Shown here: piece after piece, positions 1-32,000 of the stretch
How positions within the stretch are numbered: the stretch's first letter is position 1
Layout: the number at the start of each line of letters is the position of its first letter
From: Halalkalibacterium halodurans
Lineage (GTDB): Bacteria; Bacillota; Bacilli; Bacillales; Bacillaceae_D
Direction: 5' to 3'
Length of the DNA stretch: 32,000 nt
NCBI RefSeq assembly: GCF_004376175.1
Contig: NZ_SNUY01000046.1
Span: 1,344-33,343, forward strand
Notes under the pieces: generated by a model
Database searches by the model: none
What the model was told of the DNA's origin: nothing
Seen by the model: the letters and a program-made list of their open reading frames with translations, nothing else
Translations under genes and position numbers: made by a program

Positions 1-553
1 ACGATCCCCCAGACCATACAGCCGAGTTTAACGCGGCAAATTTGTTGTCGGTTGGTGGAATGATCGTACCGAAGTATTCTTTAAAAATATCTTCGTTTTC
101 CTTCAGAGCAGAGTCTGTATCTTTGAAGATAATTCCTAGCTCTTCAAGATCCTCTTTCATGTTGTGGTAAACCACTTCAGATTCGTACTGAGCGGAAACC
201 CCTGCAAGATATTTTTGCTCTGCTTCTGGAATTCCAAGCTTATCGAATGTGTTTTTGATTTCTTCAGGTACTTCATCCCAAGAACGCTCAGATTTTTCAG
301 ATGGCTTAACGTAATACGTGATGTCGTCAAAATCAAGCTCTGTTAAGTCTCCGCCCCATTGTGGCATTGGCATTTTGTAAAATTGCTCAAGCGACTTTAA
401 GCGGAAATCGAGCATCCATTGTGGCTCCTGTTTCATGCGGGAGATTTCCTCTACGATTTCCCGAGTTAATCCGCGCTTCGAACGGAAAATCGACACGTCC
501 CGATCAGAAAACCCATATTTGTATTCGCCGATTTCAGGCATTTTCTTTGCCAT
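1..553 (-). CDS. sufB: Fe-S cluster assembly protein SufB, N-terminal portion (gene continues past the left edge)
   Basis: Absent from the ORF track because no stop lies in the window. The reverse complement from the ATG at 551-553 reads [68 protein letters not shown]... An AAAGGAGGG SD lies at 562-570. It is the last gene of a sufCDSUB array. Confidence 0.9.
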
Positions 554-590
554 GGGAAAAACCCTCCTTTTATTCATTACACAAGGACCA

Positions 591-3548
<2,958 letters not shown>

Positions 3549-3595
3549 ACTAACCCACCCTTTTCGTTGATTCTGTTTACTATAAACGGATTGCT

Positions 3596-4387
3596 TTACG
3601 CTTCTTGACCTTCACTTACACGCTCATCTTCAATTCCAAGCTCTTCCTTAATCCAGTCATAACCTTCTGCTTCAAGACGTTGCGCAAGCTCAGGGCCACC
3701 TGATTTTACGATCCGTCCTTGCATCATGACGTGAACTTTGTCTGGAGTGATGTAGTTCAAGAGACGCTGATAGTGGGTAATGATGAGACAGCCAAATTCA
3801 GATCCACGCATGGCGTTAACACCTTGAGAAACGACTTTCAATGCATCGATATCAAGACCAGAGTCGATTTCGTCAAGAATCGCAATTTTCGGCTCCAGCA
3901 TCATGAGTTGAAGAATTTCATTACGTTTCTTTTCACCGCCAGAGAATCCTTCGTTTAAGTAACGATGAGCAAATGATTCGTCCATATCAAGTAGATCCAT
4001 CTTTTCATCAAGCTGACGAATAAACTTCATTAATGAAATTTCATCGCCTTCTTCACGCTGTGCATTAATGGCAGAACGTAAAAAGTCTGAGTTTGTCACC
4101 CCGCTAATTTCACTTGGGTACTGCATGGCTAAGAACATACCTGCTTTCGCACGCTCGTCCACTTCCATTTCAAGCACGTCTTCGCCGTTTAACGTGACGC
4201 TTCCGCTTGTGATTTCATATTTAGGGTGTCCCATAATCGCCGAAGCGAGGGTTGATTTACCTGTTCCGTTTGGCCCCATGATAGCATGAATTTCGCCACC
4301 ATTTACTTCAAGGCTAAAATCCTTTAAAATTTCTTTTCCTTCAATCGTAACATGAAGATTTTCGATTTTTAAACTAGGTGCTGACAT
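3596..4387 (-). CDS. sufC: Fe-S cluster assembly ATPase SufC
   Basis: Walker A GPNGTGKST, signature FSGGEKKR and Walker B ILDEIDSGLD are present. I moved the start to the ATG at 4385-4387 (MSAPSLKIENLHV), which has GGAGGT at 4395-4400 seven nt upstream. The longer track ORF (to 4432) has no SD. Confidence 0.93.
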   Translation of the reverse strand: MSAPSLKIENLHVTIEGKEILKDFSLEVNGGEIHAIMGPNGTGKSTLASAIMGHPKYEITSGSVTLNGEDVLEMEVDERAKAGMFLAMQYPSEISGVTNSDFLRSAINAQREEGDEISLMKFIRQLDEKMDLLDMDESFAHRYLNEGFSGGEKKRNEILQLMMLEPKIAILDEIDSGLDIDALKVVSQGVNAMRGSEFGCLIITHYQRLLNYITPDKVHVMMQGRIVKSGGPELAQRLEAEGYDWIKEELGIEDERVSEGQEA

Positions 4388-4483
4388 GAACATAACCTCC
4401 AATAAATATTTGTTAACGGCGAAGCTGAGCACACAGATAGGGGCTCTCGCCTAAAAAATCATTCTCAATTTATTCTCATTACA

Positions 4484-4512
4484 ATCTTATAATATATCCA
4501 ATTAAACTTCAA
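4484..4512 (-). promoter_or_regulatory. Putative sigma-A promoter of the suf operon
   Basis: On the minus strand it reads TTGAAG (4507-4512), a 17-nt spacer, then TAAGAT (4484-4489), about 95 nt upstream of the sufC start. Confidence 0.4.
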
Positions 4513-4572
4513 GACAACTCGTTTAATCTTTCACAAAGAAAAGAGGCTGTCTATATAAGTTGAATTTATCTT

Positions 4573-5139
4573 TTACAATCGAATGCACAATCGATCAATA
4601 ACTTTTCTAGGTGAGTCATTTAACTCACGAATAAAAGCTTGCACATTTCTTCGAATCTCTTTAACAGAGGAATAAAAAAGGTTATTAATTACGTCTGATT
4701 TGAGCCATTTCCATAACCCTTCAATGAGATTTAACTCAGGGCTGTAAGGTGGTAAAAAAACCAATTCTAAACGATGTTGGTGGTTACGCAAAAAAGGTTC
4801 AATCAGCTTCGCATGATGAATACGGGCATTATCTAACACCATGACAATCTTACCGGTCGGATAGTGTTTCAATACCTTTTGAAGAAAACGAAGAAACGCT
4901 TCGGCATCGTATCGTTCTTCTTCTACACAAAGCACATCTCCCGTTTCATAATTAAGTGTACCGATGAGTTTGACACCCTGGTGCTTTCCATAAGTCGGAA
5001 TGATTCGTTGCTTGCCTTTTAAAAACCATGTGTATTGAAGAGCTTGGTAATCCCGAATCATCGACTCATCTTGAAAGAGAAGATGGTCAATCTCCTCATT
5101 TAAGAGTTTTTTTATAGGCAGGGAACGTCTCTTCCACAA
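4573..5139 (-). CDS. IS630-family transposase, DDE catalytic part (orfB)
   Basis: 188 aa. DDE_3-type motifs are visible: LFQDESMI, VMVLDNARIHHA and PPYSPELNLIEGLWKWLK. It has only a TTG start in the track, so it is probably expressed as a fusion with orfA. Confidence 0.85.
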   Translation of the reverse strand: MWKRRSLPIKKLLNEEIDHLLFQDESMIRDYQALQYTWFLKGKQRIIPTYGKHQGVKLIGTLNYETGDVLCVEEERYDAEAFLRFLQKVLKHYPTGKIVMVLDNARIHHAKLIEPFLRNHQHRLELVFLPPYSPELNLIEGLWKWLKSDVINNLFYSSVKEIRRNVQAFIRELNDSPRKVIDRLCIRL

Positions 5140-5617
5140 ACTCTTTTTGTTTCAACGGGTCAGCTTTTGCCAGCGTATAAGTCGGTTTGGTATAACTAAG
5201 GCCTAAATCGTGTAAAAGTCGAGAGACACCACGAAGAGTATACGGTTGGTTCCATTTTTTCTCGATAAATGAAGCAATGATCTTTAACGTCCAATTATAC
5301 TTAGCTGGGAAGCCAACATCTACGGGAAGTTTGGTCGCAATCACTTGAGCCAATTCCTGTTCTTGTTCGGGTGTTAATTTGCGTGGCGCTCCAGGTGATT
5401 GTCCCATGGTTAAGCCATCTAGTCCCTTTTCTTCGTAGGCATTCACATAGTTATAGATAGTTTTTTCGGAACGCCCAATCATGGTTGTGATTTCTTTTTT
5501 AGAATAGCCTTGTAAATAAAAGTAAATCGCTTGATAACGTTCATACATTCGTTTATCTTTGGTCGTTTTCATCGCTGTAAGCAAGGTTTCGATTTCATGT
5601 TGACGTGAATGGGTCAT
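5096..5617 (-). CDS. IS630-family transposase, N-terminal HTH part (orfA)
   Basis: 173 aa with helix-turn-helix-like segments (YSKKEITTMIGRSEKTIYNYVNAY; YTLRGVSRLLHDLGLSY). It ends inside an A7 run where the reading frame switches to orfB. Confidence 0.85.
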   Translation of the reverse strand: MTHSRQHEIETLLTAMKTTKDKRMYERYQAIYFYLQGYSKKEITTMIGRSEKTIYNYVNAYEEKGLDGLTMGQSPGAPRKLTPEQEQELAQVIATKLPVDVGFPAKYNWTLKIIASFIEKKWNQPYTLRGVSRLLHDLGLSYTKPTYTLAKADPLKQKEFVEETFPAYKKTLK

Positions 5618-5958
5618 CTCGTTCCTCTCCGTTCATTGGTAAGTGTTACCCTTATATTTCAACAGAGAGTAATTGTAATCCTTTAATTCAACTTATATAG
5701 AAAGCGAGCTCCAACAAATTTCTTCACTTCATGACCCCCATCCCCTATATGTAATTTTCATCTAGTCTGACTAAAGTGACAATGAATCGATCGTAAACTT
5801 CCCTGAAAATAAACCTCCCCTCGTTTGCTATATCCTATTCTAACTTAGTTGAATTACGATTCCAAGGTGAATGAACGATGAAACGATAAATATTAAATAA
5901 AATTGTTGGAAAACTTTTCGACTTTCGGGAAAATGACCCGTATTAATTATCTATAGAA

Positions 5959-5993
5959 GAAAAAAACAGAGAAGCTAAAATACTGCCTCTCTG
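5959..5993 (-). terminator. Rho-independent terminator downstream of the 62-aa ORF
   Basis: The minus-strand RNA forms an 8-bp stem, CAGAGAGG/CTTCTCTG (one G-U pair), with an 11-nt loop, followed by TTTTTTTC. Confidence 0.55.
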
Positions 5994-6006
5994 CTCGTTA
6001 TGATTT

Positions 6007-6195
6007 TTATGCTGACCGTCTCACAACCCCAGTCAACCGAAATGCTTGTTTATATTCCCTCTCTCTTTCTTTTTCCACATCGATCCGCTTCTCTAAATCC
6101 TGACTGTATTCAGCATAGCTCATACCATGAGATTGGTGCATCGCCTTCTCCATCTCAGTTGTTACATTGAGCTTAGATAAATGGATAGAAATCAT
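6007..6195 (-). CDS. Hypothetical small protein (62 aa)
   Basis: The ORF is followed by a terminator. A GAAGGAAGG purine tract abuts the ATG, which is a tight spacing. I recognise no family. Confidence 0.35.
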   Translation of the reverse strand: MISIHLSKLNVTTEMEKAMHQSHGMSYAEYSQDLEKRIDVEKEREREYKQAFRLTGVVRRSA

Positions 6196-6344
6196 CCTTC
6201 CTTCGTTTTCGTTTCACGAATAGCGTAACATACAAAACGAAGGGAACCAATGCTAGTCACCGAGAGTCTCACGCGATTCCTTCTAATCATAAGGGGCTAC
6301 GCAATGTCAGATGATTTACGCTTACAATTACGCGATCCGACCCA

Positions 6345-6788
6345 TTAATGCTTCATATTTTGGTTTTGACCTTGCTTTTGGTTTTGACCGTTTTGACTGT
6401 CTTGTTGATCTTGTTGACCTTGTTCTCCATTATTTTGTCCGAACTCATTCATGGCTTCTTGAACGAGCGTGACGGCCTGGCTCATGGCGGCCCCTCCACC
6501 AAAAGCAGCAGTCACTCCAATCGCTTCCAGAATCTCTTCTTCTGAGCAATCTTGGTCCATGCATCCTTTTGTATGATAAATGATGCAATATTCATCTTGG
6601 GCAAAAACGCTAACACCTAGGGCGATCAACTGTTTCTGTTTTTGCGAAAGCTCCCCTTTTGCGAAGCAAGCTTCAGTAAACGCATTGTACTTTTCTGCAA
6701 TCTCCGGCATCTTCTGTTGAAAGGTGCCAAGCCCTTCTTTATAATCCATTAGTGCCATTTCCATCGGGTTCATTTGTTGTTGATCCAT
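6345..6788 (-). CDS. Carboxymuconolactone decarboxylase (AhpD-like) family protein with a Q/N-rich C-terminal tail
   Basis: CMD-family core ([29 protein letters not shown]). Start set at the ATG at 6786-6788 ([11 protein letters not shown]), which has AAAGGAGGT six nt upstream. The position corresponds to B. subtilis yurZ. Confidence 0.8.
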
Positions 6789-6933
6789 CGTACAACCTCC
6801 TTTGCTTTTCAACGTCTTTAGTATGAGATCGAACTACATAATTCATTCGAATAATGATTCAAAAGCATCCTTGCAAAACAAGAAAAAAACCTTTATCGTG
6901 AAAAAAGGTGAAAGAAATGATGGGAACAGCATA

Positions 6934-6970
6934 GGAAAAGACGACCGAAATGGGCGTTCGACCGTCTTTT
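6934..6970 (-). terminator. Strand-specific rho-independent terminator after the AgrD-like gene
   Basis: The minus-strand RNA reads AAAAGACGGUCGAA-cgcccau-UUCGGUCGUCUUUUCC. This gives a 10-bp stem including two G-U pairs, which would be A-C mismatches on the plus strand, followed by a U-tract. Confidence 0.6.
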
Positions 6971-6977
6971 CTTTACA

Positions 6978-7100
6978 TTATTTTTGTTTCTTTAAGCTAT
7001 TAGGAATCTTTGGCGCATATATGAGTGGGCTAGACGCATTGACAAACGCTTTTGAGATTCCAAGAGTCGCTTTTGAAATGACTTTAGCTGTTCTCTTCAT
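6978..7100 (-). CDS. agrD: AgrD-like autoinducing-peptide precursor (40 aa), not in the ORF track
   Basis: The ATG at 7098-7100 has GGAGGTG (7107-7113) six nt upstream. Translation: MKRTAKVISKATLGISKAFVNASSPLIYAPKIPNSLKKQK. It has a basic amphipathic N-terminal leader, a central Ser-Ser-Pro-Leu-Ile-Tyr stretch, then a PKIP-containing tail. It is on the same strand as agrB, downstream of it, and followed by its own terminator. Confidence 0.6.
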   Translation of the reverse strand: MKRTAKVISKATLGISKAFVNASSPLIYAPKIPNSLKKQK

Positions 7101-7199
7101 TCGTTTCACCTCCCTCTATAAATTAAGATTTTCTTCAAAATGCTTTAAATATCTTAGAATTTCATTGCCTTTTGTTATCCTCTGATTAGATGAAACTTG

Positions 7200-8865
7200 C
7201 ATTTCATGCATTTGTTGGAAATATGAATGCCATCCTGGTAGAGATCATGCTTTCTCGCTTTAAAAATATGATCGCACCAGTGGATCTCCACATTTCTCTG
7301 GGGGTTACCCTCCCATTTCTCTCAGGGTCTTTGCCCGCACATTCCTTCGTCCAACCTAACCAGAGGTGGAGGCCTGTAAAAGCTCCTTTGCAGGGTCTAT
7401 GCCCGAATGGTGAAATTAATCAACAGGCTTCTCCGTGCTTCGCTTTTCAAGGATCTGCACACCTAGATATTTAAAGATATTTGTGTTTCTTCAACATGAC
7501 TAAGCAGCATTCTGTATTTGTTGCAAGCGGATGTGTCCGAGACATTTTTCTCCATTGTAAGACACACGCTTGTGTCCTAAGCTAAATAACACGCGAATCA
7601 ACTTACAGCACAACGCGATCATGGATTGTTGTTTTTTCAACGGATTCTCGGAGCGTGTCGTTAAGTACTCATGCATTTGCTTGAACTCCCGATTCTTCGC
7701 CACCATGGGGCGTATCGCTGCATACAACAGGGATCTCAGTTTGGGGCGTCCCCGCTTGGTAATGCGGGTTTGACCTCTGAACTTGCCTGAGGTATTTTCT
7801 CGCAGATTGAATCCTGCCAGTTTTTGAACCTGTCGTGGGTGCGTGTAGTTGGACAGATCGCCAACCTCAGCCAGGAAGCCAGCCACTGTCACTAGTCCCA
7901 CGCCTGGAATACTCATCATGTAGGGCACAGCTGGAATCTGCTCTAGTAATGCTTCTACATCTTGCATGAGCTGTTCCATTTGTCCACACAAACACTGGTA
8001 TTGTTCCATCAAGCTTTGGAGTTCTTGCCTAGCCATTGACAGACCTTCCGTAAGACCAACAGAACGCTTGGCGGCCGCCACAAGCGCATTGGCTCGCTTG
8101 ATCCCTATGGCTCGTTTCACTTCTTGCTTCCAGTGTCTTAGGATCTTTTCCGCACCCAGATTGATGATTTCTTGCGGGAGAGGAAACGCCTCTAGCGTCA
8201 TCAGTGCAGCCTTTCCTTCCCAAATCTTAAACACCTCATGAAATTCAGGGAAAAAGCGATCCAGCCAGTTGAGAATACGCCCCCGAACGCGTTGTAAGTC
8301 TTCTTGTAGACGGTCTCGCAGGTTCATCCCATTACGTAATTCAGCATATATGCCAGTGGGGACTTGGGGTTCAGAGTACCGTCCGTCTTTGACCAATTGA
8401 GCGATGACTCGGGCATCCTTTACATCATTTTTGGTGGGCGAATTGTCATCTAATTCCTTGCTCTTCTTCACATGCATCGGATTGACGACAACATACTTAA
8501 TCCCTTCATGGCGCAGAAACTGGGCAAATGCCATCCAGTAATGCCCTGTGGGCTCAAAACCTACAATGACATCCGGTTTGGCATGTTCTCGCATGAGGCT
8601 CTTCATCCACAAACGAAATCGTTGAAATCCGGCTCTGCTGTTTTCAATGTTCATTGGCTTGCCAAATTCAATTCCTCTGGCATCTTGAGCTCTAGCCACA
8701 TGGTTCTCCTTGGCGATATCCACGCCAATAACGAGTGTTGATTCGGTGATTTGCTTGATTTTGTGATTTTGGTTATACTTCATCTTGAGTCCTCCTTCGT
8801 ACTAATTAAGGATCAGTAGCTACTGATACCTCGTATCGTACAGGAGGGCTCTTTCTGTTTCAAAC
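7200..8865 (-). mobile_element. IS110-family insertion sequence (boundaries approximate)
   Basis: A single DEDD-type transposase gene with at most 96 nt of 5' flank before the agrB stop, and about 300 nt of non-coding 3' flank. I found no terminal inverted repeats, which is usual for this family, so the ends are only estimated. Confidence 0.7.
7500..8783 (-). CDS. IS110-family (DEDD) transposase/recombinase
   Basis: 427 aa. N-terminal RuvC-like motifs: VIGVDIAKENH, FEPTGHYW, VVVNPMHVKK and KNDVKDARVIAQL. C-terminal Transposase_20-type motifs: IPGVGLVTVAGFLAEVGD and RITKRGRPKLRSLLY. AAGGAGG lies seven nt upstream. Confidence 0.93.
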   Translation of the reverse strand: MKYNQNHKIKQITESTLVIGVDIAKENHVARAQDARGIEFGKPMNIENSRAGFQRFRLWMKSLMREHAKPDVIVGFEPTGHYWMAFAQFLRHEGIKYVVVNPMHVKKSKELDDNSPTKNDVKDARVIAQLVKDGRYSEPQVPTGIYAELRNGMNLRDRLQEDLQRVRGRILNWLDRFFPEFHEVFKIWEGKAALMTLEAFPLPQEIINLGAEKILRHWKQEVKRAIGIKRANALVAAAKRSVGLTEGLSMARQELQSLMEQYQCLCGQMEQLMQDVEALLEQIPAVPYMMSIPGVGLVTVAGFLAEVGDLSNYTHPRQVQKLAGFNLRENTSGKFRGQTRITKRGRPKLRSLLYAAIRPMVAKNREFKQMHEYLTTRSENPLKKQQSMIALCCKLIRVLFSLGHKRVSYNGEKCLGHIRLQQIQNAA

Positions 8866-8879
8866 CTCAAATTCTTTCA

Positions 8880-9458
8880 TTACAGGAATGCTCCTTTCAA
8901 GATGAACCGATTGAGCTGCCTCGTGACCTTTAGGCCAATAGGCGTAAGGAGCACCCCTTGTAATAGAACCCCGAGAACGAGGCCTTGAGCCGACATAAAC
9001 ATTGCAAGAATGATAAAAAGAACGATGAGGATGTAAGCTATCCGTTTCTTCCGCCGCTCCCAATGCTCTGTATGTACTACTTGATGAGCCTCATAGTATG
9101 GAGCGTATTTCCAAATCAACAGTCCCCCGCTAATTCCATAAAGAATCCAAGCATAGTTGTTTGCAAACGGAACCCAGAAAATTGCCGTGATGAACAGAAC
9201 GGACAGCAAAGTACAGCCAATAGAATGATCAAGGTGAGCACCTCCCGTCAACACCCTCATGAACGTGAAGGATAGTGCGATTTGGAGAAACAGCCAAATC
9301 TCTCCGTGGAGAAGGCCAACCGCTATGACGAGCAATAAAGTAAAGAGATAGTGGAGAATGATCGTGAATCCAAACGTTAGAACCTCAACCGATTCTGTTT
9401 CTTCTGCATTCAATGCTTTCACTTGATGTGCCAACGTTAAAGCAAGACGTTCAAGCAT
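8880..9458 (-). CDS. agrB: AgrB-family accessory gene regulator protein (AgrD-processing membrane peptidase)
   Basis: Polytopic membrane protein with the motif RVLTGGAHLDHSIGC. The His and Cys are 7 residues apart, as for the catalytic H77/C84 of S. aureus AgrB. Start set at the ATG at 9456-9458, preceded by a G7 tract. The upstream gene stops 11 nt before it. Confidence 0.85.
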   Translation of the reverse strand: MLERLALTLAHQVKALNAEETESVEVLTFGFTIILHYLFTLLLVIAVGLLHGEIWLFLQIALSFTFMRVLTGGAHLDHSIGCTLLSVLFITAIFWVPFANNYAWILYGISGGLLIWKYAPYYEAHQVVHTEHWERRKKRIAYILIVLFIILAMFMSAQGLVLGVLLQGVLLTPIGLKVTRQLNRFILKGAFL

Positions 9459-9469
9459 CAAACCCCCCC

Positions 9470-10744
9470 CTATTTTCTTATAAAGCGGATGCTACATTCT
9501 AGCGGGCGAATTTGTGAATCAACTTTCGCGTTATTTTGCTGAAAGTACATAAGATCATCGACAATCTTAAGTGTTGTCACATCTTGCTCTGAAAGCTCTA
9601 GGTTGCTCGATATGCGATACTCTAACGTACTATCTGTCATGTTAATCTGCAGCCTGACAAACAAATCGGACATACCTGTTCGGTACAATGCAACGAACAC
9701 CTCGTCCAATATCCGACTTAAATAACGAATTTGCCACAAAGACGTTGGGCGAACGTGCTCAAGAGTCGCTGACACTTTAAACTCGACACCTAATAACCGT
9801 GATAGCTTTTTCTTATTGATGAGAAAGGCATACATCACTTCATCTTCAGATTTGAACAAATGATAGCTCTCATCTTTCACACTAAAACTAGGTAGTTTTT
9901 TTATCGCGACTTTCTTTTCTACATACTCACGAATTAGTGGCGCCGACTCTTTTTCACAAAGCTTTAAAATCGCATTGGAATGGATGCTGTATTCATTTTG
10001 AATCGTTTCGACAATACTTGATAGTTGCTGCTCTTGATCTAGATAAAATTTCTTTGCCTCCATCATCCGCTTCGCTTGAAAGATGGAGTGAAGAACGTAG
10101 TACGTAGATAATACAAGGAAAAGCAATACGATAATGAAGAGAACAAATAAATGTTTGTTTAACACTGCACTTGTCGTCATCACATAAGATGCGAAGCAAA
10201 TGAACAGAAACATCATAAACGCACTTACAAATATAACGCGTTTTTCCTTCGTCGAAAGCAAATCTCCTTCAATATGTCCGCGAAATTCGTTAAGCTGATA
10301 GCTCCCTCGGTAAATGCCGTATGAGGCTGTTGTTACAAGGAGGAACGTACCGCTTTGAATCAGCAACGTTACATCGGTATAAGACAGCAAGACGTCCCAA
10401 TAACTGTAAGAGGACATGGCGGTAATCGCTTCGACAATGATTAATTGGGTAAAGATATAAAATCCATATCCACTGCTCGTCACGACTAACGACTCTAATG
10501 AATTAAATCGAAATAACCATCTGACAAGGATAAACAAAACGGTCATTTGAATGAAAATCACAATCGGCAAGTGCAAATGGGGGACCATTCGTAACACAAA
10601 AATCGATAAAAGACTCAATAACGTACCAATCGCTACAATTGATAAACGATAGCGGCGGAACGTATAACCAAATAATAGAACGGGAAACGATAAGAGGGCG
10701 CTCCATTCCAAAATGGATATTAGGAAGGTTAAAATGTGATACAT
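9470..10744 (-). CDS. AgrC-like 7-TM sensor protein with a degenerate (apparently non-catalytic) kinase module
   Basis: 424 aa: about 7 predicted TM helices in residues 1-220, then a roughly 200-aa cytoplasmic part. The HPK10-like layout is recognisable (IQNEYSIHSNAILKL; LINKKKLSRLLGVEFKVSA; LSRILDEVFVAL). However, DE replaces the N-box DN, and the last roughly 65 residues contain no Gly, so there is no G1 or G2 box. GGGGAG SD lies 8 nt upstream. Confidence 0.7.
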   Translation of the reverse strand: MYHILTFLISILEWSALLSFPVLLFGYTFRRYRLSIVAIGTLLSLLSIFVLRMVPHLHLPIVIFIQMTVLFILVRWLFRFNSLESLVVTSSGYGFYIFTQLIIVEAITAMSSYSYWDVLLSYTDVTLLIQSGTFLLVTTASYGIYRGSYQLNEFRGHIEGDLLSTKEKRVIFVSAFMMFLFICFASYVMTTSAVLNKHLFVLFIIVLLFLVLSTYYVLHSIFQAKRMMEAKKFYLDQEQQLSSIVETIQNEYSIHSNAILKLCEKESAPLIREYVEKKVAIKKLPSFSVKDESYHLFKSEDEVMYAFLINKKKLSRLLGVEFKVSATLEHVRPTSLWQIRYLSRILDEVFVALYRTGMSDLFVRLQINMTDSTLEYRISSNLELSEQDVTTLKIVDDLMYFQQNNAKVDSQIRPLECSIRFIRK

Positions 10745-10774
10745 ACGTGATTCTCCCCTATCATTCTGAAAGAT

Positions 10775-11572
10775 TTAAATCGTCATGTTTTTCCCTTTTG
10801 GAATGGTTAATGTGACAACCACACCTCTTTTTGGATGGTTCTTGATCTCAAGCGTCCCCTCCATGGCTTCTATAATGGTTTTGCATATGGGCAATCCTAA
10901 GCCTGTTCCCTCATCCTTCGTCGTAAAAAAAGGATAAAAAATGTTCTCTAATTGATCCTCAGCAATTCCTGGTCCATCGTCATGAATGACAAGAATCACT
11001 GCGTCCTGATCATTGGAAAGCTTGATGGAAATGGTTCCTTCTTCCTCTATTGCTTCAACAGCGTTTTTAATAAGATTAATAAGTACTTGCTCAAAGCGGG
11101 TTACATTACCTGAAATATATAAGCCTTCTGCCAAATCTGTGCGAAACCGGATCTCTTTCTTGTCTTGCTTCATTTTCTGAATGAGAATAACCTTTTCAAT
11201 GCTACGCTTGACATCAATCAATGACAAGTTTTCCTCGTCAAGATGGGCTTTGGCGAACGTTAATAACTCTTGAATGAGCGCCTCCATACGAATAGCTTCA
11301 TCTTTAATGATAGACGTATATTGGGCAATCGTGGGATCAGAGCGAATCGTTTCATTTTGCTCAAGGTATTGAGTAAAACCGATAATCGAGGTTAGAGGAT
11401 TTCTTATTTCATGAGCAAAAAATGCCGCCATTTTTCCGATAGCTGCATGATAATTCTCATTTCCATCCTTATAATCATTTCCGATCTCACTTAGACGCTC
11501 TTGATATGATTTCTTTTTTTCTATTGGCTTTGTCTTTCTTTGCAGCCAGCTTTTAAAAAATGGACGGTTCAT
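10775..11572 (-). CDS. Soluble sensor-less histidine kinase (HisKA + HATPase_c)
   Basis: H-box FFAHEIRNPLTSIIGF, N-box LINLIKNAVEA, G1 HDDGPGI, F-box FYPFFTTK and G2 GTGLGLPICK are all present. There is no TM or PAS segment. Start placed at the ATG at 11570-11572 (MNRPFFKSW) with an upstream GGGAG. The track ORF extends to a TTG at 11659 without an SD. Confidence 0.85.
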   Translation of the reverse strand: MNRPFFKSWLQRKTKPIEKKKSYQERLSEIGNDYKDGNENYHAAIGKMAAFFAHEIRNPLTSIIGFTQYLEQNETIRSDPTIAQYTSIIKDEAIRMEALIQELLTFAKAHLDEENLSLIDVKRSIEKVILIQKMKQDKKEIRFRTDLAEGLYISGNVTRFEQVLINLIKNAVEAIEEEGTISIKLSNDQDAVILVIHDDGPGIAEDQLENIFYPFFTTKDEGTGLGLPICKTIIEAMEGTLEIKNHPKRGVVVTLTIPKGKNMTI

Positions 11573-11882
11573 GATGATAACACTCCCACTAATCGCACGA
11601 AAAAATTCTGCCCTTTCGATATTGTTACAATTTCGACGCTTTATTGTAAGTTCCTTCAAATATTTTCATTCTTTTCTGACATAATTTTTCCCAGTTTTCG
11701 AATATTCCTGAATCGAACTGAGCGCCTCCCATAACGTAAGAAAAACCCCTGCTTGAGAAGTAACAGAGATAAATAAATCACGGTGTACTACAAAAAGGTG
11801 ATGACTTATTACTGCCTCTCGGAAAGTTGCCTCGCTTTTGAGGCCATGCACCAGACAGCTACGCCTCCCTTTCTTCATTTAC

Positions 11883-11914
11883 AAAGAAAAGACCAGCGAT
11901 TATCATCACTGGTC
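11883..11914 (-). terminator. Putative terminator of metNPQ
   Basis: The minus-strand RNA reads GACCAG-12 nt loop-CUGGUC followed by UUUUCUUU, directly after the metQ stop. Confidence 0.5.
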
Positions 11915-11922
11915 CTTATCGA

Positions 11923-12780
11923 TTACCCCATCGGAATGACCGCGCCATTGTACTGCTCTTCGATAAACTGACGAACTTCTTCAGATTGAAGAACTTCAAC
12001 AAGTACTTGGAACTCAGGGCGATCTTGATCCTCTGCACGAACAACAATTAAGTTTGGCTGTAAGACATCTTCTGACTCAAAAGCAATTCCATATTGCTCG
12101 ATGTCGACGCCACCCTCTAATGCATAGTTCGTATTGATCGCCACAGCATCTCCTTCACCATTTTCAAAAGATGGCGCAAGGAAACGTGCCTCTACTTGCT
12201 GTGAGCCAAATACGAGATTTTTCGGGTTGGAAGAGATATCATCAATTGTCGCAAGCTCCCCTTCTTCTACGTCAAGCTCAATCAGTCCAGCTCGTTCAAA
12301 GATCGGAAGGATTCTTCCATGGTCGCTAATCGAGTCACTGAAAATAATCTCTGCTCCTTCTGGAAGCTCTTCAAGGCTGCTATACTCTTTTGAATAAATT
12401 CCAATCGGTTCGGCATGAACTTCACCGAGGCTTACGAAATCATAGTCATATTCTTCAATTTGCTGAGCCAAATACCCTGGCGTTTGGAAATAGTTCACAT
12501 CAATATCTCCATCTCTTAACGCTGTATTAGGTAAAATGTAATCAGTAAATGTTTCAATTTCGAGCGTAATCCCCCGTTCTTCAAGTAGAGGTGCCGCAAA
12601 TTCAAGCACTTCAGTATGCGGAACAGCAGAAGCCCCGATTTTAATCGTTACAGGCTCATCCACTGATGCTTCTCCTTCTGCTTCTTCAGCCCCTTGCGTG
12701 TCCTCTTCACTAGTTCCACCGCAAGCAACAAGTGATAACGAAAGCGTCGCCGCGCCAATAATGCTTAAAAACTTTTTCAT
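11923..12780 (-). CDS. metQ: Methionine ABC transporter substrate-binding lipoprotein
   Basis: 285 aa with lipobox LSLVACGG, an acidic linker and an NlpA/MetQ-family body. It is the last gene of the S-box-controlled metNPQ array. Confidence 0.9.
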   Translation of the reverse strand: MKKFLSIIGAATLSLSLVACGGTSEEDTQGAEEAEGEASVDEPVTIKIGASAVPHTEVLEFAAPLLEERGITLEIETFTDYILPNTALRDGDIDVNYFQTPGYLAQQIEEYDYDFVSLGEVHAEPIGIYSKEYSSLEELPEGAEIIFSDSISDHGRILPIFERAGLIELDVEEGELATIDDISSNPKNLVFGSQQVEARFLAPSFENGEGDAVAINTNYALEGGVDIEQYGIAFESEDVLQPNLIVVRAEDQDRPEFQVLVEVLQSEEVRQFIEEQYNGAVIPMG

Positions 12781-12795
12781 TTGAAAAAATCCCCC

Positions 12796-13458
12796 TTATC
12801 GTTTGTCTGTTATATTTGTGAAAAAATCGCCGATCCATTGGATGATAAAAACGAGAAAAAGGATCGTGATTGTTGCCACCAATGTAATCTCAGGGTTGTT
12901 TCGTTGAAACCCTTCAAGAAAGGCAAAGTGTCCTAATCCACCGGCACCAATGACACCGGCCATCGCTGTATAGCTCACAAGAGCGATCGCCGTTACGGTT
13001 ATCCCTGAAATAAGCGCTGGGAATGATTCAGGAATAAGGACACGGCAAATAATTCGAAAATGGCCGGCCCCCATCGCCTGTGCCGCTTCAATCACCCCTT
13101 TATCGATCTCACGCAAGGCAATTTCGACCATCCGGGCGTAAAAGGGAGCAGCACCGATAATTAACGCAGGTAACGCCGCATTGGCTCCTAACATGGAACC
13201 GAACAGCGCTCGGGTAAATGGAATTAAAAGAACAATTAAAATAATGAACGGGATGGAGCGAAAAATGTTAACTATCGCACTGAACACCGTATGAATGGCA
13301 ACATTTTGCCACATGTTTCCTTTGCTCGTTAAAAACAGAATTAAACCGAGAATGATTCCGATGACAAAGGTCGCCACAACAGATACGGACGTCATGTAAA
13401 TCGTTTCCTTCGTCGCTTCCCATAAAGCGTCCCACTTAAAATTCTCAAGCACCGGCAA
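12796..13458 (-). CDS. metP: Methionine ABC transporter permease
   Basis: 220 aa, 5-TM BPD-type permease with the EAA-like loop EAAQAMGAGHFRIICRVLIPE. It overlaps the metN stop. Confidence 0.9.
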   Translation of the reverse strand: MPVLENFKWDALWEATKETIYMTSVSVVATFVIGIILGLILFLTSKGNMWQNVAIHTVFSAIVNIFRSIPFIILIVLLIPFTRALFGSMLGANAALPALIIGAAPFYARMVEIALREIDKGVIEAAQAMGAGHFRIICRVLIPESFPALISGITVTAIALVSYTAMAGVIGAGGLGHFAFLEGFQRNNPEITLVATITILFLVFIIQWIGDFFTNITDKR

Positions 13459-14461
13459 TCACCTCCAATTCTAGTTGCTGCTCATGCATATAGGTAATCG
13501 CCTTTTCAATTTCGTCCTTCGGTCCATCGAGGTGGATAAACAACGTTCCATACGAACCTTCTTGTGTTTTTGAAATTTTTCCTTGCAAAATGTTGACGTC
13601 GACTGCAAAGGTGCGAATGAGATTTGTAATGAGGGGCTTTTCAGCCGACTCCCCGACAAAGGTTAGTTGGACGATGCGTCCTGATTTCACCTCATTGAGC
13701 AAATGCTGAACCGTCTCTTCCGGCTCTGTTACTTGTTTTACAAACTCTTTTGTTATATGCTCCTTCGGTTTACGGAAAACATCGAGGACTGGACCTTCCT
13801 CAACCACTTTTCCCGCTTCCATGACGGCGACCCGATGGCAAATCTTTCGAATGACATGCATTTCATGTGTAATTAACACAATCGTAAGACCGAGCTTTTC
13901 GTTAATGTCCACCAGGAGATCGAGGATCGAATCCGTCGTTTTTGGATCAAGGGCAGAAGTTGCTTCGTCACACAACAGCACCTTCGGGTTATTGGCAAGC
14001 GCTCGCGCAATTCCGACACGTTGCTTTTGTCCGCCACTTAATTGTGACGGATACGCCTCTTCTCGACCTTCCAAACCGACAAGATTGATCAGCTCATCGA
14101 CTCGCTTTTCTCGCTCCTTTTTCGGAACCCCTGCAATCTCAAGTGGAAATGCAATGTTTTTTCTGACCGTTCGTGACCATAGCAAGTTAAAATGCTGAAA
14201 AATCATCCCGATTTTTTGCCGTTCGATCCGAAGGTCCCGATCGGAAAGCTTCGAAAGATCCTTCCCCGCCACAATGACGCTTCCTTCTGTTGGACGCTCT
14301 AACATGTTGAGCATTCGAATCAAGGTACTCTTACCGGCACCACTATAGCCAATGACACCGAAGATTTCCCCTTCATTTATTTTTAAATTTACGCCATCGA
14401 CAGCGGTAACCGATCCCGTTTTCGCTTTAAAGACTTTTCTTATGCCGTCTAGCGATATCAT
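13445..14461 (-). CDS. metN: Methionine ABC transporter ATP-binding protein
   Basis: 338 aa with Walker A GYSGAGKST, signature LSGGQKQRV, Walker B LLCDEATSALD and a C-terminal NIL/ACT-like domain. Confidence 0.93.
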   Translation of the reverse strand: MISLDGIRKVFKAKTGSVTAVDGVNLKINEGEIFGVIGYSGAGKSTLIRMLNMLERPTEGSVIVAGKDLSKLSDRDLRIERQKIGMIFQHFNLLWSRTVRKNIAFPLEIAGVPKKEREKRVDELINLVGLEGREEAYPSQLSGGQKQRVGIARALANNPKVLLCDEATSALDPKTTDSILDLLVDINEKLGLTIVLITHEMHVIRKICHRVAVMEAGKVVEEGPVLDVFRKPKEHITKEFVKQVTEPEETVQHLLNEVKSGRIVQLTFVGESAEKPLITNLIRTFAVDVNILQGKISKTQEGSYGTLFIHLDGPKDEIEKAITYMHEQQLELEVIAGA

Positions 14462-14627
14462 GTTAAGCCCTCTTTTCTAAAAATATATCAGTTCGTCTAC
14501 GCGTTACCAATTTAACGAAAGTCAGTACGAGAGCAAAAACTCTCACTCTCGCAAATTTCGTCTCAAGGAGCACGCAAATCATTATCGTAAGAAAGTACAA
14601 TTCCGTGAATGAAACTGCATAATAGAA

Positions 14628-14791
14628 CAAAAAAACCTTTCCGCCATGAGCAGAAAGGAATGTTTTACGTCTTCCCTTCTCTCATCTCTCAAAGCATCGC
14701 TTTGCAGGAATTAGCACCTTTTCCAAGCGATTTGCTGCTTGGCGGTTGCTGGGCTTCATCGGGCCAGTCCCTCCACCTCTCATGATAAGAG
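14628..14791 (-). promoter_or_regulatory. SAM-I (S-box) riboswitch with intrinsic terminator
   Basis: The minus strand reads CTCTTATCATGAGAGGTGGAGGGACTGGCCCGATGAAGCCCAGCAACCG...AAAAGGTGCTAATTCCTGCAAAG...GAGAGATGAGAG. P1 is CTCTTATC/GATGAGAG. The hairpin CCTTTC-N10-GGAAAGG plus T7 follows at 14628-14657. Confidence 0.9.
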
Positions 14792-14902
14792 TTTTCTTAC
14801 TATTCGTAAGAGATTTTCTTACACTATTCGCATGTTCATTGTCAGAATAATATCACGGTAAAAAGTCCTTGTCAACAATAGTAAAATAGTTTAAATTTTC
14901 GT

Positions 14903-16144
14903 TTAATTCACTCTTTGAAACACAAGAAAGAAGTAGGCAGATCCGATCAAATATAAGATAGCCGTCATTGAAAAGGCGATCGCATACCCTGTATAGGGCC
15001 CATAAACGACAACGATTCCAGCAGAAACAGGACCCATGACAGCCCACCCGAGCTGGAACACCATTTGTCCAACTGAATTCGCCAATCCTTTCATCGCCGG
15101 ATGCACGCTTCTCATCATCAGCGCCATTTGAATCGGATTACCAGCATTCATTAATGCTTGCCTGAAAAGAAAGGCTAGGACGGCCAGCCAAGGGTTCATC
15201 GTAAAAGCGGCCACGAGCAAAAAGGGTAAAGAGGCGAGCTGCAAGTAAACAACAGCTCGTACTTCGCCATACTTATGGGCAACCATCGGCCCGACCATGA
15301 GAGCAATAGCAGTCATCGCCTGACCCATGGAGAGGACAATGCCAACTAGGGACGTGCTCATGTCGAATCGATCGGTAAAATATAAATTTAAATAGGGGAT
15401 AACGAGGCCTGAACCAAAGCCAATTAACACATTGGCAATCGCAAATAAGCCGATCAGTTTAAGGCTTGAGCGGTGTTGTTTCATTTGTTGAATAAGCGAA
15501 GTGTCCTCATGATGAGCATTTGCTTGTTTAGAGCGCTCTTCTATTTGCAGCACTGGCCATAAAGCGGCAAAAAAACATGCGGTACCAATCAGCAATGTCA
15601 GACGAACACTACTAAGCATCGAAACTCCCCATAATACATTCCAGGCATCTGTCAGTATCCCACCTAGTAAATTACCAATGACGTTAGCGATCATAATTAA
15701 AGCAAAGTTGAAGCTAAACAAATGGACTCGCTCTTTCTCCGATGAGTTTTCCGCTAAAAGGGGAATGGCTGACACTTGAATAAACGCGAGAAAAAAACCT
15801 GTCATAAAAGCGGTCATCAGCAAGAGGGATTCACCGGCAAAAATTGAACGCAGCAGTAAGCTAATCGCAGTCAACAAGGCACCAATAAAGATCATCTTTT
15901 TTCGCCCTTTTTGATCGCTAATGAAACCAGCAGGTAGTAGCGCAATCGCGGTGGCCATTGCTTGCATTGCAATCACGCGTCCATTGACTTGTTCATCGTA
16001 TCCTAATTCCCGAATATAATAATTGTAAATGACCATGAAGATCCCTAAACCGATGTTAGACAAAAGGGAGGAGACAAAAAAGTGGCGTACATTGCGATTA
16101 AACCCTTTACATTGTTGGTGCCACTCACGAATAAAACGACTCAT
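14903..16144 (-). CDS. MFS transporter
   Basis: About 12 TM helices with the typical loop motif DQKGRKKMIFIG. Start moved to the ATG at 16142-16144 (MSRFIREW), which has AGGAG seven nt upstream. Confidence 0.85.
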   Translation of the reverse strand: MSRFIREWHQQCKGFNRNVRHFFVSSLLSNIGLGIFMVIYNYYIRELGYDEQVNGRVIAMQAMATAIALLPAGFISDQKGRKKMIFIGALLTAISLLLRSIFAGESLLLMTAFMTGFFLAFIQVSAIPLLAENSSEKERVHLFSFNFALIMIANVIGNLLGGILTDAWNVLWGVSMLSSVRLTLLIGTACFFAALWPVLQIEERSKQANAHHEDTSLIQQMKQHRSSLKLIGLFAIANVLIGFGSGLVIPYLNLYFTDRFDMSTSLVGIVLSMGQAMTAIALMVGPMVAHKYGEVRAVVYLQLASLPFLLVAAFTMNPWLAVLAFLFRQALMNAGNPIQMALMMRSVHPAMKGLANSVGQMVFQLGWAVMGPVSAGIVVVYGPYTGYAIAFSMTAILYLIGSAYFFLVFQRVN

Positions 16145-16286
16145 CTCACTTCTCCTCATCAAAAGAATTTCGTACCCCTAAATAGTTTAGTAGAAATTTC
16201 ATGAAATAGGAAGCGAATAGGGCTATGAATTTTTTGCCCCACTAAAGAAACCCAAACGAGCTTGTTCTCGCTTGGGTTACAGCTTT

Positions 16287-16523
16287 TTAGCACCAGCCCT
16301 GGTCACATCCCTCAACATAAGACTTCACTTGATTTGGTGCTGGGTTTTCATATTGAAACACTTTATCATCGCGAAAATCAAAGCCTTCTGCCATTTCATA
16401 TTGCAATCCAGCATTCGTCTCAATAATACGACCAATTTTCGCACGATCGATATATAGGTTGAGATGACCGTTCTCCAACTTCCCATGAACCTTGCTTGTC
16501 ACATCGACTTTCATCTGATCCAT
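16287..16523 (-). CDS. Small conserved protein, YusG-like by size and position
   Basis: 78 aa with an AAAGGAGGAG SD. It is located immediately upstream of gcvH, as yusG is in B. subtilis. The assignment rests on synteny and size only. Confidence 0.55.
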   Translation of the reverse strand: MDQMKVDVTSKVHGKLENGHLNLYIDRAKIGRIIETNAGLQYEMAEGFDFRDDKVFQYENPAPNQVKSYVEGCDQGWC

Positions 16524-16604
16524 CCGGGCCCTCTCCTCCTTTTGTCTAAGAGGTATTCATAGTGTAGACAGAAGGCCGAAAGCCAATGCTATGCAAATAA
16601 TGGC

Positions 16605-16636
16605 CAAAAAGCCAGAGCTACACGGCTCTGGCTTTC
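16605..16636 (-). terminator. Rho-independent terminator after gcvH
   Basis: GCCAGAGC-6 nt-GCTCTGGC (16611-16632), flanked by an A5 and a T-rich run, so it could work in both directions. Confidence 0.7.
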
Positions 16637-16650
16637 TTATTTTCGTCCTC

Positions 16651-17037
16651 TTATTCTTCGCTGATCATTTCCTTGTATTCGTCAGCGCTCATGAGCTCTT
16701 CCACTTGAGAGGCGTCTGATGGTTCAACGACAATCATCCATGCTTTTTCGTATGGAGATTCGTTAACGTACTCAGGGTTATCGTCAAGCTCTTCGTTGAC
16801 TTCTACTACTTTTCCGGAAACAGGAGCGTACAGTTCAGAGACTGTCTTTACTGATTCTACGCTGCCAAAAGGCTCGTCCGCTTCCACTTCATCACCAACT
16901 TCTGGAAGCTCTACAAAGACAATATCACCTAGCTCTGATTGAGCAAAATCCGTAATTCCGATACGAACTTTGTCTCCCTCAACTTTTACCCACTCATGCT
17001 CTTCTGAATACTTTAACTCGTTTGGTAAATTTGACAC
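16651..17037 (-). CDS. gcvH: Glycine cleavage system protein H
   Basis: Lipoyl-lysine motif [14 protein letters not shown] and an [10 protein letters not shown]-terminus. Start set at the GTG at 17035-17037 with AAGGAGG at 17048-17054. The ATG at 17067 would add an atypical 10-aa extension. Confidence 0.93.
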
Positions 17038-17107
17038 CTTGAGTGACCTCCTTAGTAAATCTTTCATCCCTTACAATAGTATACCTTCTTTTTCCCGAAG
17101 GCAAAAC

Positions 17108-17467
17108 TTACTTTTTCCACGTTTCTTCGTACTCCGCTTCCTTAAATCCTACCGTCACTTTATCACCGTCGGTTAAAATCGGGCGTTTAATCAACATCCC
17201 GTCCGATGCAAGGGTTTCGAGCAACTCATCCTCAGACGCTTCCTTCACTTTATCCTTTAATCCAAGCTCACGGTATTTCTTTCCACTCGTATTAAAAAAT
17301 TTTTTTAGCTCAAGGTCGCTCTGTTCATATAATCGCTTCAATTCCTCTTTTGACGGTGGGTGTTCTACAATATGTACGCTATTTACTTCAATTCCGTGCT
17401 GATCTAACCATTTTTTCGCTTTTTGGCATGTACCACACTTCGGATATTGGTAAAACGTTAATGCCAC
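17108..17467 (-). CDS. yusI: ArsC/Spx-family thioredoxin-fold protein
   Basis: 119 aa with an N-terminal CGTC motif (YQYPKCGTCQKAKKWL), a GTG start and a GGAGGG SD. It lies between gcvH and fadE as in B. subtilis. Confidence 0.8.
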   Translation of the reverse strand: MALTFYQYPKCGTCQKAKKWLDQHGIEVNSVHIVEHPPSKEELKRLYEQSDLELKKFFNTSGKKYRELGLKDKVKEASEDELLETLASDGMLIKRPILTDGDKVTVGFKEAEYEETWKK

Positions 17468-17671
17468 AAATCTTCCCTCCTTTCATTCCATACGTCCTTT
17501 TATTATTGACGATTTGCACCACTTTCACAACTTTTCTGCTTACGTTTTGAAATGGCGAAACAGCCCTACCGCAGTAGGACTGTTTCACACGAGAGAGGAG
17601 AATGCTTCATAAGAAAGGAGGTATTTATTTTATTGGGAGGAGAAGTTCTCCTCCCAAATTGAAAAACAAGT

Positions 17672-19456
17672 TTACACAACGTAACGCTCAGCTTCTAAAA
17701 TACGCCCTGCAATTTCCCGCTTTTTCGCAATCACATTGATTGGTGTATGGCGCGTAAGCTTACGTAAAATAGACGTCATCGTACGCAACGTATCACCTGA
17801 TTGCATGGCAACCAATGATTCTTTTGCATGGGCTTCGATACGGTTGAATGCTTCTTGGCAAAAGACTTGCGTAAGTGCGAGCTTTTGCTCTGCCTTTTCT
17901 AGGCCGTTTCTGCGAATCGCTTTTTCTGTACGCAAAATGACTGATTCCATCGAGAAAATGTCGCTGACAATATCTGCAACGTTTGCAAGAAGTTCTTGTT
18001 CCTGCTGAAGCTTTTCACCGTACGTTTGCGCTCCTGTTCCGGCGATCATTAAGAAAACTTTCTTCGCCATCGACAGTAGATATTTTTCTTGTTCAAGGGG
18101 TTCATCTCCAACTTCTTGCGGCATGAGCATCATCAATTCCTCTTGCAAGGCTGTTGCCTTTTCAAGGAAAGGAAGCTCGCCTTTCATTGCTTTTCGTAAA
18201 ATGGTTCCTGGAACGAGAAGGCGGTTAATTTCATTCGTTCCTTCAAAAATACGGTTGATCCGAGAGTCACGATACATCCGCTCCACTTCGTATTCAGCCA
18301 TGAATCCATAGCCGCCGTGAATTTGCACCGCTTCATCTGCAACAAAATCAAGCGCTTCTGACCCGACAACTTTATTTAAGGAGCACTCAATCGCATACTC
18401 TGCAATCGCTTTGGCGACTTCACGACCATCTTTTTGCTGTTCTTCAGACAGTCCGCCAAGGCGATCCTCAAACAGTCCACCTGTGCGGTAAATGGAGCTT
18501 TCTGCCGCATAAGTAGTGACAGCCATATTGGCTAATTTTTCCTGAATAAGAGTGAACTTTGCAATTGGCTGTTTAAACTGCTTTCGTTCGTTCGCATATT
18601 TAGCTGCTAATTCAATTCCACGCTTAGAGCCGCCAATACAACCGACCCCAAGCTTGTAACGCCCTACATTTAAAATGTTAAACGCGATCACATGTCCTTT
18701 CCCAACTTCACCGAGGAGATTTTCTTTCGGTACAAGGGCATCTTCTAAAATTAACGTGCGCGTAGAGGATCCTTTAATCCCCATTTTCTTTTCTTCTGGT
18801 CCTGTAGAGACTCCTTCAAAGTCTTTTTCTACAATAAAGGCGCTAAAATGCTCTCCGTCGATTTTCGCATAAACGATGAAAACGTCAGCGAAGGCAGAGT
18901 TCGTAATCCATTGTTTTTCACCGTTCAGCACATAATGAGTCCCAGCTTCATTTAGAACCGCCGTCGTTTTTGCACCAAGGGCATCTGAACCTGAGCTTGG
19001 TTCTGTGAGAGCGTAGGCGGCAATTCGCGCCCCTGTTGCAAGGTCTGGAAGATATTTTTTCTTCTGATCCTCGTTCCCGAAAAATACGATCGGTAATGAC
19101 CCAATGCCTACATGGGCTCCATAGCTTAAGGAGAAACCACCCGCTCGTGAAAACTTTTCTGTAATAATCGAGGAGCTAATTTTATCTAGCCCGAGACCAC
19201 CGTATTCCTCTGGTACATCTGCACCAAGAAGGCCGAGCTCCCCTGCTTGTGTCAGCAAACGCCGAGAGATATCGAATTGGTGGTTTTCAATTTCATCAAG
19301 AACTGGAACAACTTCATTTACAACAAACTCTTCTGTCGTTTTTCCTATCATCTCATGCTCTTCTGTAAAATCTTCTGGTGTAAACACTTTATCTGCGTCA
19401 ATTTCGTCGAGTAGAAAGCTTCCGCCTTTTACTGTTTGTTCTGCAGTGTTTCCCAT
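17672..19456 (-). CDS. fadE: Acyl-CoA dehydrogenase (long form)
   Basis: 594 aa. ACAD motifs are present (YALTEPSSGSDA, QIHGGYGFMAEYEVERMYRDSRI) plus a C-terminal extension. It is the third gene of fadN-fadA-fadE. Confidence 0.92.
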   Translation of the reverse strand: MGNTAEQTVKGGSFLLDEIDADKVFTPEDFTEEHEMIGKTTEEFVVNEVVPVLDEIENHQFDISRRLLTQAGELGLLGADVPEEYGGLGLDKISSSIITEKFSRAGGFSLSYGAHVGIGSLPIVFFGNEDQKKKYLPDLATGARIAAYALTEPSSGSDALGAKTTAVLNEAGTHYVLNGEKQWITNSAFADVFIVYAKIDGEHFSAFIVEKDFEGVSTGPEEKKMGIKGSSTRTLILEDALVPKENLLGEVGKGHVIAFNILNVGRYKLGVGCIGGSKRGIELAAKYANERKQFKQPIAKFTLIQEKLANMAVTTYAAESSIYRTGGLFEDRLGGLSEEQQKDGREVAKAIAEYAIECSLNKVVGSEALDFVADEAVQIHGGYGFMAEYEVERMYRDSRINRIFEGTNEINRLLVPGTILRKAMKGELPFLEKATALQEELMMLMPQEVGDEPLEQEKYLLSMAKKVFLMIAGTGAQTYGEKLQQEQELLANVADIVSDIFSMESVILRTEKAIRRNGLEKAEQKLALTQVFCQEAFNRIEAHAKESLVAMQSGDTLRTMTSILRKLTRHTPINVIAKKREIAGRILEAERYVV

Positions 19457-19477
19457 AAATTTGTCCCTCCTCTTAAA

Positions 19478-20659
19478 TTAACCGATTAATTCAAATACGC
19501 CAGCAGCGCCCATACCGCCGCCGATACACATCGTCACAACGCCAAACTGTTCGCCGCGACGTTTCATTTCATGAATAAGTGAAAGCGTTAGTTTCGTTCC
19601 TGTACATCCTAGTGGGTGCCCAAGAGCAATGGCTCCACCATTGACATTCACTTTGTCATGATCAAGATTTAACCCACGGATCACTTGAATGGCTTGCGAC
19701 GCAAACGCTTCATTTAATTCAAATAAACCAATATCCGATAAATCGAGCCCTGCCATTTTAACAGCCTTCGGAATCGCTTCTACTGGTCCAACACCCATAA
19801 TTTCTGGCGCGACACCTGCCACAGCAAATGAACGAAACTTTACGAGTGGTGTTAAGCCTTCACGTTCAGCAACCTCTCGATCCATAAGCAAGACAGCGGC
19901 CGCTCCGTCACTCATTTGTGAAGCATTTCCAGCCGTTACCGTACCTTTTGCATGGAATGCTGGGCGCAAGGCAGAAAGGGTCTCCATGTTCGTTTCAGGC
20001 CTAACTCCTTCATCGACGGAGAACGTGACATGTTTTTCTACAAGTTTATGGTTGTCATCAACGTGACGAAGCGTCACATCAACTGGAACGATTTCGTCTG
20101 CAAATTTCCCTTCCTCAATCGCTTTTGCCGCTCGCTTATGGCTCTCAACGGCAAAGGCATCCTGATCTTCTCGTGAGACTCCAAAACGACTGGCCACTTC
20201 CTCGGCTGTATGTCCCATTCCCATGTAATATTCAGGCTGGTTCTCCACAAGCGTCGGGTTCGGGGCGATCACATGCCCCCCCATCGGAATGAGGCTCATC
20301 GATTCGGCTCCACCGGCGACAATCGCTTCCCCTTGGCCGAGCATAATTCGTTCTGCCCCGTAGGCGATACTTTGCAGCCCTGATGAACAGTAACGATTGA
20401 TCGTAATTGCCGGAACAGTATGAGGCATTCCAGCGAGGGCAGCAATGTTTCGTGCCATATTCATGCCTTGCTCTGCTTCTGGCATAGCGCAGCCAATAAT
20501 GACATCATCGATTCGAGCGGGATCAAAGTCACCAGCTCGTTTTAACGTTTCTTTTACGGTTAACGCTCCTAAATCATCTGGCCGAACATTGGCGAGCGTT
20601 CCTTTTTTCGCCTTTCCCACTGGTGTTCGCGCACCAGCGACGATAACGGCTTCTCTCAA
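19478..20659 (-). CDS. fadA: Acetyl-CoA C-acyltransferase (thiolase)
   Basis: 393 aa with active-site contexts NRYCSSGLQSI, GGAIALGHPLGCTG and MCIGGGMG. It has a TTG start. Confidence 0.93.
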   Translation of the reverse strand: MREAVIVAGARTPVGKAKKGTLANVRPDDLGALTVKETLKRAGDFDPARIDDVIIGCAMPEAEQGMNMARNIAALAGMPHTVPAITINRYCSSGLQSIAYGAERIMLGQGEAIVAGGAESMSLIPMGGHVIAPNPTLVENQPEYYMGMGHTAEEVASRFGVSREDQDAFAVESHKRAAKAIEEGKFADEIVPVDVTLRHVDDNHKLVEKHVTFSVDEGVRPETNMETLSALRPAFHAKGTVTAGNASQMSDGAAAVLLMDREVAEREGLTPLVKFRSFAVAGVAPEIMGVGPVEAIPKAVKMAGLDLSDIGLFELNEAFASQAIQVIRGLNLDHDKVNVNGGAIALGHPLGCTGTKLTLSLIHEMKRRGEQFGVVTMCIGGGMGAAGVFELIG

Positions 20660-20679
20660 CGTCTTCCCCTCCTCTGAAA

Positions 20680-23061
20680 TTAATTGCGCAGCGGCTTCCC
20701 TTTCATTAACATATGCTGCATCCGTTGTTGAGATTTCGGTTCTCCTACAAGACTTAAAAACGCCTCCCGTTCAAGGTCAAGCAAATATTGTTCATCGACG
20801 AGCGTCCCTTTCGCTACCCGTCCGCCCGCGATCACAAACGCTAATTTCTCAGCAATTTTTAAATCGTGCTCGGAAATCATTCCACCGAATTTCATGGACT
20901 TTGCACCAAGGAGCATCGTCGCATACCCAGTTTCACCAACGACTGGGATCTTTTTGCGCGTTGGTGGACGATAGCCAGCATCATGAAGATGGATCACCTG
21001 CTGTTTCGCTTGATAAAGTAAATGATCTCCGTTCATGACAACACCGTCACGTTCGCTCAAGAAGCCGTTTTCCATCGCTTCATGGGCGGAAGTCGAAACC
21101 TTCGCCATCGCAATCGTTTCAAAGGTCTTATTGGCGATACTTTGCAAGTCAATGTTCGCCCCTTCAGGCAACCGTTCAAGATGACGTAAATAAAGCTCTT
21201 TGTTACCGCCACCTCCAGGAATAACCCCGACTCCAACTTCTACAAGCCCCATGTACGTCTCTAATGACGCTTGAATGCTTGCTGTCGGAAGGCAGATTTC
21301 CGTACCACCACCAAGAGTCATGGCAAACGGTGCTGAAACGACAGGCTTTTGTGAATAACGGATTTTAGCCATGGCTTGCTGGAATTGACGCACGACCATA
21401 TCGATTTCAAAAAAGTTATCATCCTGCGCTTCCATAAGGATCATCATCAAGTTCGCACCAACACAAAAGTTCTTCCCTTGGTTGCCAATGACGAGCCCTT
21501 TGTAGTTCGCTTCAACTTCATCGACTGCTTTATTAATCATTTGGACGACATCAAACCCGATCGAGTTGTTCGGCGAATGGAATTCTAACAAGGCCACATC
21601 ATCACCGAGGTCAATTAAGCTAGCACCAGAGTTTTTCGTAATGACACGCTCTGGTTTCAGAGCCTTCAAGTGAATGATTTTCCCATTTATCGGAATAACT
21701 TTCGCCTCACCATGGTGATAGAACGTACCGTCTTGATAAAAACGCTCTCGGCCGCTCGTTAACATCTCTTTCACCCAAGAAGGAACGGTTGCTCCTTCTT
21801 CTTCCATCCGCTGGACAGAGGAGGCTACGCCGATCGCATCCCACATTTCAAATGGTCCTTGCTCCCAGCCGAAGCCCCATTTCATCGCGTCATCTACGGC
21901 CTTAATGTCACCGGCAATTTCGTATACTTTTTCTGCTGAGTAAATAAGCACCGGCTTCATTAAATTCCAAAGTAATTGTCCTGCTCGATCGTTCGCTTGA
22001 ATCAAAATCGAGAGCTTTTCATTTAACGATTTTGCCTGTTTCGCTTGTTCAATCGAAGGCGCTTTCATTTTTTTGCGTTTCTCATATTCGAGGGTGTTTG
22101 GGTTGATCTCTAAAATTTCTGAGCCGTTTTCCCCTTTTTGCTTTAGGAAAAACCCTTGCCCCGATTTGCTACCGATCCAGCCGTTTTCCGCCATTTTTTT
22201 CATAAAGACTGGTGGATCAAACACATCTTTTTCTTCACCGTCCACCACATCGTGAACATTTTTCGCCACGTGTAAAAAGGTATCAAGGCCAACAACATCT
22301 AGCGTTCGAAACGTTGCACTTTTCGGTCTACCGATGAGCGGACCTGTCACTGAGTCTACTTCACCTACAGAATACCCACCTTCCAGCATTTTCTGCACGG
22401 TTACAAGCAAGCCGTAAGTACCAATTCGGTTGGCAATGAAGTTAGGTGTGTCCTTCCCTTCGACGACCCCTTTACCTAACACGTCCTCGGCAAACGCTTT
22501 CATAAATGCTGTAACTTCTGGCTTTGTTTTTTTCGTTGGAATAATCTCTAATAACTTTAAGTATCTCGGCGGGTTGAAAAAGTGTGTCCCTAAAAAGTGC
22601 GCTTGGAAGTCCTCAGACCGCCCTTTCGCCATTGCTTCGATTGAAATTCCTGATGTATTTGAGCTTACGAGCGTTCCTTGCTTCCGGTATTGATCTACCT
22701 TTTCAAATAGCTGTTTTTTAACGTCTAAATTTTCGACGACTACTTCAATGATCCAATCGACCTCGGCAAGCTTTTCCACATCATCTTCCAAGTTACCTGG
22801 CTGAATGTAATGGACATGACTTTTCCGTGAAAGTGGTGCTGGCTTTTGCTTCTGCAATTTTTTCAGAGCTAATGTGGCCAAACGGTTGCGAACCGCTCGA
22901 TCTTCAAGCGTTAGCCCTTTTCTTTGTTCTTCCTCCGTCAACTGGTTTGGCACGATATCAAGCAAAAGTGATGGGATGCCAACATTGGCTAGATGAGCAG
23001 CAATTCCAGAGCCCATAACTCCTGATCCAATGACGGCAACTTTGCGAATTTGACGAGCCAT
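20680..23061 (-). CDS. fadN: Bifunctional 3-hydroxyacyl-CoA dehydrogenase / enoyl-CoA hydratase
   Basis: 793 aa with an N-terminal Rossmann motif VAVIGSGVMGSGIA and a C-terminal crotonase-like region (NFCVGANLMMI). Confidence 0.92.
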   Translation of the reverse strand: MARQIRKVAVIGSGVMGSGIAAHLANVGIPSLLLDIVPNQLTEEEQRKGLTLEDRAVRNRLATLALKKLQKQKPAPLSRKSHVHYIQPGNLEDDVEKLAEVDWIIEVVVENLDVKKQLFEKVDQYRKQGTLVSSNTSGISIEAMAKGRSEDFQAHFLGTHFFNPPRYLKLLEIIPTKKTKPEVTAFMKAFAEDVLGKGVVEGKDTPNFIANRIGTYGLLVTVQKMLEGGYSVGEVDSVTGPLIGRPKSATFRTLDVVGLDTFLHVAKNVHDVVDGEEKDVFDPPVFMKKMAENGWIGSKSGQGFFLKQKGENGSEILEINPNTLEYEKRKKMKAPSIEQAKQAKSLNEKLSILIQANDRAGQLLWNLMKPVLIYSAEKVYEIAGDIKAVDDAMKWGFGWEQGPFEMWDAIGVASSVQRMEEEGATVPSWVKEMLTSGRERFYQDGTFYHHGEAKVIPINGKIIHLKALKPERVITKNSGASLIDLGDDVALLEFHSPNNSIGFDVVQMINKAVDEVEANYKGLVIGNQGKNFCVGANLMMILMEAQDDNFFEIDMVVRQFQQAMAKIRYSQKPVVSAPFAMTLGGGTEICLPTASIQASLETYMGLVEVGVGVIPGGGGNKELYLRHLERLPEGANIDLQSIANKTFETIAMAKVSTSAHEAMENGFLSERDGVVMNGDHLLYQAKQQVIHLHDAGYRPPTRKKIPVVGETGYATMLLGAKSMKFGGMISEHDLKIAEKLAFVIAGGRVAKGTLVDEQYLLDLEREAFLSLVGEPKSQQRMQHMLMKGKPLRN

Positions 23062-23079
23062 TGTTTTCCCCCTTCAAAC

Positions 23080-23095
23080 GAATGAATACTCATTC
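23080..23095. promoter_or_regulatory. Probable FadR (YsiA)-type operator in the fadN leader
   Basis: Perfect inverted repeat GAATGA-ATAC-TCATTC, 19 nt upstream of the fadN start. It resembles the TGAATGA...TCATTCA half-sites I recall for B. subtilis FadR boxes. Confidence 0.6.
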
Positions 23096-23313
23096 ATTTT
23101 TTGTTCAAAAAAAAGTGCTTCTTGCAATGATTTCAAATTTTCTATATTCACTATACCTAATTTTTCATATTCACGCAAGGGATTTCTGAAAATTTTGCCG
23201 AACCATTTTACTTTCCAATGTATAAAGCGGTTTCCAGTCATATTTCCTCCTTGTTTTACAAAACTAACATTGTACCGGAAATAGGTGCACTACTGTAAAA
23301 AGGAGGCTCACTC

Positions 23314-23583
23314 ATGCAGCAACAATCATTCATGCAATCTGGACAACAGCAAGGTGTCATGCCGCAACCACCACAGGTGATCACGGTGAAAGACCAACTG
23401 TACATTACGGATATGCTGTCATGGAATTTATTGGCTTGTAAAAAGGCTCATTTCTTCGCCCAGCAGTGTCAAGATCCTGAAGTGAAGCAGGCACTTGAAC
23501 AAGCGGGGCAAATGCACCAACGCCACTACACGATGCTTCTTGGCCACTTACAAAACCAGCAAAACATGGCAACGGTTCAATAA
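23314..23583 (+). CDS. Spore coat protein, CotF-related (Q-rich N-terminus)
   Basis: 89 aa with an AAAGGAGG SD. It has a helical Coat-F-like core (LYITDMLSWNLLACKKAHFFAQQCQDPEVKQALE) and is paired with a clear CotF-family gene. Confidence 0.65.
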   Translation: MQQQSFMQSGQQQGVMPQPPQVITVKDQLYITDMLSWNLLACKKAHFFAQQCQDPEVKQALEQAGQMHQRHYTMLLGHLQNQQNMATVQ

Positions 23584-23597
23584 AGGAGGCTTTTTAC

Positions 23598-23921
23598 ATG
23601 AATCAGCAGCAAAAAATCCAGAATCCAGAAACACCTGTTCAGAAGAACACGCAAATGTCCGATCGGGATTTCATCAATGATCAACTAGCAACGGAGAAGT
23701 ACATCACTTCTTCTTACAGCATTGCAATGAACGAAGCGAGCCACCAACAGCTGTACCAAGATATTTTTACCGCCTGTCAAGAAGCACAAGATTGTCAACG
23801 TCAACTGTATGAACTGATGTTTAAGAAAGGGTGGTACAGCTTAGAAGCAGCTCCTGAGCAAAAATTACAAGAAGCGTACCAACAATTTTCCGGTTACATG
23901 AATCAGCTTCCGTATCACTAA
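23598..23921 (+). CDS. Spore coat protein F (Coat_F domain) family
   Basis: 107 aa with a typical Coat_F pattern (DRDFINDQLATEKYITSSYSIAMNEASHQQLYQDIF...KKGWY) and an AAAGGAGG SD. Confidence 0.8.
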   Translation: MNQQQKIQNPETPVQKNTQMSDRDFINDQLATEKYITSSYSIAMNEASHQQLYQDIFTACQEAQDCQRQLYELMFKKGWYSLEAAPEQKLQEAYQQFSGYMNQLPYH

Positions 23922-23933
23922 AAAGATACAAAC

Positions 23934-23961
23934 AAAAGCCTAGGGAAAATCCTAGGTTTTT
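23934..23961. terminator. Bidirectional terminator between convergent genes
   Basis: AAAAGCCTAGG-6 nt-CCTAGGTTTTT forms an 11-bp stem including one G-T pair, with A and T runs on both sides. Confidence 0.7.
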
Positions 23962-23963
23962 GT

Positions 23964-24212
23964 TTACTGTTTATTTTCTCGTTGCTTTTTATTTAGTTGC
24001 TGGATGTCGAGGAATAGAGCTTTCATTCCTTCTTTCGCATCAGGGTATTGACTGCTCCAGTGTTTTGCGAGAGGTGGCATCGTTTTTGAAATATGAGAAT
24101 AGATGGCGTAGGCACGAATTTTTTCTTTCATCTCCTCACTTGTATCCCCAACGAGAAGCTCTGCATATTTCTCCACCAATCCGTCCAATTGCTCTTTTAA
24201 TTTTTCGTCCAA
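23964..24212 (-). CDS. Small helical protein, YusU-like (assignment by size and position)
   Basis: An 82-aa ORF convergent with the cotF-like pair. The family call comes from memory of synteny only. Confidence 0.5.
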   Translation of the reverse strand: MDEKLKEQLDGLVEKYAELLVGDTSEEMKEKIRAYAIYSHISKTMPPLAKHWSSQYPDAKEGMKALFLDIQQLNKKQRENKQ

Positions 24213-24328
24213 TTAAAACACTCCCTGCCAATTGTTTCCGTCATTATACCATAGTCAAAAATATGTTTGACATTTTTACCGCCACGTTATATGGTTAGTT
24301 ACATAAGTAATGAACCAAGGAGGTTGTG

Positions 24329-24718
24329 ATGAACTATACGTTTGATGACAGCCGTCCTCTCTTTCAACAAGTGGCCGATGCAATTGCGAATGACATCATT
24401 CACAACGTCATTAAAGAGGGGGAGCAGGTCCCATCCACCAATCAATTTGCTAAGCATCATCAGATCAACCCTGCTACGGTGGCGAAAGGCTTTCATTTAT
24501 TAGTGGACCAAGGCATTTTATTTAAAAAGCGAGGGGTTGGCATGTTCGTAGCAAAGGGGGCACGAGATCAATTGTTGGAACAACGGCGAGAGACTTTTTA
24601 TTCTGATTTTATCGTTCCACTTTTAAACGAAGCAAAAACACTTCATTTGTCAGAGGAAATGATTTTAGACCTGATTAAAAGAGGGGGAGCTAACGATGAC
24701 AGCGACGATCACATGTGA
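24329..24718 (+). CDS. GntR-family transcriptional regulator, YtrA subfamily
   Basis: Short (about 129 aa) GntR with winged HTH (VPSTNQFAKHHQINPATVAKGFHLLVDQGILFKKRGVGMFV). The ATG at 24329 has AAGGAGG five nt upstream. It overlaps the downstream ABC ATPase gene. Confidence 0.88.
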   Translation: MNYTFDDSRPLFQQVADAIANDIIHNVIKEGEQVPSTNQFAKHHQINPATVAKGFHLLVDQGILFKKRGVGMFVAKGARDQLLEQRRETFYSDFIVPLLNEAKTLHLSEEMILDLIKRGGANDDSDDHM

Positions 24719-25547
24719 TCATGTCTCAATGACCATCAAAGGAGAAGAGATTCTTTCCTCCATTTCATGTACGTTTGAGGAAAACAAAATCTACGGCTTG
24801 CTTGGGCGTAACGGTGCAGGAAAAACAACATTTATGAAGCTATTAACAGGACAGCTGCTGCCTACATCAGGTTCAATACGCCTCAATGGAGAAGATCCAT
24901 TCAATAACGAAAAAGCACAGATGCACCTTTGCTTCATTAAGGAAAACGGCAACTTTTTAAAGGGCTTAACTGTCAACCAGCTGATAAAAAACATTCCGAG
25001 CTTTTTTCCAAATTGGGACCATCAACTTGTAGACGAATTACTCGATCGCTTTGAGTTGCCCCGTCATAAACGAATATCAACTTTTTCAAAAGGGATGGAA
25101 TCGGCACTGGGCATTACGGTCGGTTTAGGCTCTAGGGCACCTGTGACGATTTTTGATGAGCCTTATATCGGGATGGATGCGGCTAATCGTCAGCTGTTTT
25201 ACGATCGGTTGGTCGAAGATTATGCAGAGCATCCACGGACCATTATCATTTCCACCCATTTAATCGATGAAATTGCTAGCGTTTTTGAACGGATTACCGT
25301 CATTCGAAAAGGAAAAATGATTGTTGACCAAGAGGTTGATTCCCTTCGAAATCATGCCTTTAAACTGACAGGCAAAGAGAATGACTTTGATTTCCTTCAA
25401 GGGGTACAGATTCTCGATGAGCAGCGCTTCATGGGAAAACGGACATTGACAGTACTCGATGAACATGGGACGCTCCAGTCGATTCCAGCGTCAATACAGA
25501 AACAGCCTCTATCGTTACAAGACTTTATGGTTCAAGTGACAAAATAG
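24696..25547 (+). CDS. ABC transporter ATP-binding protein (YtrB-like)
   Basis: Walker A GRNGAGKTT, degenerate signature FSKGMESAL and Walker B IFDEPYIGMD. It is translationally coupled to the GntR gene. Confidence 0.88.
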   Translation: MTATITCDHVSMTIKGEEILSSISCTFEENKIYGLLGRNGAGKTTFMKLLTGQLLPTSGSIRLNGEDPFNNEKAQMHLCFIKENGNFLKGLTVNQLIKNIPSFFPNWDHQLVDELLDRFELPRHKRISTFSKGMESALGITVGLGSRAPVTIFDEPYIGMDAANRQLFYDRLVEDYAEHPRTIIISTHLIDEIASVFERITVIRKGKMIVDQEVDSLRNHAFKLTGKENDFDFLQGVQILDEQRFMGKRTLTVLDEHGTLQSIPASIQKQPLSLQDFMVQVTK

Positions 25548-25565
25548 AATTAGGAGGGTTATCAA

Positions 25566-26246
25566 ATGTACCATTCTCTCACCCAGCTTCGGTTACAAAC
25601 CTACGATACAGGACGATCTTTTCTTATTTTCTGGTCGATTTTATTCGGATTTATCGTATTAAGCTTTGCCTTAAGTTTGTTTTTAACAGAAACGAACATT
25701 ATTTTTTATGTCAGTTTCCCTAGCTATATTTTTGTAACCATTACAGGATTTTTAATGGTGAAGCAGGACTTTGCCTTTCTTGTCCATATGGGAAAATCAA
25801 GAACACATTTTACGTATGTGGCTTTTGCATTTTTCGTTATTCTTGCCATCGTCATGTCGTTCATCAATGCAATGGTTCACGTGATCACCCATTTCATCAT
25901 TAACCAATTCGCCTTGACGATTACGATTGATACCTTCGCCATATTACTGCTGTCCCAGTCTAATTTTCTAACGAGCATTTGGGTAGACGCAACAATTATG
26001 CTCACCTTACTAACCGTATCGTTTTTCGTCGCAAGCATTTCGTACCGATTCGGCCGAGTAGGAACGTACCTTTTCTGTGCTCTCGTTTTGCTACTCCTCA
26101 TTTTTCCACCGGTCCGTGACGTCTTGCATCCATTTTTCTTAGGCTTTAGTGAAAAAGGCGCGTCTCACTTCTCATGGCTTTTGCTGCTCAGTGTGTTTTT
26201 CACCAGCCTGTCAGTAGTCACATTGCGCAAATCGTCGTTATCTTAG
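25566..26246 (+). CDS. Integral membrane protein, probable permease partner of the ABC ATPase
   Basis: 226 aa with about 6 TM helices and a TAGGAGGG SD. It is the third gene of the GntR-ABC module. Confidence 0.7.
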   Translation: MYHSLTQLRLQTYDTGRSFLIFWSILFGFIVLSFALSLFLTETNIIFYVSFPSYIFVTITGFLMVKQDFAFLVHMGKSRTHFTYVAFAFFVILAIVMSFINAMVHVITHFIINQFALTITIDTFAILLLSQSNFLTSIWVDATIMLTLLTVSFFVASISYRFGRVGTYLFCALVLLLLIFPPVRDVLHPFFLGFSEKGASHFSWLLLLSVFFTSLSVVTLRKSSLS

Positions 26247-26322
26247 GATAGTCGTGTACTCGGTTCCTACTCATTTAATATAAAGAAGAATCCATTTTGA
26301 TCGTTAAAAACGCCGAATGCAA

Positions 26323-26354
26323 AAAGTCAGCCAAGGATAATTCAGGCTGACTTT
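26323..26354. terminator. Bidirectional terminator
   Basis: AAAGTCAGCC-12 nt-GGCTGACTTT (10-bp stem) between convergent genes, with a T-run after it and an A-run before it. Confidence 0.7.
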
Positions 26355-26358
26355 GCTT

Positions 26359-28245
26359 TTATTCCTCTTTTAGTTCAAAACGGGTTGCACCTTTAATCAC
26401 CTTCGTCTGACGGTGACCGTAAATTTTCATTAAAAGGGTACCATTCGCTTCTGTATCGGATAAGGAAAACGTGGATTCATATGGTAAGTAGCGATGCCCT
26501 GCTATTCTTAAAAGATGAGGCCCGTTTTTTTCTACCACTGATCCATCTCGATCCACATAAACAAACTGTTGTTCAAAATCATAAGGAAACACCTCTTGAC
26601 CTTGCCCCGTCTCAAGGACGAAATGAAGGGCGTCATAAGGCCGGTCCGCGGAACGATCCTCCCTCATACGAAAGGTCCATTCGCCATTTTTTCGCTCGCG
26701 AATAAACGTTATCGGTGAACCGAGATAGTAAACGGTGGCGTAATTCTGGCCGTTAAAATCGAGCGGAATCTCTTGATAATATTCCACATTCTCAACGACG
26801 GTCGGGTCGATCAGTTCAACAGATGTCACATCGACAGGCTCCATCGGTTGAAAAGCGACTTTAAACTGCGTTTCCTCCCCCTCGGTATTCATATGAAACG
26901 AAAGGCTGTTCTGATTACGAACACGGTATTTATCGTTGATCATAAGCTCATGCAAGGAATAACTAATCTCGTATCCGAACCGATATTCAGGATCACGAAC
27001 CGCGAAATCAGCGATCGTGGCTGTCGGTGCGAAGGTTAACGATTTTAACGTTAATTCCCATCCATCTAGAGTTGATGTCTCATTCACATCGACGACCGTA
27101 ACAGGTTCACGCTCCACCTCGACACTAACCGACCATTCCCCAACTTGCTCAACTGGATTCTCCTCTTTTAGCTGGACAGGATACAGGCGCTGGAGCTCTA
27201 CATGAATCATACCTTTCTTTTCAGGAATCGGTGGTAAAATAATAATTCCTGTGCTTACATTCTCATCAAATGTCAATGGTTCAATCCGCATGCTATCCCC
27301 TCTTTTAATAAGAGGCTTCAGCTGCCCACTTTCACTTTCAAACATCACCTGTCGTCCATATTCTGGGAACAACGTTGTGTTTCCCTTCACGTTTTTCACT
27401 TCGTAATAGAGATACGTTTGCATTTCATCTGCCACAACATCGGTGATGGCAAAGCGCACCCCGCTGTCCTCCGCGGTCACATACATGGCATACCCCTTGA
27501 ACATAGACCACCATTGATGAAGCCGCTCACTACCCGCAGGGGTCATCGATAAACCGACACCGAGGAGGAGAACCGCCGCTAAACCACCCACTAACGTCAG
27601 TCGCCTTTTTCGAGCCCGTTGTTTTTTTCTCATGTACCAATCGATCCATTGCTCAAGCTCTTCAAAAAATTGATCAGATGGCTGCCGCGTACTGACATCT
27701 CGTTGAAAGCTTTCAATTGCCTGTTTAAATGCTCGTTCCTTTTCACGACACGACCCGCATGAAGCTAAGTGCTCTTTGACCTTGTGTTTTTCAAGGAAAT
27801 TTAAGTGTCCATCCATATATTCGAACATAATCCGGCCCGAAAGCGAACACGAATCATGTTCCTTCCCTGACCGAGCGCCTAACGTCACAAGACCTGCGAA
27901 CTTTTCGTTTAGCACTCGTTCATGTTTAACATTCACCATTCGACTAATCGTCTCTACGGGCAGCTTTGCGATATAGGAAAGAACGATGACATCTTTCGTA
28001 AGCCCTTTTAATTCGGCTTCCATCCTCCCTTTCTTTTTCCGATGAACATGCCGATAAATGGCCTTAACAAGCTGCTCATGGGAAAACGGTTGTGACGAAT
28101 GGCGATCTAATTCAATTAGTATTTTTGCAAATAATAAGGGAATCTCTTTTTCTTCTACATAAAAAGAAGCGATCTGGTAATAGGGCGTGCCATGCTGTTT
28201 CAGCCACGTCAGAAGGTCATGACCTCTTTTCTCTTGTCTTTCCAT
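26359..28245 (-). CDS. Membrane-anchored anti-sigma-type protein with a fused N-terminal sigma-70 region-4-like domain and a large extracytoplasmic domain
   Basis: 628 aa. Residues about 80-120 look like a sigma region-4 HTH (LTKDVIVLSYIAKLPVETISRMVNVKHERVLNEKFAGL). A ZAS-type motif C-x25-H-x3-C-x2-C follows (DSC...EHLASCGSC), then one TM helix (LTLVGGLAAVLLLGVGLSM) and about 390 aa outside. AAGGGGG SD. Confidence 0.65.
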   Translation of the reverse strand: MERQEKRGHDLLTWLKQHGTPYYQIASFYVEEKEIPLLFAKILIELDRHSSQPFSHEQLVKAIYRHVHRKKKGRMEAELKGLTKDVIVLSYIAKLPVETISRMVNVKHERVLNEKFAGLVTLGARSGKEHDSCSLSGRIMFEYMDGHLNFLEKHKVKEHLASCGSCREKERAFKQAIESFQRDVSTRQPSDQFFEELEQWIDWYMRKKQRARKRRLTLVGGLAAVLLLGVGLSMTPAGSERLHQWWSMFKGYAMYVTAEDSGVRFAITDVVADEMQTYLYYEVKNVKGNTTLFPEYGRQVMFESESGQLKPLIKRGDSMRIEPLTFDENVSTGIIILPPIPEKKGMIHVELQRLYPVQLKEENPVEQVGEWSVSVEVEREPVTVVDVNETSTLDGWELTLKSLTFAPTATIADFAVRDPEYRFGYEISYSLHELMINDKYRVRNQNSLSFHMNTEGEETQFKVAFQPMEPVDVTSVELIDPTVVENVEYYQEIPLDFNGQNYATVYYLGSPITFIRERKNGEWTFRMREDRSADRPYDALHFVLETGQGQEVFPYDFEQQFVYVDRDGSVVEKNGPHLLRIAGHRYLPYESTFSLSDTEANGTLLMKIYGHRQTKVIKGATRFELKEE

Positions 28246-28366
28246 TTGTCGCCCCCTTTTCTCTCCATACTACTTCCTCTCTCCTCCACCATTATACTAC
28301 AGAATCCCACCAAAAAATCATTGATCGAACGGCACATATTTGCTTAATCTAAATATATGAACTTGA

Positions 28367-28789
<423 letters not shown>

Positions 28790-28905
28790 CGTTATTACTA
28801 TTAAGTTACTCGGCATCATTTATCACCTTAAGGATATCACGGCTCAAATCATTAGGATAAAAAATAACATATAAGCTTCCACTAAAAAGATCAATTTTAT
28901 TGAGC

Positions 28906-29046
28906 ATGAATCATTATTATAAGCCAATTGGCAAAAGAGAAAGGCCTGGTCATCCACACATTAAGGTATTCCGGGAAAGAAGGTCTTTTACCGAATATTC
29001 AGTACGAATACTGTCAAGGTATCTTTTTTGTGTATACGCATAATTA
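28906..29046 (+). pseudogene. MerR-family regulator remnant (frameshifted and truncated)
   Basis: The ATG at 28906 gives MNHYYK. The +1 frame then reads SQLAKEKGLVIHTLRYSGKEGLLPN, a MerR N-terminal HTH signature, and degenerates to a stop at 29044-29046. No effector domain is present. Confidence 0.6.
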
Positions 29047-29047
29047 G

Positions 29048-29311
29048 ACGGACGTTTCTGGTGGACAAAAACAGCGTGTCGCCATTGGTAGAGCATTAAT
29101 TAATGAACCAAGGTTAATTTTGGCAGATGAACCGACAGGAGCATTGGACCAAAAGACATCAAAAGAAATTATGGAAATATTAAACAAACTACACAAGGAA
29201 GGAAAAACAGTGATCATTGTTACTCATGATCCTTTTGTTGCGGATTATTGTGATAGAATCATCCAGTTGGAGGACGGAAAGGTCGTGTCAGATACGTCTA
29301 AAGCAGTATAA
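29048..29311 (+). pseudogene. 5'-truncated ABC transporter ATP-binding gene (C-terminal third only)
   Basis: The frame reads TDVSGGQKQRVAIGRALINEPRLILADEPTGALDQKTSKEIMEILNKLHKEGKTVIIVTHDP..., covering signature, Walker B and H-loop. Walker A and the Q-loop are missing, and it begins directly after the MerR remnant. Confidence 0.75.
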
Positions 29312-29754
29312 ATTGAGAGTATAGATTCTTTTGTGCAAATGAGAATTGCTCCAAATAAACGAAGAAGGCTTTACGTGGAGATGTGGGCATGCTAGACTTA
29401 GCAGACCGTTATGTCGCTAGTAATCATGCCCCCCAAGGCTCCATGTCAAGCAGAAAACCAATCCGTACTAGACCGAAAGCCCCCACGTAAGCCGATCTTC
29501 AAAATAAATGGCTAGCTATAACATCATTCTGGCCAATCTCTTATCAGCATCGGTCAATTTTTAATTTTTCCGTCGTAGCTAAATAAATAATCTTTTAATT
29601 CCTCATCTATCGGATAGGCTATTTTTGCTAAGCTGTCTATGATAACCGTTTTAGATCCTTCTTCTGCATCGCAGGTGGGTAAGTAAAAATAATCGGGTGT
29701 TTCTGCAACTGTTGTCAACAATCCGTTAAGTTGAGCCTAATAAGATAATAGCTC

Positions 29755-30648
29755 TTATTTCTCACCGCTTCGTTTTTTTACAGGGATGTAGATGTCCATC
29801 TCTATGTTCTCTGTTCCATGGCACCTTTCGTCATACAGCTCGAATTCCACTACTCCATTGTGTTCATAATCCGATTGTGGAAACCATTCTGTAAAAATAT
29901 AATTCCATGTGGACTGAATGGAAGAAGTAAACGATTCCTCATTTGCCTTCGGTGTAGTGAACACTGCATACTCCAGTTCGGGAAAACTTTTATACACCAT
30001 CCCTTCAGGTGTTTTTGTTCCCTTCTCTACTTCCATTCCGATTACATACACGAACTCACCTGTCCCAGGATTAAACTCCGTGCAAATGCCGAGTTCCACA
30101 TGTTTGTGTAGCGGATTCGGAATAGTGCAGCCTAATTTATTTTTCAAATAATGCTGCCAAAATTCAGGAATGTCTTTATTGTTTTGACCGTCTGCATTTT
30201 TCGTTTTAAGTTCGTATCCAATGATGTGAAAAGCAGGTTTCGTGACAAATTTCGGTTCCATCTTATGACCTCCTAGCCAAAGTTTTTTACCGAGACAGGC
30301 TTTTCCACGAAGGGGGCTGGATATTCTTTTTGCGTTTCGGTATTGTCTCGGTGAAACGCCATAGATCTTCTTGAACGCCCGATTAAACGACTCTTGGTAT
30401 TGAAACCCAACCTCAATTGCAATCGTTATCACCTTTTCATCTGTATAGAATAAGCGTTCTGCTGCACAAATCAGCCTTCGCTTTCTAATATAATCCATCA
30501 CAGATTCTCCCACTATTGCCTGGAAGACACGATGATAATGAAACGGTGAAAAGCAAGCGATCTTTGCTAATTGCTCCAGAGTCATTTGTTCCTGAAGGTT
30601 TTCTTCAATGTAATCAAGCGTTCGTTGGATACAAACCACATAATCCAT
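29755..30648 (-). CDS. AraC-family transcriptional regulator with a GyrI-like effector domain
   Basis: 297 aa with an N-terminal double HTH (LEQLAKIACFSPFHYHRVFQAI...; ITIAIEVGFQYQESFNRAFKKIYGVSPRQYR) and a C-terminal GyrI-like fold. Confidence 0.88.
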   Translation of the reverse strand: MDYVVCIQRTLDYIEENLQEQMTLEQLAKIACFSPFHYHRVFQAIVGESVMDYIRKRRLICAAERLFYTDEKVITIAIEVGFQYQESFNRAFKKIYGVSPRQYRNAKRISSPLRGKACLGKKLWLGGHKMEPKFVTKPAFHIIGYELKTKNADGQNNKDIPEFWQHYLKNKLGCTIPNPLHKHVELGICTEFNPGTGEFVYVIGMEVEKGTKTPEGMVYKSFPELEYAVFTTPKANEESFTSSIQSTWNYIFTEWFPQSDYEHNGVVEFELYDERCHGTENIEMDIYIPVKKRSGEK

Positions 30649-30807
30649 TCCCCTTCACCTACCCTACATCCACTATAACAGCAAACAAACATTCGGTCTT
30701 AACCATTTTTGCTCTATTTTTTCTAAAGCAAAATAGTTATTCTGATCGTTTAAGTGCAAACTAAAACCCCTCATGAGGAAAATGTTGCTCCTTCAGGAGG
30801 GGTATGG

Positions 30808-30853
30808 ACAAAAAATAAAGCATAAGTTAACCTCAACGGCAACTTATGCTTTA
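30808..30853 (-). terminator. Orphan rho-independent terminator (no intact gene upstream)
   Basis: A perfect 13-bp stem TAAAGCATAAGTT/AACTTATGCTTTA (30816-30853) with a 12-nt loop, followed on the minus strand by TTTTTTGT. Confidence 0.6.
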
Positions 30854-31023
30854 TAGTATGTTCCGTACCATTGTTGAATTCGATGGAGACGGTGGGAATC
30901 TTGTCACTACATTTTATCTAGACTAACTTTTTAGCGAATATCCTAATTTATAGGCGTTTTTGCAAATCTCCTATAAAGAAAGTTAGTGAATATTTTAAGC
31001 AGTTTGTTACCAAAAACGTTACC

Positions 31024-31050
31024 ACAAAAGAGCAGCGGTGTGCTGCTCCT
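31024..31050 (-). terminator. Terminator of the lipoprotein gene
   Basis: The minus-strand RNA reads GAGCAGC-acacc-GCTGCTC followed by TTTTG, 3 nt after the stop at 31053. Confidence 0.6.
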
Positions 31051-31052
31051 CT

Positions 31053-31658
31053 TTATTCAACCTCAGTAAATTTAATTCTTGTACTTAAATCCAATATATC
31101 ACCTTCATTAGCATAAAATACAAATTCCTTTTCTCGATGGCGTCCTTCTCCTAATATCGTATTTACTTTAACAGACCCATCCGATGAATAAACAACAAAG
31201 TTACCACTTCCTCCGTCGGCTTCTGCCACATATCTTGCAGGTTGAATATCGGAGCCGACTACAAAATGTCCAGCCGCAAGAGAGATAGGTTCACTCTCTT
31301 TTTTCTTAAGTTCGCCAGTAAGAGAAGCGATTTCCTCTTCTAAAGAGGACACTTCTGCTTTAAGCTCTTCTACCTGTGACTTTTGCTCCTTTATTTCCTC
31401 TTCGACTTCTTCTCGCCTTTCGTAAATATCTAAAGCCTCATCGATCGCTTCTCTCTTGCTCTCGATTGTTTCTTCTAACTCTTCATACTCAATCCAAGCT
31501 TCGTTTTTAGCTTCTACAATTTCCTCAAGCTCGCTTTCTTTTTTTGCAATTTCTTCAACCAATTGATCGTACGTGACTTTCTCACCTTGAATATCAACTT
31601 TTTCTCCACAACCTACTAACAAAACAATAAGCGCAATTAAGCTAAAAAACTTTTTCAA
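31053..31658 (-). CDS. Lipoprotein with a long acidic coiled-coil and a C-terminal beta-rich domain, function unknown
   Basis: Signal peptide plus lipobox (LLVGCGE), an E/K-rich heptad-like stretch of about 90 aa, then a roughly 80-aa C-terminal domain. Confidence 0.75.
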   Translation of the reverse strand: MKKFFSLIALIVLLVGCGEKVDIQGEKVTYDQLVEEIAKKESELEEIVEAKNEAWIEYEELEETIESKREAIDEALDIYERREEVEEEIKEQKSQVEELKAEVSSLEEEIASLTGELKKKESEPISLAAGHFVVGSDIQPARYVAEADGGSGNFVVYSSDGSVKVNTILGEGRHREKEFVFYANEGDILDLSTRIKFTEVE

Positions 31659-32000
31659 TTTTATTCCCCCTAGTAATAAATAACTATATGCCCATGATAC
31701 ACCAAAGTGTTCATTGATAGTAACCGTAAAACAAAAAATCCCTCACAAGCGCGAGAGATTTTTACTTATTTTTTTAGATTTCAACTTTATAAACGTTACC
31801 AAATATGGTAGCTTAGTAATTGACTATTAAGGGAGGGGATAAAAATGGAAGAAAGAAAGAAGTTTTACGAGAAATGTATTTTGCAATAGAAAAGTGCAGA
31901 GAAATGCAATGAAAAATGCAGAGGTTTGCCACCCATTTAATTCCTTTTCGACAATGCGTGGGACAGTCTATAGCTCTCGCCATGAAAAGAGATGATATGG

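Follow-up and report, generated by a model that had tools for sequence, protein, structure and literature searches.

An AgrD-type peptide precursor with serine in place of the ring cysteine is separated from agrB by an IS110-family element in Halalkalibacterium halodurans

The 40-codon open reading frame at 6978..7100 (minus strand) of a 32,000-nucleotide stretch of Halalkalibacterium halodurans DNA (hereafter the window) is, judged by its sequence and conservation, a real AgrD-type quorum-sensing peptide precursor that carries serine where most of its relatives have the ring cysteine. We consider it likely, with a probability of about 0.75, that this precursor belongs to an agr-like quorum-sensing module in which it is processed by AgrB to a serine lactone sensed by a 424-aa protein together with a HisKA kinase, and that an insertion sequence now separates agrD from its module in this strain. 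It should be mentioned that the peptide itself was already known, as it had been named by automatic public annotation; the gain of this work is the context and not the discovery of the reading frame.

The agrD gene and its assignment

The reading frame starts with an ATG at 7100..7098 and its stop codon ends at 6978 on the minus strand. Re-reading of the frame and translation gave the product MKRTAKVISKATLGISKAFVNASSPLIYAPKIPNSLKKQK, which is 40 aa long and contains no Cys, as had been claimed in the original prediction. An alternative start, GTG at 7109, would yield a protein of 43 aa. The Shine-Dalgarno sequence GGAGGTG expected 6 nt ahead of the ATG was indeed present at 7107..7113 (minus strand). 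Directly 3' of the stop codon we found a terminator-like hairpin followed by a U-rich run (6935..6971, minus strand), with a stem of 15 bp including two G-U pairs and a folding energy of -17.2 kcal/mol (z = -3.5) in the minus-strand RNA. The presence of a terminator-like hairpin with G-U pairs agreed with the original prediction; its claim that the structure folds in the minus-strand RNA only did not hold, since the plus-strand RNA of the same stretch folds almost equally well (-16.0 kcal/mol, z = -3.2) and has a U-tract as well. The hairpin is therefore not strand-specific.

The peptide is matched by the NCBIfam profile TIGR04223 ('AgrD family cyclic lactone autoinducer peptide') with E = 1.1e-6 and 28.6 bits, above the curated cut-off of 19 bits, and the match spans positions 1-38 of the 38 profile positions. 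The same profile recognised 15 of the 16 aligned peptides of the subfamily described below, which bears out the initial AgrD-like reading. The Pfam AgrD family PF05931, with which a search had been proposed, gave no match at E <= 10. No matches were obtained in a PDB sequence search with the peptide or in a megablast of the locus against plasmids, and a homologue search with the peptide returned only itself, the word index being too coarse for a query so short. An identical peptide is deposited at NCBI as WP_134229885.1 / TES52403.1 under the name 'cyclic lactone autoinducer peptide [Halalkalibacterium halodurans]', so that the description of the reading frame as unannotated is valid for the 60-aa ORF track used in the original prediction and not for the public record. 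The allele of strain C-125 is BH3474, which differs by S35G; no paper mentioning BH3474-BH3477 or the locus was found in the literature.

The precursor consists of an amphipathic basic leader (residues 1-22), the core S23-S24-P25-L26-I27, the residue Y28 and a C-terminal recognition tail (A29..K40). The AgrD layout proposed earlier, with an amphipathic basic leader and a proline-containing tail, was recovered throughout the subfamily. The hydrophobic moment of the leader is 0.51, the average for shuffled sequences being 0.24 (P = 0.014), and 9 of 10 subfamily members tested gave P < 0.05. The leader is amphipathic and basic across the subfamily, and P30, P33 and L36 of the tail are invariant. 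The basic character of the tail, previously pointed out as unusual for AgrD, proved to be a trait of the whole subfamily: the tail charge ranges from +2 to +4, versus -4 in S. aureus, and recognition by AgrB may differ for this reason. The peptide thus represents an uncharacterised subfamily of the known AgrD kind.

The four-gene module in Bacillaceae

To collect related loci, genomes were scanned with an alignment of relatives of the neighbouring 420-aa protein and not with the peptide, which yielded 17 loci; since the peptide itself played no part in their retrieval, they make up a sample without bias towards it. The hosts belong to Halalkalibacter, Salipaludibacillus, Anaerobacillus, Caldalkalibacillus, Niallia, Lederbergia, Bacillus solitudinis and others. 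A similar scan with a single AgrB sequence produced pattern matches, among which no relative was confirmed.

The comparison revealed a conserved four-gene module composed of a soluble HisKA kinase, a membrane protein of about 420 aa, AgrB and AgrD. In 16 of the 17 loci the 420-aa gene is preceded by the kinase gene, and agrB followed by a 40-aa ORF was found in 13 of the 17 as well as in the metagenomic locus L005. In these 14 Bacillaceae loci outside H. halodurans the peptide gene is located directly 3' of agrB and mostly overlaps it. Lack of conservation of the ORF, or a different small ORF after agrB in relatives, had been named as evidence that would speak against an AgrD; instead, the same peptide directly follows agrB both in these loci and in the eight other H. 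halodurans contigs listed.

Two loci deviate in detail. In Caldalkalibacillus mannanilyticus (L018, 7268..7821) agrB is split over two frames by a frameshift or a sequencing error, and agrD is intact. In Niallia sp. 01092 (L021, 3500..6000) the module has no upstream kinase, and flagellar genes and fabZ are found there instead.

An IS110-family element between agrB and agrD

In the ancestral allele, as seen in the empty-site H. halodurans contig L001, the 3' end of agrB (6001-6594, 197 aa) overlaps agrD (6578-6700) by 17 nt, and the same arrangement was present in all eight H. halodurans contigs listed besides the window. In the window, this junction is interrupted by an IS110-family insertion sequence of 1777 bp (7114..8890, minus strand), a feature missing from the original prediction together with the public name of the peptide and the partner genes other than agrC/agrA. 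A blastn comparison showed that L001 is 99.8% identical to the window on either side of this interval and lacks the interval itself. The insertion site lies within AAAGGAGGTG, a stretch in which agrB ends and which also serves agrD as its Shine-Dalgarno sequence, and the element is flanked by GGAG on both sides. The left-hand copy (8891..8894, minus strand) represents either the target core or a 4-bp duplication; the right-hand copy (7113..7110) forms the first four bases of the agrD Shine-Dalgarno sequence and restores it exactly. Since the element is absent from this site in all eight other contigs listed, the insertion is recent and strain-specific. Insertion of an IS into the ribosome-binding site of agrD is not described in the literature found.

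The element encodes a transposase of 427 aa (7500..8783, minus strand; PF01548, 2.3e-33; PF02371, 3.7e-22; NF033542, 5.7e-71), at least four identical copies of which are deposited under TES accessions. No terminal inverted repeats were found in a search of 7114..8890. The non-coding right end (7114..7499, minus strand, 386 nt) is structured (z = -2.95) and matched no Rfam family. The element thus resembles the RNA-guided members of the IS110 family in its DEDD transposase with a Transposase_20 domain, the lack of terminal inverted repeats, the short conserved core at both junctions and the long structured non-coding end. In contrast to these members, its bridge or seek RNA is a candidate. The right end contains CAAAGGAGCUUUU (7391..7379), resembling the left junction AAAGGAG/C, and an 18-nt stretch (7426..7409) of which 14/18 positions are complementary to the right flank at 7110..7093. 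The segment CAAAGGAGCUUUU and this stretch may be guide segments of a bridge or seek RNA, or may owe their similarity to chance.

Near-identical copies of the element were detected at two other sites (L034, 1094..2870; L035, 1094..2870). All three sites have GGAG at the right junction and either GGAG or AGAG at the left one. At two of the three, the target is a Shine-Dalgarno sequence 8-13 nt ahead of a start codon; there the transposase gene is co-directional and the Shine-Dalgarno sequence has been regenerated. The element may prefer ribosome-binding sites, as far as three sites allow one to judge.

The insertion also changed the end of agrB (8880..9461, minus strand). The encoded protein is 98% identical to P0001 and matches PF04647 with E = 4.5e-28 and 98.3 bits against a cut-off of 23; a PDB sequence search with it gave no matches. 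The native C-terminus ...LKGGETNEENS is replaced in the window by ...LKGAFL, GETNEENS giving way to AFL, which is read from the left end of the element. The motif R-x-L-T-G-G-x-H ... C is invariant in an alignment with 13 orthologues (14 sequences), and its His and Cys align with H77/C84 of S. aureus AgrB. The catalytic His/Cys pair is retained despite the changed C-terminus. The altered AgrB is probably still active, because three orthologues (L012, L017 and L020) naturally do without the lost tail; in these loci agrD does not overlap agrB.

As a result of the insertion, agrD is now 1.78 kb away from agrB and from the operon promoter, so that its expression must depend on read-through across the element. 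A sigma-70 scan revealed no more sites than in shuffled sequences and none that could drive agrD from the end of the element (7114..7300, minus strand). It is therefore conceivable that the locus is dead or silenced in this strain, agrD being uncoupled from agrB and its promoter, the C-terminus of AgrB being altered and no peptide being made. The position of the element inside the agrB/agrD overlap, the lack of a promoter-like site facing agrD and the recent origin of the insertion, missing in the eight other H. halodurans assemblies listed, all agree with this. On the other hand, the agrD Shine-Dalgarno sequence was regenerated without change, and the three orthologues with a naturally short AgrB combine it with a separate agrD. 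Neither the kinase gene nor the 424-aa gene of the window is damaged, and both are identical to their counterparts in other strains. In addition, the transposase gene is co-directional with agrD and no minus-strand terminator-like sites were found within the element, which makes read-through, and with it transcription through the element into agrD, possible. Taken together, we regard silencing as a serious possibility, although somewhat less probable than not. The strain bearing the element and its sisters free of it constitute a natural isogenic pair in which the functions controlled by the module could be studied.

Predicted processing and ring chemistry of the peptide

Alignment of 16 peptides gave the subfamily motif FVxASSPxx[H/Y/N]xP[K/N][I/V]PxSL[K/R][K/V]xK. 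Residues A5, K6, S9, T12, F19, V20, A22, S23, S24, P25, P30, P33, L36 and K40 are invariant, with K31, I32 and S35 close to it, and Cys does not occur at any position of the 16 sequences.

According to the mechanism that we propose for a functional module, the amphipathic basic leader would hold the precursor at the membrane. AgrB would cleave after I27, ahead of the conserved Y/H-x-P-K-I-P-x-S-L tail, and form an acyl-enzyme, which would then be attacked by a serine hydroxyl to give the lactone; S23 would produce the canonical five-residue ring S-S-P-L-I, with S24 as the alternative. Type I signal peptidase would finally cut between Ala and Ser of the invariant V-x-A-S and release a short ring that carries a minimal tail or none. 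The sequence V20-x-A22/S23 is invariant and resembles a signal-peptidase site, and a cut at this position would leave no exocyclic tail. The cyclic lactone is thus a predicted secreted product. The calculated [M+H]+ is 498.292 for cyclic SSPLI (isobaric with S-[SPLI]), 574.324 for cyclic SPLIY and 661.356 for S-[SPLIY], the linear forms being 18.011 Da heavier.

Two lines of evidence bear on the identity of the ring serine. The stretch A-S-S-P-L-I-Y-A-P-K-I-P aligns without gaps with A-C-F-M-F-V-Y-E-P-K-S-P of Listeria, which places S23 opposite the Cys and I27 at the end of the ring; L. monocytogenes AgrD also matches TIGR04223 without gaps (positions 3-33). The product of Listeria AgrD is the tail-less pentapeptide ring CFMFV (PMC4916163), and together with the ungapped alignment this points to cleavage after I27 and to S23 as the ring residue. 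The profile itself suggests a different register: the TIGR04223 score gains 3.2 bits with the substitution S24C and loses 3.6 bits with S24A, whereas both S23C (+1.7) and S23A (+2.6) raise it, so that the profile puts S24 in the Cys/Ser column. An extra residue inserted after Y28 likewise raises the score. A Ser-Pro pair at the start of the ring is known from GBAP, QN-S-PNIFGQWM (PMC3673130). The spacing to Y-x-P-K-x-P thus favours S23 and the profile favours S24, and S-S-P-L-I and S-P-L-I-Y, the rings named in the original prediction, are both still candidates.

A genuine relative of AgrD might also give rise to a mature signal other than a serine lactone. This could be a linear peptide or, through an O-to-N acyl shift of a tail-less lactone with a free amino group on the ring serine, a head-to-tail cyclic pentapeptide, the formation of which would be favoured at alkaline pH. 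Cleavage at the signal-peptidase-like site would leave S23 N-terminal, as such a shift demands, and a fixed S-S-P is uncommon among AIP rings, a hint of further constraints from chemistry. The names of most subfamily hosts are typical of alkaliphilic genera, from which we infer the link to pH; some others (Niallia, Lederbergia) are not known as alkaliphiles. A corresponding S-to-N acyl shift of tail-less AIPs has been reported, as cited in a recent survey (PMC12180512). At the same time, the stability of serine lactone AIPs suffices for signalling in S. pseudintermedius and E. faecalis (PMC3673130). We consider a rearranged or linear product unlikely and retain the serine lactone as the preferred structure.

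Selection on the peptide sequence

The peptides share 55-73% identity, as compared with 30-46% for their neighbours AgrB and the 420-aa protein. The numbers of variable columns at the first, second and third codon positions of the peptide gene are 23, 19 and 39, respectively, all 39 third positions being variable, and the other reading frames contain stops in all cases but one. The first serine of the core is always encoded by TCN and the second always by AGY. Each of these codons is one mutation away from Cys and yet Cys is absent, which indicates that serine is selected for. By these comparisons at least 15 Bacillaceae lineages have conserved the peptide gene as one that codes for protein, and Ala-Ser-Ser-Pro is the same in all of them. 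From the mere 40 codons and the lack of a Pfam match one might suspect a frame that is open by chance, or a small membrane-active protein with no part in signalling, but this was rejected, as far as sequence goes, on account of the conservation, higher than that of the neighbours, and the codon-position pattern dominated by third-position variation, along with the TIGR04223 match above the cut-off and the constant placement after agrB.

The receptor-like 424-aa protein and the soluble kinase

The gene upstream of agrB encodes a 424-aa membrane protein (9470..10744, minus strand; BH3476 in C-125) that has no match in Pfam or NCBIfam and no sequence match in PDB. A phmmer search found only 23 relatives among 1.84 billion representatives. 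Its AF2 model (mean pLDDT 79.7) comprises about seven transmembrane helices, the last of which runs on into a long helix, and a small alpha/beta domain. The best Foldseek matches of the model were to the cytoplasmic module of S. aureus AgrC (6e95 and 6e52, E = 7.6e-6 and 1.1e-5), followed by DesK; the AgrC CA domain 4bxi was also matched (TM 0.62). A motif check of the family showed that the N-box Asn and the G1 and G2 glycine boxes are absent, and that a candidate phosphoacceptor-position residue, His255, is present in 12 of 14 members and replaced by Arg or Lys in the other two. The model therefore suggests an AgrC-like fold, with a multi-pass sensor, a DHp helix and a GHKL-type domain, that is devoid of ATP-binding motifs. 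We propose on the basis of this fold and of gene linkage that the protein may be the peptide receptor. Its sensor domain was compared with its cytoplasmic part, since the former diverges more strongly among the specificity groups of staphylococcal agr; no clear difference of this kind was seen here (42% versus 44-56% identity).

The first gene of the module (10775..11572, minus strand) encodes a soluble histidine kinase of 265 aa with HisKA and HATPase_c domains (PF00512, 6.4e-16; PF02518, 1.6e-27), or of 294 aa if read from a TTG at 11659. It is the most conserved component of the module (49-58% identity) and is complete but sensor-less. Among proteins of solved structure, sporulation kinase B (3d36, 3e-35) is nearest to it, in a tie with ThkA and ZraS. 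A tblastn search with Spo0F and AgrA sequences detected neither a receiver nor a LytTR domain in the 32-kb window, and the same search of 35 loci revealed one unrelated receiver about 4.5 kb from the module. A search for Spo0A boxes gave 4 matches versus 6.4 expected, that is no enrichment, and none upstream of the module.

The co-conserved 424-aa protein would thus read the peptide and control the adjacent soluble HisKA kinase, which would signal to an unlinked response regulator. A receptor pseudokinase steering a partner kinase with an unlinked regulator is the most economical reading of these data; the sporulation phosphorelay is one candidate target of the kinase, and a speculative one. 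In three genomes, Halalkalibacter urbisdiaboli (L008), a Bacillaceae MAG (L011) and Bacillus sp. FJAT-50079 (L016), each with the match at 6001..~7245, the kinase and the 420-aa gene are followed by neither agrB nor agrD, and these bacteria may be listeners only.

It can be hypothesized, as a tentative extension that we regard as rather doubtful in its entirety, that the module is an undescribed agr circuit restricted to a small group of mostly alkaliphilic Bacillaceae. In such a circuit the AgrC-fold pseudokinase would sense a Ser-Ser-Pro cyclic peptide and act on the soluble HisKA kinase, which resembles sporulation kinases and has no linked regulator, with a possible output to Spo0F/Spo0A. 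Obligatory use of serine would then reflect adaptation to high pH, at which thioesters are short-lived, and the three genomes without agrBD would be eavesdroppers.

Comparison with known agr-type systems

The AgrD/AgrB pair of S. aureus (agrBDCA) shares with the locus studied here the small precursor gene right after agrB, the amphipathic leader, the short core, the proline-containing tail, the His/Cys pair of AgrB and the match to TIGR04223. The differences are Ser instead of Cys, a basic and not acidic tail and no match to PF05931, as well as the lack of a linked AgrC with a working kinase domain and of a linked AgrA/LytTR regulator.

Signals of the AgrD type with a ring closed by serine have been characterised in the Staphylococcus (pseud)intermedius AIP and in GBAP of Enterococcus faecalis, the product of FsrD (PMC3673130); in our case the serine lactone is predicted. 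Pro comes after the ring serine of GBAP, just as P25 comes after S24 here. Both systems differ from ours in their canonical receptors of the AgrC/AgrA type (FsrC/FsrA), and the ring of GBAP has 9 residues. The FsrD sequence gave no match to TIGR04223.

The closest layout of core and tail, A-[C/S]-x-x-x-x-[Y/F]-x-P/T-K-x-P, was found in AgrD of Listeria monocytogenes and LamD of Lactiplantibacillus plantarum, the products of which are tail-less five-residue rings (PMC4916163). Unlike the peptide described here, they are thiolactones and are encoded in complete agrBDCA / lamBDCA operons.

A reader other than a linked AgrC/AgrA pair has a parallel in clostridial agrBD loci without cognate agrCA. 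The signals of C. difficile Agr1 and of C. perfringens AgrBD with VirSR are reported to be read without linked AgrC/AgrA and to be tied to sporulation or toxin control (PMC8534292, PMC10602386, PMC4963840). In contrast to these loci, the operon studied here combines agrBD with a specific receptor-like gene and a kinase gene, both of them conserved.

AgrD precursors have been mined by tens of thousands with TIGR04223, and 43 AIPs were counted in one 2025 survey (PMC12180512). The chemically characterised signals of the AgrD type come from few genera, and none of them from Bacillaceae of this type. No description of the invariant Ser-Ser-Pro core, of the all-basic tail or of the conserved partnership of pseudokinase and kinase was found in the literature. 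With the Ser-Ser-Pro core fixed and about two ring positions variable, the subfamily is a clean system in which to test how AgrB makes serine lactones. A split receptor made of a pseudokinase and a soluble kinase would, if true, widen the known ways in which agr signals are read.

Neighbouring features in the window

The gene order along the minus strand is metNPQ, the HisKA kinase gene, the 424-aa gene, agrB, the IS110 transposase gene, agrD, a CMD-family gene, an IS642 copy and sufCDSUB. The metNPQ transporter operon is preceded by a SAM (S-box) riboswitch (14679..14791, minus strand; 86 bits). Downstream of agrD, the CMD/AhpD-family gene (6345..6812, minus strand) encodes a low-complexity C-terminal tail rich in Gln, Asn and Gly. 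A second insertion relative to the sister strain is a copy of IS642, of the IS630 family, between yuzK and sufC (~4554..5697, minus strand). Its transposase is split into ORFs of 173 aa and 188 aa, the full-length relatives having 347 aa.

What the first reader, a model, noticed from the sequence alone, without database searches (positions are those of the whole stretch)
8880..11659. agr-like cassette with a split sensor: dead-kinase AgrC-like membrane protein plus sensor-less soluble histidine kinase, and no AgrA
Three tightly packed minus-strand genes (gaps of 30 and 11 nt) encode the following:
- A 265-aa histidine kinase with complete H, N, G1, F and G2 boxes but no TM or sensory domain.
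- A 424-aa protein with an AgrC-like 7-TM N-terminus. Its cytoplasmic half keeps the HPK10 layout but has DE in place of the N-box DN and no glycine-containing G1 or G2 boxes.
- An AgrB homologue with the His/Cys catalytic pair.

No LytTR (AgrA-type) or any other response regulator lies in the cassette. The soluble kinase has an H-box (FAHEIRNPLTS) typical of Bacillus phosphorelay (Kin-type) kinases.

The complementary losses suggest a two-protein receptor. The pseudokinase would bind the peptide and the soluble kinase would supply catalysis, possibly feeding an orphan regulator or Spo0F rather than AgrA. I do not know of a described agr system with this architecture.

The cassette also sits where B. 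subtilis has nothing, between the yurZ and metQ equivalents, so it looks accessory.
Basis: partly seen in the sequence, partly recalled or inferred. Interest (0 to 1): 0.78.

Follow-up and report, generated by a model that had tools for sequence, protein, structure and literature searches.

The report
Split agr quorum-sensing receptor operon
This Halalkalibacterium halodurans locus is a conserved peptide quorum-sensing operon in which the usual single receptor-kinase appears to be split into a catalytically dead membrane receptor and a separate sensor-less histidine kinase, with no response regulator attached; I found no description of this layout.

Summary
Window 8880-11659 (minus strand) encodes three proteins:
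- A 265-aa soluble HisKA histidine kinase with every catalytic box intact and no sensor domain.
- A 424-aa 7-TM protein (BH3476).
- AgrB, with His75 and Cys82.

BH3476 matches no Pfam, NCBIfam or PDB sequence. Its predicted fold best matches the S. aureus AgrC kinase module. A profile search links it (E about 1e-9) to real AgrB-adjacent kinases.

Aligned to those kinases, BH3476 lacks four things: the phospho-acceptor His, the N-box Asn, the G1 box, and the whole F/G2 ATP lid (a 21-22-residue gap). It is a full pseudokinase.

In this strain a 1.78-kb IS110-family element inserted at the agrD ribosome-binding site separates it from agrB. Other H. halodurans strains carry no IS there.

The order kinase, pseudokinase, agrB, agrD is conserved in about 21 Bacillaceae species with unrelated flanking genes. 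Three species keep only the kinase-pseudokinase pair. No response regulator is linked.

The best reading is a two-protein autoinducing-peptide (AIP) receptor signalling to an unlinked regulator. Physical coupling and the target regulator remain inferred.

The parts
11573..11887 (-). 5' untranslated and promoter region of the operon, between the metQ terminator and the kinase start codon
   Evidence: A terminator-like hairpin at 11917..11888 lies just after metQ. A ribosome-binding site GGGAGTGT precedes the ATG at 11572 and matches the conserved TAGGAGTGT of the orthologues. No conserved operator and no Spo0A box was found.
10775..11572 (-). Soluble, sensor-less class I histidine kinase (BH3477 orthologue, 265 aa). 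It has a short basic/aromatic N-terminal motif, a variable linker, then DHp and CA.
   Evidence: HisKA and HATPase_c hits. All catalytic boxes are invariant in 24 orthologues. No TM segment. In the AF2 model residues 1-40 are low-confidence, DHp spans 41-111 and CA spans 117-259. Best PDB relatives are KinB 3d36, ThkA and ZraS.
9470..10744 (-). AgrC-like 7-TM pseudokinase (BH3476, 424 aa): TM sensor 1-222, conserved juxtamembrane/DHp-like helix 223-278, degenerate CA domain 299-424.
   Evidence: No Pfam, NCBIfam or PDB sequence hit. AF2 pLDDT 79.7. Foldseek top hits are AgrC 6e95/6e52, E 7.6e-6. The profile reaches real SPOB_a+HATPase kinases next to AgrB. Loss of His, N-box Asn, G1 and the ATP lid. 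The pseudo-CA is as conserved as the TM domain.
8880..9458 (-). AgrB peptidase. The last residues are altered by the IS insertion: ...LKGAFL in place of ...LKGGETNEENS.
   Evidence: PF04647 4.5e-28. His75 and Cys82, and the comparison with strain C-125.
7114..8890 (-). Strain-specific IS110-family insertion (1,777 bp). The transposase is at 7500..8783, followed by about 385 bp of non-coding sequence at its 3' end. GGAG is present at both junctions.
   Evidence: DEDD_Tnp_IS110 and Transposase_20, and NF033542. Junctions were mapped against the IS-free strain C-125. The element is absent from 8 other H. halodurans loci. It is present once in the window.
6978..7100 (-). agrD precursor (40 aa): MKRTAKVISKATLGISKAFVNASSPLIYAPKIPNSLKKQK. 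It has no Cys. The predicted ring is Ser-Ser-Pro-Leu-Ile.
   Evidence: TIGR04223 quorum_AgrD, 28.6 bits against a cutoff of 19. It lies immediately after agrB in every relative that has agrB and in IS-free H. halodurans. The Ser sits 10 residues before the conserved Pro, as Cys does in S. aureus AgrD (for the relatives; the S. aureus sequence is from memory).
6935..6970 (-). Likely intrinsic terminator of the operon: a 12-bp stem with two G-U pairs, then a short T run.
   Evidence: Read directly from the sequence. The consensus scan flagged only the + strand version at 6952..6967.

Best explanation
The locus is a four-gene agr-type quorum-sensing operon: kinase, AgrC-like pseudokinase, agrB, agrD. 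The receptor function is divided between two proteins.

Proposed signal production. AgrB (His75/Cys82) processes the 40-aa AgrD into a cyclic lactone peptide. The predicted ring is Ser-Ser-Pro-Leu-Ile, closed through the first Ser. The peptide has no Cys.

Proposed signal reception.
- The 7-TM domain of BH3476, which is homologous to the sensor domain of real AgrB-linked kinases, binds the peptide.
- BH3476 cannot autophosphorylate, because it lacks the phospho-His, the N-box Asn, G1 and the ATP lid.
- Its highly conserved juxtamembrane/DHp-like helix and pseudo-CA domain instead dock the soluble kinase encoded just upstream. They switch that kinase's autophosphorylation or phosphatase activity.
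- The soluble kinase is fully competent and has no sensor domain.
- It then signals to a response regulator encoded elsewhere. Spo0F of the sporulation phosphorelay is the leading but untested candidate.

Shown here: the gene content, the catalytic degeneracy, the AgrC-like fold and homology, strict co-conservation, and the absence of a linked regulator.

Inferred: peptide binding by BH3476, physical coupling to the kinase, the direction of regulation, the identity of the regulator, and the peptide structure.

In this particular strain an IS110-family element sits between agrB and agrD, so signal production may be impaired or deregulated while the receptor pair is intact.
For: Anatomy.

AgrC-like nature of BH3476:
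- AF2 model, pLDDT 79.7, with 7 TM helices, a long helix and a Bergerat-like sandwich.
- Foldseek top hits are the AgrC histidine-kinase module 6e95/6e52, E 7.6e-6.
- A profile search of 1.84 billion proteins links the family to 440-470-aa kinases with SPOB_a and HATPase_c_5 at E 1e-9 to 1e-7. Of the two whose context could be read, one sits upstream of agrB-agrD (P0039) and one is fused to AgrB (P0038).

Pseudokinase status: the alignment with those kinases shows RHDF going to (K/N)(N/D)Y, LLDNA going to ILDE/IIDD, no G1, and a 21-22-residue gap in place of F/G2.

Not decaying: the pseudo-CA shows 44% mean pairwise identity and the juxtamembrane helix 55%, against 43% for the TM domain.

Kinase competence and lack of a sensor.

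Coupling:
- The kinase is adjacent in 16 of 17 species loci and in Paenalkalicoccus, Lederbergia ruris, Bacillus sp. FSL K6-3431 and Niallia, with different flanking genes in each.
- The kinase orthologue group is sharply delimited: 47-61% identity, then a drop to 39%.
- L001, L004 and L009 retain only the kinase-pseudokinase pair.

Signal genes: agrD is present in every agrB-bearing locus, with a near-invariant core FV.ASSP..H.PKIP.SL.

No response regulator.
Against: - There is no direct evidence of a protein-protein contact. No complex prediction with a contact readout was available, and there are too few sequences for coevolution analysis.
- No fusion protein joins the two families.
- The relationship to S. 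aureus AgrC itself is undetectable by sequence: hhalign probability 7% and global alignment z = 0.6.
- The H-box does not single out sporulation kinases.
- No Spo0A boxes or other conserved operator lie upstream.
- A second tier of related pseudokinases (P0031, P0032) occurs with agrBD but without any adjacent kinase. A partner kinase is therefore not a general requirement of AgrC-like pseudokinases.
Confidence: 0.6

Rival explanations
1. BH3476 is a peptide-independent regulator of the kinase. It would act as a membrane scaffold or anti-kinase, comparable to KipI or Sda for KinA/KinB. The AgrBD peptide would be sensed elsewhere or would have another role.
For: The pair persists without agrBD in three species. 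The pseudo-CA could retain a DHp-docking surface.
Against: The TM domain is homologous over its whole length to the sensor domains of AgrB-adjacent real kinases and of TM-only proteins that always sit next to agrBD. Of the 20 assessable species loci, 17 carry agrB and agrD. Receptor-only loci are equally expected for eavesdropping receptors.
Confidence: 0.12
2. BH3476 works on the production side, in export, N-terminal trimming or self-protection for the peptide. The soluble kinase would be an unrelated passenger regulated by a cytoplasmic cue.
For: S. aureus needs a second membrane protease (MroQ) for AIP maturation (title and abstract of bioRxiv 10.1101/2021.12.29.473670, listed). BH3476 has no assignable catalytic function.
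Against: The cytoplasmic half has a DHp/CA kinase fold, not a protease or transporter fold. HK and BH3476 are kept together where agrBD is absent. The kinase has no sensor domain of its own with which to read a cytoplasmic cue.
Confidence: 0.07
3. The cassette is a decaying remnant. BH3476 would be a dead AgrC on its way to loss and the system would be non-functional.
For: All catalytic motifs are lost. In this strain an IS interrupts the operon. The C. mannanilyticus agrB hit is split over two reading frames.
Against: Intact full-length ORFs occur in about 21 species from at least 8 genera, with strongly conserved cytoplasmic motifs such as EAKKFYLDQEQQ and DELLYAFLINKRKLA. Eight other H. halodurans loci are IS-free with identical BH3476.
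Confidence: 0.05
4. This is a sub-hypothesis of the best explanation. The kinase output is specifically Spo0F, which would make this an agr-type cell-density input into sporulation.
For: The kinase is an orphan in spore-forming Bacillaceae. The top solved homologue for the single sequence is Geobacillus sporulation kinase B, 3d36, at 125.5 bits. Its nearest paralogues are KinB-like membrane kinases and PAS kinases that some sources label sporulation kinase A/B/E.
Against: ThkA (125.4 bits) and ZraS (120.3) score essentially the same. AtoS and ZraS models outscore the KinD model. No Spo0A boxes are conserved upstream. No phosphotransfer data exist.
Confidence: 0.3

Closest known systems
Staphylococcus aureus agrBDCA (AgrC HPK10 receptor kinase plus AgrA REC-LytTR regulator)
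   Same: An AgrB peptidase with a His/Cys pair at the same spacing. An AgrD precursor with an amphipathic leader, a 5-residue ring register 10 residues before a conserved Pro, and a charged tail. A 7-TM receptor whose cytoplasmic half has the AgrC-like DHp/CA fold.
   Different: The receptor has lost the phospho-His, the N-box Asn, G1 and the ATP lid. A separate HisKA-type soluble kinase is encoded in the operon. There is no AgrA. The gene order is kinase-C-B-D, not B-D-C-A. AgrD has Ser instead of Cys. The AgrD core is nearly invariant across genera rather than hypervariable.
Caulobacter DivL-CckA (a pseudo-histidine kinase that controls a true histidine kinase)
   Same: A catalytically repurposed histidine-kinase-fold protein is proposed to regulate a separate active kinase (PMC4211667 and bioRxiv 10.1101/812529, found).
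   Different: DivL keeps a largely intact kinase module with Tyr in place of His, reads a phosphorylated response regulator, is not a peptide receptor, and is not encoded in an operon with its kinase. Here the contact is only inferred.
Clostridial agrBD loci without a cognate AgrCA (C. difficile Agr1; C. perfringens AgrBD signalling through unlinked VirS/VirR)
   Same: The agr signal genes are uncoupled from a linked AgrA. In these organisms there are links between agr signalling and sporulation (PMC8534292, PMC7492741, PMC10602386).
   Different: Those loci carry no receptor at all, or use an unlinked but complete kinase. Here a dedicated receptor-like pseudokinase and a dedicated kinase are both in the operon.
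Spo0B phosphotransferase (helical hairpin plus a CA-like domain that cannot bind ATP)
   Same: The architecture is a DHp-like helix pair followed by a degenerate CA domain. The real-kinase relatives of BH3476 carry the SPOB_a-type DHp. The description of Spo0B structure is from my own knowledge.
   Different: Spo0B is soluble and retains the phospho-accepting His. BH3476 is a 7-TM protein and has lost that His.
Geobacillus stearothermophilus sporulation kinase B (PDB 3d36), Thermotoga ThkA (3a0r) and E. coli ZraS (9jfj)
   Same: These are the closest solved relatives of the soluble kinase. They share the HEIRNPLT H-box and the full DHp/CA core.
   Different: All three have their own sensor domains (TM or PAS). 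The window kinase has only about 40 disordered residues ahead of the DHp.

Membership tests
agr-type quorum-sensing system | AgrB membrane peptidase (PF04647) with a catalytic His and a Cys 7 residues apart | tested here: met
   PF04647 4.5e-28. H75 and C82 in GGAHLDHSIGC.
agr-type quorum-sensing system | AgrD precursor peptide encoded next to agrB | tested here: met
   TIGR04223, 28.6 bits against a cutoff of 19. Adjacent to or overlapping agrB in IS-free H. halodurans strains and in all relatives that have agrB. In the window it is displaced 1.78 kb by the IS.
agr-type quorum-sensing system | Cys in AgrD that forms the thiolactone ring | tested here: not met
   No Cys occurs in any of the family's AgrD sequences. 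An invariant Ser-Ser lies at the ring position. A Ser lactone, as in S. intermedius, is inferred (Ji et al. 2005, cited as ref. 78 in PMC12180512).
agr-type quorum-sensing system | AgrC: a catalytically active HPK10 receptor histidine kinase (phospho-His, N box, G2 box; HATPase_c_5) | tested here: not met
   No HATPase or HisKA hit even at E<=10 in any of 14 members. His, Asn, G1 and F/G2 are absent in the alignment with real kinases. Only the fold and the TM domain are AgrC-like.
agr-type quorum-sensing system | AgrA: a linked REC-LytTR response regulator | tested here: not met
   No REC ORF in the 32-kb window. Sixteen of the 17 scanned loci have none within the available flanks (up to 8 kb). 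The one hit, in L017, is a PhoB-like REC ORF about 4.4 kb upstream. No REC or LytTR Pfam hit among the called genes.
Class I HisKA histidine kinases (the 265-aa protein) | H box with phospho-His, plus N, G1, F and G2 boxes, within a DHp + CA fold | tested here: met
   Pfam HisKA and HATPase_c. H54, N166/N170, D198-G200-G202, F212 and G222-G224-G226 are invariant. AF2 shows DHp + CA.
Sporulation phosphorelay kinases (KinA-E type) | Phosphotransfer to Spo0F, and the sequence signature around the H box | tested here: inconclusive
   KinB 3d36 is the top hit, but it ties with ThkA and ZraS. The KinD model scores 152.6 bits, far below its 775 cutoff and below AtoS and ZraS. Phosphotransfer cannot be tested with these tools.
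Bacterial pseudo-histidine kinases that regulate a true kinase (DivL-like logic) | A histidine-kinase fold with lost catalytic residues that remains under purifying selection | tested here: met
Bacterial pseudo-histidine kinases that regulate a true kinase (DivL-like logic) | Direct physical and functional control of a partner kinase | not testable with these tools
   Only genomic coupling is shown.

The most novel reading that the evidence does not exclude
A catalytically dead AgrC-type peptide receptor acts as the ligand-binding subunit of a two-protein receptor. It allosterically switches a dedicated soluble HisKA kinase, which feeds the sporulation phosphorelay through Spo0F. That would be a bacterial counterpart of receptor-associated kinases, and the first agr-type cell-density input into Bacillus-type sporulation. 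It would use a nearly invariant Ser-lactone peptide shared across at least eight genera of mostly alkaliphilic Bacillaceae.
Probability: 0.25. Interest if true: 0.85.

Novelty: new variant of a known kind. Interest (0 to 1): 0.7.

Why it matters
All characterised agr systems use one protein, AgrC, both to bind the peptide and to phosphorylate AgrA. This operon appears to separate the two jobs. That would give a natural system for asking how a 7-TM peptide sensor transmits a conformational signal to a kinase module supplied in trans.

It would also add a ligand-gated example to the few known bacterial pseudokinases, such as DivL.

The operon exposes a wider set of agr-like systems that seem to have abandoned phosphotransfer:
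- TM-only sensors paired with REC-less LytTR proteins;
- pseudokinases paired with an Asp-less receiver domain.

If the output is Spo0F, the operon would link peptide quorum sensing of the agr type to sporulation in Bacillaceae. In B. subtilis that role is filled by the Rap-Phr system.

The near-invariant AgrD core across genera contrasts with the pherotype diversification seen in staphylococci. It suggests a shared, cross-species signal.

Tried and rejected
- Direct sequence identification of BH3476 failed. Pfam and NCBIfam at E<=1-10 gave nothing. A PDB profile search gave only noise. hhalign against the PDB-verified AgrC sequence gave probability 7%. A global alignment of the cytoplasmic halves gave z = 0.6 against shuffles. 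The link came only from the fold search and from the profile search through intermediate kinases.
- A fusion protein (Rosetta stone) was sought and not found. No HK-BH3476 fusion appears among 91 profile hits. The TM domain of the nearest KinB-like paralogue is unrelated to BH3476 (hhalign probability 0.3%).
- The genomic context of those KinB-like paralogues could not be obtained. The one metagenome scan returned only generic kinases.
- Upstream regulatory motifs. Spo0A boxes are present in only 5 of 20 loci and are not positionally conserved. The only conserved elements are the ribosome-binding site and, in about 8 of the upstream regions read by eye, a TGTAGAAT-like extended -10.
I treated it as unrelated.
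- Literature. No paper mentions BH3475-BH3477, none connects AgrC with a pseudokinase, and none describes agr in H. halodurans. Wuster & Babu 2008 is not held. The 2025 AgrD genome-mining paper does not analyse receptors.
- A fused-chain AF2 complex was considered and not run. The tool returns no contact or PAE information and refuses sequences that are not native.
- Rfam gave no family for the 385-bp non-coding end of the IS.


Full report
**Source and layout.** The 424-aa protein is 100% identical to BH3476 of Halalkalibacterium (Bacillus) halodurans. On the minus strand the window reads as follows:
- SAM riboswitch (14679-14791) and metN-metP-metQ;
- a terminator (11917..11888);
- the kinase (11572..10775);
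- BH3476 (10744..9470);
- agrB (9458..8880);
- an IS110-family element (8890..7114);
- a 40-aa ORF (7100..6978) followed by a hairpin terminator;
- a CMD-family gene (6812..6345).

**The kinase.** It has HisKA (6.4e-16) and HATPase_c (1.6e-27). About 43 clusters at 47-61% identity and 248-284 aa form a sharply bounded orthologue group. The next hits drop to 39% identity and are roughly 400-aa membrane kinases of KinB type.

In 24 aligned orthologues these residues are invariant:
- the H box FFAHEIRNPLT;
- the N-box Asn residues;
- G1 (D-x-G-x-G);
- the F box;
- G2 (G-x-G-x-G-L).

Ahead of the DHp there is only a short basic/aromatic motif (MNxxFxKKWxxKK) and a variable, low-complexity linker of about 30 residues. 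There is no hydrophobic segment (Kyte-Doolittle maximum 0.92). The AF2 model has low confidence for residues 1-40 and then a standard DHp (41-111) and CA (117-259). The kinase is therefore catalytically complete and has no sensor domain.

Its best solved relatives are Geobacillus sporulation kinase B (3d36), Thermotoga ThkA and E. coli ZraS, at practically equal scores. The 'Kin-type H-box' argument therefore does not discriminate.

**BH3476.** No Pfam or NCBIfam family matches it or any of 13 orthologues, even at E<=10. A PDB profile search returns noise.

An AF2 model built on 14 orthologues (pLDDT 79.7) shows three elements:
- seven TM helices;
- a continuous helix 197-264 that leaves the membrane;
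- an alpha/beta sandwich with the strand and helix order of a GHKL ATPase domain.

Foldseek against the PDB puts the S. aureus AgrC cytoplasmic kinase module first (6e95/6e52, E 7.6e-6). DesK, PhoQ-CA and AgrC-CA 4bxi follow.

An exhaustive profile search of 1.84 billion representatives found 91 relatives, in four tiers:
- about 24 full-length orthologues;
- a second tier of 403-415-aa proteins, also Pfam-negative;
- real kinases of 440-470 aa with SPOB_a, HATPase_c and HATPase_c_5, at E 1e-9 to 1e-7;
- many roughly 220-aa proteins made of the TM domain only.

Of the real kinases whose context could be read, one sits directly upstream of agrB-agrD (L030) and one is fused to AgrB (P0038). BH3476 is therefore a true homologue of AgrB-associated receptor kinases.

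**Catalytic degeneracy.** Aligned with those real kinases, the BH3476 family shows four losses:
- The phospho-acceptor His of the RHDFxNH box is replaced by N, D, K, T or E (N252 in BH3476). The partly conserved His seen in 12 of 14 members aligns with the second His of the box, not the acceptor.
- The N-box LLDNA is ILDE/IIDD.
- The G1 N-x-G is absent.
- The F and G2 boxes fall in a 21-22-residue gap, so the ATP lid is deleted.

The domain is not decaying. Mean pairwise identity is 44% in the pseudo-CA, 55% in the juxtamembrane/DHp-like helix (motif EAKKFYLDQEQQ) and 43% in the TM domain.

Direct comparison with the S. aureus AgrC sequence is not significant. Residues 208-430 proved identical to PDB 6e52, while the TM part (residues 1-207) remains unverified. 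hhalign gave probability 7% and a global alignment gave z = 0.6.

**Signal genes.** AgrB matches PF04647 (4.5e-28) and has His75 and Cys82, 7 residues apart.

In every relative that has agrB, a 40-aa ORF follows it immediately. Its consensus is MKKTAK..S..T..LS..FV.ASSP[LFGAV].[HYN].PK[IV]P.SLKK.K. The window copy lies at 6978..7100 and scores 28.6 bits against TIGR04223 quorum_AgrD (cutoff 19).

The family has no Cys. The first Ser of the invariant Ser-Ser lies 10 residues before the conserved Pro. That is the register of the ring-forming Cys in S. aureus AgrD (from my own knowledge). A Ser or Thr sits at the same position in the more distant agr-like loci L028-L031 and L040. I infer a Ser-lactone pentacycle, Ser-Ser-Pro-Leu-Ile. 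This is a prediction, not a result.

**The insertion.** Eight other H. halodurans loci, including the type strain C-125 (BA000004.3), carry kinase(265)-BH3476-AgrB(197)-AgrD(40) with agrB overlapping agrD and no IS.

Alignment with C-125 places a 1,777-bp insertion at window 7114..8890. It sits inside the agrD Shine-Dalgarno sequence (AAAGGAG^GTG), with GGAG at both junctions. The insertion replaces the last residues of AgrB: GETNEENS becomes AFL.

The element encodes an IS110-family transposase and occurs once in the window. In this strain agrD is therefore 1.78 kb away from agrB. Its expression would depend on read-through or on an IS-borne promoter.

**Co-conservation.** A scan of one genome per species found 17 loci encoding a BH3476 relative.
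- The kinase is directly upstream in 16 of them.
- The exception, L014, is a draft assembly in which the kinase lies at the end of another contig. Two other assemblies of that Niallia species have the genes adjacent.
- Starting from kinase orthologues in other genera (Paenalkalicoccus, Lederbergia ruris, Bacillus sp. FSL K6-3431) gave the same four-gene order each time, with unrelated flanking genes.
- Three species (L001, L004, L009) keep only the kinase-BH3476 pair, with no agrBD nearby.

Retention of the pair without the signal genes fits a receptor role better than a role in signal production.

**No regulator.** phmmer with five REC seeds found no receiver domain in the 32-kb window. In the 17 loci (up to 8 kb each side where the contig allows) it found a single ORF, about 4.4 kb upstream of the kinase gene. 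The precomputed Pfam annotations of the other loci show no Response_reg or LytTR either.

**Mechanism.** The best-supported reading (confidence about 0.6) has three steps:
1. BH3476 is the peptide-binding subunit.
2. It controls the soluble kinase through its conserved juxtamembrane helix and pseudo-CA.
3. The kinase signals to an unlinked regulator.

Spo0F is the leading candidate (about 0.3). The kinase is an orphan in spore-formers and its top solved homologue is a sporulation kinase. ThkA and ZraS score equally, however, and no Spo0A boxes are conserved upstream.

The alternatives are weaker for the reasons given in the rival entries:
- a peptide-independent anti-kinase;
- a production or export factor;
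- a decaying remnant.

One caution applies. The second-tier pseudokinases occur with agrBD but without an adjacent kinase. The partner kinase is therefore specific to this clade.

**Comparison and novelty.** The locus fails three defining features of a canonical agr system: an active AgrC, a linked AgrA and the Cys thiolactone. It meets the AgrB and AgrD features. The closest functional analogy is DivL-CckA, a pseudokinase controlling a kinase. The closest architectural analogy for the cytoplasmic half is Spo0B.

Seven full-text searches found no description of this arrangement, of BH3475-BH3477, or of an AgrC pseudokinase. The library covers open-access papers only.

I rate it a new variant of a known kind, with interest 0.7.

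Noticed in passing
window 7114-7499 (3' part of the IS110-family element, minus strand): About 385 bp of non-coding sequence follows the IS110-family transposase, and the tetranucleotide GGAG is present at both insertion junctions. This is where IS1111-type members of the family would carry their guide (bridge/seek) RNA. Rfam gave no hit. I did not fold or compare it.
   Followed up: partly
window 4573-5617 (minus strand): A second insertion sequence: two overlapping ORFs with HTH domains (173 aa) and DDE_3 (188 aa), which is IS630-like with a probable frameshift. The sufC-to-CMD spacing is about 1.9 kb here against about 0.8 kb in other H. halodurans strains, so this IS is probably strain-specific too.
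   Followed up: partly
window 14679-14791 (minus strand): A SAM riboswitch (RF00162, 86 bits) lies upstream of the metN-metP-metQ methionine ABC transporter operon. This is ordinary.
   Followed up: no
L031 372-2221; L040 538-2213; L041 1618-3293: Roughly 220-aa proteins consist only of the AgrC-like TM domain and make up most of the weaker profile hits. They sit in the order TM-only sensor, AgrB, AgrD (39-42 aa), then a REC-less LytTR protein of 122-173 aa. This looks like an agr-type system with no phosphotransfer at all, reminiscent of the membrane-inhibitor/LytTR pairs of streptococci (my own knowledge).
   Followed up: partly
L028 6168-8829: A second-tier AgrC-like pseudokinase (P0031, 411 aa, no His, no ATP lid) is followed by AgrB, a 38-aa AgrD and a REC-LytTR regulator. 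In that regulator Asn stands where AgrA has its phospho-Asp (LFINY against YFLDI). It may be a pseudokinase/pseudo-receiver pair. It is a single example.
   Followed up: partly
L001, L004 and L009, positions about 7150-9260: Halalkalibacter urbisdiaboli, a Bacillaceae MAG and Bacillus sp. FJAT-50079 carry the kinase-pseudokinase pair but no agrB or agrD next to it. They may be signal-blind producers' neighbours, that is, 'listeners'.
   Followed up: partly
L021 4256-4726 (H. halodurans C-125, BA000004.3): The type strain has an IS200-type Y1 transposase between metQ and the kinase gene, and its kinase is annotated at 294 aa from the upstream TTG. Together with the window's IS110-family insertion, this shows two independent IS insertions around this operon in one species.
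   Followed up: no
agrD in L018-L025 compared with window 6978-7100: The AgrD tail is polymorphic among H. halodurans strains. It reads PNGLKKQK in six loci, including C-125, and PNSLKKQK in the window and in two others. The predicted ring is unchanged.
   Followed up: no
P0038 (656 aa; metagenomic): An AgrC-like real kinase (SPOB_a + HATPase) is fused in one polypeptide to an AgrB domain. It is either a genuine receptor-peptidase fusion or a missed stop codon.
   Followed up: no
L011 9268-9821 (Caldalkalibacillus mannanilyticus): The agrB match is split into two tblastn segments in different reading frames. This is a frameshift or a sequencing error in that draft genome.
   Followed up: no
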